A DNA stretch of 64,000 nt from Clostridia bacterium. Its GTDB lineage: Bacteria > Bacillota > Clostridia > UMGS1883 > UMGS1540. Positions 1 to 64,000 of this stretch are shown piece by piece (the first letter of the stretch is position 1; each line of letters begins with the position of its first letter). The notes below the pieces were generated by a model. It was not told the origin of the DNA and ran no database searches. It saw only the letters and a program-made list of their open reading frames with translations. The translations under genes and the position numbers were made by a program. The stretch spans positions 11,598 through 75,597 of the forward strand of contig JAZSLT010000016.1 in assembly GCA_045535515.1 (NCBI GenBank), given 5' to 3'.

Positions 1-673
1 CATCATACGGACTGTTATTCCAATCATTCGTGCCGTACGCGGCAAAAACAATGTCGGGCGTATGTGGCACGGCACCGCCTAGTAGCTCCGGAAAAAACAC
101 CTCTCCGCCGACTGCTTTATTGATGCTGTCCATATGGAGAAGCCTTGCGATTTTGTTTGCGTAGGAGAGAGAAGGAAATTTTGCGTCATACCCTTGCGTG
201 ATGGAATCGCCATAAAAAATGATTTGTCCTCTTCGGCTTCGAGGCGTTATCTCGGCATTATCGTCTACCGTAAGGCCGGCAATTTTAACCTGCACAGACC
301 AGGGGAAATACAGCTCCACATGCTTTCGGCCGGGGGAGAGCGAAAAGGAGAAAGTCATCTCCTCGCTTTCAAAGGCCTCGGTGCCAAGATGCGCACGCAT
401 CACGCCCCCCTCGTATAAATCAAAATATGCGTAGGTGCGGCTGGAGCCGCTTGCCATTTTACAGGTTAAGGCAAGAAAACGCGAATCCGTCACAAACGAA
501 AAACGGATATGGGAGGAACCGCGGGCCTTTCTGTTCAAATCCGCATCCTTATACGCCTCGTAAAGCGAAAGCTCCTCCGCGGTAAAGCGGGAGGGGATTA
601 AAAACCCGTCTTCTTCCGTTATACTTTCCGCGCCGAAGGTTATTGCCTTTATGGTTTTAGTATCTACCTGCAT
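1..673 (-). CDS. SGNH/GDSL-family hydrolase, C-terminally truncated by window edge
   Basis: Reverse-strand ATG at 671-673 with upstream GGAAGTGA SD-like element. Manual translation is open to position 1 (MQVDTKTIKAITFGAE...FYGDSITQGYD...GTNDW) and shows GDS(I) and GxND blocks of SGNH hydrolases. Absent from ORF track because it runs off the edge. Confidence 0.6.
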   Translation of the reverse strand, partial: MQVDTKTIKAITFGAESITEEDGFLIPSRFTAEELSLYEAYKDADLNRKARGSSHIRFSFVTDSRFLALTCKMASGSSRTYAYFDLYEGGVMRAHLGTEAFESEEMTFSFSLSPGRKHVELYFPWSVQVKIAGLTVDDNAEITPRSRRGQIIFYGDSITQGYDAKFPSLSYANKIARLLHMDSINKAVGGEVFFPELLGGAVPHTPDIVFAAYGTNDWNNSPYD

Positions 674-700
674 TATGCTTCACTTCCGTTTCGTACCGGA

Positions 701-1150
701 TTATTCTTCGCTTTCGCCGTGCGTATGTGCATGGCAGCTGCCGCAGCAGCCGTCACACTTTTTCTGGTTTTCAAAGGTAAGACCGGTGCGGTCGCAGTAA
801 TCCTGTATCGCCGCCCCGATAGCCTCCTCCGCCAGCACCGAGCAATGCAGCTTTGCCGGCGGCAGACCATCGAGCGCCTCTACAACGGCCTTGTTTGTAA
901 GGCGAAGCGCCTCCTCCACCGTCTTGCCCTTTACGAGCTCCGTGGCCATACTGCTCGTGGCAATCGCCGCGCCACAGCCGAAGGTTTTGAACTTAATATC
1001 GGTAATTACCTGGTTTTCGTCAATCTTCATATAGATTTTCATAATATCGCCGCATTTGGCGTTTCCGACAGTACCAACGGCGTTGGCATCGGGGATTTCG
1101 CCTACATTACGCGGGTTTTGAAAATGGTCCATTACTTTTTCAGAATACAT
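701..1150 (-). CDS. iscU: Fe-S cluster assembly scaffold protein IscU/NifU
   Basis: 149 aa; three scaffold cysteines in the motifs GNAKCGD, TFGCGAAIATSS and KLHCSVLAEEAI. Sits directly downstream of a cysteine desulfurase. Confidence 0.9.
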   Translation of the reverse strand: MYSEKVMDHFQNPRNVGEIPDANAVGTVGNAKCGDIMKIYMKIDENQVITDIKFKTFGCGAAIATSSMATELVKGKTVEEALRLTNKAVVEALDGLPPAKLHCSVLAEEAIGAAIQDYCDRTGLTFENQKKCDGCCGSCHAHTHGESEE

Positions 1151-1154
1151 TTTT

Positions 1155-2324
1155 TTATTCCTTTCCGTTTTGTATTTCTTCGTATAAGGGGGACATCTGT
1201 CTTAGCTTTTCCACCACGGCGGGAAGTGTTTCCAAAAACGCGTCCACCTCTTCCTCGGTATTCTCCGCCGAAAGGCTCACGCGCAGAGACCCGTGCGCCA
1301 CTTCATGCGGCAGACCAATAGCAAGCAGAACATGCGAGGGGTCCAGAGATGCCGAGGCACAGGCAGAGCCGCTGGAAACGGCAAAGCCGGCGAGTGCCAG
1401 ATGTAAAAGCAGGCCTTCTCCTTCAATAAAACGGAAGGAGAAATTTGCGTTGCCGGGGAGGCGGAGTGTTTCGTGCCCGTTTAAAAGCGTAAAGGGAATT
1501 TTATCTAAAACGCCGCGTATAAGCTTATCGCGAAGATGCGTTACCTTTTCTGTTTTGGCGCGAAGATTAGCCGTAGCATCCGAAAGCGCTTTGGCAAGAC
1601 CGACAATATAGGCGGTGTTTTCCGTACCGGCACGCATGCCGCGTTCCTGACCGCCGCCATGGATAAGACGGCCGATTTTTGTACCCTTTTTGATATATAA
1701 TGCGCCGATGCCTTTGGGGCCGTGGAACTTATGCGCAGAAAGGCTCAGCATATCTACGCCCAGTGTGGACAGGTCAATCGGCAAAGCGCCGACAGCCTGC
1801 ACCGAATCGGTATGAAACAAAACGCCCTTCTCATGCGCCACGGCGGCAAGCTCCGGTATAGGCTGAATGGTGCCGATTTCGTTATTGGCATACATGATGG
1901 AAACGAGCGCCGTATCCTCGCAAATCGCAGCGCGAAGCGCCTCGGGCGAAACTAATCCCTTTTCATCTACCGGCAGATAGGTCACGCGATATCCCTGCTT
2001 TTCCATAAATCCGCAGGTGTGCAAAACGGCATGATGCTCAATGGCCGAGGTGATAATGTGCTTTTTTCCGCTTTTTAAAGCGGCACCCCAGATGGCCCAG
2101 TTATCGGCCTCGCTGCCGGAGGCGGTGAAATAAATTTCACCGGCGGCGCAGCCAAGACAGTCTGCCACCGTCTGCCTCGCCTCTTCCACCGCACGACGGG
2201 CCGAGGAGCCTATCTCGTAGAAAATGGAGGAGGGATTGCCGAATTTTTCGGTGAAGTATGGAAGCATCGCGTCACGGACAGCCGGACTTACAGCTGTGGT
2301 GGCCGCGTTGTCAAAATATATCAT
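1155..2324 (-). CDS. nifS: cysteine desulfurase (NifS/IscS class V aminotransferase)
   Basis: 389 aa; N-term [13 protein letters not shown]-lysine region [12 protein letters not shown] and active-site SSGSACAS loop. Forms an operon with iscU. Confidence 0.85.
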
Positions 2325-2350
2325 GGTATATCATTCCTTTCCAATAGTAC

Positions 2351-2379
2351 ATTATACACCGAAGAGGAAAAGGTTTCAA
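2351..2379 (-). promoter_or_regulatory. sigma-A type promoter for nifS-iscU
   Basis: On the minus strand TTGAAA, 17 nt, TATAAT lies immediately upstream of the nifS start. Confidence 0.5.
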
Positions 2380-2497
2380 GCCTTTTTTATAAAGAAACAG
2401 AAATTTTGCAAAGTGACTTGTTTTGCCTTCTTTTTTGTGATATAATGTACGCATGCATGTTATATCCATAAAAGGAATAAAAAGGGAGGAAAAAAGT

Positions 2498-3298
2498 ATG
2501 GGATTTTTACAGGGAAAAACAGCGATTATTACGGGTGCAGGCTTTGCCGCGCTCTCTGACGGCCGATGCGGCTCTATTGGTTACGGCATCGCCGTAGCAT
2601 ACGCCAAGGAAGGGGCCAATCTCGTTATCACCGGCCGTAATGTTGCCAAGCTCGAAAAGGCGAAGGAGGAGCTGGAAAAGCTTTACGGCATCCGTGTACT
2701 GATAATTGCCGCCGATATTTGTGACGGGGCGGATAACGAAAGCGTTGTCAAAAATGTGGTGGACAAAACGATAGCGGAATTCGGCAGAATTGATGTTCTT
2801 ATTAACAACGCACAAGCCTCTGCGTCCGGTGTGCCGATACAGGAGCACACAACAGAGCAGTTTAATCTGGCACTTTATTCCGGTCTGTATGCGACCTTCT
2901 ATTATATGAAGGCCTGCTATCCGTACCTCAAGGAAACAAAGGGAAGTGTGATTAACTTCGCATCCGGTGCCGGCCTTTTCGGCAACTACGGCCAATGCTC
3001 GTATGCTGCCGCAAAGGAAGCTATCCGCGGTCTTTCCCGCGTAGCCGCTACCGAATGGGCAAAGGATGGCATTAACACCAATATTATCTGTCCGCTTGCG
3101 TGGACAGCACAGCTGGAAAACTTCCAGAAGGCGTATCCCGATGCCTTCCAGGCCAATGTAAAGATGCCGCCTGCCGGTCATTTTGGCGACTCGGAGCTGG
3201 AAATCGGCAGAGTATGCGTACAGCTGGCCTCGCCTGACTTTAAGTACATGAACGGCGAAACACTCACACTAGAAGGCGGAATGGGACTCCGTCCGTAA
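2498..3298 (+). CDS. SDR family NAD(P)-dependent oxidoreductase
   Basis: ATG at 2498 preceded by AAGGGAGG. TGAGFAA glycine-rich Rossmann motif, NNAQ and YxxxK (YAAAK) catalytic motifs. Hairpin at 3311-3334 follows. Confidence 0.8.
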   Translation: MGFLQGKTAIITGAGFAALSDGRCGSIGYGIAVAYAKEGANLVITGRNVAKLEKAKEELEKLYGIRVLIIAADICDGADNESVVKNVVDKTIAEFGRIDVLINNAQASASGVPIQEHTTEQFNLALYSGLYATFYYMKACYPYLKETKGSVINFASGAGLFGNYGQCSYAAAKEAIRGLSRVAATEWAKDGINTNIICPLAWTAQLENFQKAYPDAFQANVKMPPAGHFGDSELEIGRVCVQLASPDFKYMNGETLTLEGGMGLRP

Positions 3299-3357
3299 GA
3301 GAACATAGTTGTAGGGCAGAGATTTCTGCCCTACAAATTCTATACAGGGAGAAGTGT

Positions 3358-4242
3358 ATGCAGTACTACGCACCGGATTATTATACGGCATTTTCCTGCC
3401 TTGGAAGTGCGTGCCGGCACACCTGCTGTCGCGGCTGGGAAATTGACATAGATGCCGAAACCTACGCGCGCTACCAAAAGGAAGAGGGCGCGTTTGGTGC
3501 ACGCCTTCGCGCCGCCATAATGAAAGATGAGAGCGGCGCACATTTTCGCCTGGGAGAGGACGAGCGGTGTCCCTTTTTAAGTCGTGATAATCTGTGCGAC
3601 ATTATCATAGAGCTTGGCGAGGAGGCGCTTTGCGCTATTTGTACCGACCATCCGCGCTACCGCAATTTCTTTGAAAACCGCACGGAAATTGGCCTCGGCC
3701 TTGCCTGTGAGGCGGCGTGCGGGCTGATTTTGTCGGGCAAAACAAAACCTGAAATGCGTTCACTTGGCGGAGAGGGGAACGGTACCTGTACGCCGGAGGA
3801 ACAGCTTTTTTTCGCGCTCAGGGCGGAAATTCTCGAGGTCATTTTTGCGGCTGATACGGCGGAGGAGGCTATGGAAACCTTGGCGGCGCGCTTTTCGCTT
3901 TGCGAGCCGGAGCTGGATTGGGCGGCCTTTTACGGCGGTTTAGAAATCCTCCATGCTTCTTGGGCGGATAAGGTGAAGACTCTTTCCGAAAAAAGGGAAC
4001 AGGCGCCGATTTCAGACCTTCCGAAAAAACAGCTTATGGCCTATTTCGTTTATCGCCATCTGGCAGACGGACGGGAGGATGGCCGCTATGTGCCCCGCAT
4101 TTCGTTTGCCCTGCATGCCACGAAAATCATAAGCCGCCTTTCTTCATCCGATGCGGAATTTTTGGATACGGCGCGCCGGTATTCGGAGGAAGTGGAATAT
4201 GCGGCCGAAAATATGGAGCGGGTGCTTTCCGTTTTGGAATAA
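3358..4242 (+). CDS. YkgJ/FliB-like cysteine-cluster protein (flagellin lysine-N-methylase family)
   Basis: N-terminal FSCLGSACRHTCCRGWEIDIDAETYARY matches the Cx4Cx3CC-GW-I signature I recall for FliB/YkgJ proteins; 294 aa. Confidence 0.55.
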   Translation: MQYYAPDYYTAFSCLGSACRHTCCRGWEIDIDAETYARYQKEEGAFGARLRAAIMKDESGAHFRLGEDERCPFLSRDNLCDIIIELGEEALCAICTDHPRYRNFFENRTEIGLGLACEAACGLILSGKTKPEMRSLGGEGNGTCTPEEQLFFALRAEILEVIFAADTAEEAMETLAARFSLCEPELDWAAFYGGLEILHASWADKVKTLSEKREQAPISDLPKKQLMAYFVYRHLADGREDGRYVPRISFALHATKIISRLSSSDAEFLDTARRYSEEVEYAAENMERVLSVLE

Positions 4243-4339
4243 AAATAAAAAAAGAGGGAACTTTCTGCGCACCCGGGCCGTCTTACATAGTGAACATAGA
4301 GAAAAGCTAAAAAATACTTAATGCAAAAGGAGAATGAAA

Positions 4340-5203
4340 ATGCAGAAAAAGAGAATACTGGCCCTGCTTTTGGCTGCCATGATGATATGCACCATGGCCG
4401 GTTGCCAAAGCGAGAACGGTGGGGAGGAGCCCCCGAAGGTAGAAACGGGGGAATCCGTGGCAACACCTGTGCCGGAAAGCACAGAGACGCCTTCCTCGGA
4501 AGTAGTGGCAGACCCGACAGCACCGGTACAATCGGAAAAACCGGCAGACAAGCCCGCGGCGAAACCGGCTGCAAAGCCGGCAGATACACCCGAGGGGAAG
4601 CCTGTTCAGAAACCGGCCGAGGCGCCTGAGGCAGCGCCCGCCCCGAAACCAGCGGAGAAGCCTGTGGTAGTACCCACCCCGAAACCGGCTGAGAAACCTG
4701 ATGCAGCACCCACCCAGAAACCGACGGAGAAGCCTACGGCGGCACCTACCCAGAAGCCGACCGCGGCTCCCTCCGAGGCACCAACGGCAAAACCGCAGGA
4801 AGCCAAAACCGTGGGACAAATTCTTTTGGCAGATTTTAAGGCCAAGGCCGGCTCGGCAGAGGGCGCGGAAGAATTAGCCAACGCCCTGTCTTCTAATTCT
4901 ATCCTGCCTTTCTTTGGCGCCACTATGCCGGTAGAGCCGGGACTTCTGTCCGGCTTTGGCAATACGGAGATAAAAGGTTTTCGTGAAGGGGCCATGTTCG
5001 CGCCTATGATTGGGGCCATTCCCTTTGTAGGCTATGTGTTCGTGCTGGAGGATGGTGTGAGCGCGGGTGACTTTGTTGCCACCTTAAAAAAGAGCGCAGA
5101 CCTTCGCTGGAATATCTGTGTGGAGGCGGAAGAAATGGTTACCGGCACGGTAGGGAATAAGGTATTCTTCGTGATGTGCCCCAAGGATTTTTCTGAGGAA
5201 TAA
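4340..5203 (+). CDS. lipoprotein with long Lys/Pro/Ala/Thr-rich low-complexity linker and C-terminal globular domain
   Basis: Signal peptide with lipobox (LLLAAMMICTMAGC). About 110 aa of KPAAKPA/EKPT-type repeats, then a roughly 130 aa C-terminal domain. ATG at 4340 has better SD spacing than 4334. Confidence 0.65.
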   Translation: MQKKRILALLLAAMMICTMAGCQSENGGEEPPKVETGESVATPVPESTETPSSEVVADPTAPVQSEKPADKPAAKPAAKPADTPEGKPVQKPAEAPEAAPAPKPAEKPVVVPTPKPAEKPDAAPTQKPTEKPTAAPTQKPTAAPSEAPTAKPQEAKTVGQILLADFKAKAGSAEGAEELANALSSNSILPFFGATMPVEPGLLSGFGNTEIKGFREGAMFAPMIGAIPFVGYVFVLEDGVSAGDFVATLKKSADLRWNICVEAEEMVTGTVGNKVFFVMCPKDFSEE

Positions 5204-5264
5204 GATACCAAAAACAAAGACGAGCGCCTCTTTTTGCGTTCGTTTTTGTGTATAGAGGTGCAGT

Positions 5265-6665
5265 ATGGTTTTTTCAAGTATTCCGTTTTTATATTATTTT
5301 CTGCCGCTATGTATCCTCGTTTATACGGCGGCACCCAGAAAGTGCAAAAACATCGTATTGCTCGCGTTTAGTCTGTCATTTTACGCGTGGGGCGAACCGA
5401 AATATGTTTTTTTGATGGTAGCGACCATCGTGGTAAACTACGGACTCGCGTTAGGCGTGGGGAAGTATAGAGGAAAAACCCTCGCGAAGTGCTTTTTGTG
5501 GACGGCTGTTTTATTTGACATAGGGTGTCTCGGTTATTTCAAGTATGCCGATTTCTTCATCCAAAACTTTAACATGGCCACAGGGCAATCTGCAAAGCTT
5601 TTGCAGGTGGCGCTGCCCATCGGCATCAGCTTTTATACATTTCAGACGCTCAGCTATGTCATCGATGTATACCGCGGCGATGCAGAGGCGCAAAGAAATC
5701 CGATTACCCTTGCGACTTATATAACACTTTTCCCACAGCTGATTGCCGGTCCCATTGTGCGCTATGTGGATGTAGAGCGCGAGCTTTGCACGCGCGTGCA
5801 CACCACCGAAAAGACGGCAGAGGGCATCCGCCGCTTTATTATCGGGCTTTCCAAAAAGGTACTGCTTGCCAATACCTTGGGCGAGCTTTGCGCGGCTTTT
5901 TCCCAAAGCGGCGAAAAATCCGTCCTCTTTTATTGGCTGATGGTGGTGGCGTATATGCTGCAGGTCTACTTCGATTTTTCCGGCTATAGCGATATGGCGA
6001 TTGGCCTTGGAAAAATCTTTGGGTTTCATTTTCTGGAAAACTTCCGCTATCCGTTTATCTCCCGCAGCATTACAGAATTCTGGCGGCGATGGCACATATC
6101 TTTGGGCAGCTGGTTTCGCGACTATGTGTATATACCCTTAGGCGGCAACCGCGTCAGGGCGGGAAGACTTCTCGGTAACATCTTTGTCGTCTGGTTTCTG
6201 ACAGGCTTCTGGCACGGCGCTGAATGGAATTTTATCGTGTGGGGCGTATATTTTGGTGTGCTGCTCACGCTGGAAAAGCTATTTTACCGGAATTTTGTGG
6301 AGAGAAGTAAAGTTTTCGGGAACCTGTATGTTTTATTCTTTGTAGCTATCAGCTTTGCCATTTTCAGCGCAGGCTCTCTCTCCGGCGCACTGGAGATGGT
6401 AGGCGGTATGTTTGGCAAAGGCAATTTGCCGCTATCGTCCGGTGCCTTTTTGTATAACCTTCGCAGCTACGGCATAATTTTGGCCGTGGGTATGCTGGCG
6501 GCCACACCCATCCCGAAGCGCATCCATGCGTGGATTATGACGAAAAAAGGGCCGGCGACCGTGTGGGGCATACTGGAAATACCGCTATTGGCCCTGCTGC
6601 TGCTTTTGGCAACGGCTTTTCTGGCGGACGGTGCCTTCAATCCATTTTTGTACTTCAGATTTTAA
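5265..6665 (+). CDS. MBOAT family membrane-bound O-acyltransferase (DltB/AlgI-like)
   Basis: 466 aa polytopic protein with N-term MVFSSIPFLYYFLP and the conserved FWRRWHISLGSWFRDYVYIPLGGNR His motif of MBOAT enzymes. Confidence 0.85.
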   Translation: MVFSSIPFLYYFLPLCILVYTAAPRKCKNIVLLAFSLSFYAWGEPKYVFLMVATIVVNYGLALGVGKYRGKTLAKCFLWTAVLFDIGCLGYFKYADFFIQNFNMATGQSAKLLQVALPIGISFYTFQTLSYVIDVYRGDAEAQRNPITLATYITLFPQLIAGPIVRYVDVERELCTRVHTTEKTAEGIRRFIIGLSKKVLLANTLGELCAAFSQSGEKSVLFYWLMVVAYMLQVYFDFSGYSDMAIGLGKIFGFHFLENFRYPFISRSITEFWRRWHISLGSWFRDYVYIPLGGNRVRAGRLLGNIFVVWFLTGFWHGAEWNFIVWGVYFGVLLTLEKLFYRNFVERSKVFGNLYVLFFVAISFAIFSAGSLSGALEMVGGMFGKGNLPLSSGAFLYNLRSYGIILAVGMLAATPIPKRIHAWIMTKKGPATVWGILEIPLLALLLLLATAFLADGAFNPFLYFRF

Positions 6666-6677
6666 GGAGGGATTTGC

Positions 6678-7784
6678 GTGAGAGGAAAACGAAAAAATAT
6701 ATGCTTTATCCTTTTCTTTTGCCTTTTGCTTTTTGGTACGAGCATCCTTTGCATGGTAAGCCCCGCGGAGGTATTTTCCCAGAGCGAGCGGCGGGAGCTG
6801 GCGACCTTTCCGGCCTTAACTGCCGCCTCCTTCCAAAGCGGAGAGTTTGCGGAAGGGTTTGAAACCTACGCGACAGAGCGGTTCCCCTATCGCGATACCT
6901 TTCGTGCGATTAAGGCGTGGTTTTCCGCAAATGCGATGGGAAAACTCGATAACAACGGCCTTTTTGTAGCGGATGGGCATATCTCCAAAATAGACAGCAC
7001 AGAAAACCCCGCCATGATGGAGCATGCGGCCGAGCGGTTTTCGTATTTATACCGGTCGTTTATCGAGAATAAAAACGCCCATGTATATCTGGCCATCATA
7101 CCTGACAAAAACTTTATTCTCGCACCGCAAAACGGCTATCCTTCTCTGGATTATGCCGGCTTTACGGAAAGGATGCGCCAAAAGCTTCCGTTCATGACAT
7201 ATATTGATGTGACGGACATGCTGTCGCTTTCCGATTATTATACCACCGACACGCATTGGCGGCAGGAAAAAATACAGGATGTGGCGGTGAAAATAGGCGA
7301 TGCCATGGGCACAGATGTTCGGGCGGACTACGAGGAGCTTACGCTCGAAAACAAATTTTACGGGGTGTATAAGGGACAGCTGGCACTTCCCTTTACGCCG
7401 GATACACTTGTTTACTTGCAAAATGAGGAACTTCGCGGCTCCCGGGTGACCTATTATGATACCGGAAAACCCAAAAAGGGCGAGATGTACAACATGGAAA
7501 AGGCGGCAGGGAAGGACCCGTATGAGATGTTCTTATCCGGCACCACGCCGCTTGTTACCATCGAAAACCCAAGCGCGAAAAGCGACAGGGAGCTCGTCAT
7601 GTTCCGCGACTCCTTCGGCAGCAGCATAGCGCCGCTTCTTTCTGCCGGCTACCGCAAAATAACGCTCGTGGATATCCGCTATATGCAAAGCAGCTTCGTG
7701 GGGAATTTTGTAGATTTTGAAAATGCGGATGTGCTCTTTTTATACAGCACCACGCTTTTAAATAACAGCTTGGCACTCAGATAA
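6678..7784 (+). CDS. DHHW-family extracytoplasmic partner of MBOAT (AlgJ/AlgX-like)
   Basis: GTG start 6 nt after AAGGAGGG. N-terminal signal/anchor, then TTDTHWRQ (D-x-H-W) motif. Adjacent to MBOAT as in known MBOAT-DHHW pairs. Terminator hairpin at 7784-7820. Confidence 0.6.
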   Translation: MRGKRKNICFILFFCLLLFGTSILCMVSPAEVFSQSERRELATFPALTAASFQSGEFAEGFETYATERFPYRDTFRAIKAWFSANAMGKLDNNGLFVADGHISKIDSTENPAMMEHAAERFSYLYRSFIENKNAHVYLAIIPDKNFILAPQNGYPSLDYAGFTERMRQKLPFMTYIDVTDMLSLSDYYTTDTHWRQEKIQDVAVKIGDAMGTDVRADYEELTLENKFYGVYKGQLALPFTPDTLVYLQNEELRGSRVTYYDTGKPKKGEMYNMEKAAGKDPYEMFLSGTTPLVTIENPSAKSDRELVMFRDSFGSSIAPLLSAGYRKITLVDIRYMQSSFVGNFVDFENADVLFLYSTTLLNNSLALR

Positions 7785-7889
7785 AAAAGAAGGCATGCAA
7801 AACATGCCTTCTTTTTTATCTGGCATAGAATTTTTATCCGTATAAAAAGATTTTTTCTGTTTATACTACAAGAGGAAGGAGTGAAACCC

Positions 7890-8516
7890 ATGAAAAGCAT
7901 AACATGTATTATTTTGCTTATGGCGTTATGTTTGCTTGGCGGCTGCAACATGGCGGAAGACCGGTTGCCCATGCCCTCATCCATGCCGACCATAAAGCCT
8001 TCTATGCTTCCATCTATTATCCCCTCTGACATGCCGATAGAGATGGCGACGGAAAGCCCCGTCGCCCTCGGCGCCTTTACGACAGAAATTTTGGACACTA
8101 CGCCGGCGCGCGTCCATAACATAGAGCTTTGCGCGCAAGCCTTAAATGGTCTGGTGGTAGAGGGCGGTGCCGAGTTTTCCTTTAACGGTGCCGTGGGTGA
8201 GCGTACAAGCGAAAAAGGATATGGGGAGGCGCTTATGCTGGTGGGCGGAGAAAGAAAGATGGCCATAGGCGGGGGCGTGTGTCAAATCAGCAGTACCTTG
8301 TACAAGGCGGCAGAAGCGGCCGGCATGGAAATTCTGGAGCGGCACAACCACACCGGAGAAGTACATTATATCGAAATCGGGCAGGATGCGGCCGTATCCT
8401 TCGGGGAACAGGATTTTCGGTTTCGTAATCCGTATGCCGAACCGGTAAAAATTGCCATCACGATAGAAAATACAAAAGTGGGAGCGGTTTTATACAAAGT
8501 TGTAACAAACATGTAA
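7890..8516 (+). CDS. VanW family lipoprotein
   Basis: Lipobox LLGGC; GGGVCQISSTLYKAA matches the VanW domain core motif. Confidence 0.65.
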   Translation: MKSITCIILLMALCLLGGCNMAEDRLPMPSSMPTIKPSMLPSIIPSDMPIEMATESPVALGAFTTEILDTTPARVHNIELCAQALNGLVVEGGAEFSFNGAVGERTSEKGYGEALMLVGGERKMAIGGGVCQISSTLYKAAEAAGMEILERHNHTGEVHYIEIGQDAAVSFGEQDFRFRNPYAEPVKIAITIENTKVGAVLYKVVTNM

Positions 8517-8545
8517 CAAAAAAGTTTACATTTTTTAAAAAAGAG

Positions 8546-8574
8546 ATTGACATAAAGGCTTATTTGTGGTATAC
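8546..8574 (+). promoter_or_regulatory. strong sigma-A promoter of veg
   Basis: TTGACA, 17 nt, then TGgTATACT, an extended -10. Lies about 75 nt upstream of the veg ATG. Confidence 0.7.
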
Positions 8575-8649
8575 TGTAAACAAGGATACCGCTATATATT
8601 GCGTTTGCAAGACGGCGGAGGCCGGAAACAGAAGAAGGATGTGTTAGGA

Positions 8650-8910
8650 ATGATTGTACGCAGTGATTTGACGAAAATGAAAGAAAATTTAGACAGCATT
8701 GTGGGACAGGAAATTCAGTTGACAGCACGAAGGGGACATAAACGGGCGGTAACGAGAAGGGGTGTAATTGAAAAGACATACCCCAGCATTTTTATCGTTC
8801 GTCTTGAAAATACGCGGGATAGTGCACAGGACGGCCGTCGCATTTCCTATAGCTACGCCGATGTTCTCACAAAGGTAATTGAGGTAACGCCCTTTGTGGC
8901 AGCACAATAG
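8650..8910 (+). CDS. veg: Veg family protein (biofilm stimulator Veg, DUF1021)
   Basis: 86 aa; TARRGHKRAVTRRGVIEKTYPSIFIVRL...RISYSYADVLTKVIEV closely parallels B. subtilis Veg (RVSYSYADILTK). Terminator at 8923-8966. Confidence 0.8.
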   Translation: MIVRSDLTKMKENLDSIVGQEIQLTARRGHKRAVTRRGVIEKTYPSIFIVRLENTRDSAQDGRRISYSYADVLTKVIEVTPFVAAQ

Positions 8911-9015
8911 ATATTTTGGCTTAAAGGAGGCTGTTTAAAACGAAGAGTTTTAAGCAGCCTTTATTTTAGAAACCATACAAAAAACCTCCTCATAGTATAT
9001 AGAGGAGGTGATTTT

Positions 9016-9498
9016 ATGCCCGGAATAAAGGAATATAACAGACGGCGTGCCGCAGAGTATGCGAAAAAATGGGCCTATGAAAGAAACCCGGCTTATTTTG
9101 ATTTTACGGATATTGGCGGAGATTGCACAAATTTTATCTCTCAATGCCTGTATGCCGGAAGCGGCGTGATGAACTACACGCCGGAGGTGGGGTGGTATTA
9201 CCGGAATATAAACGACCGCTCCCCTTCGTGGACGGGTGTGGAATTTCTGTATGATTTTCTGGTTACTAACACCGAGCGTGCCCCGTTTGCAAGAGAATCG
9301 GTGCCGGAAGAAATGGAGATAGGCGATGTCATTCAGCTGGGGAACGGAGAAAAATTCTACCATTCCCTGCTGGTAACGGGGATACGCGGTGGGGAGATTT
9401 ATGTAGCCGCCCATAGCTTCAATGCGTATATGCGTGCCCTTTCAAGCTACACCTTTTCCGAAGTCCGGTTTTTGCATATAGAAGGCGTGTATATTTGA
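9016..9498 (+). CDS. putative amidase-domain protein (Cys-peptidase-like)
   Basis: 160 aa; WAYERNPAYFDFTDIGGDCTNFISQCLYAG resembles the putative amidase domain family of Firmicutes. SD is sequestered in a hairpin (see findings). Confidence 0.5.
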   Translation: MPGIKEYNRRRAAEYAKKWAYERNPAYFDFTDIGGDCTNFISQCLYAGSGVMNYTPEVGWYYRNINDRSPSWTGVEFLYDFLVTNTERAPFARESVPEEMEIGDVIQLGNGEKFYHSLLVTGIRGGEIYVAAHSFNAYMRALSSYTFSEVRFLHIEGVYI

Positions 9499-9643
9499 AG
9501 ACACAAAAGGCGCCCCGGGGGGGTGCCCCTTTTGTGAGAAAAATGAAAAAGAATTGGTTTTTGGGGAGCATCGCTCCCGCATATATAAGGATACCACATA
9601 TTTGTTTCTGTATTATAAGAAGTTCTTGAATAATCTGTAAACA

Positions 9644-10780
9644 TTATGCCGCGCACCAGCGGAATAAAAGTGCACAAAGCACACTGCCGAAGGATTTTTT
9701 CGGCACATCCTCGGCTACCACGAGCGGCACCTCGCCAAGCACCTCCTCGCCCACATAAAAGAGAACGCGTCCCACTGCCTCGCCGGCAGGAAGCGGTGCC
9801 GTCAAGGCCTGGGAGGCCTCGATGCGGGTTTCCACCTTATCTCGCTTTGCCTTTTCCACAAGGGCCGAAAAGGGCGCGCCGCACCGAAGGGGGACCTCTC
9901 CTCGCACGCCTTTTTCCACGCGGGCCATGTGTACCGGCGTTTTTGTATCGGCCGCGGAGACGAGGGAGAAGTTAGCAAAGCCGTAGTCGAGAAGGGCGCG
10001 GGCGCTGTTGAACCTGTCCTTTGTGGTAGGTGCACCCATAATAACGGCAATAAGCTGCATATCCTGTCTTTTGGCTGTGGCGGAAAGACAGTAGAGCGCA
10101 TCGTCCGTCGAGCCTGTTTTGAGGCCATTGGCACCCTCGTAAAAGCGAATCAGCTTATTGGTGTTGGCCAGACCAAAAGCGCCGCCGCGAAGGCTGTCTA
10201 CCCATATCGTTGTAAAATCAAATATTTTTTCATGCCGCAGTAGTGCCTGGCTCATCAGCGCAATGTCATACGCGCTGGTAACATGCCCCTCCGTATCGAG
10301 TCCGTTGCAGTTTACAAAATGCGTATTTTGCATACCGAGGGCGGCTGCGCGTTCGTTCATCTGGCGGACAAACTCCGCCTCGCTGCCGGCCAGATGCTCC
10401 GCCATGGCCACACAGGCATCGTTGCCGGAGGCGACGGCGATCCCCTTCAAAAGGTCATGCACCGTCATCTGCTCGCCTGTGTCCAGAAAAATGGTGGAGC
10501 CACCCATGCGTTTTGCGTTTTCGCTGGCGGTGACAACGGTGTCGAGCGTGATGCGGCCATCTTCTATCGCCTCCATGATAAGGAGCATCGTCATTACCTT
10601 CGTTACGGATGCCGGCGGAAGCGGCTCGTGTATATTACTTTCATACAGAACACGGCCGGTAGATGCTTCCATCAAAAGGGCCGATTTGGCATGTATATCA
10701 AGTGCCGGTTCTTCCGCGGTGACCCGGGCACTCGGCAAAAGAAAAAGGGTAGAAAGAAAAAGGGCAAGAAATGTTTTCAA
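9644..10780 (-). CDS. D-alanyl-D-alanine carboxypeptidase (serine-type, PBP5/DacB/DacF class)
   Basis: Signal peptide; SVTK (SxxK), SGND (SxN) and KTG motifs in the canonical order. Confidence 0.8.
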   Translation of the reverse strand: MKTFLALFLSTLFLLPSARVTAEEPALDIHAKSALLMEASTGRVLYESNIHEPLPPASVTKVMTMLLIMEAIEDGRITLDTVVTASENAKRMGGSTIFLDTGEQMTVHDLLKGIAVASGNDACVAMAEHLAGSEAEFVRQMNERAAALGMQNTHFVNCNGLDTEGHVTSAYDIALMSQALLRHEKIFDFTTIWVDSLRGGAFGLANTNKLIRFYEGANGLKTGSTDDALYCLSATAKRQDMQLIAVIMGAPTTKDRFNSARALLDYGFANFSLVSAADTKTPVHMARVEKGVRGEVPLRCGAPFSALVEKAKRDKVETRIEASQALTAPLPAGEAVGRVLFYVGEEVLGEVPLVVAEDVPKKSFGSVLCALLFRWCAA

Positions 10781-10825
10781 AGGATAACCTCCCGGCTCGG
10801 CAAAAAATGCCGTTTTGGTAGTATC

Positions 10826-12085
10826 CTATTCTACCATGCCTACAATTATGCCCGGCACGGCAATATTTTCTTTTTCTATCTGCACGGCGGCACGGATTTT
10901 TTCCTCCGCCTCGGAAAGCGTTTCCTCGCGGTCTGTATATAGCTCGCAGAGAACGCCCCTGGCGCCATCGCCAAGGGATTTGTGCATCCGTATACCGGCA
11001 GAGGGGTCAATTTCGTCTTCCTTACGGACACGCCCGGCGCCTAAAAGGCATGCCGCCCGGCCGAGGGCGGCGGCGTCCATTTTCGTAATAAACCCTTCTT
11101 CCCGAAGGGTAATCCGGCGCGTAAATCGGGCAGGTTTAAAGTGCGAGAAATCCGATAAAATGTTTGGCTCTCCACCTTGCGCCTCGATAAACCGCCGGGC
11201 ACAGGAGAGGGCGGCGCCGCTGTCTAAAAGCGTTTCGAGCTTTTCCCGAGAGGCCCCTGTCAGCAAAGCAGCAAGGGCAACGGAAACCTCGCGAAGCGTA
11301 CCCTTTTTTCCCTGCAGGACGGCGATGGCCTCCATCACCTCAAGGGTATTGCCAATCGCATCCCCCAAAGGGGCGTCCATACGCGTCACGAGTGCGCGGG
11401 TATCGCGCGAGGCGCCTTTGCCTATATCCACCATAAGCCGCGCCAGCGCCAGCGCCTCTTCCTCCGTTTTCATAAAGGCACCGCTGCCTACCTTCACATC
11501 CAGAATGATTTTCCCGGCTCCAAGGGCCAGCTTTTTGCTCATAATACTCGCGGCAATCAGCGGCAGACTATCCACGGTGGCCGTAACATCGCGAAGGGCG
11601 TACAAAATTTTGTCTGCCGGGGCGATATTTGCGGTCTGCGCCGTGAGCACGCACCCGATTTTCTCAAGCTGTGCTTCAAATTCCGGGCCGGACAGGTTTG
11701 TCCGAAACCCGGGAATAGCCGAAAGCTTATCAATCGTGCCGCCCGTAAACCCGAGACCGCGACCGGAAAGCTTTGCCATTTTACCGCCGGCCGCCATCAC
11801 GAGCGGCAGCAGCACCAGCGTTGTGGTATCCCCTATGCCGCCGGTGCTGTGCTTGTCCGAAATATCCGGCCGAAGGGGAAAAACATCGCCGCTACCGGCC
11901 ATTTCCTGTGTAAGCGCCAGCGTCTCCGCGGCGTCCATTCCTCGTATAAACATGGCCATAAGAAGGGCGGCCGTCTGGTAATCGGCGATGGTGCCGCCTA
12001 CAAGACCGCGTACAAAAAAGGCGAGCTCCTCACGGGTTAAGGTGCCGCCATCTCGCTTTTTCTCTATAATGGAATAAATGTGCAT
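10826..12085 (-). CDS. pdp: pyrimidine-nucleoside (thymidine) phosphorylase
   Basis: MHIYSIIEKKRDGG N-term and DKHSTGGIGDTT phosphate-binding motif. Start moved to the internal ATG 6 nt after GGGGATGG rather than the track start. Confidence 0.85.
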   Translation of the reverse strand: MHIYSIIEKKRDGGTLTREELAFFVRGLVGGTIADYQTAALLMAMFIRGMDAAETLALTQEMAGSGDVFPLRPDISDKHSTGGIGDTTTLVLLPLVMAAGGKMAKLSGRGLGFTGGTIDKLSAIPGFRTNLSGPEFEAQLEKIGCVLTAQTANIAPADKILYALRDVTATVDSLPLIAASIMSKKLALGAGKIILDVKVGSGAFMKTEEEALALARLMVDIGKGASRDTRALVTRMDAPLGDAIGNTLEVMEAIAVLQGKKGTLREVSVALAALLTGASREKLETLLDSGAALSCARRFIEAQGGEPNILSDFSHFKPARFTRRITLREEGFITKMDAAALGRAACLLGAGRVRKEDEIDPSAGIRMHKSLGDGARGVLCELYTDREETLSEAEEKIRAAVQIEKENIAVPGIIVGMVE

Positions 12086-12101
12086 CGTTTCCATCCCCTT
12101 T

Positions 12102-12965
12102 TTAATTGGCGCGCGGGTGCGCCTTGTTATAAACATCCAGAATTTTATTTTCAATAATTTTAGTGTAGATAGCCGTAGAGGAAGGGTCAATAAAGCCCAT
12201 CATTTCCTGAATGGAAGAAAGGTCCGCTCCGTTTTCCAGAAGATGCGCCGCAAACGAATGGCGGAGCATGTGCGGTGTAATTTCCTTATCCAGGCCGGCG
12301 GCGCGGCTGTATTTTTTAAGTAACTTCCAAAAGCCCTGACGGGACATACGCGTACCGTTGCAGCTGACAAAAAGTGCCACCTCGCCGCTGCCCCGGAAAA
12401 GGTGCGGCCGGGCGTTTTTCAGGTAGTCATTCAGCGCCGTATAGCAGGGCCTTCCAAAGGGAATGGTGCGCTTTCGCTCGCCGCGGCGCAAAACGAGCGT
12501 ACGCCGTCTTATGTTCAGATTTTCAATATTAAGACCGACAAGCTCGGAAACCGTAATACCGGTAGCATATAAAAGCTCAAGCATGGCGCGGTCACGCATC
12601 GCTTTTGGCGTATCGCCTGCCGGTGCCGCCAGAAGGCGTACCGCTTCTTCATAGGTAAGAATAACCGGGAGCTTATGGTCCAGAGCCGGCCGCGTGATGT
12701 TTGCCGTGGGCAATGCGTGGCACCGGCCAATCGAAACCAGATAGTGATAATAGGTACTCAGCGAAGAAAGCATCCGCAAAATGGTGGCGCTGGACCGTCC
12801 GGCGCTTTGCAGATGCCGCATAAAGGCGAGGATATCCTCCTCACCGGCCTCGGCCGCATCCCGCCCTAAAAAGGCAGAAAATTGCCCGAGGCTCTCGAGG
12901 TATGCCCTGGCAGTTTGGGGAGAAACACATTTTTCTGTTTGTAAAAAGGTAAGATAGGCTTGCAA
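12102..12965 (-). CDS. xerD: site-specific tyrosine recombinase XerD
   Basis: 287 aa; C-terminal catalytic region HMLRHSFAAHLLENGADLSSIQEMMGF...Y (R..H-R-H..Y pattern). Confidence 0.8.
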   Translation of the reverse strand: MQAYLTFLQTEKCVSPQTARAYLESLGQFSAFLGRDAAEAGEEDILAFMRHLQSAGRSSATILRMLSSLSTYYHYLVSIGRCHALPTANITRPALDHKLPVILTYEEAVRLLAAPAGDTPKAMRDRAMLELLYATGITVSELVGLNIENLNIRRRTLVLRRGERKRTIPFGRPCYTALNDYLKNARPHLFRGSGEVALFVSCNGTRMSRQGFWKLLKKYSRAAGLDKEITPHMLRHSFAAHLLENGADLSSIQEMMGFIDPSSTAIYTKIIENKILDVYNKAHPRAN

Positions 12966-12978
12966 AAAGAAAACTCCT

Positions 12979-13536
12979 TTACAGATGTGTGCCTAAAACG
13001 GCCTTTAAAATCGGCGCGGAAATGTAGCCTTCTATCAGACACCCGAAAAAAAGCGGGATGGACAGAAAAAGCGAAGAAAGCAAATAGGAGGACAGGCGGT
13101 TTTTGCCCTCCCGCAGAAGGAGCCGGCGGGAAAAACGCGCCCCGTGTATGGCTAAAAGACATAAAAACGGTACATAAAAGAGGTTGTGCGGAAACACGCC
13201 GCCCACCGCCGCCCAGAAGCCGCGAAGGCCGAAGGAACCCACAAGCGCACCCACCGTTTTTCCGATGGTATAGCCGCGTCCGCCCAGAAGAACGCAAGCA
13301 GGCAGCGCACCCAGCACGGTCGTGCCGAAAACGCAAAGGAGAGAGGCGGCTATCGCAGTTTGTCCCAGCGCTTTTTGAAAGCTGTCCAGACAAAGCGAGG
13401 GGGAGGAAAGGCTTTCTGCCGCCGCCGCAAATAAGGGGGCCGTATCCAGACCTGCCGATGCCACCGCACCTAAAATAAGGCCGGCCACCAGCGCCGCCGG
13501 CATACAGATAAAACGAAGATTGCTCTTTTCTTTCAT
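12979..13536 (-). CDS. spoIIM: stage II sporulation protein M
   Basis: Polytopic 185 aa; FPHNLFYVPF and C-terminal IEGYISAPILK match B. subtilis SpoIIM (FPQNLFFIPA ... IEAYISPVLMK). Confidence 0.7.
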   Translation of the reverse strand: MKEKSNLRFICMPAALVAGLILGAVASAGLDTAPLFAAAAESLSSPSLCLDSFQKALGQTAIAASLLCVFGTTVLGALPACVLLGGRGYTIGKTVGALVGSFGLRGFWAAVGGVFPHNLFYVPFLCLLAIHGARFSRRLLLREGKNRLSSYLLSSLFLSIPLFFGCLIEGYISAPILKAVLGTHL

Positions 13537-13584
13537 GGTAAGCCTCCTTTTGGCACAGTTTATGCGCCGGGGAGGACAAGTATG

Positions 13585-14370
13585 TTATTTTTTCAGCGCG
13601 GCACTTTTTTCGGCACACTTTTTCTCGGCCTCCAGCACAGCGGCGCGAAAGCCCTTCTTTTCAAGTGCCTCTACCGCCGCGATGGTTGTGCCGCCGGGCG
13701 AGCAGACATTATCACAAAGAATGGCCGGATGTTCCCCGGTTTCCAGCACCATTTTGGCGGCGCCGAGGACGGTTTGTGCCGCAAGCAAAAGCGCGTCCTT
13801 TTTCGTAAGACCTTGTACCACACCGCCGGCGGCCATGGCATCTATCAGCATGTAGGCATAGGCGGGGCCGCTGCCGCTGACGGCCACAACGGCATCCATC
13901 AGGCTCTCCGGCACCTGTACACAAAGTCCCACTGCCGAGAAAACGGCCTCTACTTTGTCGGCATCCGCTTTTGTGGCCGGCGGCGCGAAGGAGATAGCCG
14001 TCATCCCTGCGCCGACGAGAGCCGGTGTATTCGGCATCAGGCGTACGATGCGGGCATCCGGTAAAAGAGAGGCAATAAAGCCGATAGTAATTCCGGCAGC
14101 AATAGAAACGACAAGCTTTCCGCGAAGAACGGCGGAAAGGGCCGGGAGTGCCTTTTCATAAATATTCGGCTTTATGGCCAAAATCACCATATCGCCAAAA
14201 GAAGCGGCAGCCTCATTGGTTCCTGTTTGTACCCCCAGTGCCGCGGCGGCATGGAGCTTTTCGGCCGAAATGTCGCTTACAAAAATGTCAGCCCGTGCCG
14301 TACCTGCGCCAAGGAGTCCTTTTGTGATGGCGGTGGACATATTCCCCGCTCCTATAATGCCTATTTTCAT
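13585..14370 (-). CDS. proC: pyrroline-5-carboxylate reductase
   Basis: MKIGIIGAGNMSTAI Rossmann N-term and typical P5CR length (261 aa). Confidence 0.85.
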   Translation of the reverse strand: MKIGIIGAGNMSTAITKGLLGAGTARADIFVSDISAEKLHAAAALGVQTGTNEAAASFGDMVILAIKPNIYEKALPALSAVLRGKLVVSIAAGITIGFIASLLPDARIVRLMPNTPALVGAGMTAISFAPPATKADADKVEAVFSAVGLCVQVPESLMDAVVAVSGSGPAYAYMLIDAMAAGGVVQGLTKKDALLLAAQTVLGAAKMVLETGEHPAILCDNVCSPGGTTIAAVEALEKKGFRAAVLEAEKKCAEKSAALKK

Positions 14371-14645
14371 TTTTTATCCTGCCTTTCTGTGGTCCCCGGG
14401 CGCGTTTCTTTTGCCGGATAGCCGGAAGGGCATCCGGCCCCCGAAAATAAAATTTGATTTTTTTTCCATGTTGTGATAAGATAAGAAAAACCGGGTTACA
14501 CATAAAATCGATATATTCCCAGTATACTACATATTTTTTAAAAAAGCAAGGGGCGAATACAAAATCAAAATATCCCCGTTGCCGTTGCCCCGCGGCGAAG
14601 GGAACCAAACAGCAAAACCGATATAGCAGGAAAGGATGATGCAGA

Positions 14646-15389
14646 ATGAAAGCCATTATTTTAGCAGCGGGGAAGGGAACGCGTCTACAATCGGAGGCCT
14701 TCCAGCTCCCGAAGGTGCTTCGCTCGCTTTGCGGCAAGCCCTTAATTGGCCATGTGCTGGAAAACACCGCCTTTATTGCACCGGAGGATACGGTGCTTGT
14801 GGTGGGGTATATGCACGAGAAAGTAAAAGCTGAGGTTGGTGACCGGTATCCGTACGCCTTGCAAACGGAGCAAAAGGGAACGGGACATGCGGTGCTGGCG
14901 GCCGAAGAATATTTTACGGACTATGACGGCGATGTGATTATCCTCTTTGGTGATATGCCCATGTTCACGCGTGAAATCTATGAAGGTGTGGTAGAGAAGC
15001 ATAAGGCGAGCGGCGCCGACCTTACCATTCTGACCGCTGAACTGGACGCGCCGCTACCCTACGGCAGAATTGTCCGCGATGCCGCCGGTAAGATTTCGGA
15101 TATCGTGGAGCAAAAGGATGCCACCGAGGAACAGAAGGCCATAAAGGAGCTGAATGTCGGCATTTTTGTCGCGAAGAGCCGTGAACTGTTTGCCGCCCTG
15201 CATAAAATAGGCAACAACAATGCCCAAGGCGAGTATTACCTTACCGATGTGCCGAAAATCCTGCTTCGTGAGGGCAAAAAGGTGGACACGCATACCATTT
15301 ACGATGAGGTGGCGATTGTCGGCGTAAACACGGTAGAGGATTTGGCGTTTTGCGAAAAGCACATGAAGGCAAGAGGACAAAAGGCGTAA
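14646..15389 (+). CDS. GlmU-like sugar-1-phosphate nucleotidyltransferase domain only (no acetyltransferase domain)
   Basis: 247 aa; AIILAAGKGTRL, LPKVL and GKPLI motifs, and IVEQKDATEEQKAIKELNVGIF...NNAQGEYYLTDV closely parallels the GlmU N-terminal domain. ORF stops before any left-handed beta-helix domain. Confidence 0.7.
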   Translation: MKAIILAAGKGTRLQSEAFQLPKVLRSLCGKPLIGHVLENTAFIAPEDTVLVVGYMHEKVKAEVGDRYPYALQTEQKGTGHAVLAAEEYFTDYDGDVIILFGDMPMFTREIYEGVVEKHKASGADLTILTAELDAPLPYGRIVRDAAGKISDIVEQKDATEEQKAIKELNVGIFVAKSRELFAALHKIGNNNAQGEYYLTDVPKILLREGKKVDTHTIYDEVAIVGVNTVEDLAFCEKHMKARGQKA

Positions 15390-15532
15390 AGTGTTTATGG
15401 CCGAGTTGTCCAAAAAAAGACGAATTATTTGAAAAAAAGAGGCAAAGCTATTGACATTTTTGGTAAAAAAATGTATGATAAAGGAAACGATGGAATCGTT
15501 CCAACATTTATTTTCTTTATAGGAGGAAAACA

Positions 15533-16702
15533 ATGAGCAGAGTGCAAATTCCCTTGGAGGAATACAAGCAGAGAGTTAAAAACGCAGCGGCAAAGGCTGC
15601 GGAATGGGGCCTGGATGTGCTGGTCGTAAACGGCAACGAGGCCGATTACGCAAACACCCGTTATTTCAGCAATTTCTGGCCTGTATTTGAAAGATGTGGC
15701 GTAGCCATTTCCGCTACCGGCAATGTAGCGCTGATGGTTGGCCCGGAAAGCGAAATTTTCGCTTCGGATTTCGGCGTGATTGATGATATTTTCGTACTGC
15801 TCGAGTATCGTGAATCGGCAAACCCCGCTTATCCGGAGCTCAAACCCCAGACCTATAATGATGTATTTAAAAAGCTGGGCGTTACCGGCGAAAACATCCG
15901 CATCGGTGTTGCCTCCTGGCTGGACACCAATGTAGTTATGATGGAGGGCCTCAAGGCCGCTTACCCGAAGGCAGAAATCGTTCGCGCGGATGACATTATG
16001 GTACAGCTTCGCTCGGTAAAGAGTGACAATGAAATTGCCTGCCTTAGAGAAGCGGCACGCATCACCCAGCTGGCTACAGATGCCGTTATTAAGGCTATCC
16101 GCCCGGGTATGACCGAGCTGCAGCTCGTAGGTGTTGCCCAGAAGACCATTTATGAAAACGGTGCCGAATACGAAGGCCTGCCGATGTACTGCTTCAGCCA
16201 GAAGAGCACAAAGCATGCTATTTCCCGTTCTTCCTATAAGGAAATCCAGATGGGCGATATTGTACAGCTGAACCTTTCCGCTAAAATCTGCGGTTATTCC
16301 CCCAGTATCGGCATGCCGATTAGCATGGGCAAGCTGACGGGTGAGAAGAAAGAGCTGGTTGAGTTTGGTCTCGAGGCGCATATGTGGACAGAAAAGCAGC
16401 TGCGCGCCGGCGTTCTTTCCGGCGATATTGCCAAGAACTTCATCAAGTTCTTTGAAGAACACGGCAAGCGCCAGAACTATTTTTACGGTCCTTGCCACGG
16501 CCTCGGTCTTATCGAGGTAGAGGCGCCGTGGATGGAAACTATTTCTGATTATGTTCTGAAGAAGAATATGACCTTCCAGATTGATACCTTTGCCATGGGA
16601 AGCGATTTCGGTCTGCGTTGGGAGAAGCCGATTGCCATTACGGAAACCGGTGTGGACCTTCTGAGCGACCAGATTGGTACGATTTACGAGCTGGAATTCT
16701 AA
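15533..16702 (+). CDS. M24 family metallopeptidase (Xaa-Pro aminopeptidase/creatinase-like)
   Basis: 389 aa with N-terminal creatinase-like domain and C-terminal pita-bread fold. Confidence 0.7.
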   Translation: MSRVQIPLEEYKQRVKNAAAKAAEWGLDVLVVNGNEADYANTRYFSNFWPVFERCGVAISATGNVALMVGPESEIFASDFGVIDDIFVLLEYRESANPAYPELKPQTYNDVFKKLGVTGENIRIGVASWLDTNVVMMEGLKAAYPKAEIVRADDIMVQLRSVKSDNEIACLREAARITQLATDAVIKAIRPGMTELQLVGVAQKTIYENGAEYEGLPMYCFSQKSTKHAISRSSYKEIQMGDIVQLNLSAKICGYSPSIGMPISMGKLTGEKKELVEFGLEAHMWTEKQLRAGVLSGDIAKNFIKFFEEHGKRQNYFYGPCHGLGLIEVEAPWMETISDYVLKKNMTFQIDTFAMGSDFGLRWEKPIAITETGVDLLSDQIGTIYELEF

Positions 16703-16765
16703 AAGTAATTTTTAGCGGCAGTACGGCAAGTGCCGTACTGCCGCTACGATTAAGGAGAAAAAATA

Positions 16766-17130
16766 TGGATAACGGAAAGAAATTATGGGTATTTCCGGAT
16801 TTGGAAATGCCGCAAAAGGGCAAATTTGAAAATATCGGACATGAGTCTATCATCATTCTGAATATGAACGATGCACCGGCCAATATTAAAATGACGCTGT
16901 ATTTTGCCGACCGTGAGCCGGTACGCGACATCCCGCTTGTGGTGGAGGGTAACCGCGTTCGTTGCCTGCGCACCTATAATCCTGATGATTTCGGCGGATT
17001 TGAAATCCCTGTAGAAACGCAGTACGCCATCCGTATTGACAGCGATGTGCCGGTGGTTGCCCAGTATGGCCGTCTTGACACCAGCGACCAGCCGATGGCA
17101 TTTTATACGGTAATGGGATACTCGAATTAA
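16766..17130 (+). CDS. sensory rhodopsin transducer (ASRT) family all-beta protein
   Basis: 121 aa; GHESIIILNMNDAPANIKMTLYFADREPV...VPVVAQYGRLDTSDQ resembles my recollection of Anabaena ASRT/TM1070. ATG at 16766 after AAGGAGA. Terminator at 17152-17195. Confidence 0.45.
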
Positions 17131-17473
17131 AGGGCACCAAAAGGAAAAAACAGACTGACTTCGTTTTGAAAGCGGAGTCAGTTTTATTTTTTCTGTTTTG
17201 CTAAAATGAGGTACATGGGCGCGCTCTTTTTTATCGCAAAACAAGGAGGGAAATGTTTTTTTGTAACATGCAGAAATAAGGACACAATTCAAAAGAATTT
17301 TTGCGTGTAATAAAAAATGGCAAAATATTTAAGAACTTTTCGTAATATCTTTACTTTTTTGTTCTTTTTTGCTATATTTTAAGTAGGTAATAGGTGGCGA
17401 GCGGATGCCTTTTTGGTGCAAGGCTCTGCGCACCTGAAAACGGAACAAAAATTTTAAAAAGGTGGTATGAAAG

Positions 17474-18631
17474 ATGGTTATTGGTATCCCGAAGGAGATT
17501 ATGCACGGCGAGGGCCGTGTATCCGCAATTCCCGAAACGGTTTCTCTGCTCCGCGCGGAAGGCTTTGATGTTCTTGTAGAGAACAAAGCAGGCGAAGGCG
17601 CACTTTTTTCTGATGCAGAATATGCAGCAGCCGGCGCTACCATGATTGCGGACGCGGAAGAGCTTTACGCAAAGAGCGACATTATCTTAAAGGTTAAAGA
17701 ACCGCAGTTCAACGAAGCGAAGGGCAAGCACGAGGTAGATATGATGCATGAGGGGCAGTACCTCATCACCTTTATTCATCCGGCCTCGCCCGTTAACCAC
17801 GAAATGGTGAAGAACATGGCGGCAAAGGGCGTAATCAGCCTTACTCTTGACGGTGTTCCGCGTATTTCCAGAGCGCAGAAGATGGACGCGCTCTCTTCCA
17901 TGAGCACCTGTGCAGGCTATAAGGGTATCCTTATGGCGGCCAATGATTTGAAGAAGTTTATTCCCCCGATTTTCTGTGCCGTCGGTCAGGTTAAGCCCTG
18001 TAATGTAATGGTTATCGGTACAGGCGTTGCAGGCCTCCGCGCACTCGCTACCGCAAAGGGTCTTGGTGCGATTACATACGCGGCCGACATTCGTCCGGCA
18101 GCAGCCGAGCAGGCCATGAGCCTTGGGGCCAAAATCGTGGACACCGGCGTTCCGGCTGAAATTGCAGTTGGTGAGGGCGGCTATGCCAATGCCCTTCCCG
18201 AGGAATGGCTCGTAAAGGAAAGAGCCGCGCTGGCAGATGCGATTAAGGAGATGGACATTATCTTCTGTTCTGCCCTCGTTCCCAGCAAGCTCGCCCCTGT
18301 TATTCTGACGGAAGAGCTTGTCAAGACCATGAAGCCCGGCTCCGTTATCGTAGACATTTCGATTGACCAGGGCGGTAACTGTGCGATTACAGACCCCGGC
18401 GAAACGGCTGTAAAGCATCAGGTTACGATTGAAGGCATCAAGAATATTCCCGGTATGCTGCCCACAAGCTCTACCTGGATGTTCTCGCATAATATCTACA
18501 ACCTCGTAAAGTATCTGGCTAAAGACGGCAAGATGAGCCTGGATATGAACGATGATATCGTAAAGGGAATCCTGACCACCATCGGTGGCGAGATTGTTCA
18601 TAAGGGCGCGCTGGAAGCCATGAACAAATAA
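17474..18631 (+). CDS. pntA: NAD(P) transhydrogenase subunit alpha part 1 (dI domain)
   Basis: 385 aa; alanine dehydrogenase/PNT fold, MVIGIPKEI N-term and GxGxxG (VIGTGVAG). Confidence 0.9.
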   Translation: MVIGIPKEIMHGEGRVSAIPETVSLLRAEGFDVLVENKAGEGALFSDAEYAAAGATMIADAEELYAKSDIILKVKEPQFNEAKGKHEVDMMHEGQYLITFIHPASPVNHEMVKNMAAKGVISLTLDGVPRISRAQKMDALSSMSTCAGYKGILMAANDLKKFIPPIFCAVGQVKPCNVMVIGTGVAGLRALATAKGLGAITYAADIRPAAAEQAMSLGAKIVDTGVPAEIAVGEGGYANALPEEWLVKERAALADAIKEMDIIFCSALVPSKLAPVILTEELVKTMKPGSVIVDISIDQGGNCAITDPGETAVKHQVTIEGIKNIPGMLPTSSTWMFSHNIYNLVKYLAKDGKMSLDMNDDIVKGILTTIGGEIVHKGALEAMNK

Positions 18632-18703
18632 TTTTTAAAAAGCAATCCCATCAACCCGCACTCTTTCTGGGTGCGGATTGATGTGTATATGGGAGGAAAT
18701 ATT

Positions 18704-18997
18704 ATGGGAATTATTTTAATACTCATATTCGTGGTGGCCGCCATTGTCGGTTATTTTATCATCAATAAGGTGCCCACCCTTTTGCACACACCCCTCATGT
18801 CCGGCATGAACGCGCTTTCCGGCATAACGGTCTTAGGAGCGCTCACCACCATCGCCGTGGTGGTCCGGGAAAAAGGCTCCGTTTTAAGTGTAATTATCGG
18901 CATTTTGGCCATTATCTTTGCCATGGTCAATGTAGTGGGCGGATTTGCCGTAACCGGCAGAATGCTTAGAATGTTTAAGACAAAGGAGGACAAATAA
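18704..18997 (+). CDS. pntA: NAD(P) transhydrogenase subunit alpha part 2 (membrane)
   Basis: About 97 aa with 3 TM helices; ATG at 18704 lies 7 nt after GGGAGG. Stop overlaps the pntB start. Confidence 0.8.
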   Translation: MGIILILIFVVAAIVGYFIINKVPTLLHTPLMSGMNALSGITVLGALTTIAVVVREKGSVLSVIIGILAIIFAMVNVVGGFAVTGRMLRMFKTKEDK

Positions 18998-20893
18998 ATG
19001 ATAACAAGCACAGCGTATTACATCATAAGCGCCGTCCTCGTTTTAGGTGTTCTTCTGGGCATCAGCCGGATGAGCAAGGTAAAAAGCGCCAACAGCGGTA
19101 ACACCCTTTCGGCCGTTTGTACCCTCGTTGCCATTTTGGTTATCATGTATAACTGCGAAATCCTGACGGCGTGGCAGGCCTGGCTTGGGCTTGCAATCGG
19201 TGCGGTTCTCGGCATTATCGGCGCGGTCAAGGTTAAAATGATAGAGATGCCGCAGGCGGTGGCCCTTTTAAATGGTCTGGGCGGTCTTGCCAGCGCACTC
19301 GTGGCGATTTTAACCGTCCAGCAAACAGAAAACCGCTTTGAAATTTATGTAGGTGCGGTCGCTCTCGTTGTCGGCTTTGTTACCTTTACGGGAAGCGTTG
19401 TGGCAGCCGGAAAGCTGCATAAGCTTCTGCCGCAAAAGCCGGTTGTATGGAAGGCACATTCCCTGATTGTAGCCGTTACCATTGTGGCAACCGCTTTGGC
19501 CGTTATTTTCTGCCCCGAATGTATGTGGCTGATTTCCATTTTGTCCGCCTTCTTCGGCGTAGCCTTTGCCATTCGCGTCGGTGGTGCGGATATGCCCATC
19601 ACCATTTCTCTCTTAAATTCCCTAAGCGGTGTTGCCGGCGGTATTGCCGGTATTGCGGTGGGTGATGTTTTGCTTGTGGCGATTGGCGGCATAGTAGGCG
19701 CTTCGGGCCTTTTGCTTACGCAAATTATGTGCCGGGCCATGAACAGAAGCCTTATCAGTATTCTCGTTGGCGGCAAGGCCAAAAAGGCGGCGGCAAAAAT
19801 AGAGAAGGCCGCGGCGCCGGATAAAAAGGAAGAGCCGAAAAAGGAAGAAAAACTAAACGCGGGCGATATTTTAAATGCCGCGAAAAAGGTTATTATCGTA
19901 CCCGGTTATGGCATGGCACTCGGGCAGGCGCAGAGCATTGTTAAGACCTTTGCGGATAAGCTCGAGGCAAACGGCGCCGAGGTAAAATATGCCATCCATC
20001 CTGTCGCCGGCAGAATGCCCGGCCACATGAATGTACTTCTTTGTGAAGTGGATGTGCCGTACGATAAGCTTTACGAAATGGAAACGATTGACGGCGAGTT
20101 TAAGGAATGTGATGTAGCCGTTATCATCGGCGCAAACGATGTAGTAAACCCTGCGGCCAACACTGCAGAGGGCACACCGATTTATGGTATGCCGGTACTC
20201 TCTGCCGCCGATGCGAGACATGTCATTGTATGTAATTTTGACGCAAGTCCCGGCTACGCCGGCGTGCCGAACCCCTTGTATGAGGCGGAAAATACGATTA
20301 TGATGCTCGGTGATGCGAAGGAAACGGTCTCCGGTCTTATCGCAACCATCGGCAAAAGTGCGCCGAATGGCGAGGCGGCACCTGCAAAGAGCGTAAACGC
20401 AGGCGACATCCTGAAAAATGCCAAAAAGGTTATTATCGTACCCGGTTATGGTATGGCACTCGGGCAGGCGCAGAGCATTGTCAAGACCTTTGCGGATAAG
20501 CTGGAGGCAAATGGCGCCGAGGTAAAATATGCCATCCATCCTGTCGCCGGCAGAATGCCCGGCCACATGAATGTACTTCTTTGTGAGGTGGATGTGCCGT
20601 ACGATAAGCTTTACGAAATGGAAGCGATTGACGATGAGTTTAAGGAATGTGATGTAGCCGTTATCATCGGCGCAAACGATGTAGTAAACCCTGCGGCCAA
20701 CACCGCAGAGGGCACACCGATTTATGGTATGCCGGTGCTCTCTGCCGCCGATGCGAGACATGTCATTGTATGTAATTTTGACGCAAGTCCCGGCTACGCC
20801 GGCGTGCCGAACCCCTTGTATGAGGCGGAAAATACAATTATGATGCTCGGTGATGCGAAGGAAACGATAGCAGAGCTAATGTCCGCATTTTAG
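18998..20893 (+). CDS. pntB: NAD(P) transhydrogenase subunit beta with tandemly duplicated dIII (NADP-binding) domain
   Basis: 631 aa versus about 460 expected. TM domain followed by two near-identical copies of the roughly 180 aa dIII domain (VIIVPGYGMALGQAQ...GANDVVNPAA...). Confidence 0.9.
   Translation: MITSTAYYIISAVLVLGVLLGISRMSKVKSANSGNTLSAVCTLVAILVIMYNCEILTAWQAWLGLAIGAVLGIIGAVKVKMIEMPQAVALLNGLGGLASALVAILTVQQTENRFEIYVGAVALVVGFVTFTGSVVAAGKLHKLLPQKPVVWKAHSLIVAVTIVATALAVIFCPECMWLISILSAFFGVAFAIRVGGADMPITISLLNSLSGVAGGIAGIAVGDVLLVAIGGIVGASGLLLTQIMCRAMNRSLISILVGGKAKKAAAKIEKAAAPDKKEEPKKEEKLNAGDILNAAKKVIIVPGYGMALGQAQSIVKTFADKLEANGAEVKYAIHPVAGRMPGHMNVLLCEVDVPYDKLYEMETIDGEFKECDVAVIIGANDVVNPAANTAEGTPIYGMPVLSAADARHVIVCNFDASPGYAGVPNPLYEAENTIMMLGDAKETVSGLIATIGKSAPNGEAAPAKSVNAGDILKNAKKVIIVPGYGMALGQAQSIVKTFADKLEANGAEVKYAIHPVAGRMPGHMNVLLCEVDVPYDKLYEMEAIDDEFKECDVAVIIGANDVVNPAANTAEGTPIYGMPVLSAADARHVIVCNFDASPGYAGVPNPLYEAENTIMMLGDAKETIAELMSAF
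19884..20866 (+). repeat. 540-bp-period in-frame tandem duplication inside pntB (units 19884-20326 and 20424-20866, about 98% identical)
   Basis: Direct nucleotide comparison: about 9 substitutions over 443 bp, most of them synonymous; only 2 amino-acid differences (T to A, G to D). Confidence 0.85.
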
Positions 20894-20907
20894 TCGCAGA
20901 ATAAAAC

Positions 20908-20946
20908 AAAGAGCCGCGTGTTCACCCGAACATACGGCTCTTTTCC
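20908..20946 (+). terminator. intrinsic terminator after pntB
   Basis: Hairpin AGAGCCG...CGGCTCT followed by a T-run. Confidence 0.6.
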
Positions 20947-20964
20947 TTGCTTTGTAAAATACAC

Positions 20965-20993
20965 TTGAAAAAATACACATATTGCGGTATAAT
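20965..20993 (+). promoter_or_regulatory. sigma-A promoter reading into hairpin-array element A
   Basis: TTGAAA (20965-70), 17 nt, TATAAT (20988-93). Confidence 0.55.
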
Positions 20994-21010
20994 GATTACA
21001 AGCACTGCCC

Positions 21011-21160
21011 AAAATCGTCGATATGAATCCTTGCCAGAATTCTCGATATGTCGCTAATGCGACGAGAATTCATATCATATCGAGTTCGACCAAAGGAAAA
21101 ACATATCGATTTTGCGACAGCAAAAATATTGAGCAAACGAAGGGTGCATATCGACATAGT
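21011..21160 (+). repeat. hairpin-array element copy A (TCGATATG/CATATCGA motifs interleaved with short hairpins); candidate structured RNA or 5' leader
   Basis: Two forward TCGATATG units (21018, 21043), each followed by a short stem-loop, then three reverse CATATCGA-type units. Same architecture as the elements at 33.4-33.8 kb and 36.5 kb. Confidence 0.6.
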
Positions 21161-21227
21161 TTTTATTCCGGTCTTGACACGAGCTTTGTTGATAAATAAC
21201 AAGATATTTTGAATGTGAGGAAGGAAA

Positions 21228-23594
21228 ATGAAAAAAAGAGTTTTAGGCTTGTTTTTAGGCATCGTTATAATCATGTCGATTTCAACCATTTTTCCGGTTT
21301 GCGCGTTGGAAGAAGCAAGCGGAACTTGTGGTGATAATGTTACATGGACTCTAAATGACGCCGGAAGACTTGTTATACGAGGGGAAGGTGATATGACCAG
21401 CGCGCCATGGCTAACGGAATACAAGAGTGATATTACGGAAATCAAAATAAGAGATGGCGTGACATCCATTTCTCAGAATGCGTTTAATGGATGTATCAAT
21501 CTGGTGGATGTTGATATTGCTGATACTGTTACAACAATTGGAGGAAATGCATTTTATAAATGTGAAAGCCTGACATCTGTGTATTTACCCGAAAGCGTTT
21601 CGACTGTAGGAGGATGTGCGTTTGGATATTGCACAAACTTAGAGGAAATAAACTTTCCGGATGGTGTAACTGTTATTAGGGACAGCATGTTTTTCCGATG
21701 TGTTAATCTAAAAGAAGTGACGCTTCCGGATACAATTATAGACATCGAACGACTTGCCTTTTATGCCTGTGAGAGTCTGGAGGAACTTCAATTACCAGAA
21801 GGGCTGGAAACAATCGGGAGGGAGGCTTTTGCTTTTACCACACTTGGCGATTTGGTTATTCCTGAAAGTGTTAAAAGCATTACCTACCCAGCCTTTGATT
21901 ATAATAGTTATATCTGCCTGAATGTATATGCCGGAAGTTACGCCTTAGAATATGCGCAACAATATAACAAACCGTATGTGATTATAGAGAGGGAAAAAAC
22001 GCCTGCTGAAAAACTTTGCGACATAATCAATGCACAGACCGCAAATTCTTGCGAAGTTAATGCCAAATCACAAACAGTAACCCTTTTATCCGATGTGCAA
22101 CTGTCAGAAACGATTGCAATACCAACCGGCGGGAGCATCATATTGCAAATTGGCGACTTCAGCATTTTAGGGGCAAACGACCTCGATGCTATCCATGTCC
22201 CGACGGATGCCCTCATAAATATTTATGGTTCGGGAATAATTAAGGGCGGAAATGTTACGGAAAGTGGTTATTATGGCGGTAACGGAATTTCCAGTTCGGG
22301 GGAGCTACTTATAAGCGGTCCAACCCTTATTGGCGGCGATGCCCTTGCGGAATATGGATATGCAGGAGCCGGCGTTGAAACATGTGGCGCGGCGCCAACT
22401 TATTTTACAGAAGGTATAATTCAAGCAGGCGAAGGTTGTTATCAAAAAAGGGTGATGTTTGAAAGACTGAATCTTACGGTTGTTAAAGAAAGTGATGATG
22501 GCATAAATTACACGGTTGCTGCAAATTCGTTTTCTAACAATAAAAAATACTTAAAAGCAATTAAAATTTCAAACAATTTATCAGCAGCATCCAAACTTTC
22601 TGCTTTATTAAATGAAATACAAGCGGACACTTGTAGCATTGTCGGGGATGTAATAACATTAAACAAGGATTTTTCTTGCCCTTACGAAATCTATATACCA
22701 ATAGGCGATGCAATCATACTTGATTTTAATGGACATACTGTTACAACATATGATTTCTTTATTCCGTTCATAATACCTGCGCAGGCAGAGATTACTCTTA
22801 AAGGAACAGGTGTGCTTACCAATAAAGAACAAGAGTCCGGGGCGACATCCGGGATGGGCGGAAATGCCGCAGTACTTCCTAACGAAGGACAACTTACCAT
22901 CGATGGAATTACTGTCCGGGGGGCTGGACTATGCGGAATCAATAATTCCGGAGAATTGACAGTAAGTAGCGGAAAAATAATCGGAAGCGATAGTGCGAGC
23001 GGGAGAGAGGCTATATTTAATAGCGGAACGATATGGATATCCGGCGGGGAGATTATAGGTGGTAATGCTACCCGCGACGGCGGAGATGGCGGAGACGGGA
23101 TAGTCGGGCGTGCGTCAGTATCGCCGGACGGCATATATCCTATTAAACTGCATGGTGGTATATTGTGCGGCGGTAAAGGCTTGGGCGATGGTGAAAACGG
23201 AAGCGCAATCAGCACAAGATTTAATGTGGGTGAGGATTGCATCGCATACGAAAGTGATGATGGCGTAAATTATTCTGTATTAGAGGGTACAAGTTGTAGT
23301 GCGCGTTATCTCCAAATTGCAAACAAAAGCGGCAATGCTATATTTACAAGTAATATAGCATATGATGGCACAAATTGGTCATGTAACCTGCATTTGCATA
23401 GTGACGATGCCATAAGCGGTATTGTCTATGCGGCAGTTTATGAAGATAAACAGTTAAAAAAATTAACCCCATTTTCTGCGACAACACAAATTCCCGTCAG
23501 CCTTGCATGCGAAGAAGAACAAACGATTAGAATCTTCTGGTGGGATTCAAATTTAGAACCCAAAAGTCGAACGGTAGAGATAGAAGTGCAATAA
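21228..23594 (+). CDS. secreted cell-surface protein with BspA-type leucine-rich repeats and Gly-rich beta-helix-like repeats
   Basis: Signal peptide. Repeated units such as IPESVKSIGxxAF and VTSISQNAFNGC are typical of the LRR_5/BspA class. Downstream GG(N/D)G-rich repeats. Gene is AT-richer than its flanks. Confidence 0.65.
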   Translation: MKKRVLGLFLGIVIIMSISTIFPVCALEEASGTCGDNVTWTLNDAGRLVIRGEGDMTSAPWLTEYKSDITEIKIRDGVTSISQNAFNGCINLVDVDIADTVTTIGGNAFYKCESLTSVYLPESVSTVGGCAFGYCTNLEEINFPDGVTVIRDSMFFRCVNLKEVTLPDTIIDIERLAFYACESLEELQLPEGLETIGREAFAFTTLGDLVIPESVKSITYPAFDYNSYICLNVYAGSYALEYAQQYNKPYVIIEREKTPAEKLCDIINAQTANSCEVNAKSQTVTLLSDVQLSETIAIPTGGSIILQIGDFSILGANDLDAIHVPTDALINIYGSGIIKGGNVTESGYYGGNGISSSGELLISGPTLIGGDALAEYGYAGAGVETCGAAPTYFTEGIIQAGEGCYQKRVMFERLNLTVVKESDDGINYTVAANSFSNNKKYLKAIKISNNLSAASKLSALLNEIQADTCSIVGDVITLNKDFSCPYEIYIPIGDAIILDFNGHTVTTYDFFIPFIIPAQAEITLKGTGVLTNKEQESGATSGMGGNAAVLPNEGQLTIDGITVRGAGLCGINNSGELTVSSGKIIGSDSASGREAIFNSGTIWISGGEIIGGNATRDGGDGGDGIVGRASVSPDGIYPIKLHGGILCGGKGLGDGENGSAISTRFNVGEDCIAYESDDGVNYSVLEGTSCSARYLQIANKSGNAIFTSNIAYDGTNWSCNLHLHSDDAISGIVYAAVYEDKQLKKLTPFSATTQIPVSLACEEEQTIRIFWWDSNLEPKSRTVEIEVQ

Positions 23595-23718
23595 TCTTTT
23601 GTGTGACAAAACGCGAGAGATTTTACGCATGTCAAGTCTATAAATTTAAAGGAACAGCCTACCAATTTTAAATTTTTACATACACTGGCAAAACAGAAAC
23701 CAGCTGGGAGGACGAAAA

Positions 23719-24276
23719 ATGCGCGTAATTGCAGGAACGGCCCGAAGCGTCCGGCTTTCGAGCCTTCAAGGGGAGGACACGAGGCCGACGACGGACAGGG
23801 TGAAGGAATCGGTTTTTAATATGGTTATGCCTTATATTGCAGATGGCGAGGTGCTGGACCTGTTTGCCGGAAGCGGCGCGCTGGGAATAGAGGCGTTATC
23901 CCGCGGGGCAAAGAGCTGTACCTTTGTGGAAAATAACAGGCCGGCGGCCGAAGTAATCCGGCAGAATCTCGCGCATACAAAGCTTGCGGATGCAGCGAAG
24001 CTTTCCGAAAGAGATGCCCTCTCATTCTTAGAAGAAACAGAGGAGGATTACTCGCTTATTTTTCTCGACCCGCCGTATGACGGCGGCTGGTATACGCCTG
24101 TTTTATCGCTTATCAGGCGGCGGGGGCTTTTGCGACCGGACGGTGTTCTCGTTTTAGAAAAGCGTGCCGGCGCCCCCCTTTCGCTGCCGGAAGGCTGGGC
24201 GCTTATAAAAGAAAGAAAATACGGCAATATAGAAGTGTGGATTTTGACGACAAAAGGAGAGGAAGAGCATGATTAA
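23719..24276 (+). CDS. rsmD: 16S rRNA (guanine966-N2)-methyltransferase
   Basis: 185 aa; LDLFAGSGALGIEALSRGA SAM-binding motif and DPPY motif. Confidence 0.85.
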   Translation: MRVIAGTARSVRLSSLQGEDTRPTTDRVKESVFNMVMPYIADGEVLDLFAGSGALGIEALSRGAKSCTFVENNRPAAEVIRQNLAHTKLADAAKLSERDALSFLEETEEDYSLIFLDPPYDGGWYTPVLSLIRRRGLLRPDGVLVLEKRAGAPLSLPEGWALIKERKYGNIEVWILTTKGEEEHD

Positions 24277-25234
24277 AACAATCGGGGTACTGACAAGCGG
24301 TGGTGACGCACCGGGTATGAATGCGGCCATTCGTGCCGTTGTTCGTACAGGCTGTGCAAACGGCCTTCGCGTCATGGGTATTCAAAGGGGATATCAGGGA
24401 CTGATTGACGGGGAAATTCAGGAGCTTCATCCGAGAAGCGTGTCCGACATTCTGCAAAGAGGCGGAACCTTTTTGCAAACGGCGCGCTGTGCGGCCTTTA
24501 AAGAAGAGGCAGGCATTGTCCGCGCGATTGAGGTCGCCAAGGTGTTCGGCATAGATGCCGTCGTGGTCATCGGCGGTGACGGCTCTTTCCGCGGTGCGCG
24601 GGATTTAAGCCGCCATGGACTTACGGCGGTTGGTATTCCCGGCACCATTGACAACGATATTGACTGTACGGAATACACCATCGGCTATGATACGGCGATG
24701 AATACGGCCATGGAGGCTATCGACAAAATCCGCGACACCATTTCCAGCCATCAGCGGTGCAGTATCGTAGAGGTTATGGGCCGCGGCGCGGGGCATATCG
24801 CGCTCAGCCTTTCTATTGCAAACGGCGCGGAGGCGGTCATCGTGCCGGAAAAGAATTTTTCTGTAGACGAGGACATCATAAAACCGATTTTCGCCTGCCG
24901 CAACCGCGGTAAAAAGCATTATATCATCATTTTAGCCGAGGGCGTGGGGAAGGCCGAGGAGATTAAGGCCGAAATACACCAGAAAACCGGCATTGACGCG
25001 CGTATCAGCGTTTTGGGATACATCCAGCGCGGCGGCAGCCCCACCGCGCGGGACAGAATAGAGGCCAGCCGCATGGGGGCGCACGCGGTAGATGTTCTTT
25101 TGAAAGGGTGCGACAGCCGCATTGTCGTTATGAAAAACGGTCTTGTTACCGATATTCCCATAGAAGAGGCGCTGGACATGAAAAAGACTATCAGCAGCAC
25201 GGATTTGGCGCTCACCAGAATTCTCTCTACCTGA
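24269..25234 (+). CDS. pfkA: ATP-dependent 6-phosphofructokinase
   Basis: IGVLTSGGDAPGMNAAIRAVVR N-term, GGDGS and MGR motifs. Confidence 0.9.
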   Translation: MIKTIGVLTSGGDAPGMNAAIRAVVRTGCANGLRVMGIQRGYQGLIDGEIQELHPRSVSDILQRGGTFLQTARCAAFKEEAGIVRAIEVAKVFGIDAVVVIGGDGSFRGARDLSRHGLTAVGIPGTIDNDIDCTEYTIGYDTAMNTAMEAIDKIRDTISSHQRCSIVEVMGRGAGHIALSLSIANGAEAVIVPEKNFSVDEDIIKPIFACRNRGKKHYIIILAEGVGKAEEIKAEIHQKTGIDARISVLGYIQRGGSPTARDRIEASRMGAHAVDVLLKGCDSRIVVMKNGLVTDIPIEEALDMKKTISSTDLALTRILST

Positions 25235-25355
25235 TTTGACAAAGAAAGTCAGAAAACTTATCGTTAAAGTGACATATTTTGCACCTCTTTTCCTGTATAC
25301 TGGTAAGGACAGGGAAAGAGGTGCCTTTCTTTTTCCCCGAAAAGGAGGTGCGTGC

Positions 25356-26258
25356 ATGACCATTTACGCCGATGTTCTCCTGGGAACAAACTTCCTCATA
25401 AACCTTCTGGTTTTATACCTGACCGCGAAAATCGGGCGCGTATCGCCGCCTCCCTGGCGTCTTGTCCTTGGGGCGGCCTGTGGAGCCTTGTATGCGGTTT
25501 TGCTCTTTTTTCCGCGCCTTTCCTTCGGATACTCGGCCCTGGCAAAATTTCTGTTTTCGCTCTTTTTGGTGGCGCTCACTTTTCATATCCGCGGCGTGCG
25601 GCTGTACCTGAAAATCGTGGGGGCCTTTTATCTCGTAACCTTTTGCCTTGGCGGAACGGTGATGGCGCTCTTTTATTTTACGGGCGTGGGGCAGGGACTT
25701 GGCGCCGTCGTAAAAAACGGGATTTTATATTTCAATCTGCCGTGGCGCGTTTTGTTTTTGACGGTGCTGGCCGCCTACTGTATTCTCCACATTGTCTGGG
25801 GTGTTTTGCGGCACCGTCTTTCCAAAACTGCCATGCAGCGGAAAATCGGTATTGTGTGGAACGGCCGCGAGGTCTGGATAGATGCCTTGCTTGACACAGG
25901 CAACTCGCTTTGTGAGCCGTTTTCGGGCGCGCCTGTAATTGTGGCGGAATACGAGCGGCTGCTGCCGATTTTGCCGCCCCAGCTGCAAAAGGCCTATCAG
26001 AATGGGGGAGAGCCGCGTGTGGCCGATATCACCGATGAAAGCACGAGAGGGCGCATCCGCATTATTCCCTTTTCCTCTTTGGGGAAGGAGCACGGCATTT
26101 TAGTAGGCTTTCTGCCGGACCGCGCGCATCTATTGGAGAACGAGAAGATACGCGATGCCGGAGCGGTTGTGGTGGCCATTTACACACGAAGGCTTGCGCG
26201 TGACCATAGCTACGGCGCGCTTTTGCCGCCACAGCTTGCCACAAACGAATTTATATAA
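25356..26258 (+). CDS. spoIIGA: sigma-E processing peptidase SpoIIGA
   Basis: Polytopic N-term and aspartic protease motif IDALLDTGNSLCEPFSGAPVIV (compare B. subtilis LIDSGNQLYDPLTKTPVMII). ATG at 25356 follows AAAGGAGG. Directly upstream of sigE. Confidence 0.8.
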   Translation: MTIYADVLLGTNFLINLLVLYLTAKIGRVSPPPWRLVLGAACGALYAVLLFFPRLSFGYSALAKFLFSLFLVALTFHIRGVRLYLKIVGAFYLVTFCLGGTVMALFYFTGVGQGLGAVVKNGILYFNLPWRVLFLTVLAAYCILHIVWGVLRHRLSKTAMQRKIGIVWNGREVWIDALLDTGNSLCEPFSGAPVIVAEYERLLPILPPQLQKAYQNGGEPRVADITDESTRGRIRIIPFSSLGKEHGILVGFLPDRAHLLENEKIRDAGAVVVAIYTRRLARDHSYGALLPPQLATNEFI

Positions 26259-26273
26259 AGAAAGGGAAAAGTT

Positions 26274-26972
26274 ATGAAATGGCAGGAGCTTTTGCGCGCG
26301 ATTTTCTCGCGCCTTTGCGCAAGAGAAGTGCACTACATAGGCGGAACCGAAATACTCCCGAAGGCCCTTTCGCACGAGGAGGAAGCCGAGCTTATCGCGC
26401 TTTTGCCCATGGAGGGGGAGGAGGCAAGGAGGAAGCTAATAGAGCATAATCTCCGGCTGGTGGTATATATCGCGCGGAAGTTTGAAAATACGGCGGTGGG
26501 GGCCGAGGATTTAATTTCTATCGGCACGATAGGGCTTATCAAAGCCATCAACACCTTTCAGCCGGAAAAGAATATAAAGCTTGCCACCTATGCCTCGCGC
26601 TGTATTGAAAATGAAATCCTGATGCAGCTCCGAAAAAACGCCTCCCGCCGCACCGAGGTTTCGATTGATGAGCCGCTGAATGTGGACTGGGACGGCAACG
26701 AGCTTTTGCTCTCGGATATTTTAGGTACCGACAGCGATTTGGTGCATCGGCATCTGGAGGACGAAACGGAGCGGGAAATGCTGACAAAAGCGCTTTCCCA
26801 CCTTTCCGAACGGGAACGGACGATTATGCACCTTCGTTTCGGCCTTGGCGGCTGTCAGGAGAAAACGCAAAAAGAGGTGGCCGATATGCTGGGGATTAGT
26901 CAGTCTTATATTTCGCGCCCCGAAAAGCGCATTATTGCGAGACTACGCAAGGAGTTTTCCGCTATGGGGTAA
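26274..26972 (+). CDS. sigE: RNA polymerase sporulation sigma factor SigE (pro-sigma-E)
   Basis: 232 aa; pro-sequence followed by YIGGTEILP, sigma-70 regions 2 and 4. Confidence 0.9.
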
Positions 26973-26978
26973 GAAAAA

Positions 26979-27015
26979 AGCCTTTGTCCGACCGGACAAA
27001 GGCCTTTATATTTTC
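26979..27015. terminator. bidirectional intrinsic terminator between sigE and cdd
   Basis: GCCTTTGTCCG...CGGACAAAGGC perfect stem flanked by an A-run and a T-run. Confidence 0.7.
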
Positions 27016-27018
27016 GTT

Positions 27019-27360
27019 TTACAGCCGGAAGGCATCCGGCAAAAGAGCGGACAGGCGCGTCACCCCTCGGGGCGTGACGACATCCATATCCCCGAACTCC
27101 GAAAGCACCTGCCGGCAAGTACCGCAAGGGGTATGCGTGACGGCGATGGCGCGAAAGACGCGTGCGCCCGCGGCTACTGCCGAAAAAAGTGCAACGCGCT
27201 CGGCACAAACGGTAGCGCCATAGGCGGCATTTTCAATATTACAGCCGGTGAAAATGCGGCCGTCCTCCGCCAAAAGGGCGGCACCCACAGGGAAGTGGGA
27301 GTAGGGCGCATACGCATTTTGGGCGGCTTTTTCGGCCATTTCCATAAGGCTTTTATACAT
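27019..27360 (-). CDS. cdd: cytidine deaminase
   Basis: CAERVAL and PCGTCRQ zinc-binding motifs. ATG at 27358-27360 lies 6 nt after GGAGGG. Confidence 0.9.
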   Translation of the reverse strand: MYKSLMEMAEKAAQNAYAPYSHFPVGAALLAEDGRIFTGCNIENAAYGATVCAERVALFSAVAAGARVFRAIAVTHTPCGTCRQVLSEFGDMDVVTPRGVTRLSALLPDAFRL

Positions 27361-27802
27361 CTGTTTCCCTCCAAAGGCCAAGTGCTGACAAAATTTTCTC
27401 CTCCATCGCGCGCATTTTCAGGCGGTCTTCCTCTTCTATATGGTCGTAGCCGTACAGGTGCAGCATAGAGTGAACGGTTAAAAAGCCGATTTCGCGCGCA
27501 GGACTATGCCCGTATTCTTCGGCCTGCTCGTACGCTTTTTCAAGGGAAAGCACAATATCGCCGAGAATACGCTCCTCGTCCTCCATGGGGAAGGACAAAA
27601 CATCCGTTGCCTTGTCAATCCCGCGCCACGCGGCGTTTAATTCCCTTATGGCGGCGTTATCGCACACTAAAACGGAAACGGCTTTCCGACCGCCCTGCCC
27701 CAGCATACGAAAGGCCATGCGGATGCTCTTTTTTATGGTGCGGCGTACCCGAAAGGTCAGGGGATACGCCGTCTGTTCATTTTTCAGCCAGATGGTCAGC
27801 AT
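27353..27802 (-). CDS. ybeY: rRNA maturation RNase YbeY
   Basis: HSMLHLYGYDH zinc motif; start at MLTIWLKNE (149 aa). Confidence 0.85.
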   Translation of the reverse strand: MLTIWLKNEQTAYPLTFRVRRTIKKSIRMAFRMLGQGGRKAVSVLVCDNAAIRELNAAWRGIDKATDVLSFPMEDEERILGDIVLSLEKAYEQAEEYGHSPAREIGFLTVHSMLHLYGYDHIEEEDRLKMRAMEEKILSALGLWRETDV

Positions 27803-27803
27803 A

Positions 27804-29768
27804 TCAGTTCTCCTTTTTCTCAGTTTCCGGATAGGCGATGCGGCTGTGAAAATAGCCGCAGAATACATGGACAAATGCCGATTCTATCGTTTCTATATCG
27901 CGAAGCGCAAGGCCGCTTTCCCCGAGCTGGCCGTCCTCGAGCTTTCCCTTTACAATTTTCTGCACCATATCCCGTATGGCAGGCTCGTTTTTATCCTCCA
28001 GCGCGCGAACCGCCGCCTCGACAGAGTCCGCTAGCATGACGATAGCCTCCTCGCGCGTTTGGGGGCGCGGGCCTGCGTAGCGGAACTTTTCTTCCTCGGC
28101 CTCCCCTTCGTTTTCGATTTTCGCCTTGTGGTAGAAGAAGGAAACGAGAGAGGTGCCGTGGTGCGAGGCAATAATGCTGCGGATGGCACCGGGCAAACGA
28201 TGCTGCCTTGCCAGCTCCGAGCCTTCTTTTACATGCGAAAGAATAATGGAGGCGCTCAGAAGCGGGTTCATTTTATCATGCGGATTTTCGGCGTATTGAT
28301 TTTCTTTGAAATACTGGGGGCGGCGCAGCTTGCCGACATCGTGATAGTACGCACCGGTGCGACAGAGGAGCGCGTTGCCGCCAACGGCCTCACAAGCCAC
28401 CTCGGCGAGATTTCCTACCATAAGGCTATGATGGTAGGTGCCGGGCGCCTCCGTGAGAAGGCGCTTTAGGAGCGGCTGGTCGGGATTTGAAAGCTCTAAA
28501 AGCTTAAAAGGGGTAGTGACATCAAAGGCGTACTCCCAAAACGGCAGAGTGCCGATAATCAAAATGGAGCTGATACCGCCGGCGCCCAGACCATATACAC
28601 CGCGTAAAAGTGCACTGCGTATTTCGAGTCCCTCCAAAATGCCGATGGAAAAATATAAGGCAAGCTGGCAGAGCGACTGGATAACAGCCGACAGAACAAG
28701 CGTATGGCGAAGACCGGGGCGCGTAAACACAAAAGCAGAAAGCGTGCCGGAGAGAATAAGACAGGATAAACAGTAAATATCGCCCTCGAAAATCAAAACG
28801 GACAAAATGGAAATAACGAGATTATAGATAACGGCAAAGCGGATATCCACCAAAATCGCAAGGAGCGCCGCGCCGGCAATAACCGGCAGGAGATAGGGGC
28901 TGACCGTGCGTGCGATGCCTGCAGAGCTGAGCAAAACGGTAAGCGCAAAGATGATGGCAATCATAAGGAGAAGGCCGTCGTTTTTCAGGCATTCGTGCGC
29001 GTAGCGGCGCATGTAAAAATACAAAATAGCATAGCAGAAGGCAAGGAGCAAAAAGGCGCCGACAATGCTGACTACAGGAAGACCGCGCGCGTCCGACTCT
29101 ACCATGCCAAGGGCCGCGAGAACTTCAAATTGTGCCTCCGTGAGGATATCCCCTTTGCGCACAATTACCTGGTTTGCCTTATATGTAACTTCTTCTACGC
29201 TGCTGCGGAGCGCAAGCCGCGCCTCCTCCGTTTTTTCCGCATTGTATACCTTGTTTTCTACAAGCGTTGCCGAAAGAAGCGAAAGCGCCAGTTCCGTATG
29301 GCGCGTGCTTGCTGAAAGAGAGGCGCGCGCTTCCTCGAGTGCCGCGTCCTTATCGGTTATGCCGTTTTCCAAAAGGGTGGCTTGCGTTTGTGAAACAAGC
29401 GCGGAAAACGAAGAAAAGGCGGTATCCTCCATGGATAAAAGCGGTGCGATATCAACATCCGCCGGCCCGTTTTCCGTTATCCGGTCGCCTTCGGTGCGGC
29501 GCTTTTCGGCAAAGGCAAAAATATCGCGGAGTGCTTTTTCGGCATCGCGCGTGGCCTCCGGCAAAATATCATATTTGTCCTGCAAATCGGCCTCGGCTTC
29601 CGTACGCCGTTTTTCGGTGGTCAGCTCGTCCACAATTTCGCGCGGGGCATAAATATCCGCCGGCGCGGCGCGGCCGGCCGCAAGGTCATACTGTGTGGGG
29701 CGAAGCCCATTTACAACCAGCAGAAAGGTCACAACAAAGGAAAGAACGACAATGATTATTTTTTTCAT
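27804..29768 (-). CDS. pgpH: 7TM-receptor HD phosphohydrolase (PgpH/YqfF-type, c-di-AMP phosphodiesterase family)
   Basis: 654 aa with N-terminal extracellular domain, 7 TM helices and C-terminal HD domain (HHSLMVGNLAE...HDVGK). Confidence 0.75.
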   Translation of the reverse strand: MKKIIIVVLSFVVTFLLVVNGLRPTQYDLAAGRAAPADIYAPREIVDELTTEKRRTEAEADLQDKYDILPEATRDAEKALRDIFAFAEKRRTEGDRITENGPADVDIAPLLSMEDTAFSSFSALVSQTQATLLENGITDKDAALEEARASLSASTRHTELALSLLSATLVENKVYNAEKTEEARLALRSSVEEVTYKANQVIVRKGDILTEAQFEVLAALGMVESDARGLPVVSIVGAFLLLAFCYAILYFYMRRYAHECLKNDGLLLMIAIIFALTVLLSSAGIARTVSPYLLPVIAGAALLAILVDIRFAVIYNLVISILSVLIFEGDIYCLSCLILSGTLSAFVFTRPGLRHTLVLSAVIQSLCQLALYFSIGILEGLEIRSALLRGVYGLGAGGISSILIIGTLPFWEYAFDVTTPFKLLELSNPDQPLLKRLLTEAPGTYHHSLMVGNLAEVACEAVGGNALLCRTGAYYHDVGKLRRPQYFKENQYAENPHDKMNPLLSASIILSHVKEGSELARQHRLPGAIRSIIASHHGTSLVSFFYHKAKIENEGEAEEEKFRYAGPRPQTREEAIVMLADSVEAAVRALEDKNEPAIRDMVQKIVKGKLEDGQLGESGLALRDIETIESAFVHVFCGYFHSRIAYPETEKKEN

Positions 29769-29779
29769 ACTGTTTTCCC

Positions 29780-30739
29780 TTACTTTCGTTTATTCGCATT
29801 TCTTTCGTAGGCATCAATAATTTTCTGTACCAACGGATGACGGACAACATCCTTCGCCGTCAGCTGTACGAAGGAAATTCCTTCAATATTTTTAAGAATG
29901 GGAATAACATCCCGAAGGCCCGACCGTTTTCCGTCCGGCAGGTCAACCTGCGTGATGTCGCCGGTAATAATCGCCTTGGAACCAAACCCGATACGCGTTA
30001 AAAACATTTTCATCTGCTCGGGCGTTGTGTTTTGCGCCTCGTCTAAAATAATAAAGGCATCGTCGAGCGTGCGTCCGCGCATATAGGCAAGCGGCGCCAC
30101 CTCAATAAGGCCGCGCTCGAAGTATTTGAGGTAGCTTTCCGTCCCCAGCATATCACTCAGAGCGTCGTACAGGGGGCGGAGATACGGGTCCACCTTGTTT
30201 TGCAAATCGCCCGGCAAAAACCCGAGCTTTTCGCCGGCCTCCACCGCCGGCCGCGTGAGAATGATGCGGCTGGCCTGTTTTTTGCGGAAGGCATCTACCG
30301 CAAGGGCAACGGCCAGATATGTTTTGCCCGTTCCGGCCGGCCCTATGCCGAAGGTTACGGTGCTGTTTCGTATGCTGTCCACATAGGTTTTCTGGCCCAG
30401 CGTTTTGGCTTTTATCGGTTTCCCTTTTGCGGTAATGCAAACATAATTTTCCCCGAGGCTGGCCGCCGAGAAGGTAATGCCGTCCTCCGCCATGGTAATC
30501 GCATAGCGGACATCCTGCTCGGAAAGGCCGTCGCCTTTTTCTAAAATGCTGGCAAGATTTTCAAAAACATAGATGGCCTTCTGGGTGTTGGTATCCTCCC
30601 CGAGTGCTTTAATCACACCGTCACGCGTAATCAGCTGCACATCCAGCTCCTTCTCAATCAGCATCAGATTTTTATCAAAAGCGCCAAAAAGCTCCGATTG
30701 GTTTGTGATACCGCTTATGTCAAAATATCTTTCCGTCAT
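29780..30739 (-). CDS. phoH: PhoH family ATPase
   Basis: GPAGTGKT P-loop; 319 aa. Confidence 0.85.
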   Translation of the reverse strand: MTERYFDISGITNQSELFGAFDKNLMLIEKELDVQLITRDGVIKALGEDTNTQKAIYVFENLASILEKGDGLSEQDVRYAITMAEDGITFSAASLGENYVCITAKGKPIKAKTLGQKTYVDSIRNSTVTFGIGPAGTGKTYLAVALAVDAFRKKQASRIILTRPAVEAGEKLGFLPGDLQNKVDPYLRPLYDALSDMLGTESYLKYFERGLIEVAPLAYMRGRTLDDAFIILDEAQNTTPEQMKMFLTRIGFGSKAIITGDITQVDLPDGKRSGLRDVIPILKNIEGISFVQLTAKDVVRHPLVQKIIDAYERNANKRK

Positions 30740-31925
30740 CCTCTGTTTCCTCCAATATTTCGCGTATTTCTCCGATTTCTTCTATGCAGGTAACGGTGCA
30801 ACTCACCGTAACACTTCCATCCTCGTTTAGTATGTGCGTATATTCCGTGTTTAAAACCTCGGCATCCGCCGGAATTTGTATTTTTTCCCGAAGGCGTGGC
30901 CCATACAGCGCCGCCGCTTCCTCCGGTGAAAGCAGTACCTTGTGCGTATTCGTTTCGTAAAAGGTACTTTTTTCTATCGCCAGCGGCAGATATATGCGGC
31001 CGAACAGGCAAAGCTCCTTTTTTTCCGTCTCTGTACGAGAAGACGGGAAGGGGTCTCCTTTCCGATATAGCGGCAAAAGATGTTCCCCGACGCAAAGCGT
31101 ATAGCGTACGGCCTTCCCGCCTCTATCGGTTTCGACAAGGGACGAAAGGGGGAAGGTGCCGCTTTCCCTCCGAAAGGTCTGCGCGCGCACAGCGCCTTCC
31201 GCATGGACAAGGAGCGTGCCGCCGTGCTTGGTTTCCACGGTACCGCTTATAAGGAGCGTGCCCTTTTGTACCGCGTCACCTTCTTTTACACATGGCGTAC
31301 CGCGTGTGGCCGTACAATCCAGAATAACGCCGTCCGTTTCCGCAACCACATTAGAAGGCCGCTTTTGTGGGACAATCTCTGGCTTCGGCGTTTTTTCACG
31401 CACATGCACAAAAGCGCGCGTGCCTTTGATTTCCACCCACAGCCACGAAAGCTCCGGCATTTTCCGAAGCATTTCCTCTTTTATGTCGGAGGCCTTCAAG
31501 GTATATTTTATCACACCTTCCTCTAAACCGCAAGTCCCAAGCGCATTTCTTATTATATTTTCATCTGTTTTCTCGAAGCCGTCTATTTCAATGCGCCAAA
31601 TAAACGAGGACAGAAGTGTCAGAATAAGGATAAAAAGCAGAATGCCCACAATGAAAGCGCGCCTTTTTCGGTGCTTATGCAAAAAGAGGGGCATGCCGCG
31701 TTTTTGCAGGATATGCACCCGCGTTTTTGTCTTTCTTGCCGCCTCGCGCATCCGGAAAAAGCCGGGAATGCTTACATGGATACGCGCCTTTTCTCCGTCC
31801 ACCTTTTTGATGTGCCAGAGATAAATGCCGCGGCGCACACAGAGGTTAATAAACCGCTCGAGATAGGCGCCCTCGAGTTCTAAAACAAGAAAGCCGCGAA
31901 GATAATGTAAAACAGAAAAAATCAT
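30720..31925 (-). CDS. yqfD: sporulation protein YqfD
   Basis: 401 aa; N-term MIFSVLHYLRGFLVLELEG with a single TM helix. Position between yqfC and phoH matches the Bacillus arrangement. Confidence 0.7.
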   Translation of the reverse strand: MIFSVLHYLRGFLVLELEGAYLERFINLCVRRGIYLWHIKKVDGEKARIHVSIPGFFRMREAARKTKTRVHILQKRGMPLFLHKHRKRRAFIVGILLFILILTLLSSFIWRIEIDGFEKTDENIIRNALGTCGLEEGVIKYTLKASDIKEEMLRKMPELSWLWVEIKGTRAFVHVREKTPKPEIVPQKRPSNVVAETDGVILDCTATRGTPCVKEGDAVQKGTLLISGTVETKHGGTLLVHAEGAVRAQTFRRESGTFPLSSLVETDRGGKAVRYTLCVGEHLLPLYRKGDPFPSSRTETEKKELCLFGRIYLPLAIEKSTFYETNTHKVLLSPEEAAALYGPRLREKIQIPADAEVLNTEYTHILNEDGSVTVSCTVTCIEEIGEIREILEETEDDGKIF

Positions 31926-31936
31926 GGCGCCCCCCT

Positions 31937-32215
31937 CTATTCCAGTTCGATTTTGCGGATGGAGCCTATGATGGAGATATCCTCATCGGTAATGGCCGAA
32001 ACATCCATATTTTCCCCATAAAGGCACACAATACCGGCCGCCGTATACAGGCGGATTTCCTCGCGCCCCAGCGCAATAATGCCCTTATAATTTTCGATAT
32101 TGGCCTCCTTTTCGGCAAGCACCGTAATCTTAGGCATGGAGAGAGCCACTTCCTTCGGAAGCTCTATCGCTTCGGTCACTTTTTCCCGCAAGGGGGTCCG
32201 GTTTCGTTTTCGCAT
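31937..32215 (-). CDS. yqfC: sporulation protein YqfC
   Basis: 92 aa from the internal ATG at 32213-32215 (MRKRNRTPLREKVTEAIELPKEV...). Confidence 0.7.
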   Translation of the reverse strand: MRKRNRTPLREKVTEAIELPKEVALSMPKITVLAEKEANIENYKGIIALGREEIRLYTAAGIVCLYGENMDVSAITDEDISIIGSIRKIELE

Positions 32216-32287
32216 GAAATCAGTCCTTTCGCCATATGTATATGAGAAAGAGACGAGAAAAAAACCTGATTTTAAGGAGGACACGCC

Positions 32288-33334
32288 ATGAAAAAGCTTT
32301 TGGGGGCAGGGGCGGCGATACTAGCGGTGCTCTATGCGATAGAGCCGGCATGTAGTATGGGGGCGGCGGCAGAAGCGCTGAAAATGTGCGGCGAAACGCT
32401 CCTTCCTTCTCTCTTTCCCTTTTTCGTTTGCGCCAATATGCTTATCGGCAGTGGTATGACCGCGGCCTTCGGGCGTGTTTTGCAAAGGCCCTGTCAGCAC
32501 CTGTTTGGTGTTGGCGGAGTGGGGGCATCTGCCGTTTTTCTGGGGTTTATCAGCGGATATCCGGCCGGTGCCGCGGTAACCTGCCGCCTTTTTTCCGGTG
32601 GGAGCATTACAAGGACGGAGGCACAGCGGCTTTTGGCCTTTACGAATAATGGCGGGCCGCTTTTTGTTATCGGCGTTATCGGGATGGGTGTATACGGCAG
32701 CACGCGCACTGGGTATCTCCTGCTCGCCGCCCAGGTCCTGGCGGCACTCACGACAGGCCTTTGTATGCGCTTTTACGGAAGGGGAGAGTCTATACGGAGA
32801 GCAGGAAAAAGGCAAGGCTTTGGTGACCCTGTGACAGATGCGGTACGAACGCTCCTTTCCCTTTGCGGCTTTGTCGTTTTCTGCGCCACCGTGGTAGCCT
32901 TCATGGAAAAACTGGGCATTCTCAGCCTTTTGCGCCGTCTTCTCATGGGCCTTGGCATGGGGGAAAATACGGCCATGCTCCTCTCGCGCGGCGTGTGGGA
33001 AATTACGGCGGCGGCGCGAGGAGGGGGAGCCGCTCTCCCTGCGATGGCGGCGCTTCTCTCTTTTGGTGGCTTTTCTGTTTTTCTGCAAACGCTTTCCCTT
33101 GTCCGAAAGGCCGGTCTTTCCATAAAAAGCTACGCATTCGGTAAGCTTTTATCCGGGGGTTTTGCCGCCTTTTATTGTCGCATTTTGCTTATTTTCTTTC
33201 CGCTTTCGCATTCCGTCAGCCTTTCCCGGGGAGGCGAAAAGGCCGTTTTGTTCGGCGGTTATCTCATAGCGGCGACTTTTCTGGCGGCTGCTGTATATGC
33301 CTTGTATGCGTGTATGGAAAAAATCCGGCGCTAG
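32288..33334 (+). CDS. ylbJ: sporulation integral membrane protein YlbJ (two nucleoside-recognition-like domains)
   Basis: LLPSLFPFFVCANMLIGSG, GFISGYPAGAAVT and RLLAFTNNGGPLFVIGVIGMG parallel B. subtilis YlbJ. Confidence 0.65.
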   Translation: MKKLLGAGAAILAVLYAIEPACSMGAAAEALKMCGETLLPSLFPFFVCANMLIGSGMTAAFGRVLQRPCQHLFGVGGVGASAVFLGFISGYPAGAAVTCRLFSGGSITRTEAQRLLAFTNNGGPLFVIGVIGMGVYGSTRTGYLLLAAQVLAALTTGLCMRFYGRGESIRRAGKRQGFGDPVTDAVRTLLSLCGFVVFCATVVAFMEKLGILSLLRRLLMGLGMGENTAMLLSRGVWEITAAARGGGAALPAMAALLSFGGFSVFLQTLSLVRKAGLSIKSYAFGKLLSGGFAAFYCRILLIFFPLSHSVSLSRGGEKAVLFGGYLIAATFLAAAVYALYACMEKIRR

Positions 33335-33346
33335 ACGCGCTTTCGT

Positions 33347-33375
33347 TTGACTATTTTTCGTATGTATGCTATAAT
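33347..33375 (+). promoter_or_regulatory. sigma-A promoter reading into hairpin-array element B
   Basis: TTGACT (33347-52), 17 nt, TATAAT (33370-75). An 11-bp perfect hairpin starts 1 nt later. Confidence 0.6.
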
Positions 33376-33840
33376 GAATTTAATTGCAAAGCAATTAAAT
33401 TCAGCGATATAAATTCCTTACGGAATTTGCGATATGTACTTCGTACGCGATATATCTTCGATGCGATATGTCCCTTCGGGACGAGAAATAGGAATTTATA
33501 TCATATCGCAACGGAATGAAATGGAGTTATATCGCATTTGAACGGAGAGAAAATATATCGCACGAGCGTGAGCGAGTATATCGCCAAAAAGTTGGCATCT
33601 AAATTGTGCACGAATTCTATAATGATTTCATCTTTGATGAAATCAGCGATATAAATCTCTTGCGAGATTTTCGATATGTCACAAGTGACCCGATATGTGC
33701 TAACGCACTCGATATGTTGCCCACAGGCAACGAGATTTATATCATATCGAGTTTTGAGCGAAGCGAAAAACATATCGATTTTACGAAAGTAAAAATATCG
33801 AGCAATCGTAGATTGCATATCGACAAAACAGGCTGCATCT
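33376..33840 (+). repeat. hairpin-array element copies B1 and B2 (tandem, about 242-bp period); candidate structured RNA or long 5' leader of czcD
   Basis: B1 (about 33376-33600) uses GCGATAT(G)/ATATCGC motifs. B2 (about 33640-33840) uses TCGATATG/CATATCGA. Both open with (a)TCAGCGATATAAA plus a hairpin and contain ATATCATATCG at mid-element. Confidence 0.6.
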
Positions 33841-33891
33841 TTTCTATCACCTAATTCTATACCGGAACAAATGACCGGGAGGAGGGTTTTT

Positions 33892-34785
33892 ATGCAATCC
33901 GATAAAAAAATACGCGCGGCGTTCTTTTTAAATCTCATGTTTTCTATTATAGAATGTGTGGGTGGCCTTTGGACAGGAAGTGTGGCCATTCTTTCCGATG
34001 CCCTGCATGATTTTGGGGACAGTATCAGCATTGGCATTTCCTACTTTCTGGAAAAGACGAGCCAAAAGGAGCCGGATAATCAGCACACCTACGGATACAG
34101 GCGGTACAGCGTGTTGGGCAGCGTGATTACCACGGTAATTTTACTCTTTGGCTCGCTGGCGGTATTGTATCATGCCGTACCGAGAATTTTTCGTCCTGTG
34201 CCGGTAAACTACGACGGTGTCCTGGCGTTGGCGGTAATGGGCGTGCTTATCAATTTTTTGGCCGCCTATTTTACTAAAGAGAAGGACTCCTTAAACCAAA
34301 GAGCCGTCAATCTCCACATGCTGGAGGATGTTCTGGGCTGGCTGGCCGTTTTGGTCGGGGCCGTTTGTATGAAAATCTGGGATGCGCCCTGGATAGACCC
34401 GCTTTTATCGGCGGGTGTGGCCGTCTTTATTTTCGTGCATGCCGCGAAAACCTTAAAAAGTGCCATAGATATCTTCCTCGAAAAAACGCCGGCCAATATA
34501 AGCGCGGCCAAAATCCGGGAAATTGCTCTCGGGGTAGACGGCGTTTTGGATGCGCACCATATCCACATCCGCACGCTGGACGGGTATCTGCATTATGCCA
34601 CTCTGCATGTGGTGACGGATGCGGCGCCGAAAGAAATAAAGCACAGAATCAAGGAGGCGCTCTCTGCATGCGGCATCTCCCACACGACCATCGAGATAGA
34701 AACGAGCGAGGAAGGGTGCGACGATGTTTTCTGTAAAACCGACACTTCCCGACCGCATCACGAACACCACCACCATCATCACTAA
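33892..34785 (+). CDS. czcD: cation diffusion facilitator family transporter (CzcD-like) with His-rich C-terminus
   Basis: 6-TM CDF fold, HDxxD-type motifs (LHDFGDS) and C-terminal HHEHHHHHH. ATG at 33892 lies 8 nt after GGAGG. Confidence 0.8.
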   Translation: MQSDKKIRAAFFLNLMFSIIECVGGLWTGSVAILSDALHDFGDSISIGISYFLEKTSQKEPDNQHTYGYRRYSVLGSVITTVILLFGSLAVLYHAVPRIFRPVPVNYDGVLALAVMGVLINFLAAYFTKEKDSLNQRAVNLHMLEDVLGWLAVLVGAVCMKIWDAPWIDPLLSAGVAVFIFVHAAKTLKSAIDIFLEKTPANISAAKIREIALGVDGVLDAHHIHIRTLDGYLHYATLHVVTDAAPKEIKHRIKEALSACGISHTTIEIETSEEGCDDVFCKTDTSRPHHEHHHHHH

Positions 34786-34800
34786 GGAGCAGGGAAGAGC

Positions 34801-36384
34801 ATGCTGACTTTGTATAGCGGAAGTTATGACAAAATGACGGTTTTCCCGGAAATGGAGCCGGATGAGAGGGCGATTTTGACGCTGACCTGCGGCAAAAAAG
34901 AAGAACGCGTGCCGGCCACAAACCGGCAAAGAGTAGAGTTTGTCCTTCAGAAAAACACCCTGTATTCTCTTTCGCTCGGCATAGCGAGAGCGGGACTTAT
35001 TTATCTGTATGACGAGGCAGATGTTCTGGAAAAGGGCGTTTATTTTTGGGAAAGGGACGGCGCGAAAAGAAAGGGCGGCGGCCATCATTTTCGGCCGTAT
35101 CAGGGGTACATGGGCGCACCGTGCGGTCTTTGCCATTATCAGGGGCTTTATCATCTGTTTTACGAATGGAACCCCTTTGGAGAGGAAGGGGATACGCTTT
35201 ACTGGGGACACGCGGTAAGCGAGGATATGCTATCATGGCGGCATTTGCCGCTCCTTTTTGAGCCGCAGGCGGAGCTTCGCCTTATCCGCCATCGCACGGG
35301 CGGTGCACGCGCAGGAAGTGCCGAGGTGTGCCCCGGTCTTGTGCGGCTTTATTTTACCCGCAGCATAGCCGCACGCAGTACAGGTGCGGTGCAAAGAGAA
35401 TATCCCGTATGGGCAGGCAGCCGCGATATGGTTCATTTTTCGGAGGAAATGCCGCTTCCCATAGAGCTGCCGGAAAGCCATGCTGGTCCGGCGTTTGGCG
35501 GGCCGCACCTTTTCGGGAAAGACGGCACGCGCTATATGGTTTTAGGGAGTACATGGCAGAGCACGGCGGCCCTGCTCCTTTACAGAGAAAAGGGGAACGG
35601 CTGGGAGTTTGTGCGTCCGCTCGTGAAGGAAAAAGGGGCGACCGTGTGGGAAAATCCCGACTTTTTCCGGCTCGGCCGGAGCTATGTCGCCATCGGCACC
35701 TTTGGGGAAGAAGGAAACCCGTATTGGTACCTAGGTGGATTTGCAGACGGCACCTTCCGCAAAAGGAGCCGCGCCAGGCTTGATTTCGGCGGTGATTTTT
35801 TCGCACCACAGACCTTCCTGCAGGACGGACGCAGGCTGATGATAGGGTGCATAGACCGAAAAGAATACGGAAACTGCATGTCGCTTCCCAAAGAGGTGTT
35901 CTCCCGCGGTGGTCGCCTTTTTCTGCGGCCGGCGAAAGAGGTATACAGCCTTCGGGCCCAGCCGCTATATAGGGGGCATGGCGAAAACAAAACCATAGAG
36001 ACAGAAAGCGATGCCTTTATGGCGGAGCTGCAGTTTTCGGGAGAAACTGACCTTTCTCTTCGGCTTGGTGAGGCGGAAAACGCCGTTTGTCTGCGCTATC
36101 GGGGCGGACGGTGCTTTTGGGAAACGAAGGACGGGGAAAGCGAGGCGGCGGAAATAGAAAAATTGCACCGCATGGAGCTTTTTGCAGACGCGTTCGCCGC
36201 GGAAGTGTTTTTAAACGACGGCGAGGCCGCAGGCACCGTGGCATTCTTCGGGTCTGCCGGGAGAATACAGGCCGACTTTTCGGCACCGGATAAGGTAAAA
36301 GCCTATTCTGTGTGGCGGCTGAACGCGCCGGCGGCACGCGAGCCGGAGATGGAAATACCGGAAGACGAAACCTTTGAATTTTAA
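34801..36384 (+). CDS. glycoside hydrolase family 32-like protein with degenerate catalytic residues
   Basis: HHFRPYQGYMGAPCG...YHLFYEWNP...WGHAVSEDMLSW aligns to the GH32 WMNDPNG...YHLFYQ.NP...WGHA.S.DL.HW blocks, with the NDP Asp replaced by Ala. FGGPHLF replaces RDP, WENPDFF keeps the EC(P) acid/base Glu, and FAPQTF is present. Confidence 0.65.
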   Translation: MLTLYSGSYDKMTVFPEMEPDERAILTLTCGKKEERVPATNRQRVEFVLQKNTLYSLSLGIARAGLIYLYDEADVLEKGVYFWERDGAKRKGGGHHFRPYQGYMGAPCGLCHYQGLYHLFYEWNPFGEEGDTLYWGHAVSEDMLSWRHLPLLFEPQAELRLIRHRTGGARAGSAEVCPGLVRLYFTRSIAARSTGAVQREYPVWAGSRDMVHFSEEMPLPIELPESHAGPAFGGPHLFGKDGTRYMVLGSTWQSTAALLLYREKGNGWEFVRPLVKEKGATVWENPDFFRLGRSYVAIGTFGEEGNPYWYLGGFADGTFRKRSRARLDFGGDFFAPQTFLQDGRRLMIGCIDRKEYGNCMSLPKEVFSRGGRLFLRPAKEVYSLRAQPLYRGHGENKTIETESDAFMAELQFSGETDLSLRLGEAENAVCLRYRGGRCFWETKDGESEAAEIEKLHRMELFADAFAAEVFLNDGEAAGTVAFFGSAGRIQADFSAPDKVKAYSVWRLNAPAAREPEMEIPEDETFEF

Positions 36385-36420
36385 AAAATGATGCAAATAT
36401 TTCATAAGGAACAAATATAA

Positions 36421-36463
36421 CGGAAAAGAGACATTTTTCTTTGACGAAAAATGTCTCTTTTCT
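36421..36463 (+). terminator. intrinsic terminator after the GH32-like gene
   Basis: AAAGAGACATTTTT...AAAAATGTCTCTTT stem followed by a T-run. Confidence 0.7.
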
Positions 36464-36489
36464 GGCTTTCGGCTACATAATAGATGCAA

Positions 36490-36675
36490 GTTATTTTTTC
36501 GATATGCAATCTTCGATTGCTCGATATTTTTGTTATCACAAAATCGATATAATCTCACTTCGTTCGATTGAGATATGATATAAATCTCGTTGCCGTAAGG
36601 CAACATATCGTGTGCACCAGCACATATCGAGTTAATTTTAACATATCGAAAATCTCGACAGAGATTTATATCGAT
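36490..36675 (+). repeat. hairpin-array element copy C (stand-alone, between two terminators)
   Basis: TCGATATG at 36498, then TCGATAT x2 with hairpins, then ATATCG(A) x4 in the opposite orientation. Confidence 0.55.
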
Positions 36676-36712
36676 GAAAAAACGACTTGTCGGAAAACAA
36701 GTCGTTTTTTCT
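36676..36712. terminator. bidirectional terminator downstream of tRNA-Leu
   Basis: ACGACTTGT...ACAAGTCGT stem flanked by an A-run and a T-run. Confidence 0.7.
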
Positions 36713-36798
36713 GGTGCTCGAGACCGGAATCGAACCGGTACGGGATTGCTCCCACGGGATTTTAAGTCCCGGGCGTCTGCCAGTTCCGCCACTCGAGC
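36712..36798 (-). tRNA. tRNA-Leu (anticodon UAA), type II with long variable arm
   Basis: Reverse complement folds as GCTCGAG acceptor, anticodon stem CGGGA/TCCCG with loop CTTAAAA, long variable arm, T-loop TTCGATT and 3' CCA. Confidence 0.85.
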
Positions 36799-36981
36799 TT
36801 TTCAAAACACATATATTTTAGCACATTATTTTCCGCTTGTCAATGCTTTTTTCGCAAAAAGGAAACTCTTTCGGGAGAGACTATTGCTTTTTGGAGAAAA
36901 ATATGGTACAATGACAAAAGGTAGCAGGAAAGTACCCTGTGCGTATGGGGACAGAAAAATTATGCAAAAGAGGAATGAGAC

Positions 36982-38358
36982 TTGAAAACATTTGAGAAGG
37001 ACTTATCAAAAGGGAGCGTAGGCAAGCAGCTTTTTGCGTTTGCCCTGCCTTTTCTTATTTCTAATTTAATACAGTCGCTTTACAGTATGGCCGACATGGT
37101 CATTGTAGGGCGGTACAGCGGCGCGGCGAGCATGTCGGGCGTTAATATCGGCGGGCAGATTACCCTGCTGCTTACCAATTTGGTAATCGGCCTTTGCGCC
37201 GGCGCTACGGCGCTGATAGCGCAGTATATGGGCAGCGGCAAAAGGAAAGCCATGAAAGAAACGGTTGGCACACTTCTCACCACACTCCTTCTTTTGAGCG
37301 TGGTGCTGACGGTGTTTATGGTCCTTGCCAAGGGGGCGCTTTTGCGACTTGTGCAGACGCCGCCGGAGGCTTTTGGGGAGGCGGAAAGCTATCTCCTCAT
37401 TACCGCGTGCGGAACGATTTTCATTTTCGGTTATAATGCGCTGAGCGCCATTATGCGCGGTATGGGCGACAGCCGGAATCCCTTGATTTTCGTGGGGATT
37501 GCCTGTGTCATCAACATTATTCTGGATTACATTCTGGTCGCCGGCTGTGGCATGGCGGCTACAGGCGCGGCCATCGCCACCGTTTTTTCGCAGGCGGTGA
37601 GCATGGTGCTTTGCATCTTATATTTAAAACGCAACAACTTTATTTTCGATTTCAGCCTGCATTCCTTCGGCTTTCACAAAGAGCGGCTGAAAATGCTTCT
37701 GAAGGTGGGCATTCCCACTTCTGTACAGAATGTGGTGGTCGGTATGTCCTTCCTGTTTTTAACAAGCCTTGTAAACACCATGGGCGTTACCGAATCGGCG
37801 GCGCTCGGAGCCGTCGCGAAGTTCAACACCTTTGCCATTTTGCCGGCCTTTGCCATGAACGCCTCGATTGCCGCCATGAGCGGGCAGAATTTAGGAGCAG
37901 GCGAAATGGAGCGCGCGGTAAAGACAATGAAGATTGGCGTGGTTATTGGCTTTTGCATCAGTCTTGTCATCTTCCTGATAGCGCGGATTTGGCCGGAGTG
38001 GATTCTTAGCCTGTTTGCCGATGATGCGGCCATGATTTTGGCCGGTAAGGAATATATGCGCTCCTTTAATTACGAGTACCTTTTAGTGGCACCCCTGTTT
38101 GGCCTGGGAGGCTTGTTTGTCGGAAGCGGACATACAACCTTTACGCTTTTCAACAGCATTCTTTCCTCGGTGCTTATCCGCGTGCCCATGGCGTACATTG
38201 GAGGGGTAGTACTGCATTGGGGCATGTTCGGCGTGGGACTTGCCGGCCCCGTCTCCTCGCTTGTCTCCCTTCTTCTGGCCGTGATTTTCTATAAGACGGG
38301 GAAGTGGAAGAAGATGGTCATTTTAAGAGAGGATACAAAAGGCGCGGAAACGGTGTAA
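36982..38358 (+). CDS. MATE family efflux transporter
   Basis: 458 aa, 12 TM; N-term LPFLISNLIQSLYSMADMVIVGR typical of MATE. TTG start 8 nt after AAGAGGAA; start codon is uncertain. Confidence 0.8.
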   Translation: MKTFEKDLSKGSVGKQLFAFALPFLISNLIQSLYSMADMVIVGRYSGAASMSGVNIGGQITLLLTNLVIGLCAGATALIAQYMGSGKRKAMKETVGTLLTTLLLLSVVLTVFMVLAKGALLRLVQTPPEAFGEAESYLLITACGTIFIFGYNALSAIMRGMGDSRNPLIFVGIACVINIILDYILVAGCGMAATGAAIATVFSQAVSMVLCILYLKRNNFIFDFSLHSFGFHKERLKMLLKVGIPTSVQNVVVGMSFLFLTSLVNTMGVTESAALGAVAKFNTFAILPAFAMNASIAAMSGQNLGAGEMERAVKTMKIGVVIGFCISLVIFLIARIWPEWILSLFADDAAMILAGKEYMRSFNYEYLLVAPLFGLGGLFVGSGHTTFTLFNSILSSVLIRVPMAYIGGVVLHWGMFGVGLAGPVSSLVSLLLAVIFYKTGKWKKMVILREDTKGAETV

Positions 38359-38407
38359 ATTTTCGCATCCTCGCGCGCCTGTGGACGGCGGTAAGTTATA
38401 AAAGCCC

Positions 38408-38436
38408 TTGACAAAAAGAGGGAATTTTTATATAAT
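38408..38436 (+). promoter_or_regulatory. sigma-A promoter of asnA
   Basis: TTGACA, 17 nt, TATAAT. Confidence 0.55.
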
Positions 38437-38502
38437 AATGGGCATAGTTTCTATACAGCGAGGGTGCAAAAGGCGCCTTAGGCGTTAGAAGGGAATGGTT
38501 AT

Positions 38503-39510
38503 ATGAGTAAGATGATGCTCCCGGAAGGCTATCGGGATACGCTCAGCCTGTTTGATACACAGATTGCTATTGGCATGATAAAAAGAAGCTTTGAGGATAA
38601 GCTGTCGGCGGCGCTCAATCTCCGCCGCGTGTCGGCACCGCTGTTTGTAGAGCCGGCAACGGGACTTAACGATGATTTGAGCGGAAAGGAACGCGCCGTC
38701 CGCTTTGATGTTCTGGAAACGGGGCGCGATGCAGTTGTGGTACATTCTTTGGCCAAGTGGAAGCGCATGGCGCTTTATACATACGGCTTTGCGCCGGGCA
38801 TGGGACTTTATACGGATATGAACGCCATCCGCCGCGATGAGGAAATGGACAATCTGCACTCTATATATGTGGACCAATGGGATTGGGAAAAGGTGATTAC
38901 ACCCGAGGAGAGAACCGGGGAGTACCTTTGCCGTACTGTAGAGGCGATTGTAGGCGCCCTTTTTGAAACATGGGAAGAAATTAAGACGGTATATCCGGCT
39001 TTGACGACAGAGCTTCCCCGCACCGTTTCGTTTGTGACGACGGAGGAGCTTCTCGGGATGTACCCGGATAAAACCCCGAAGGAAAGAGAAAACGCGTATC
39101 TGAAAGAACATAAGTGCGCCTTTATCATGCAAATCGGCGATGTATTGTCAAACGGCGAAAAGCATGACGGCCGCGCACCGGACTATGACGATTGGACGCT
39201 CAACGGCGATATTTTGTACTGGAACGATGTTTTAGGATGTGCCTTTGAAATTTCGTCCATGGGTATTCGCGTCGATAAGGCGGCGCTGGAGGCGCAGCTT
39301 AAAAAGGCAGGGTGTGAGGACAGAAAGGGCCTTTTGTTCCACAAGCTCCTTTTAGAGGATAAGCTGCCCCTGACCATCGGCGGCGGCATCGGCCAATCGA
39401 GAGTTTGCATGCTGCTTTTAGGTAAGGTGCATGTGGGGCAGGTGCAGGTTTCCGTGTGGGATGATGCCACCGTGAAAACTTGCCGCGATGCAGGGATTAC
39501 ACTTTTATAA
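38503..39510 (+). CDS. asnA: aspartate--ammonia ligase (asparagine synthetase A)
   Basis: 335 aa; class II aaRS-like fold, N-term MSKMMLPEGY..., and typical AsnA length. Bidirectional terminator at 39519-39555. Confidence 0.85.
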   Translation: MSKMMLPEGYRDTLSLFDTQIAIGMIKRSFEDKLSAALNLRRVSAPLFVEPATGLNDDLSGKERAVRFDVLETGRDAVVVHSLAKWKRMALYTYGFAPGMGLYTDMNAIRRDEEMDNLHSIYVDQWDWEKVITPEERTGEYLCRTVEAIVGALFETWEEIKTVYPALTTELPRTVSFVTTEELLGMYPDKTPKERENAYLKEHKCAFIMQIGDVLSNGEKHDGRAPDYDDWTLNGDILYWNDVLGCAFEISSMGIRVDKAALEAQLKKAGCEDRKGLLFHKLLLEDKLPLTIGGGIGQSRVCMLLLGKVHVGQVQVSVWDDATVKTCRDAGITLL

Positions 39511-39567
39511 GAAAAAGCAAAAGGCAGAACGAAGTATTCGTTCTGCCTTTTGAAATGGCTGTCCGTA

Positions 39568-40233
39568 TTACACGATAGAGGTGATAATACCGTCCTCTAC
39601 CGTTATGGTCTTGTTGTCTGCCACAAAGGTACCGCTTGCGCCGCACCCGATGGATACAGAGCCGCTTTGCGAGCCGATTACAATTCTGTGCCCGAAAATT
39701 TCCATGCCGCCGGCATCCAGCATACGGATACCGCCGATGCGCGTGCCGCTGTAATAAAGGCTTAAGGTATCCTCTCTTCCGTCATTTTCGAGGGCAATAT
39801 AGTCTTTGAAAACATTGGGCGCGATGCGGACATTGGTACCTTCAATTTCCGCACCGGAAATCTTGGCGCCGGAAATGGAGGCCCCTTCAATGTGGCCGGA
39901 AAATACGGCGTTGCCGTCCTCGTCGAGATGGATAGCCTCGCCGCCGCGCGCATCATAAATTTCAAAAACGAAATCGCCTTCGCGGCTTTTGCCGAATACG
40001 GCGCGAAGGCGGCCACTGGCGTCCAGCATCCGGATTTGCGCGCCGTCGAGCGTGGTTGCACCGTCTTCACTTTCTATCTTGGTAAGACTTGTGTTTAGGG
40101 CGGTTACATTCCGGCTGTCCAGATGCGAAAGTAGCCACGAAAGGTTTTTCTGCATCTTCACAATGGCTTCGCTAAGTGCCTCGTTGTCCTCCGAAAAGCC
40201 GGCTAAATTCTGTTCCAGTACAATTTCTGCCAT
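39568..40233 (-). CDS. phage-related structural protein (tail-fiber-like, Gly-rich beta repeats)
   Basis: 221 aa; repeated GxI(E/S)G segments (FSGHIEGASISGAKISGAEIEGTNVRI). Immediately downstream of a terminase large subunit and shares a 10-nt gap with it. Confidence 0.35.
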   Translation of the reverse strand: MAEIVLEQNLAGFSEDNEALSEAIVKMQKNLSWLLSHLDSRNVTALNTSLTKIESEDGATTLDGAQIRMLDASGRLRAVFGKSREGDFVFEIYDARGGEAIHLDEDGNAVFSGHIEGASISGAKISGAEIEGTNVRIAPNVFKDYIALENDGREDTLSLYYSGTRIGGIRMLDAGGMEIFGHRIVIGSQSGSVSIGCGASGTFVADNKTITVEDGIITSIV

Positions 40234-40242
40234 ATAGATTCC

Positions 40243-41568
40243 TCACTTTCTTTTTTTAATATCAATGCTGTTTTCGTCCCGATTATCTAAAAGCTCACCC
40301 GGCGTAAAACGCCCCTGCCGGATTTTAGGCGGAGTGGACAGCGCAGGGCGCGACATCACGGCATAGCGGACCGATTCGGGCGCGTGCGTAATTTCATGGG
40401 GACTGTCGGACGCGTCCTCGGGCGAGTGGGGGTCATACAAAAGCGCAGGAAGGGTTCGTATAATGTGAATACAGTTTTCAAAAAACGAGATTTTCTTTCC
40501 GCGCAAGTATTCCCGCAGTACGCGCCAGCCGGCCACGCGGCGGTTGTCGGCACGAATAAGGCCGCATAAGCCCTTTTCGGCCATAATTTCCACACCGCTT
40601 TTCCCCGTGTCCTGCCGCCGGTTCCATAAATCGGGGGAGGCCACCGTATAGGAAATTTTTTCCTCCGGCGGCGAGAGAGACAGAATTTCCTGCGCCGCCT
40701 CGGAAAGGGTAAGTCCGCTTTTGTAAAGCTCGCGGTAGCAGGTAAGATTGCCCTCGCCATCTACGGCCCACCAGTGACAGGCCGTCATATCCAGACCATA
40801 GTCAAGGCTCCGAAACCGCTTGTGATAGGCAGGGATAGCCTCGGGCGGCCGGACATGTGTCCGGCGGGAAAACTCGCCGAAGAACTGGCCCTCAAAGATG
40901 TCCCAATCCCCATAGAGGAGCGCCCTTTTTTCGTTTTCGGGGAGAAGCATAAGGCGGGAGAGGTAGTCGGCATCCTTTTCCATTAAAAACCGGTTTTCCT
41001 CCACGCGCGCAGGGATAAAAATGCGCGTTCGCTCCTCGCCGAATACCGTAAACGGCGGCGCAGGGGAAATAAATCGCGCCTTCACCCAGCCGTGTCCGCG
41101 GCTGCCGGGATTTGTGGTGCTTTTCATTTGTTTCGGGTATCCGCTCGTGCCGCGCAGGCGGCTGAGCATATATAGGTATTGGTATTCTGTAAAATGCGTC
41201 AGCTCGTCAAAACGAATGACATCATATTCGGCCGATTGATACATCATCACATCCGTATCCGCCGCCAGAAAACCAAATTCAATCAGGGAACCGTTGGAAA
41301 GCGTTAATTTGTGCTTGGTGCTCTGGTACTTATAAAGGGGCCTTGGAATAAGCTCCAGCGCCGTCAGAATGAGAGAACGCTCCAGCGCAGGGAATGAGGA
41401 GCGGAGCAGGAGCTGGCGGCTTTTGGGGTAGCGCATGGCATAGAGAAAGGCATCCACCACCTGCCCGTACGATTTGCCGCCTCCGGCTGCACCGCCGTAC
41501 AAAACCTCGTCGGCCGCGGCCTCGACAAAGGCCGCCTGCTTTCGGGTAATGGAAAGGGTATATTCCAT
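40243..41568 (-). CDS. phage terminase large subunit
   Basis: Walker A GGAAGGGKS near the N-terminus and a C-terminal nuclease-like half; start at MEYTLSITRKQ. No other phage genes adjacent. Confidence 0.8.
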   Translation of the reverse strand: MEYTLSITRKQAAFVEAAADEVLYGGAAGGGKSYGQVVDAFLYAMRYPKSRQLLLRSSFPALERSLILTALELIPRPLYKYQSTKHKLTLSNGSLIEFGFLAADTDVMMYQSAEYDVIRFDELTHFTEYQYLYMLSRLRGTSGYPKQMKSTTNPGSRGHGWVKARFISPAPPFTVFGEERTRIFIPARVEENRFLMEKDADYLSRLMLLPENEKRALLYGDWDIFEGQFFGEFSRRTHVRPPEAIPAYHKRFRSLDYGLDMTACHWWAVDGEGNLTCYRELYKSGLTLSEAAQEILSLSPPEEKISYTVASPDLWNRRQDTGKSGVEIMAEKGLCGLIRADNRRVAGWRVLREYLRGKKISFFENCIHIIRTLPALLYDPHSPEDASDSPHEITHAPESVRYAVMSRPALSTPPKIRQGRFTPGELLDNRDENSIDIKKRK

Positions 41569-41569
41569 T

Positions 41570-41746
41570 TCATTCGACCACGCGGATTTTGACCTCCACA
41601 TTCTGGGCGTGCGGAGTCTCCTCGTCTGCAAGCTTTAAAAGACATTCCGAAACCTTGAGCCGGTCCTTCACATCCGCCGCCTCATCGCGGAGAACAGAGG
41701 TCAGAAAGGCTTGCACTTCCTTTTTGTCGGCTACTTTTTTTCGCAT
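41570..41746 (-). CDS. small phage-associated protein upstream of terminase (possible small-subunit remnant)
   Basis: About 58 aa from MRKKVADKKEVQAFL..., GGAGG 7 nt upstream. Stop is separated from the terminase ATG by 1 nt. Start coordinate is +/-1 nt. Confidence 0.3.
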   Translation of the reverse strand: MRKKVADKKEVQAFLTSVLRDEAADVKDRLKVSECLLKLADEETPHAQNVEVKIRVVE

Positions 41747-41957
41747 GGATTTCACCTCCTTTCTCCCATTAGTATACAGGAGAAAGCATGAAGGGAACAG
41801 GGCAGGAAACAGGCGCAGGAAAAAGGCGGAAAACAGGCACGGCGTCGATAAAGGGCGGATTTTCAAAAATTTCCGCGTTTTGTGAAAATAAGGCTTGATT
41901 TATCCGGTGGAAAATGGTAAAATATTGGTAAATTCATTTGGAAGGATGGTTACAACT

Positions 41958-42650
41958 ATGAAATTTTCCCACGAAGTGCAACAGATGCAATGCGTGGCAA
42001 AGGGTGTTTGTCACGGACCCGCTCCCATTCCGGAAGAGGGAAAATGGGTTAAAGTGAAGGAAATCAGCGATATTTCCGGCCTGACACATGGTGTGGGCTG
42101 GTGCGCACCCCAGCAGGGTATGTGCAAGCTTACGCTGAATGTGAAAAACGGTATTATTGAAGAGGCCCTGATTGAAACCTGCGGCTGCTCGGGCATGACA
42201 CATTCTGCCGCTATGGCCGGCGAAATTCTGACCGGGAAGACGCTTTTGGAAGCACTCAACAGCGACCTTGTATGTGATGCTATCAATACGGCTATGCGCG
42301 AGCTGTTCTTGCAGATTGTATACGGCAGAAGCCAGACGGCTTTCTCTGAGGACGGTCTGCCCATCGGTGCCGGTCTTGAGGACCTTGGCAAAGGTCTCAG
42401 AAGCCAGATTGGTACGGTTTTCTCCACAAAGGAAAAAGGCCCCCGCTATCTGGAACTTGCGGAAGGCTATATTACTAAGATTGCGCTCGATGACGAAGGC
42501 CATATTATTGGCTACAAGTTTGTGCATCTCGGCAAAATGATGGATATGATTGCCAAGGGCGTAGATGCAAACGAAGCTTTGGAAAAGGCTTCCGGTCAGT
42601 ATGGCAGATTTGATGACGCAGCAAAGGTCATCAATCCGCGCGAGCAGTAG
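41958..42650 (+). CDS. IscU/NifU-like Fe-S scaffold-domain protein (extended, 230 aa)
   Basis: IETCGCSGMTHSAAMAGEILTGKTLLEAL parallels iscU KFKTFGCGAAIATSSMATELVKGKTVEEAL. LVCDAIN and VCHGP supply the other two Cys positions. Confidence 0.5.
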   Translation: MKFSHEVQQMQCVAKGVCHGPAPIPEEGKWVKVKEISDISGLTHGVGWCAPQQGMCKLTLNVKNGIIEEALIETCGCSGMTHSAAMAGEILTGKTLLEALNSDLVCDAINTAMRELFLQIVYGRSQTAFSEDGLPIGAGLEDLGKGLRSQIGTVFSTKEKGPRYLELAEGYITKIALDDEGHIIGYKFVHLGKMMDMIAKGVDANEALEKASGQYGRFDDAAKVINPREQ

Positions 42651-42664
42651 AAAGGAGAATGGAC

Positions 42665-43660
42665 ATGCCTTTATTTGAAAGCTATGAAAGAAGAATTGAC
42701 CAGATAAATGCCACCTTGGCAAAATACGGTATTGGCTCTATTGAAGAAGCTAAGAAAATTTGTGACGATAAGGGTCTGGATATTTACAACCTCGTAAAAT
42801 CCATTCAGCCCATTTGCTTTGAGAATGCTTGCTGGGCGTACATAGTCGGCGCGGCGATTGCCATTAAGAAGGGCTACAAGAATGCAAGCGAAGCTGCCGA
42901 AATTTTGGGCGAAGGTCTCCAGTCCTTCTGCATCCCCGGCTCTGTTGCGGATGACAGAAAGGTTGGTCTTGGCCACGGAAACTTGGGCGCCATGCTTCTC
43001 CGCGATGAAACGAAGTGCTTTGCCTTCCTGGCCGGTCACGAATCCTTTGCCGCCGCAGAAGGCGCCATCGGTATTGCCCGTTCTGCCAACAAGGTAAGAA
43101 AAGAACCGCTGCAGGTAATCCTCAATGGTCTCGGCAAGGATGCAGCACAGATTATTTCCAGAATTAACGGCTTTACCTATGTAGAAACGGAATTTGATTA
43201 CTACACAGGCGAGCTGAAGATTGTATATGAAAAGGCATATTCGAATGGCGAACGCGCAAAGGTACGCTGCTTCGGTGCGGACGATGTTCGCGAGGGTGTT
43301 GCCATTATGCACCATGAAAAGGTTGATGTTTCCATTACCGGTAACTCCACCAACCCCACCCGTTTCCAGCACCCTGCTGCCGGCACCTACAAGAAGGAAT
43401 GTATCGAACAGGGCAAAAAGTACTTCTCCGTGGCTTCGGGCGGCGGTACAGGCAGAACGCTCCATCCCGATAACATGGCCGCAGGTCCTGCTTCCTACGG
43501 CATGACCGATACGATGGGCCGTATGCACTCGGACGCCCAGTTTGCAGGCTCCTCTTCCGTTCCTGCACATGTAGAGATGATGGGCCTTATCGGCGCCGGT
43601 AACAACCCGATGGTTGGTATGACCGTTGCGGTGGCGGTTGCCCTTTCTGAGCTTCTGTAA
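42665..43660 (+). CDS. GGGtGRT family protein (function unknown)
   Basis: Contains the eponymous SGGGTGRT motif near the C-terminus. About 330 aa as expected for the family; start at the ATG 7 nt after AAAGGAGA. Terminator at 43672-43706. Confidence 0.55.
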   Translation: MPLFESYERRIDQINATLAKYGIGSIEEAKKICDDKGLDIYNLVKSIQPICFENACWAYIVGAAIAIKKGYKNASEAAEILGEGLQSFCIPGSVADDRKVGLGHGNLGAMLLRDETKCFAFLAGHESFAAAEGAIGIARSANKVRKEPLQVILNGLGKDAAQIISRINGFTYVETEFDYYTGELKIVYEKAYSNGERAKVRCFGADDVREGVAIMHHEKVDVSITGNSTNPTRFQHPAAGTYKKECIEQGKKYFSVASGGGTGRTLHPDNMAAGPASYGMTDTMGRMHSDAQFAGSSSVPAHVEMMGLIGAGNNPMVGMTVAVAVALSELL

Positions 43661-43713
43661 GAATAAAACACAAAAAAGCGCATCCAAAATTCGGATGCGC
43701 TTTTTGCGTGGCA

Positions 43714-44730
43714 TTACGACATCGTAACATGCTTATACATTTTTTCTACCGCTTCGTTCATATTCACGGGGGAGAGTTTAATGTACGGATGTTCGCTTTG
43801 GAACACAACAAAAATCTGATGTGCAAAGCCTTGTCCCATCCAGTCCACTTTGTCAAAATCCAATACAACCTCTTCAAATTTCGAAAGCTGATTACAAACG
43901 CGCCGCGCCTGTGAGCGGGAGACGGGTGAAGTCTCAAAAATATTTTTAAGCGGAATTTGCGTTTTGACAAAGCGCGAGTCCGCATCGGAATATTCGTCAA
44001 AAATTTCTTTGGCCTGTTTTTTGGAATGATTGGAAAGGGACATAATAACAATGGTTCCCTTGTGGTTTGAAAATTCGGGAAAATCAAGCGTCCGGCTATC
44101 GTCATATTTATTTACCGCGAACAACTTTCCGGAGGAATAGATTAAAAAACCATCCATTATCTTGGAGCTGAAAAAGATGCCTTCTCCCGAATGTCTTGTT
44201 TCATCGGTGGTAAGCTTGCCTTTGAACAGTTCGCAAACGGCATCATCATAGCTGTCAAGGTTAAAATGCGTTTTAATCTTTTCAAATATACCTACGCCGT
44301 CATCGATGATAGTAACCACAGTTTCGAGGAAATTGCGCGAAACCGTAATAACTGCGCGCTCTGCCTGCGAATGGTCAATGACATTATTTATCATTTCGCT
44401 GAAGGTGTATTCCCATATACCCTTCACATTCTCGTCTAAATCCGAAATGATGTCTTTCAGATATTTAGAATACGCATAACTGTCATCATCTAAATCTCCG
44501 GCATTTCTATATAAAACAAAGGTGGTTTTCTGATTGATAAGCGCATATTCGCCTCTTTTTAGTTTTTCAATAGTTCCTTGTTGTAAAAGTTTTTTGATGT
44601 ACGAATGAACGGTGGATTCGTTGATGCCAAATGCTTTTTGTACGCTGGGCACAATGCTGTCGCTCTTTTTGCTAATCTTTTCCAGGATATATTGTATAAT
44701 GGCGTTTTTCTTTTCCGCATCAAATTTCAT
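43714..44730 (-). CDS. single-chain winged-HTH / GHKL-ATPase / STAS-like (DUF4325-type) protein
   Basis: N-term wHTH (VHSYIKKLLQQGTIEKLKRGEY). Central GHKL-like region (INNVIDHS...DDGVGIF). C-terminal VLDFDKVDWMGQGFAHQIF resembles STAS domains of the anti-anti-sigma type. About 40% GC against a roughly 58% background. Confidence 0.45.
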   Translation of the reverse strand: MKFDAEKKNAIIQYILEKISKKSDSIVPSVQKAFGINESTVHSYIKKLLQQGTIEKLKRGEYALINQKTTFVLYRNAGDLDDDSYAYSKYLKDIISDLDENVKGIWEYTFSEMINNVIDHSQAERAVITVSRNFLETVVTIIDDGVGIFEKIKTHFNLDSYDDAVCELFKGKLTTDETRHSGEGIFFSSKIMDGFLIYSSGKLFAVNKYDDSRTLDFPEFSNHKGTIVIMSLSNHSKKQAKEIFDEYSDADSRFVKTQIPLKNIFETSPVSRSQARRVCNQLSKFEEVVLDFDKVDWMGQGFAHQIFVVFQSEHPYIKLSPVNMNEAVEKMYKHVTMS

Positions 44731-44790
44731 ATGCACACCTCTTTTATGCTCTATTATATGCTTATTATACAGGCTTATTCAAATAAAGTC

Positions 44791-44874
44791 AAGAGAAACT
44801 TGTTATAAATTGCAAAAAACTATTTAAAAATAAAAACAAACTGGTTTTTATAAAAATTAAAACAAGTTTCTCTT
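44791..44874. repeat. perfect 14-bp inverted repeat (AAGAGAAACTTGTT / AACAAGTTTCTCTT) separated by 56 bp of AT-rich DNA
   Basis: Read directly in the sequence, in the divergent intergenic region between the HTH-GHKL-STAS gene and the L,D-transpeptidase gene. Confidence 0.7.
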
Positions 44875-45023
44875 TTTCAAGGCATGATTTAGGTGAAAAC
44901 CGCGAAGAAAGATGAAACAGGGAAAAACCTTATAAAATGGGAGGTTCTGCCATATTTTTCTTGACTTTTCAAAGGCTTTGTGGTATTATCGAACAAGACA
45001 TAAAATGAGGAGTGAAAAAGAAT

Positions 45024-46262
45024 ATGAAATTCCTACGGCAGGGCCTTTCTATAATCCTTTTCTGCGTGCTTTTTGTTGTACCCGCAGCGGCAGAGGGAAT
45101 GGAAGAGGCATTTGTGACGGCAGAGATGCTGCCGACCTTTGACAAGGTGCATGTACATATCGAACTGACAAACGCACCCGATGGGGAAGGGGAGCTTACC
45201 TTCGGTCTATACCCCGAAGGGGCAGGCGAGGCGGTCGATACGGAAACGGTTATGGTAAAACCGAACGATACAAGCTTTAACATGGAGTTTTCCGTGCCGG
45301 AATATGAAATCGGCGCTACCTTCCTTTTGAAATTGGAAAGCGGCGAGGCGGCGATGGGATTTATAGAGCCTGCGTACAGGGAGCTTTGGTTGCAGACCTA
45401 TATCTGGGCAGAGGACGAAAAGCCGATGTACCAAACCGGTTTCTATTTAAGCATGGAGCCGAAATGGAGAAGGAATGTCCGCGTACAGATGGGTACAATG
45501 CCGGTTCCGGCCCCCTACTACCCGATAAATGGGGATGTATATGTAAGCGATAGTGTATTTTCGGCTCTGGGGATTACGGTTACCAAAACGGCGAGTGATA
45601 TTTTCCTCCGGTCCCAGACCGGTAGCTACTCTATGCAGTTTTTCAGAGATAACATTTTTGCCTGCCGCGGTGGCGTGGGATACAATTTGTCCGCACCCGT
45701 GTTTTGCCAAGGGGAAAACTGGTATCTGCCGCTTTCGGAGGTAGGGACATATTTTGCCTGTTCCTATGCCAGAATAGATTTAAACCGGGAGGCCTTACAT
45801 ACTGTACAGCGCTCTGCATACGCACCCTTGCCGGAAGAAAACAATTCGGACAGCGAAAGCTATGTAAATAGTCGAGATATCGAAAGCCAGACGGATTATC
45901 TTATCTGGGTTTCCAAAAAGGATTATACCGTAAATGTCTACCTTGGCTCGAACCGAAACTGGAGAATGGTGAAAAGCTTTCCTTGCACTATAGGCGCACC
46001 GAATACGCCCACCATTGAAGGCGAATTTGAATATATTGAGTACCTTAATAGGTGGCCATATCCCGATTACTATTGCGGGCCGGTTATGCGTTTTCATGGT
46101 GGGTATGCCTTGCACTCCACTTTAATCCGCTATGACGGAACACCCTACGATGACCGCGTCGGCATGCAGCTTTCACTCGGTTGCATACGCCTGCATCCGG
46201 AGGATATTAACTGGCTGGTTGCCTATGCGCCCATGTATACGAAAATTGTGATTACGCCGTAA
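45024..46262 (+). CDS. secreted L,D-transpeptidase (YkuD domain) with N-terminal accessory domain
   Basis: Signal peptide. C-terminal HSTL...SLGCIRL matches the (S/T)HGC(I/V)R catalytic motif. Extended -10 promoter TTGACT-17-TGgTATTAT upstream. Terminator at 46261-46293. Confidence 0.7.
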   Translation: MKFLRQGLSIILFCVLFVVPAAAEGMEEAFVTAEMLPTFDKVHVHIELTNAPDGEGELTFGLYPEGAGEAVDTETVMVKPNDTSFNMEFSVPEYEIGATFLLKLESGEAAMGFIEPAYRELWLQTYIWAEDEKPMYQTGFYLSMEPKWRRNVRVQMGTMPVPAPYYPINGDVYVSDSVFSALGITVTKTASDIFLRSQTGSYSMQFFRDNIFACRGGVGYNLSAPVFCQGENWYLPLSEVGTYFACSYARIDLNREALHTVQRSAYAPLPEENNSDSESYVNSRDIESQTDYLIWVSKKDYTVNVYLGSNRNWRMVKSFPCTIGAPNTPTIEGEFEYIEYLNRWPYPDYYCGPVMRFHGGYALHSTLIRYDGTPYDDRVGMQLSLGCIRLHPEDINWLVAYAPMYTKIVITP

Positions 46263-46303
46263 AAAAAGGGACCTCTAAGCGAGGTCCCTTTTCGCATAAG
46301 CAT

Positions 46304-47473
46304 CTATCGCACAATATTTTGGCTGTATTCTATATCAAAAAGCCTGTCACATAAATTAAAGGCCGTGCCGTAAAAAATATTTTCCTCCGTTTCATTCGTT
46401 CGTTTTATGAGCAGCTTTTTGGTAAGGGTGGGGTACGCGCGCCGTTGCATTTCCAGCTCCGCCTCTTTTATCAGCGAAGGGCAGCACTCAAAATCGCCTG
46501 CATTAATCACCATAACGGAGGGATTGAACAGATTTACGAGATTAGCAAGGCCTATCCCCAAATACCGTCCACATTCGAGGATGGCATGCACGGCGGCCTC
46601 CTCACCTTTTTCGTAAAGCTTATCCATTTCCGCTAAAGAGGGCGCCTTTTTGCCGGTTGCCTGTTCGTAAAGGGACATAAGCCTTTGCGCGGAGCACATA
46701 GCCTCCAGACAGCCGCGGTTTCCGCAAAAACAGGCTTCGCCGTGAATGTCTACGGTCGTGTGTCCTATTTCGCCCAAAGTAGAGCGGGAGATGGCGCCGC
46801 CAAAAAACTGTACGGCCCCGATGCCGTTATCCATATCCACAAAAAGCATGTTATCCCGAAGGCTCTTGCTATGCTTATGAAAGTACCAGACCGCCCTTAC
46901 AAGCGAAACATTATCAACAAAAACAGGCAGGGCGGTGGCCGCTTGTAAGCTCTTTTTTATATCAAAGGACTTCCATTTAAGACGCGAGGAAAAAACGAAA
47001 TTACTGTCATCGAGTATAAGGCCGGAAATCGCAAGACCGATGCCGAGGATTTTATCCGCTCGGTGCCTTTTGATAAGCGTGAGCGTGTTTTTGCAAAGCG
47101 CATCCATCGTATCGGAGGCCGTCAGGGTGTCCATTTTCATTTTAATTCTGTCTTTCGTATGCCCGGCAAGGTCTGTATACGCAATATTTATATAGTTTTC
47201 ATGGAGATAAATACAAATCAGACTATAGTTTTGCACGCAAAACCGCAGAAGAACACTCTTCCTTCCCACGCGCCCCACCTTTTCCACACCGCTTTCATAG
47301 AGCACACCAAGCTCCAGAAGATAAGAAGTGATATTGGTAATGGAAGCGAGGGAGAGGCCTGTTTTTTCCGCAATAAAGGGCCTAGTCACATCCGGATTAT
47401 GGCGGATGAAATCCAGAACCTTCAGCCTGTTCATCTGCTGCATGAGCTGCACATTTCCAACTTGCGTATTCAT
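46304..47473 (-). CDS. ROK family transcriptional regulator (NagC/XylR type)
   Basis: N-terminal HTH, ROK sugar-kinase fold and zinc motif GEACFCGNRGCLE. Divergent from the amino-sugar operon. Confidence 0.8.
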   Translation of the reverse strand: MNTQVGNVQLMQQMNRLKVLDFIRHNPDVTRPFIAEKTGLSLASITNITSYLLELGVLYESGVEKVGRVGRKSVLLRFCVQNYSLICIYLHENYINIAYTDLAGHTKDRIKMKMDTLTASDTMDALCKNTLTLIKRHRADKILGIGLAISGLILDDSNFVFSSRLKWKSFDIKKSLQAATALPVFVDNVSLVRAVWYFHKHSKSLRDNMLFVDMDNGIGAVQFFGGAISRSTLGEIGHTTVDIHGEACFCGNRGCLEAMCSAQRLMSLYEQATGKKAPSLAEMDKLYEKGEEAAVHAILECGRYLGIGLANLVNLFNPSVMVINAGDFECCPSLIKEAELEMQRRAYPTLTKKLLIKRTNETEENIFYGTAFNLCDRLFDIEYSQNIVR

Positions 47474-47646
47474 TCTTTCTCACCTGCCGATTGATAAATT
47501 TCCTCTGTCAGTATATCACCGCACGAAAAAAATGTCAATAATATATATTTTCTATTGACAAGCGGCGCGTATAATGATACAATTAATTTAGACGGTAAAA
47601 GAATTAGTTTAACCCCAAAATACGGGACGAAAAGGAGCAAGGGCAT

Positions 47647-48271
47647 GAAGGATATACATTTGCTGGGAAAGAAAATAATAGTCGATAAATCCCCCGTTTT
47701 GTTTTCGTACCAGCCGGACGAAAACTGGCAGGAATACTGGTTTGCCGGAACGGGAACCTGGAAGCATGAAAACGGCTACCTCATCGGAGAAGAAAGACAA
47801 AACCGCGGCGGTATATTGATGTCCAAGGAAAGATTTGACAAGGACATTATGTTCAGCTTTACCATCGGTGCTGTTTTGCCGGCTACAAGAGATGTAAACG
47901 CTGTTTTTTGCGCCGATTGGGATAAAGAAACCGATTATCTCGCGGATTCTTACATCTGCGGTTTAAACGGCTGGTATGAAGGAAAGAGCGGCATCGAGAG
48001 AAACGCAAGATACGGCTCGCCGCTGTATGCTACCACCGCCTCGTACACTTATGTACCCGGCAGCGAGGTACGCATGACGGCGGGCGCCATAAAGGGCCAT
48101 ACCTTTATGGTAGTGGACGATGAACTGGTGACAGAGCTGATTGACCCGGACCCGCTTTTGGGCGGACGCGTCGGCTTTTCTGCATATTGCACCAAGCTCA
48201 AAATCAAGGATATCGAGGTTCGTGAAATATTTTGGGAGGAATTCCCACAAAAATATATTCCAGAATTTTAA
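47647..48271 (+). CDS. concanavalin/LamG-like small protein (possibly DUF1961/YesU-like)
   Basis: 208 aa from the ATG 8 nt after AAAGGAG. Beta-rich, no signal peptide. Family assignment is from weak recollection only. Confidence 0.25.
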
Positions 48272-48283
48272 GGAGAGAGTAAA

Positions 48284-49594
48284 ATGGGAAAACAAACAAC
48301 TGATTTTCGGTACAACACAGGAGCGACCAGAGTGCCCTGGGCGGCAGTAGGTGAAAACTATAATGTACAGGACCTTATGGAAATTATCCGTTTTCTGATG
48401 CAGGGTGAAGGCAAGGAATATACGGATGCGCTGGAGGCTGTTTGGGAGCAGGTGAAAAAGCTGGATGCGCTGGCAACACCGCCCGGAAAGCTTTCCCTCG
48501 GCCGCAAGGTGGAAGAGGCAGAAAATCTCTGTAACGAATACCTCGGCACAGACACCTCTACCTTCGTAACCAATGCCACCGCCGGTTTTGAAATTGCTTA
48601 TAAGTATGCCAATCTCAAAGCAGGGGACGAGGTTATCGTTCCGGCCATCACCTTTGTAGCGACTATGGCTTATCCGCTTTCCATCGGCTGCAAGCTGGTG
48701 TTTGCGGATGTAGACCCGAAGACTATCAACATGGACCCCGCCGATGTAGCCAGAAAGATTACCGACAAAACGAAGATGATTGTGCCGGTACATATTGGCG
48801 GCTATCCGGTGGATATGGACCCGATTATGGAGCTTGCCAGAAAGCACAACATTCTGGTTTTAGAGGATGCGGCACACGCCTTTGGCGCTATGTATAAGGG
48901 CAAGAAAATCGGCACCATCGGTGATTTTGCAGCCTTCTCCATGCACGAGGTTAAGAATATCACTTCCTTCGGCGAAGGCGGTATTTTAACAACAACCGTT
49001 CCCGGCTTTGGCCCGGACATGAAGAGAGCGCGTTTCCTCGGTCTGGACTTCTCCTGCCCGATAAAGGATTGGCTCTACAACATTACACCGATTCCCGGCA
49101 AAGAAGGCCCGTTTGTAGCCGGCAACTCCTCTACAACGGAAATTCAGGGTCTTGGTCTTTCGCTGCAGATTGCGCGTAACGAAGAGATTATCGCCAAGAG
49201 AACGGCGGCCGCTAAATATCTGACAGAGAGATTTGCCGAAAACGATGCGATTATCCCGCAGGACCTCGGCAATGCCGACATTAAACCGAGCTACCATCTG
49301 TATCTTCTGCAGATTGACCCGGCCAAGGCGGGCGGCGATATTCAGGTGCTGAAGAAGAAGCTGGAGGAGAAGGGCGTAACACAGATTGCCCACTTTGGTC
49401 CGCTTTACAGATTTAAGGTTGTGCAGGATATGGGTTACGATTCTGACGAAATTGCAAAGACATGCCCCAGTTGCGAAGAAGTATTCTACAAGAGATTTAC
49501 CCATTTGCCGCTGTATGGTCTGAGCGATGAGCAGCTCTCCTATATGGCAGATGCCGTACTGGAATCTGTTGCGGAGATGCAGGCCGGAAAATAA
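48284..49594 (+). CDS. DegT/DnrJ/EryC1/StrS family PLP-dependent sugar aminotransferase (long, NtdA-like)
   Basis: 436 aa; about 60 aa N-terminal extension before the fold-type I aminotransferase core. The Schiff-base lysine is probably in the SMHEVKNITSFGEGG region. Confidence 0.75.
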   Translation: MGKQTTDFRYNTGATRVPWAAVGENYNVQDLMEIIRFLMQGEGKEYTDALEAVWEQVKKLDALATPPGKLSLGRKVEEAENLCNEYLGTDTSTFVTNATAGFEIAYKYANLKAGDEVIVPAITFVATMAYPLSIGCKLVFADVDPKTINMDPADVARKITDKTKMIVPVHIGGYPVDMDPIMELARKHNILVLEDAAHAFGAMYKGKKIGTIGDFAAFSMHEVKNITSFGEGGILTTTVPGFGPDMKRARFLGLDFSCPIKDWLYNITPIPGKEGPFVAGNSSTTEIQGLGLSLQIARNEEIIAKRTAAAKYLTERFAENDAIIPQDLGNADIKPSYHLYLLQIDPAKAGGDIQVLKKKLEEKGVTQIAHFGPLYRFKVVQDMGYDSDEIAKTCPSCEEVFYKRFTHLPLYGLSDEQLSYMADAVLESVAEMQAGK

Positions 49595-49637
49595 ATTTTC
49601 CCGAAGTCTTAGATAGTACAGAAATGGAGTGGGTTAG

Positions 49638-50681
49638 ATGAAAATTAAATGGGGCGTAATCGGCTGTGGCGGTATTGCCGACAGAAGAACTCTGCCGGGC
49701 ATGATGCTGGCCGATAATGCGGAGCTGATTGCCGTTATGGATGCAAACCAGGCGGCGGCCGAGGGCTGCAAGGAAAAGTATCAGGCAAAGTATGCGTTTG
49801 ATAATATACAGGACCTTCTGGCACTTGACGAAATCGAGGCGGTATACATTGCATCCCCCGTATTTTGCCACAAGGAGCAGGCCATGGCGGCCGCTGATGC
49901 CGGCAAGGATATCTTAATCGAAAAGCCGGTGGGGCTGACCTCCGAGGAAGCTGAAGAAATTGCGGCTTACTGCGAGAAAAAGGGGGTAAAGCTGGGTGTT
50001 GGTTTTATGATGCGCTTTCATGCCTACCACCAGAAAATGCGTGAAATCGTACAGGGCGGCAAAATAGGTGACATCGTTTCGGCGCGCGCACAGCTGACTT
50101 GCTGGTACCCGAAAATGGAGAATTGCTGGCGGCAGGACATAAAGCTTTCCGGCGGCGGTGCGATGATGGATATGGGCGTGCATTGTGTGGACCTTATCCG
50201 CTATATTACGGGCATGGAGGTTACGGAGGCGGCAGGCCTTGTCGGCAACCAGGTCTTTGATTACAGTGTAGAGGATGCCGGCGCCGTCATCATGCGCCTT
50301 TCCAACGGTGCCGTAGCGTATGTGGACGCTAATTTCAATATTCCGGATGCGGCGGCAAAGTGCAAGATTGAGTTTTACGGCACAAAGGGCAGCATCTTTG
50401 CCGAGGGCACCATTTCACAGGTAGAAGGCGGCGAAATTGAGGTGCTTTGCGCCGACTCTTCTCTGGGATACGATGCAAACCAGAACCGCGAGAGCGTAGT
50501 TCCCATGGAAATTGCCGTTACCTTCGGCAATATGTACACGAAGGAAATCGAAGGCTTTGGCCGCGCGGTGGCAGGCGAGGGCGAGGTTCCCGTAACGGCC
50601 GCCGATGCCATTGCATCGCAGAAGGTTATCGAGGCCGCTTATACAAGCTGCGCTTCCAAGAAATACGAAAAACTGGTATAA
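49638..50681 (+). CDS. Gfo/Idh/MocA family sugar oxidoreductase (NtdC-like)
   Basis: N-terminal Rossmann KIKWGVIGCGGIA and EKP motif. Terminator at 50691-50720. Confidence 0.8.
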   Translation: MKIKWGVIGCGGIADRRTLPGMMLADNAELIAVMDANQAAAEGCKEKYQAKYAFDNIQDLLALDEIEAVYIASPVFCHKEQAMAAADAGKDILIEKPVGLTSEEAEEIAAYCEKKGVKLGVGFMMRFHAYHQKMREIVQGGKIGDIVSARAQLTCWYPKMENCWRQDIKLSGGGAMMDMGVHCVDLIRYITGMEVTEAAGLVGNQVFDYSVEDAGAVIMRLSNGAVAYVDANFNIPDAAAKCKIEFYGTKGSIFAEGTISQVEGGEIEVLCADSSLGYDANQNRESVVPMEIAVTFGNMYTKEIEGFGRAVAGEGEVPVTAADAIASQKVIEAAYTSCASKKYEKLV

Positions 50682-50790
50682 AAAAACGAGAAAACGGGAT
50701 GTGAGAACATCCCGTTTTTTATATGTGGTATTGCTTTTTTGTGTTTTATATGGTATTCTAATGGTATAAAGGGGAAGGAGAGGAAATAAA

Positions 50791-51513
50791 ATGAAAATTT
50801 TGTCCATTGGCAACAGCTTTTCGGAAGATGCCCAGCGGTATCTGCACCGTTTGGCAAAAAGCGGCGGTGTGGATATGAAATGCGTAAATTTATATATTGG
50901 CGGTTGTTCTTTAAAAACCCATTATTATAATATGCTGGAGGACAGTAAGGCGTATGCCTTCCAGTTTGACGGGGAAGATACGAAAATCAAGGTGACCATC
51001 AAGGAAGCGCTTATGAGCGATGAATGGGATTACATCACGCTGCAACAGGTAAGCGCCCAGTCTCCGGATTACAAAACCTATCAGCCGTACTTAAATGCAC
51101 TTACAGACTATGTACGGAAATACTGTCCGCACAGTAAAATACTGCTGCACCAGACATGGGCGTATGAGGACGGCTGCTCGCGCCTTGTAGAAACGCTCCG
51201 GTACCCGGGGGCAAAAGATATGTTTGCCGATATCGAAAAGGCGTATATGGTGGCCAAAGAGGAAATCGGGGCCGATGGCATCATCCCGTGCGGAGAAGTG
51301 TTTATAAAAGCCTTGGAGGGCGGCATCGGCAAAATACATAGGGATTGCTACCATGCCGACCTCGGTATAGGCCGCTATGCTCTCGCGCTGACATGGTACA
51401 CATATTTGACCAAAAACAACCCTGTCGGGCTACCTTTTGATGCGTTCGATGTGCCGGTAGAGGCAAAGGAAAAAGAAATTATCGAAAAAATTGTAGCAGG
51501 CGTTTGCCTGTAG
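50791..51513 (+). CDS. SGNH-like hydrolase-fold protein (DUF4886-like)
   Basis: N-terminal ILSIGNSFSED resembles the GNSFS block I associate with DUF4886/SGNH-like proteins. 240 aa, no signal peptide. Confidence 0.35.
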   Translation: MKILSIGNSFSEDAQRYLHRLAKSGGVDMKCVNLYIGGCSLKTHYYNMLEDSKAYAFQFDGEDTKIKVTIKEALMSDEWDYITLQQVSAQSPDYKTYQPYLNALTDYVRKYCPHSKILLHQTWAYEDGCSRLVETLRYPGAKDMFADIEKAYMVAKEEIGADGIIPCGEVFIKALEGGIGKIHRDCYHADLGIGRYALALTWYTYLTKNNPVGLPFDAFDVPVEAKEKEIIEKIVAGVCL

Positions 51514-51521
51514 GAGGAAAA

Positions 51522-52664
51522 ATGCAAGCAATCGTGGGCGGCAAAATCATTTTGGAGGATACTATAGTCGAAGGGAAGGCTCTTTTATTCTCGGAGAAGA
51601 TAGAAGGAGTTTGTGATGGGAGCGAAATCCCTTCGGACGCTGCGGTGATAGAGGCAGAGGGCGGATATGTAGCCCCCGGCCTTATCGACCTGCATATACA
51701 CGGGTTTCTCGGCCGCGATGTTTGTGATGCCAGCGAGGAGAGCCTCCGCCTGATATCGGGCGGTCTTTTGGAAAATGGTGTTACCGGCTACCTGCCGACA
51801 ACGATGACCGTAGACATGGACAATATAAAAGCGTCGGTAGAAATGATTGGCCGTCTTATGGAGGAAAGCCGCTCCTGGAATGGGAGCCGGATACTCGGAT
51901 GCCATGCGGAAGGCCCCTTTATAAACGAGGGAAAAAAGGGCGCACAAGTTGCAAGGCATATAAAAAAGCCCGATGCAGATTTTGTGAAAGCATACAAGGA
52001 TATTCTGAAAATTATATCCCTTGCGCCGGAGAAGGATACAGAGGATTTCCGCGTTATAGGGGAAATCAAAAGAAAAACAGATGTAGTTGTCTCCATGGGC
52101 CATACGGCGGCGGACTACGAAACCGCAAAAGCGAGCATGCAGGCGGGGGTGGCGCATGTTACGCATCTTTTTAATGCCATGACGCCCATTTCCCATCGTG
52201 CGCCTGGTGCGGCGGTGGCGGCACTCGGGGAAGATGTAAGCTGTGAGCTGATTGCCGACACCTTCCATGTATCGCCTGCCTTTTATGATATACTTTGGAA
52301 AGTAAAGGGAAGAAAGCTCTGCCTTATCACCGATTGTCTGCCGGCAGGCGGACTTGATGAGGGGGCGTATGCCCTCGGCGGACAGAAGATACTGTATCAT
52401 GATGGAATTTGCCGTCTGGAGGACGGCACGGTGGCCGGCAGTGTGCTCCGTCTTAATCGCGGCGTGTGGAATGTATATCAAAATTCCTCCATTCCGCTTT
52501 GGGAATGTGTCAATGCGGCCTCCTTAAACCCGGCGGCCGTTTTAGGCCTTGCAAGCGAAATCGGCTCTCTGGAAAAGGGGAAGAGGGCGGATATTATTAT
52601 TACGGATAATACCTTCGGCGTGCGGAAAACGATTATGGACGGTCAAATTAAATATGGGGCGTAA
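51522..52664 (+). CDS. nagA: N-acetylglucosamine-6-phosphate deacetylase
   Basis: Amidohydrolase fold with HIHG metal-binding motif; ATG at 51522 lies 4 nt after AGGAGG. Confidence 0.85.
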   Translation: MQAIVGGKIILEDTIVEGKALLFSEKIEGVCDGSEIPSDAAVIEAEGGYVAPGLIDLHIHGFLGRDVCDASEESLRLISGGLLENGVTGYLPTTMTVDMDNIKASVEMIGRLMEESRSWNGSRILGCHAEGPFINEGKKGAQVARHIKKPDADFVKAYKDILKIISLAPEKDTEDFRVIGEIKRKTDVVVSMGHTAADYETAKASMQAGVAHVTHLFNAMTPISHRAPGAAVAALGEDVSCELIADTFHVSPAFYDILWKVKGRKLCLITDCLPAGGLDEGAYALGGQKILYHDGICRLEDGTVAGSVLRLNRGVWNVYQNSSIPLWECVNAASLNPAAVLGLASEIGSLEKGKRADIIITDNTFGVRKTIMDGQIKYGA

Positions 52665-52668
52665 TCTT

Positions 52669-53697
52669 TTACGCCGATAGCGAGGAAATCGTTTTCGACA
52701 GGGCGTGGCCTACAAGCTCTGCACAGTAAAGCGCCTCCTCCATCGTGTTGCCGCAAGAGCCGATTTCAATGAGAAGCGCGCCCTCTGCGGCATGGCCGTT
52801 AAAGCGTTCGGTACGAAGATGAAGTGGACGCGCCAGCCCCGGATACATCTCACAAAGCGTTTTTTGCAGTTTCAATCCCAGAGAAAGATTTTTTTCCCAG
52901 CTTGGGTGGGTAAGACCGCCTGCGTCGGTGCCAACTACCACGAGGGCCTGTGCAGACGGTTTTCCGTTTATCTCGGCAAGCGTTTTCAAATACGAGCCGT
53001 CGCCTGCGGAAATTGCATCCCTATGCAGGTCAATCACAATTTCAATGGACGGATAGAGCGCCAGATTTTTTTCGATAGTTTCCAGAGAACGACCATAACA
53101 GCCGCTATAGGAAGGATAATCGTGGCTGGTCGTATCGTGGATGGCTGTGATGCCGCCCGCTTCGAGCGTTTGTGCGAGAACGCGGCCGATACGGCAGATG
53201 TTGAAGTCCGTATCCTCGGTCCGATAGGCGTCGGAAGGTGTGTAGCCATATCCTTCGCTCGGGGTGTAGGCTTCCGAGGTGTGCGTATGTAAAATGAGAA
53301 CCTTTGGCTGCATGGCGGTCAGAGGGAAGGGACTTTCTAAAAGCGCCGCTATATCTACCGGATATGCGGTGCTGTTTTTAATTTGCAATACACCGTTTTT
53401 CATAGCCGGCTCGGCCTCGTAGGTGGGATATTCCTCCTGCGGGGGTGTTTCCACCTTCTTTGGCTGGGAAGATGGTAGGGGAACCGTTCTTTTGTCACCG
53501 GGGGCGCGCAACGAAAGCGGAAGTGCCGTAAGGAGTGAAGAGGGAGGTGGCGAAAAATCCGCGCTCGCAAAAACAACTTCTTCCCCCATGAGCGACGGCA
53601 GGGAGGGAAAGACGGATAAAAGCGCCGTGCCAATACCATAAAAAATCGCTGAAAAAAGCAAGAAAAAAAGAACGGGCGTCCGTTTTATTCGCCGCAT
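52669..53697 (-). CDS. spoIIP: stage II sporulation protein P
   Basis: Hallmark LILHTHTSEAY motif and N-terminal signal anchor. Confidence 0.8.
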   Translation of the reverse strand: MRRIKRTPVLFFLLFSAIFYGIGTALLSVFPSLPSLMGEEVVFASADFSPPPSSLLTALPLSLRAPGDKRTVPLPSSQPKKVETPPQEEYPTYEAEPAMKNGVLQIKNSTAYPVDIAALLESPFPLTAMQPKVLILHTHTSEAYTPSEGYGYTPSDAYRTEDTDFNICRIGRVLAQTLEAGGITAIHDTTSHDYPSYSGCYGRSLETIEKNLALYPSIEIVIDLHRDAISAGDGSYLKTLAEINGKPSAQALVVVGTDAGGLTHPSWEKNLSLGLKLQKTLCEMYPGLARPLHLRTERFNGHAAEGALLIEIGSCGNTMEEALYCAELVGHALSKTISSLSA

Positions 53698-53795
53698 ACT
53701 GTTATCACCTCACAGTATGTATTTTATGGACATCCCTTTTATTTTATGTCTGCAAAAAGCGGAGCTGTAAAGAAGTTTACAGCTCCGCTTTTTGG

Positions 53796-53963
53796 TTATT
53801 TCTGTATACCGCGCTCAGCCATTTCAATCGCTCTTGTCACCATGTTGCCGCAATCGCGGGAGCTGACGGCGCCCCAACCCTGCTTTTTCACAATGTCGTA
53901 CACACCAAGCTCCTTGGCAATTTCCTGTTTTAAATTTTCACTCATCATACCGCGTCCGCGCAT
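53796..53963 (-). CDS. small acid-soluble spore protein, alpha/beta type (not in ORF track)
   Basis: Manual reverse-strand translation gives MRGRGMMSENLKQEIAKELGVYDIVKKQGWGAVSSRDCGNMVTRAIEMAERGIQK. GGGAGGG lies 7 nt upstream of the ATG at 53961-53963. Carries SASP germination-protease and DNA-binding signature elements. Confidence 0.65.
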   Translation of the reverse strand: MRGRGMMSENLKQEIAKELGVYDIVKKQGWGAVSSRDCGNMVTRAIEMAERGIQK

Positions 53964-54037
53964 CACTTTGCCCTCCCTTATTCAAAATCGACTTTCCGCT
54001 CTTAGTATTACCGAAGGGCGGGAGATTATCGGCGGTG

Positions 54038-55405
54038 CTATATGGTAAGCATGCCAGCTTCCGTTTCCAGAAGCATTAAAACATCTTCCTCAGCGCCTGT
54101 TTCGGCATTCAGATAAATTAAAAAGGTATGATTTTCCATTTTGCATTTAAATTCCCAGCAAAGTGCCTCATCCTGCGTATCCCGCGGAATAACGGCCAGC
54201 TGCGCGCCTTCCACAAAAAGGGAGGGAGAAAGGCGCTTTTGTGCCTCCTCGCGGCTAAGACGGGGCGCGGGGAAATGGCGGACCGTATGATTGGCCGCGT
54301 ATCCTCCGGCCTCCATCCCTAAAATTTCGCCGTTGTCCATGGCTACAAGCACCTTGACAAGGTCGGGATAATACAGGATATCGGCTTCATAAAAGGCAAA
54401 ATTTATGGTGGCAATATTTTCGCGCAATTCAAAATAACTGTCGCGCATGGACGAAATACCGATGCTCTGCAAAAATTGATTTGCCCGTCCTTTGGCTTCC
54501 TCTATATCTATATTTTTCGAAGGGACGGAGCGATTGTCCAGCATCTCCAAAAGCATGCCGCCCTTTTTTGTAATTTGCAGCGTGAGCGTGCGGTCCTTAT
54601 TTTCTTTATCGGGCCGCACCGTGAACATATAGGTAGGCAGATGACCGCCTACCTCGCCGTCATAGGAAACATCAGAAAGGAGAGAGGGAGCTATAAAGGT
54701 AGAAAGGCGCGCACGCGCATCCTCAGGGGTAATATCCGTTGTGTTTTGGAGAAACAAGGTCTCCTTGTCCTGCACATGGTCGGAAAACGGCCCATCGTAA
54801 ATCAGCGAAGGATAGTCCTGAAACTGCGATTCCAGCTGCTGCATATCCGAGGCGAGCACATCGCCGGCACCGCCCCCGGGGTTATCAAAGTGAACAGCAC
54901 CGCTGTATAATTTTTGCTGTGTATCGTAAAGCCCGGACTCCAGCGCATTGGCATACCGGCAAAGAGAGAGCATCGTTTCGCGCTGCTCGGGGGTTATTAC
55001 GGGATTATCCATATAGCCGAGCGCCAGCATATAGGTAAAGTCGCCAACCTGCGAAAGGAATTTAGCCGTATTTTCAAGATTTGCATCGGAGAGGGGAAGC
55101 TGGCCAAGACAGGAGGAGGCGGCGGCCGTTTTGGCATATATGTCATTGGCAAGACGAACTACACTTTTGGGGCTGGATACGGCCGCGCATTTTAAAAGGG
55201 AGGTTTCTATCGTAGAAACATACTCCGCCAAATCATCAAACGCTCTTGTGTACTGGGAATCCAGCCTTGTTTTGTAGTCGGCGCTTACCTTCGCCTGATA
55301 CGAAAAGACGGCTACTACCGCCACCAGCAGTCCTACAATGACGGAATACATCTTCCGGTCGATAAGTCGTGTTTTAAAGCTTCTGAATTTCCGCAGAAAA
55401 GACAT
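54038..55405 (-). CDS. ypeB: germination protein YpeB
   Basis: QLPLSDANLENTAKFLSQVGDFTY parallels B. subtilis YpeB QLPLTLMPFNKTEEFLSNIGDFSY; C-terminal ITKKGGMLLEMLDNRSV parallels ITKKGGHPVYMIENREV. True start may be the internal MYSVIV. Confidence 0.75.
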   Translation of the reverse strand: MSFLRKFRSFKTRLIDRKMYSVIVGLLVAVVAVFSYQAKVSADYKTRLDSQYTRAFDDLAEYVSTIETSLLKCAAVSSPKSVVRLANDIYAKTAAASSCLGQLPLSDANLENTAKFLSQVGDFTYMLALGYMDNPVITPEQRETMLSLCRYANALESGLYDTQQKLYSGAVHFDNPGGGAGDVLASDMQQLESQFQDYPSLIYDGPFSDHVQDKETLFLQNTTDITPEDARARLSTFIAPSLLSDVSYDGEVGGHLPTYMFTVRPDKENKDRTLTLQITKKGGMLLEMLDNRSVPSKNIDIEEAKGRANQFLQSIGISSMRDSYFELRENIATINFAFYEADILYYPDLVKVLVAMDNGEILGMEAGGYAANHTVRHFPAPRLSREEAQKRLSPSLFVEGAQLAVIPRDTQDEALCWEFKCKMENHTFLIYLNAETGAEEDVLMLLETEAGMLTI

Positions 55406-55519
55406 AGTATCTTCCTTCCTTTTTAGCTATAGTCTTTCCGTTTGCGGAAGAAAATATGCCGCATTTAAAATAAAAAGTGCAAGGCCCGAAGGACTTGCAC
55501 TTTTTTCTGCAAAATAATA

Positions 55520-56386
55520 CTATGCGCGCTTTTTCTTCCAGTTTTCCTGCAGCACGACCCAAAGCGGGGTGGAAATGCAGATGGAAGAATAGGTGCCTAC
55601 CAGAACGCCGATGATAATGGGGAGAGAGAACTCACGGATGGAATCGATACCTAAAATGAACAATAACAAAATGGTAATGAGCGTTGTGATGGAGGCGTTA
55701 ATGGTTCTTGTCATAACCTGTCCGAGTGCTGAACCGGCAACCTCTGCAAACGGCAGACGGCGGTTATGCTTTCTGTTTTCGCGGACTCTGTCAAAAATAA
55801 CAATCGTGTTGTTGATAGAATAACCAACGATGGTTAAGATAGCCGCAACGAAGGTGGAATTAATCTGCATCCGGAATATGGCATATACAGCGATGAGCAC
55901 AAGAACATTATGCAAAAGGCCTAAAACAGCAGCCAGACCGGACTTAAAGTCGAAACGGAAGGTGATGTATACAAGCATGCACAAAACAGAATACAGGAGT
56001 GCTTTTAAAGCGTCTGTCAAAAGCTTTGTGCTGGCGGAAGCCGAAACATTGGTGGCTTCCTGCAGAGCCGTTTCGTCCAGTGCGTATTTTCCCTTGATGG
56101 CCTCTACAACCGCGTCGCGCTTTTCGGTTTCTATTTCTTCTGTTTTAATGGAAACCTCAGCCTCGCCAACCTTTTGTATCTGCGCGCTGACGCCGGCTTT
56201 TTCCTGAACAATGGCCGAAATATCATCATTGTTAAATTCCTTGCCGATGTTCATGCGGATTTCCGTACCACCCGTAAAGTCTAGACCGAAATTCAGGCCG
56301 CCGAAAGCAATATAAGCTACAATGCCCGCGAGAATTATAATGGCGGAAATTGCGAAGTAAATCTTTTTACCCTTTAAAATGTTCAT
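55520..56386 (-). CDS. secF: protein translocase subunit SecF
   Basis: 288 aa, 6 TM; N-term FGGLNFGLDFTGGTEI. Confidence 0.9.
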   Translation of the reverse strand: MNILKGKKIYFAISAIIILAGIVAYIAFGGLNFGLDFTGGTEIRMNIGKEFNNDDISAIVQEKAGVSAQIQKVGEAEVSIKTEEIETEKRDAVVEAIKGKYALDETALQEATNVSASASTKLLTDALKALLYSVLCMLVYITFRFDFKSGLAAVLGLLHNVLVLIAVYAIFRMQINSTFVAAILTIVGYSINNTIVIFDRVRENRKHNRRLPFAEVAGSALGQVMTRTINASITTLITILLLFILGIDSIREFSLPIIIGVLVGTYSSICISTPLWVVLQENWKKKRA

Positions 56387-57711
56387 TATGCCTGCACCTC
56401 CTTCTTAACCTTTACGCCAAAGGCGCTGCTCTTCTTCAGCCCCAGATTGAGGAAAATCTTGAGGAGCATGCGGGTAACAAATACAGCCGTGAGCATGCTG
56501 ACCACAACACCAATAGACAGCGTCCAGGCAAAGCCCTTGATAGAGCCTGTGCCAAATATGCCTAAAACAATAGCGGCGATAATGGTGGTGATATTCGAGT
56601 CGATAATCGCGGAGAGTGCGCGATGGAAGCCGGAATCTACGGCAGCGCGTGCCGTTTTGCCTGTGCGGAGCTCTTCCTTGATTCTTTCAAAAATAACAAC
56701 ATTTGCGTCAACCGCCATACCGACACCAAGCACGATACCGGCAATACCGGGCAGCGTAAGCGTACCGTTTACGCCAAGGAACGAGAAGTATCCCGAAATA
56801 ACCAGTACAACAACGCCAATGTAGCCGGTGAGCGCGATATCCGCAATCAGACCGGGAATACGGTATACAAGCAGCATAAACAGCATAACGAGCAAGATGC
56901 CGATGCCGGCCGCCATAAGGCTCGTTTCCAGTGCCTTATCACCTAAAGTAGGCCCAATGCTGCGAAGCTCTGCTTCTTTAAGTGCAAAGGGGAGCTGACC
57001 GCTCTGAATCTGGTTTGCCAGCGCCGAAGCCGTAGCCTCGGTAAAGTTGCCGCTGATAACACAATTATCCGTGGTAATCGGCTTGTCCACAGAAGGTCTT
57101 GAAATTTCTTCTTCATCCAGATAAATGGCAATAAAGTTCGTGCCATCGGTCTTTGCCGAAATCGTGGTGGTAGCGTCGGAGAACTTCTTCGTACCGTCGC
57201 TTGTAAACTCCAGCTCTACAAAATGCTGCATGGAGCCGTTTTCAGTGATTTGACCATAGCGGTAGGTGGCGCGTTTGACATCCGTTCCGCCTTCCATAAT
57301 CACATTACCGCTCGAGTCGCGGAATGTAAGCTTGGCGGTTGCGCCCAACATCTGAACGGCATCCTCCGGGTTTGAAATGTTCGGGATTTCAATCGAGATT
57401 GTTTTATTTCCGCGCTGTGCCACGGTAGCATCGTAGTACCCCTGGTTATCCAGACGGTTACGAACGACCGAGATAGCCGCATCCATATCCGTCTGCGAGG
57501 GGTCATCAGCATCCGCTTCGAAGGATATAATGGAACCACCTACAAGGTCCAGACCGCGTTTGATACCATATTCATCATCCAGTGCTTTCGGGAAATAGTA
57601 CTTGTCCCCCGTGAAAGGATTTTCAATGGTTACGCCACATACTGCCGTGAAAATCAGGGCGGCAATGACTAAAAGTGTCAAAACCAGCCCTATTATGCTT
57701 TTCGCTTTCAT
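56386..57711 (-). CDS. secD: protein translocase subunit SecD
   Basis: Start at MKAKSIIGLVLTLLVIA, 8 nt after GGAGGAG; 441 aa. Stop overlaps the secF start. Confidence 0.9.
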   Translation of the reverse strand: MKAKSIIGLVLTLLVIAALIFTAVCGVTIENPFTGDKYYFPKALDDEYGIKRGLDLVGGSIISFEADADDPSQTDMDAAISVVRNRLDNQGYYDATVAQRGNKTISIEIPNISNPEDAVQMLGATAKLTFRDSSGNVIMEGGTDVKRATYRYGQITENGSMQHFVELEFTSDGTKKFSDATTTISAKTDGTNFIAIYLDEEEISRPSVDKPITTDNCVISGNFTEATASALANQIQSGQLPFALKEAELRSIGPTLGDKALETSLMAAGIGILLVMLFMLLVYRIPGLIADIALTGYIGVVVLVISGYFSFLGVNGTLTLPGIAGIVLGVGMAVDANVVIFERIKEELRTGKTARAAVDSGFHRALSAIIDSNITTIIAAIVLGIFGTGSIKGFAWTLSIGVVVSMLTAVFVTRMLLKIFLNLGLKKSSAFGVKVKKEVQA

Positions 57712-57917
57712 TTGGGCAACTCCTCCTGTAAAAATAAAAAGTATTTGCATCTTTCCCCTTGTGCTGCACGAGGAAAAGATTTTTACTATTTTGCCGGTGA
57801 GAAGCTTGTCCCACCCATACAAACACGCGTCCCGGCTGTACCGGCCGGCAAACGGCAGATACATCCGCCGTGTCTTTTCGCAAAATGAGCATGGCCTTGC
57901 GGCCCGTCCGTTTTATC

Positions 57918-58325
57918 TTATCGTCTTTTTCGGCCGATATTTACGCCGATAATGCCACCCAGCGCGCCAAAGATAAGGCCGAGGGCAAAAAGCCTCATCG
58001 TACCCGCACCAATCGAAAAACTGCCGAAAACCAGCGCGGCAATCGTGTACGCCACCGCCACATAAAGCAAACCGCCAAGGCCGCCCAGCATAAAACCGCG
58101 TCCCGCTTTCTGCCGCGCAGAAAGAAAACCGGTTAAAAGGATGCAGAAAATGGTGGCGAGAAGGATAGAGGTGTCAGCCGCTCCCTCCGTCACAGGCCCC
58201 CAGGTGATGGCGGCCGCTAAAAAGCAAAGCGCCAGAAAGGTTACGACAAGAGAGATAAAAATTGGTTTTAAAACGGAAACAAAAAAACCGGGTGCCGCCA
58301 CAGGGGCGGCAGAATGTCTTGCCAT
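57918..58325 (-). CDS. small polytopic membrane protein (4 TM), function unknown
   Basis: 135 aa hydrophobic ORF between yajC and secD. Confidence 0.4.
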   Translation of the reverse strand: MARHSAAPVAAPGFFVSVLKPIFISLVVTFLALCFLAAAITWGPVTEGAADTSILLATIFCILLTGFLSARQKAGRGFMLGGLGGLLYVAVAYTIAALVFGSFSIGAGTMRLFALGLIFGALGGIIGVNIGRKRR

Positions 58326-58380
58326 ACTATATTCCCCTTTTCATAGAAATTACTGTATGTCTATGCAAGGGGATAGGGGA

Positions 58381-58662
58381 TTATTCCTTAATGGTCAAGC
58401 AACTTGCAATGGAAGTTTTGGAAAGGGTAATCACGGATTTTTCTGTGCCGCTTCCCGATTCTATAACAACCGTATCGTCTTTCAGTTTGACCACCTTACC
58501 GTGGATGCCGCCGATTGTGACAATCTTGTCACCAACCGCGAGGTTATCCAGCATAGTCTTCATGGCCTTCTGCTGCTTTTTCTGCGGACGGATAAGCATG
58601 AAATAGAAAAGGACAATCATCAGGACAATCCAGACAATACCGCCGATACTGCTTTCTTGCAT
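58381..58662 (-). CDS. yajC: preprotein translocase subunit YajC
   Basis: 93 aa; single TM followed by MLIRPQKKQQK, characteristic of YajC. Confidence 0.85.
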   Translation of the reverse strand: MQESSIGGIVWIVLMIVLFYFMLIRPQKKQQKAMKTMLDNLAVGDKIVTIGGIHGKVVKLKDDTVVIESGSGTEKSVITLSKTSIASCLTIKE

Positions 58663-58732
58663 AGTAGTACCTCCTTTATATATATGAATATATCTATTAT
58701 ACTGTTTTTTTTATCATTTGGCAAGGGATTTT

Positions 58733-59161
58733 TCAAAAAATTCCAAATTTCATAAGAAGGGCATCATCCGACGGGTTCTGGTAGTATTTTTTGCGCATAC
58801 CGATAACGGAAAAGCCGATTGTCGTGTAAAAGGAAATGGCCGTTTCGTTTTTGGCGCGTACCTCCAGAAAAACGGAAACATCCCGGCCAAGCTCGCGAAG
58901 GGCATACGAAAAGAGAGCGCGCGCGATGCCGCGCCGCCTTGCCGCGGGCGCGGTGGCAATAGACAGGATTTCCGCCTCATCCATGCACACCTGCAGAATA
59001 AGTGCACCCAAAATTGCCTCGCCCTCTTCCCATACCCAAACGACCATGGTGGGAGAGGACAACGCATCTTCCACATCTGATTTTTTCCAAGGGGAGGGCA
59101 TGCTTTCGTAAAACAAGGCGGCAATAGCCCCGGCGTCCTCTCGCCTCGCCGCGCGAATCAA
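58733..59161 (-). CDS. rimI: ribosomal-protein-alanine N-acetyltransferase (GNAT)
   Basis: GNAT acetyl-CoA motif RRRGIARALF. Probable TTG start at 59159-59161, 6 nt after GGGGAGG; overlaps the upstream phosphatase gene by 4 nt. Confidence 0.65.
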   Translation of the reverse strand: MIRAARREDAGAIAALFYESMPSPWKKSDVEDALSSPTMVVWVWEEGEAILGALILQVCMDEAEILSIATAPAARRRGIARALFSYALRELGRDVSVFLEVRAKNETAISFYTTIGFSVIGMRKKYYQNPSDDALLMKFGIF

Positions 59162-59577
59162 AGGGAAACCTCCCCGGAAAGGCGGGCAAGCTTTTCGGCA
59201 CATTCGCGATAAACCTCTATATCGCCGCCAAACGGGTCCTCCAAATCGCCCTTTCCGCCGGCATAGGAACTAAACAGGAAGATTTTATCCCGCGCTGCCG
59301 GAAAAAGCGTATGCAATATAGCCAGGTGTCCGCTTGTCATCGTCAAAATAACATCGGCCGCCTCCACCAGCTTATCGGTAAGCTGGCGGCTCTGGTGCGA
59401 AGAAATATCAAGACCGTATTCCTGCATGACGGTTATGGCATTTTCGGCCGCCGGCGCTGGATATAAAACGGAAAGGCCGGCAGAGCTTACCTGATGCGCC
59501 GCATGGTCCTTGCGGAAAAGTGCCTCCGCCATCGGACTGCGGCAGGTATTCCCTGTGCAAACAAAAATAATGTTCAT
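59158..59577 (-). CDS. low-molecular-weight protein arginine/tyrosine phosphatase (YwlE-like)
   Basis: N-terminal CTGNTCRS (CX5R) P-loop and DP motif. Confidence 0.8.
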   Translation of the reverse strand: MNIIFVCTGNTCRSPMAEALFRKDHAAHQVSSAGLSVLYPAPAAENAITVMQEYGLDISSHQSRQLTDKLVEAADVILTMTSGHLAILHTLFPAARDKIFLFSSYAGGKGDLEDPFGGDIEVYRECAEKLARLSGEVSL

Positions 59578-59589
59578 GCTTTCATCCTC

Positions 59590-60573
59590 TTATATCGTTT
59601 TACCGCCTGCCGCTTTGAAAAGGCGGTTTCGTACAGCATCGCCCATGCCGCCTTCCTTTGGCGGTATGGCAAAAATTACATCCGCACCGGCCTCGTCAAA
59701 CGCCCGAAGGGCATAGAAAAGGCGGGCGGCATATTCGGCGGCGGTATGGCCGGCCGAAATGGTAACGGGAAGGGAAAGCTCCCCTTCTCCGTAGCGCAAA
59801 AGTCCGGGGCGCTTATAGGCAGAGGCTACCTGCACAATCCGCTCCGCCGCATTTTCACCCTCCGCAATAAAAACAGGCGCTTTCGGTGCGTAATGCGTAT
59901 ACTTCATACCGGGACTCTTCGGTGCGCTTTCTCCCGTTCCGAAAACCACCGCTCCGATTTCCTCCTCCAGCTCCTCGCGCGTGACGGCGCCGGGGCGGAG
60001 GATGGCAGGCGGTGTTACCGTTACATCCAAAACAGTCGATTCCACACCCCAAAGACAATCGCCACCGTCAATAATGCAATCGGCGCGCCCCTCCATATCC
60101 GCCAAAACATGGGCGGCCCTTGTGGGGCTGGGCTTGCCGGAAAGATTGGCGCTGGGCGCGGCAATCGGAAGGCCCGCAAGACGGATTAAGGCATTGGCGA
60201 CAGGGTGGGACGGCATGCGGACGGCCACAGTAGGAAGTCCGGCCGTAACGGAAAGTGGAATTTTATCCGATTTCGGTAAAATTAAGGTCAGAGGACCACC
60301 CCAAAAACGCGTCATCAGCTTCTTGGCAAGCGGGGTGACAGTACAGATGTCCTGCAGCTGCGCCATATCCGCCACATGCACAATGAGGGGGTTATCCTGC
60401 GGCCGCCCTTTCGCTTTGAATATTTTGGCTACCGCCGCCTCGTCAAAGGCACTCGCGCCAAGACCATATACCGTTTCCGTCGGGAAAGCGCAAATGCCGC
60501 CGCTTTTTAATATAGCGGCGGCAGGTACGAGCAGTTCCTCTTTAAACGAATGGGGACACACCCGAATTTGCAT
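59590..60573 (-). CDS. tsaC: L-threonylcarbamoyladenylate synthase (Sua5/YwlC)
   Basis: YrdC domain (AFPTETVYGLGA) plus C-terminal Sua5 domain; 327 aa. Confidence 0.85.
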   Translation of the reverse strand: MQIRVCPHSFKEELLVPAAAILKSGGICAFPTETVYGLGASAFDEAAVAKIFKAKGRPQDNPLIVHVADMAQLQDICTVTPLAKKLMTRFWGGPLTLILPKSDKIPLSVTAGLPTVAVRMPSHPVANALIRLAGLPIAAPSANLSGKPSPTRAAHVLADMEGRADCIIDGGDCLWGVESTVLDVTVTPPAILRPGAVTREELEEEIGAVVFGTGESAPKSPGMKYTHYAPKAPVFIAEGENAAERIVQVASAYKRPGLLRYGEGELSLPVTISAGHTAAEYAARLFYALRAFDEAGADVIFAIPPKEGGMGDAVRNRLFKAAGGKTI

Positions 60574-60578
60574 TTGTA

Positions 60579-62513
60579 TTACCTCGCTTTGGAAGAAATC
60601 TCTTCCGTAATCTGGTCCATGAAGTCGGCAAGCGACATAGAACCCTTGTCCCCGTCACGACGGCTGCGGACGGAAACGGAGCCGGTTTCCTTTTCGGATT
60701 CGCCTACAATCAGCATATACGGCGTTTTTTCCAGCTGGGCAGAGCGGATTTTATAGCCGATTTTCTCGTCACGATTATCCGCCTCTGCGCGAACGCCCGA
60801 TTTGCGGAGCGCGTCGCACACTTCGTTGGCATAGTCGAGATACTTCTCGCTTATCGGGAGAACCTTAACCTGCAGGGGCGCCATCCAGGTAGGCAGAGCG
60901 CCTGCGTATTTCTCCAGAAGAAGCGCAATCGTGCGCTCGTAGCAACCGATAGAGGTTCTGTGAATGATGTAGGGGTTCTTCTTCGTGCCGTCTACATCCG
61001 TATATTCCATGCCAAATTGTTTGGCCAGCATCTGGTCAACCTGCAGGGTGATGAGGGTGTCCTCCTTGCCGTGTACATTCTTAATCTGAATGTCAAGCTT
61101 CGGCCCGTAGAAGGCGGCCTCGCCGATACCGATTTTATAGTCAATACCCAGGCGGTCTAAAATGTTTTTCATAACGCCCTGTGCCTCGTCCCATTGTGCA
61201 TCGGTACCGATATACTTTTCGCGGTTATCCGGGTCCCACTGGGAGAAACGATAGCTTACATCCTCGGCAAGACCAATCGTTTCGAGCATATAGTTTGCAA
61301 GCTCCAGACAGCGGCCGAATTCGCCCTCCAGCTGTTCGGGCGTACACATTAAATGCCCTTCGGAAATGGTAAACTGACGAACGCGGATAAGGCCGTGCAT
61401 TTCGCCCGAAGCCTCATTCCGGAAGAGGGTAGAGGTTTCGGCAAGGCGCATCGGCAGGTCACGGTAAGAGCGGCCGCGGTTTAAATAGGCCTGATACTGG
61501 AAGGGACAGGTCATCAAACGAAGGGCAAACACCTCATCGTCACTCTCCGGGTCGCCTAAAACAAACATACCATCGCGATAATGGTCCCAATGTCCCGAAA
61601 TCTTATAAAGGTCACTTTTGGCCATGAGCGGCGTTTTCGTGCGTTGCCAGCCCCAGGCCTCCTCGGTGTCCTCCACAAAGCGCTGCAGGGTCTGCATCAG
61701 CATCGCCCCTTTTGGGAGCATAATGGGAAGGCCTTGACCGATAACATCCGAGGTTGTGAAATATTCCAAATCGCGGCCGATTTTATTATGGTCGCGCTTT
61801 TTCGCTTCTTCGAGTGCTTCCAGATAAGCCGTAAGGTCGGCATTTTTCGGGAAAGCCGTACCGTAAATGCGCTGGAGCATTTTATTTTTTTCGTTGCCGC
61901 GCCAGTACGCACCCGTAACGCTGAGAAGGCGAAAAGCCTTCAGCTTGCCGGTGGAGGGCAGATGGGGGCCGGCGCAAAGGTCGGTAAATTCGCCCTGCTC
62001 ATAGAAGGAAAGCTCCGCATCCTCCGGTAAATCCTCAATCAGCTCTACCTTATAAGGCTCGTTCTTCTCCTGCATAAGCGCAAGCGCCTCTTTCCGGGGC
62101 AGAACAAAGCGACGGATAGGCAAATCTTCTTTGATAATTTTTTTCATTTCCGCAGAAATGCTTTCCAAATCCTCCATGGAAAGATTGGTTTCCATGTCAA
62201 TATCATAGTAGAAACCATTTTCAATGGCCGGACCGATAGCGAGCTTTGCCGCGGGGTACAGACGCTTTATGGCCTGCGCCAGCACATGGGAGGCCGTGTG
62301 ACGGTAGACAAGCTTGCCCTCTTCGCTGTCAAAGGTGAGGATTTCTACCACAGCATCCTTGGTAATAGGCATATCCAGCGCGCAAACTGCGCCGTCTACC
62401 TTTACGGCCAGCGCCGCGCGGTATAAGCCTTCGCTGATGCTTTTAGCAATGTCGCCGCCGCAAACGCCGCTTTCAAAGGAATGCACTTCATCGCGCAAAG
62501 TAATTTTCAACAT
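60579..62513 (-). CDS. thrS: threonine--tRNA ligase
   Basis: TGS, second additional domain, class II core and anticodon-binding domains. Start at MLKITLRD (ATG 62511-62513), preceded by a GGTGA SD. Confidence 0.9.
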   Translation of the reverse strand: MLKITLRDEVHSFESGVCGGDIAKSISEGLYRAALAVKVDGAVCALDMPITKDAVVEILTFDSEEGKLVYRHTASHVLAQAIKRLYPAAKLAIGPAIENGFYYDIDMETNLSMEDLESISAEMKKIIKEDLPIRRFVLPRKEALALMQEKNEPYKVELIEDLPEDAELSFYEQGEFTDLCAGPHLPSTGKLKAFRLLSVTGAYWRGNEKNKMLQRIYGTAFPKNADLTAYLEALEEAKKRDHNKIGRDLEYFTTSDVIGQGLPIMLPKGAMLMQTLQRFVEDTEEAWGWQRTKTPLMAKSDLYKISGHWDHYRDGMFVLGDPESDDEVFALRLMTCPFQYQAYLNRGRSYRDLPMRLAETSTLFRNEASGEMHGLIRVRQFTISEGHLMCTPEQLEGEFGRCLELANYMLETIGLAEDVSYRFSQWDPDNREKYIGTDAQWDEAQGVMKNILDRLGIDYKIGIGEAAFYGPKLDIQIKNVHGKEDTLITLQVDQMLAKQFGMEYTDVDGTKKNPYIIHRTSIGCYERTIALLLEKYAGALPTWMAPLQVKVLPISEKYLDYANEVCDALRKSGVRAEADNRDEKIGYKIRSAQLEKTPYMLIVGESEKETGSVSVRSRRDGDKGSMSLADFMDQITEEISSKAR

Positions 62514-62548
62514 AAGAATCACCGCTTCTCTCAAGTTATATACAAAAT

Positions 62549-62578
62549 ATTATACGCTTTTTGCCCGTTATTGTCAAT
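62549..62578 (-). promoter_or_regulatory. sigma-A promoter of thrS with short leader
   Basis: Minus strand TTGACA, 18 nt, TATAAT, about 35 nt upstream of the thrS ATG. Confidence 0.5.
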
Positions 62579-62626
62579 GATAAATCCTCAAAAAACTCTT
62601 TTTTTAATGGAAAAGAAAAAAATTCA

Positions 62627-62655
62627 AAGTTTTTCTTGACATATAATTCCGACTA
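62627..62655 (+). promoter_or_regulatory. sigma-A promoter of rpsU
   Basis: TTGACA, 17 nt, TATAAT; about 135 nt leader. Confidence 0.55.
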
Positions 62656-62790
62656 TTGTATAATATGTATGTTTATGGTAGTTATTGAGATGCTTTTTTA
62701 CATGTGGAAACGGGATGCCGCAAGGCTGTGTACTTAGCATATTACCGTAAAATATTCCCGAATTTGTAGTACTCGGAGGGAGGGATTTAG

Positions 62791-62967
62791 ATGTCGGAAA
62801 TCAGAATTAAAGATAATGAATCTTTAGATAGCGCATTGCGCAGATTTAAGCGCCAGTGTGCAAAGTCCGGTGTTCTGTCTGAAATCAGAAAGAGAGAACA
62901 TTATGAAAAGCCAAGCGTAAAGCGTAAGAAAAAGTCGGAAGCGGCAAGAAAGCGCAAGTTTAAGTAA
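62791..62967 (+). CDS. rpsU: 30S ribosomal protein S21 (not in ORF track)
   Basis: Manual translation gives [58 protein letters not shown] after GGAGGGAGGG. Terminator at 62971-62998. Confidence 0.85.
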
Positions 62968-63105
62968 GAGAAAAGCGGCCAGCATGGGCCGCTTTTTTAA
63001 TGGTCTATACCGCGGAAACGGAAAATAGGAGGCATGGAAAAAATTTTTTAAAAAAGTATTGACAAATGTTTTTGTCTGTGGTATTATAACAAAGTCGCAA
63101 GAAAC

Positions 63106-63181
63106 GCGCCATTAGCTCAGCTGGTAGAGCAACTGACTCTTAATCAGTGGGTCCCGGGTTCGAGTCCCTGATGGCGCACCA
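63106..63181 (+). tRNA. tRNA-Lys (anticodon CUU)
   Basis: GCGCCAT/ATGGCGC acceptor, D-arm GCTC-AGCTGGTA-GAGC, anticodon stem ACTGA/TCAGT with loop CTCTTAA, T-loop TTCGAGT, 3' CCA. One T-stem mismatch. Confidence 0.75.
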
Positions 63182-63183
63182 AA

Positions 63184-63227
63184 GAAACAGAACGATTTAG
63201 ATGATATTCTTGATCGTTCTGTTTTTT
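63184..63227 (+). terminator. intrinsic terminator after tRNA-Lys
   Basis: AACAGAACGAT...ATCGTTCTGTT 11-bp stem followed by a T-run. Confidence 0.7.
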
Positions 63228-63251
63228 ATATAAAGTATGTTTTTAAAACGC

Positions 63252-63385
63252 TTGAAATGTTTATAAAATTATGATATAATTATTATGCTACATACTATAC
63301 TTATAATGGTGTAGGTATATTTTTTTATCGCAAAGTGTACGCTATATAGGTAAAAGCGTACACTCTGACACAAACTTTGCGATAA
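63252..63385 (+). promoter_or_regulatory. extended -10 promoter followed by nested palindrome (candidate operator)
   Basis: TTGAAA, 17 nt, then TGaTATAAT (63252-63280). After that TTATCGCAAAGT (63325-36) and its complement ACTTTGCGATAA (63374-85) enclose GTGTACGC (63336-43) and GCGTACAC (63356-63). Confidence 0.5.
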
Positions 63386-63587
63386 AGTATATGTAAGTAT
63401 AAGTGTGTAGCAACCTTATCGTCAGAGCTTGTATGTTTTTCGTGCGTAGCTCTGAAATATGGGCTGCGCATTTTTTTGAAATAATAATGATATAATGCTT
63501 TTAGGACGTAATGAATAATTAACTTTAATTTTAAAACTTACAGTGTTATAATGGAGTTGCTCATATATAAAATATGGAGATATGTAA

Positions 63588-64000
63588 ATGAAAACTTGTG
63601 ATAAAACTAATAAAAATGGTGAGATGAACGTGTCGGGAGATGCTTTTTTTCAACGACTGTCCACAATTTATATTTCAAGCATAGTAAGTTTTTTTATTTT
63701 ATTTGTAATTGATGGCTACGAGACAATTACATTTTATAAGGCAGTATGTTTTTTTGTGTTGACAGGATGTTATGTACTGATTTCAATATTAGGCAGATTG
63801 GAACTTGTTTTAATTGGAACTCGGCGAATAGTACCTTTGCGTACTTTGTGGTTGAAATCACATATTTCTCAAAAAATGATTTTTATTTATTGGATGCTTA
63901 CGGCAATTTCTACATTATTATCAGTCGACATTAAAACTTCATTAATAGGAACTCTACGGTTTGATGGATTTTTAACTATTACATTATATTGTTGGATGTT
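63588..64000 (+). CDS. hydrophobic membrane protein, 5' part only (runs off window), in AT-rich DNA
   Basis: ATG at 63588 lies 8 nt after GGAG. Manual translation MKTCDKTNKNGEMNVSGDAFFQRLSTIYISSIVSFFILFVIDGYETITFYKAVCFFVLTGCYVLISILG... is open to the window end. Roughly 25-30% GC. Confidence 0.4.
   Translation, partial: MKTCDKTNKNGEMNVSGDAFFQRLSTIYISSIVSFFILFVIDGYETITFYKAVCFFVLTGCYVLISILGRLELVLIGTRRIVPLRTLWLKSHISQKMIFIYWMLTAISTLLSVDIKTSLIGTLRFDGFLTITLYCWM

What the first reader, a model, noticed from the sequence alone, without database searches (positions are those of the whole stretch)
46304..52664. ROK-regulated amino-sugar locus combining NtdA-like aminotransferase, NtdC-like oxidoreductase, SGNH-like protein and NagA
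Divergent from a ROK regulator are two operons.
- Operon 1: a small lectin-fold protein, an unusually long (436 aa) DegT-family aminotransferase and a Gfo/Idh/MocA oxidoreductase. The DegT size and the pairing mirror NtdA/NtdC of kanosamine (3-amino-3-deoxyglucose) metabolism in Bacillus.
- Operon 2: an SGNH/DUF4886-like putative esterase plus NagA.

No NagB is present. One reading is a catabolic route in which an N-acetylated or 3-amino sugar phosphate is deacetylated and de-esterified, then transaminated to a 3-keto sugar phosphate and reduced to glucose-6-phosphate, the reverse of kanosamine synthesis. Alternatively it is biosynthesis of a 3-amino sugar. GC content is moderately lower than the core genome.
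Basis: inference. Interest (0 to 1): 0.5.

Follow-up and report, generated by a model that had tools for sequence, protein, structure and literature searches.

The report
ROK-controlled amino-sugar aminotransferase/reductase operon
The six genes are real, but the aminotransferase is not a kanosamine (NtdA) enzyme: it belongs to a very conserved, uncharacterised clade of gut anaerobes that, with a lectin-fold protein and a reductase, probably removes the amino group from an amino sugar during catabolism.

Summary
A ROK repressor (46304-47473, -) is divergent from lectin-fold protein, DegT aminotransferase and Gfo/Idh/MocA oxidoreductase. A terminator hairpin (50691-50718) follows, then DUF4886 and NagA.

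A 21-bp palindromic operator abuts the -10 box. It sits at the same offset in 14 of 16 further ROK-linked related loci, so ROK control of operon 1 is well supported.

The NtdA/NtdC analogy fails as homology:
- NtdA scores 73 bits against 149 for generic sugar transaminases, and is absent from the top 50 structural matches.
- The extra length is an invariant N-terminal arm plus a helical insertion.
- Locus GC is not lower (49.2% vs 50.0%).
- DUF4886 and NagA are not conserved partners of the DegT module.

The DegT belongs to an isolated clade. Its nearest ordinary DegT relatives are at most 38% identical, yet it is 86-94% identical across the 80 best-matching species genomes. It also occurs in Kiritimatiellae, with a lysine-less paralogue in Sphaerochaetaceae.

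Neighbours recur: the lectin-fold protein, Gfo, sugar-sensing regulators and de-N-acylases. Best reading: inducible catabolic transamination of an amino sugar to a keto sugar, then reduction. The substrate is unknown and no biochemistry exists. Interest is moderate.

The parts
46304..47473 (-). ROK-family transcriptional repressor (389 aa) with N-terminal winged-helix domain and the CxCGxxGC zinc motif
   Evidence: Pfam ROK 124 bits plus a weak MarR_2 hit. Aligns from residue 2-4 to the NagC and Mlc models (137/125 bits, below equivalog cut-offs). The motif 'CFCGNRGC' is read directly from the translation.
47510..47538 (-). Promoter-like site for the ROK gene (TTGACA-17-TATACT, TG-extended)
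   Evidence: 11 of 12 matches. A -35-like 'ATGTCAA' is also conserved upstream of ROK in related loci.
47555..47583 (+). Promoter of operon 1 (TTGACA-17-TACAAT, TG-extended)
   Evidence: 11 of 12 matches. The same TTGAC(A/T)...TATAAT architecture is found in all 17 ROK-linked loci.
47583..47603 (+). Putative ROK operator, TTAATTTA-GACGG-TAAAAGAA. It is a degenerate copy of the palindrome TTWATTTA-N5-TAAATWAA and abuts the -10 box.
   Evidence: It is the only site with 3 or fewer mismatches in the 64-kb window. In 15 of 17 ROK-linked loci, window included, the palindrome (0-2 mismatches) starts exactly 28 nt after the start of the -35 hexamer. Background is 2 or fewer mismatches in about 1% of random 330-nt segments.
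47645..48271 (+). ConA-like (lectin-fold) protein, 208 aa. It is a distant relative of DUF1080/3-keto-disaccharide hydrolase-family proteins and has its own set of invariant polar residues.
48284..49594 (+). DegT-family PLP aminotransferase, 436 aa. Schiff-base Lys224 (HEVKN) and Asp195 are retained. It has a clade-specific invariant N-terminal arm (residues 7-26) and a helical insertion (28-61).
   Evidence: Pfam 244 bits. Isolated clade. Alignments A2 and A3. AF2 model pLDDT 86. Structural neighbours are generic sugar aminotransferases and Fic25.
49638..50681 (+). Gfo/Idh/MocA NAD(P)-dependent oxidoreductase, 347 aa (EKP motif; D-x3-H)
   Evidence: Pfam N- and C-terminal domains. Best PDB matches are 1,5-anhydro-D-fructose reductase at 120 and 116 bits, then inositol dehydrogenases, DgpA and KijD10. 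IolG model 167 bits against a cut-off of 355. In the same cluster as DegT in 45 of 76 loci.
50691..50718 (.). Bidirectional intrinsic-terminator hairpin separating operon 1 from operon 2
   Evidence: 12-bp stem AAAACGGGATGT/ACATCCCGTTTT flanked by A- and T-runs.
50791..51513 (+). DUF4886 (SGNH-clan) protein, 240 aa, function unknown
   Evidence: PF16227 at 227 bits. PDB 4i8i, a hypothetical protein, E 2.5e-41. The family had no known activity as of the 2022 review PMC9487903. It is not a conserved neighbour of the module.
51522..52664 (+). NagA, N-acetylglucosamine-6-phosphate deacetylase. The ORF opens at TTG 51504; ATG 51522 is the likely start.
   Evidence: TIGR00221 at 316 bits, above its cut-off of 226, with the alignment starting at ORF residue 15. 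The HxH metal motif 'HIHG' is seen in the translation.

Best explanation
Operon 1 (lectin-fold protein, DegT aminotransferase, Gfo/Idh/MocA oxidoreductase) is an inducible catabolic module. It is repressed by the divergent ROK regulator through a palindromic operator that abuts the -10 box.

Proposed mechanism:
1. The DegT enzyme, with its Schiff-base lysine intact, transfers the amino group of a free-amine sugar to a 2-oxo acid. The sugar would be an amino sugar, or less likely an aminocyclitol, made available by a de-N-acylase. The product is a keto sugar.
2. The Gfo/Idh/MocA enzyme reduces that keto sugar with NAD(P)H to an ordinary sugar that enters glycolysis.
3. The ConA-like protein binds or processes the sugar intermediate. 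A lyase, hydratase or isomerase-type role, as in DUF1080 proteins, is possible but unproven.

In this genome the adjacent, separately transcribed DUF4886-nagA unit may supply the amine as GlcN-6-P. That would make DegT plus Gfo a transaminative alternative to NagB.

Shown: gene content, operon boundaries, operator conservation, clade isolation, and recurrent neighbours. Inferred: the direction of the reaction, the substrate class, and the link to NagA. The position of the amino group and the phosphorylation state are unknown.

The confidence of 0.4 is for the general scheme (catabolic transamination of a sugar amine, then reduction). The specific GlcN-6-P/NagA version would rate about 0.15-0.2.
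For: Regulation:
- A promoter plus 21-bp palindrome is conserved at a fixed 28-nt offset in 15 of 17 ROK-linked loci, and there is a single such site in the window.
- Where ROK is absent, the regulator is another small-molecule-sensing type: PocR-AraC in 28 of 76 loci, cupin-AraC, or a periplasmic-binding-domain-AraC hybrid.

Partners of the DegT in 76 loci: Gfo 45, lectin-fold protein 35, creatininase-type amidohydrolase 16, OPA-like MFS transporter 10, and PIG-L deacetylase with a NagB-like protein, a PfkB kinase and a class II aldolase in 5-7.

Other contexts:
- Human-gut loci: GH38, Gfo, DegT, NagB-like and PIG-L on one strand, divergent from AraC and the lectin-fold gene, with lyxose/mannose isomerase, PfkB, aldolase and PFK nearby.
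- Kiritimatiellae: a heparinase II/III-GDSL protein and GH2 (L092), or a CE4 deacetylase (L097).
- A lysine-less paralogue in Sphaerochaetaceae sits with a sialidase-like gene, a NanA-like lyase and a sugar ABC transporter.

No glycosyltransferase, nucleotidyltransferase or flippase gene turned up among the neighbours that were annotated by Pfam. Only part of the neighbouring ORFs in the 80 loci were scanned.

The catalytic Lys224 and Asp195 are invariant. The Gfo's best solved relatives are keto-sugar reductases, the 1,5-anhydrofructose reductases.
Against: - No member of this DegT clade has been characterised, and I found no literature on it.
- Every known Gfo/Idh/MocA plus DegT pair I can name works in the biosynthetic direction (established knowledge: NtdC/NtdA, GnnA/GnnB, WbpB/WbpE, RifL/RifK).
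- I know of no DegT enzyme acting at C2 of a hexosamine, so the GlcN(-6-P) version has no precedent.
- In many loci the DegT stands alone among housekeeping genes. Its 86-94% identity across genera, against 48-89% for its neighbours, looks more like a core enzyme than an accessory catabolic one.
- NagA adjacency is unique to this window. In other loci a NagB-like gene sits right next to the DegT, which argues against a simple 'NagB replacement'.
- Fic25, one of the closest structures, uses a non-sugar substrate.
Confidence: 0.4

Rival explanations
1. Transaminase-initiated glycoside cleavage through 3-keto chemistry. The DegT converts a 3-amino-3-deoxy-glycoside, for example a kanosamine-type residue, to a 3-keto-glycoside. 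The DUF1080-like protein acts as a 1,2-lyase and hydratase that releases the aglycone and forms the 3-keto sugar. The Gfo enzyme reduces it to glucose. This is the free-sugar, catabolic version of the reader's 'reverse kanosamine' idea.
For: - All three conserved components have family precedents for C3 chemistry. Gfo plus DegT pairs act at C3 (established knowledge).
[quoted passage not shown] The same preprint notes that 3-amino glycosides escape that pathway because C3 cannot be oxidised (bioRxiv 10.1101/2024.03.25.586180).
- The 12-nt gap between the lectin-fold gene and DegT suggests coupled expression.
Against: - PF06439 is below threshold in the window protein (15 against 26.8 bits).
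- CBM66 and YesU are at least as close structurally.
- In my manual mapping, which used the DUF1080 consensus recalled from memory, the E-x-Q and Q-x-H active-site motifs reported for BT2 are not matched. This is inference, not a test.
- No TIM-barrel lyase partner is present.
- 3-amino glycosides are rare in gut glycans, which is hard to reconcile with presence in hundreds of species.
- The DegT often occurs without the lectin-fold protein or Gfo.
Confidence: 0.15
2. Biosynthesis of an amino sugar, either kanosamine-like or a cell-envelope sugar. The Gfo enzyme oxidises a sugar, sugar phosphate or sugar nucleotide at C3. The DegT aminates it, as in NtdC/NtdA, GnnA/GnnB or WbpB/WbpE.
For: - This is the direction of all characterised Gfo plus DegT pairs (established knowledge).
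- The top NCBIfam hits of the DegT are nucleotide-sugar transaminases: PseC 197 bits, dTDP-4-amino-4,6-dideoxygalactose transaminase 191, ArnB 166.
- The Gfo hits archaeal UDP-GlcNAc 3-dehydrogenase at 125 bits.
- The high conservation would suit a core envelope function.
Against: - All those hits are far below the equivalog cut-offs.
- NtdA and KabA are weak matches.
- There is no NtdB-type phosphatase, acetyltransferase, nucleotidyltransferase or glycosyltransferase in the window's operon or among the annotated neighbours elsewhere.
- The regulators are sugar-responsive catabolic types and the neighbours are transporters, deacetylases, kinases and aldolases.
Confidence: 0.12
3. Aminocyclitol or inositol metabolism. 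The DegT is an inosose/inosamine aminotransferase and the Gfo an inositol dehydrogenase. In some genomes a creatininase-type ring-opening hydrolase (IolN-like), an IolC-like kinase and an IolJ-like aldolase complete the route.
For: - The Gfo's best NCBIfam hit is IolG (167 bits).
- Inositol dehydrogenases are among the top PDB hits.
- The DegT hits the 2-deoxy-scyllo-inosose aminotransferase BtrR at 123 bits.
- The creatininase-like neighbour gives a weak IolN hit (49 bits), and the PfkB neighbour's best hit is IolC (120 bits).
Against: - Every one of these is far below its equivalog cut-off (355, 245 and 300 bits).
- No IolE, IolD or IolB is present.
- The window itself lacks the creatininase, kinase and aldolase genes.
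- The accompanying deacetylases, the NagB-like gene, GH38 and the heparinase point to amino sugars rather than cyclitols.
Confidence: 0.08
4. The DegT acts on a non-sugar amine or has a core metabolic role. Its adjacency to the sugar genes, and to DUF4886-nagA here, carries no pathway meaning.
For: - Solitary DegT genes lie among housekeeping genes in many Clostridia and Kiritimatiellae loci.
- An AgcS amino-acid carrier is a neighbour in four loci.
- Fic25, a DegT-fold enzyme acting on an amino-acid-like substrate, is among the closest structures.
- Sequence conservation is extreme.
Against: - The lectin-fold protein and Gfo recur in more than 40% of loci, and sugar-sensing regulators sit directly upstream.
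- Glycan-degrading neighbours are found in three phyla.
Confidence: 0.15

Closest known systems
NtdA/NtdC (and KabA/KabC) of kanosamine biosynthesis in Bacillus
   Same: A DegT-fold PLP aminotransferase of about 440 aa is encoded next to a Gfo/Idh/MocA oxidoreductase. The chemistry links a keto sugar and an amino sugar.
   Different: - NtdA scores only 73 bits, over residues 64-238. KabA scores 84 bits. Generic sugar transaminases score 149.
- NtdA is absent from the top 50 Foldseek matches.
- The extra residues here are an N-terminal arm plus a helical hairpin specific to this clade.
- There is no NtdB phosphatase.
- The regulation and neighbours are of the catabolic type.
3-keto-glycoside pathway of Bacteroides/Alistipes (Gfo-type 3-dehydrogenase/reductase, DUF1080 lyase-hydratase BT2/AL2, TIM-barrel lyase BT1/AL1)
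   Same: A ConA-like protein with DUF1080 affinity is co-encoded with a Gfo/Idh/MocA enzyme in a sugar-regulated operon.
   Different: - The DUF1080 model scores below its threshold.
- Structural similarity is no better than to CBM66 or YesU.
- There is no TIM-barrel lyase.
- A DegT aminotransferase is the central, best-conserved member of the module.
UDP-sugar C3 oxidation/transamination pairs (GnnA/GnnB, WbpB/WbpE) and nucleotide-sugar C4 aminotransferases (PseC, ArnB, WecE, perosamine synthase)
   Same: These are the best family-level and structural matches of the DegT. The Gfo gives a weak hit to UDP-GlcNAc 3-dehydrogenase.
   Different: - Identity is 24-31% in the structural alignments.
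- All scores are less than half of the equivalog cut-offs.
- No nucleotide-sugar or glycan-assembly genes are nearby.
NagC/NagA/NagB N-acetylglucosamine regulon
   Same: A ROK repressor with an N-terminal HTH, an AT-rich palindromic operator overlapping the promoter, and a bona fide NagA next door.
   Different: - The ROK protein scores 137 bits against a cut-off of 650 for NagC.
- There is no NagB or GlcNAc transporter in the window.
- The operator precedes the DegT operon, not nagA.
scyllo-inosose aminotransferase plus inositol dehydrogenase (StsC/BtrR with IolG/IdhA; rhizopine MosB)
   Same: The same two enzyme families. IolG is the top NCBIfam hit for the Gfo, and BtrR is among the DegT hits.
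   Different: All scores are below their cut-offs. No other iol genes are present. The context points to amino sugars.

Membership tests
NtdA-type 3-oxo-glucose-6-phosphate:glutamate aminotransferase | Closer in sequence to NtdA/KabA than to nucleotide-sugar or other DegT aminotransferases | tested here: not met
   phmmer against the PDB: NtdA 73 bits and KabA 84 bits, against 140-149 bits for 7b0d, ArnB, Fic25 and perosamine synthase.
NtdA-type 3-oxo-glucose-6-phosphate:glutamate aminotransferase | The extra N-terminal domain of NtdA | tested here: not met
   - Only query residues 64-238 align to NtdA residues 91-261.
- Residues 1-24 are predicted disordered and 28-61 form two helices.
- NtdA is not among the top 50 Foldseek hits.
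- The N-terminal 65 residues are shared only with the clade's own members.
NtdA-type 3-oxo-glucose-6-phosphate:glutamate aminotransferase | Operon with an NtdC dehydrogenase and an NtdB phosphatase | tested here: not met
   A Gfo/Idh/MocA gene is present, but there is no phosphatase in the operon or among the ORFs of 42.6-56.4 kb that were scanned. The ORFs of the rest of the window were listed but not scanned. A direct comparison with NtdC was not possible: no NtdC-named entry appears among the PDB hits.
DegT/DnrJ/EryC1/StrS aminotransferase superfamily (fold type I, class VI) | Pfam PF01041 match above threshold, with the Schiff-base lysine and the PLP-binding aspartate | tested here: met
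   244 bits against a cut-off of 19.8. K224 and D195 are invariant in 37 sequences.
Gfo/Idh/MocA oxidoreductases | N-terminal Rossmann domain and C-terminal alpha/beta domain above the Pfam thresholds, with the EKP motif | tested here: met
   PF01408 at 102 bits and PF22725 at 106 bits. 'IEKP' is read in the translation.
myo-inositol 2-dehydrogenase IolG (equivalog) | Score above the TIGR04380 cut-off | tested here: not met
   167 bits against a cut-off of 355.
DUF1080 / 3-keto-disaccharide hydrolase family (BT2/AL2 lyase-hydratases) | PF06439 match above the gathering threshold | tested here: not met
   15.2 bits against 26.8 in the window protein. 25 of 28 relatives give sub- or near-threshold hits, best E 6.9e-7.
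DUF1080 / 3-keto-disaccharide hydrolase family (BT2/AL2 lyase-hydratases) | Conserved metal-binding and active-site residues reported for BT2 (Glu103, Asn134, Glu164, Gln166, Tyr190, Lys245, Gln273, His275) | tested here: inconclusive
   No residue-level structural alignment was available. My manual mapping suggests that only the Asn (N85) is matched, but it rests on a consensus recalled from memory.
ConA-like lectin/glucanase fold | Beta-sandwich jelly roll with significant structural matches | tested here: met
NagA (GlcNAc-6-phosphate deacetylase) | Equivalog model above its cut-off | tested here: met
   TIGR00221 at 316 bits against a cut-off of 226.
NagC/Mlc-type ROK repressors | ROK domain with an N-terminal DNA-binding domain and a palindromic operator at the regulated promoter | tested here: met
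   Domain layout. Conserved 21-bp palindrome at a fixed offset from the -35 hexamer. Equivalog membership of NagC or Mlc themselves is not met: 137 and 125 bits against cut-offs of 650 and 530.
DUF4886 (SGNH clan) | PF16227 above its threshold | tested here: met
   227 bits against 26.7. An esterase activity is not testable here, and the family has no known function.

The most novel reading that the evidence does not exclude
This DegT clade would be the first catabolic sugar transaminase of its family. It would strip the amino group from an amino sugar, giving gut anaerobes a route that needs no NagB-type deaminase, with Gfo reduction serving as an NADH sink.

The amino sugar could be one of two kinds:
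- a hexosamine or hexosamine phosphate released by de-N-acetylation;
- a 3-amino-glycoside, which would then be cleaved by the DUF1080-like protein through a 3-keto intermediate.

In the second form it would extend the newly described oxidative 3-keto glycoside-cleavage pathway to the amino-modified glycosides thought to resist it.
Probability: 0.2. Interest if true: 0.7.

Novelty: new variant of a known kind. Interest (0 to 1): 0.4.

Why it matters
The aminotransferase is one of the most conserved proteins in its neighbourhood. In a scan of one genome per species it has relatives in at least 477 genomes (tblastn E of 1e-3 or better), mostly rumen, caecal and human-gut Clostridia. It also occurs in Kiritimatiellae. 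It has no characterised relative above about 38% identity.

If it is a catabolic amino-sugar transaminase, three things follow:
- A missing step is filled in how uncultured Oscillospirales and their relatives use host, fungal or microbial amino sugars.
- Nitrogen would be captured directly as glutamate or alanine.
- A second, non-oxidative entry into keto-sugar chemistry would be shown.

If it is not, the locus is an ordinary ROK-regulated sugar operon next to nagA.

Tried and rejected
- NtdA likeness was rejected on sequence, N-terminal architecture and predicted structure.
- 'Lower GC, horizontal origin' was rejected.
- DUF4886-NagA as a conserved unit, or as part of the module, was rejected. 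NagA is next to the DegT in 0 of 80 loci and DUF4886 in 1 of 80. Four metagenomic DUF4886 relatives lack both.
- A riboswitch or other RNA element in 44.0-54.5 kb: none found, only a chance-level CsrC hit.
- Exact-sequence look-ups of the window's DegT, its identical database copy and the DUF4886 protein found no contig on record.
- The afdb50 fold library was unavailable.
- Literature searches found no study of this module. The terms covered DUF4886, the PDB codes, DUF1080 with aminotransferase, kanosamine catabolism, NtdC structures, and DegT with Gfo, ROK and GlcNAc.
- The recurrent 310-aa neighbour family ('c8') could not be annotated: no Pfam hit and no PDB hit, even with a profile.
- I considered muramic delta-lactam recycling, because sporulation genes flank the locus and a creatininase-type lactam hydrolase occurs in relatives. 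I also considered aminoglycoside detoxification. I dropped both for lack of any supporting evidence.

Full report
OBSERVATION

The six ORFs exist as described, and their family assignments hold.
- 46304-47473 (-) is a 389-aa ROK protein. Its N-terminal extension aligns from residue 2-4 with the NagC and Mlc models (137 and 125 bits, far below their equivalog cut-offs).
- 48284-49594 is a DegT/DnrJ/EryC1/StrS aminotransferase (244 bits).
- 49638-50681 is a Gfo/Idh/MocA oxidoreductase.
- 50791-51513 is DUF4886 (227 bits).
- 51504/51522-52664 is NagA (TIGR00221, 316 bits against a cut-off of 226).

- Divergent 11/12-match promoters lie between ROK and the lectin-fold gene.
- The gaps are 12 nt (lectin-fold gene to DegT) and 43 nt (DegT to Gfo).
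- A strong bidirectional hairpin terminator lies at 50691-50718, after the Gfo gene.
- DUF4886 and nagA are 8 nt apart, or overlap if the TTG start is used.

Two details fail.
- Locus GC is 49.2% against 50.0% for the rest of the window.
- The DegT's length does not reflect an NtdA-like architecture (see below).
No NagB homologue lies in the window. The rest of the genome is unknown.

ROK CONTROL

I fetched 80 loci encoding close DegT relatives and extracted the region upstream of every divergent ROK gene.
- All carry TTGAC(A/T)-17-TATAAT-like promoters.
- These are followed by a 21-bp palindrome, TTWATTTA-N5-TAAATWAA.
- In 15 of 17 loci, the window included, the palindrome (0-2 mismatches) starts exactly 28 nt after the first base of the -35 hexamer. 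Two or fewer mismatches occur in about 1% of random 330-nt segments of the same loci.
- The window's copy (47583-47603, 2 mismatches) is the only site with 3 or fewer mismatches in all 64 kb.
- The architecture is the same whatever the first gene of the operon is: the lectin-fold gene, DegT, an MFS transporter, the unknown 'c8' gene, or a PIG-L deacetylase.

ROK repression of operon 1 is therefore well supported. There is no such site in front of DUF4886-nagA.

THE DegT IS NOT NtdA-LIKE

By sequence against the PDB:
- The best matches are an archaeal 'sugar transaminase' (7b0d, 149 bits), ArnB, Fic25 and perosamine synthase (about 140 bits).
- KabA scores 84 bits. NtdA scores 73 bits, aligned only over residues 64-238.

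NCBIfam's best hits are PseC, dTDP-4-amino-4,6-dideoxygalactose transaminase and ArnB. All are at less than half of their cut-offs.

An exhaustive HMMER search of 1.84 billion 50%-identity representatives shows an isolated clade.
- The only full-length relatives are a 60%-identical group and a 43%-identical group.
- The 60% group is Kiritimatiellae by source names.
- The 43% group is Sphaerochaetaceae. It has lost the Schiff-base lysine.
- Everything else is at most 38% identical and aligns only from about residue 65.

Clade-specific features:
- an N-terminal arm (D7-Y26, 'DFRYNTG..VPWAAVGENYN') that is invariant across the Clostridia and Kiritimatiellae sequences aligned;
- a roughly 30-residue helical insertion (28-61).
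In the model (pLDDT 86), residues 1-24 are of low confidence and 28-61 form two helices.

The top 50 Foldseek matches are generic sugar aminotransferases, Fic25 (which has a non-sugar substrate), AHBA synthase and BtrR, at TM 0.66-0.72. NtdA is not among them. K224 and D195 are invariant, so a transaminase, not a dehydratase, is expected.

The oxidoreductase's best solved relatives are 1,5-anhydro-D-fructose reductases (120 and 116 bits), followed by inositol dehydrogenases, DgpA and KijD10. Its best NCBIfam hit is IolG, at 167 bits against a cut-off of 355.

WHAT TRAVELS WITH THE DegT

Conservation. Across the 80 best genome loci, drawn from 477 or more species genomes with a relative, the DegT is 85-94% identical to the window's. 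These are uncultured rumen, caecal and human-gut Clostridia labelled Congzhengia, Ructibacterium, Faecousia, Flemingiibacterium, Ornithomonoglobus, Acutalibacteraceae and Oscillospiraceae. The neighbours are much less conserved: Gfo 58-89%, the lectin-fold protein 54-78%, ROK 48-72%.

Clustering all neighbouring ORFs gave these counts in 76 loci:
- Gfo in 45.
- The lectin-fold protein directly upstream in 35.
- A PocR-AraC regulator in 28, or ROK in 17.
- A creatininase-family amidohydrolase between DegT and Gfo in 16.
- An organophosphate-antiporter-like MFS in 10.
- An unannotatable 310-aa family ('c8') in 10.
- The block PIG-L deacetylase, PfkB kinase, class II aldolase and distant NagB homologue directly upstream of DegT-Gfo in 5-7.

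NagA is adjacent in none of the 80 loci and DUF4886 in one, L058. Four DUF4886 relatives from metagenomes have neither.

Other contexts:
- Human-gut contigs show GH38, Gfo, DegT, NagB-like and PIG-L on one strand, divergent from AraC and the lectin-fold gene. Lyxose/mannose isomerase, PfkB, aldolase and PFK lie nearby.
- In two contigs the lectin-fold gene sits near a NagA-like amidohydrolase.
- In Kiritimatiellae the DegT follows a sugar-binding-domain-AraC hybrid regulator. Alternatively it sits with a TAT-signal 'c8' homologue, a heparinase II/III-GDSL protein and GH2, or near a CE4 deacetylase. In other loci it is solitary.
- The lysine-less Sphaerochaetaceae paralogue lies with a SorC regulator, a sugar ABC transporter, a BNR sialidase-like gene and a NanA-like lyase.

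No glycosyltransferase, nucleotidyltransferase or flippase gene appeared among the neighbours I annotated. Only part of the neighbouring ORFs were scanned.

INTERPRETATION

The recurring picture has three elements: a small-molecule-sensing regulator, some kind of de-N-acylase, and the DegT with or without the Gfo and the lectin-fold protein. The de-N-acylase is NagA here; elsewhere it is PIG-L, CE4 or a creatininase-type amidohydrolase.

The most economical reading is an inducible catabolic step. A sugar amine is transaminated to a keto sugar and then reduced.

The evidence does not fix which carbon carries the amine.
- The C2 reading (GlcN or GlcN-6-P) fits the deacetylases and the 2-keto-sugar-reductase affinities of the Gfo. 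It has no precedent in the DegT family.
- The C3 reading fits family precedent for Gfo plus DegT pairs. It also fits the DUF1080 connection to 3-keto-glycoside lyase and hydratase chemistry (bioRxiv 10.1101/2024.03.25.586180). However, the DUF1080 assignment is sub-threshold, and 3-amino sugars are scarce in the gut.
- Biosynthesis, cyclitol metabolism and a non-sugar substrate remain possible.

The extreme conservation, and the frequent solitary occurrence among housekeeping genes, are not well explained by any purely accessory catabolic role.

VERDICT

This is a real ROK-regulated operon next to nagA. The kanosamine (NtdA/NtdC) homology is not supported. The DUF4886-nagA link is local to this genome.

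The core is an uncharacterised, isolated and highly conserved DegT clade with a ConA-like partner and a Gfo reductase. I found no literature on it.

It is moderately interesting as a candidate new catabolic use of a sugar aminotransferase, but the mechanism is inference only.

Noticed in passing
L049:7027-7959, L051:9324-12180 (three tandem copies), L092:18297-19403: An orphan family of about 310 aa ('c8') has 60-odd invariant residues, including HW..S, LPYGH, YNH and NHEQY motifs. It has no Pfam hit and no PDB sequence homologue. It co-occurs with the DegT clade in both Clostridia (cytoplasmic form) and Kiritimatiellae (TAT-signal form, next to a heparinase II/III-GDSL protein and GH2).
   Followed up: partly
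L100:9001-10311 (protein P0510/P0244): A 43%-identical paralogue clade in Sphaerochaetaceae keeps the N-terminal arm but has Asn in place of the Schiff-base lysine. It lies in an operon with three URO-D-family genes, a sugar ABC transporter, a BNR sialidase-like gene and a NanA-like lyase.
   Followed up: partly
L056:9324-10604 (also L029, L053, L054, L077, L079): In several loci a second, full-length DegT paralogue (31-33% identity, 426 aa, lysine present) directly follows the conserved DegT, giving tandem aminotransferases.
   Followed up: partly
window 48284-49594 versus its neighbours: The DegT is 85-94% identical across genera, while ROK (48-72%), the lectin-fold protein (54-78%) and Gfo (58-89%) in the same loci are much less conserved. 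It is also 60% identical between Clostridia and Kiritimatiellae. This suggests unusually strong constraint or recent lateral spread.
   Followed up: partly
window 42659-43660 (+) and 43714-44736 (-): A GGGtGRT-family protein (Pfam 652 bits, function unknown) lies next to a 340-aa protein that combines a winged-helix region, a histidine-kinase-like ATPase domain and a DUF4325 STAS-like domain.
   Followed up: no
window 40243-41631 (-): A 462-aa ORF with a P-loop ('GGAAGGGKS') near its N-terminus looks like a phage terminase large subunit sitting among housekeeping genes. It was not checked with any tool.
   Followed up: no
window 62001-64000: GC falls to 37.5% in the last 2 kb of the window, against about 50% elsewhere.
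   Followed up: no
L082:5950-6267 and L100:7942-8820: A PHP-domain protein, or a 105-aa PHP-like fragment ('GSDAHHP'), recurs next to the DegT clade in human-gut Clostridia and in Sphaerochaetaceae.
   Followed up: no
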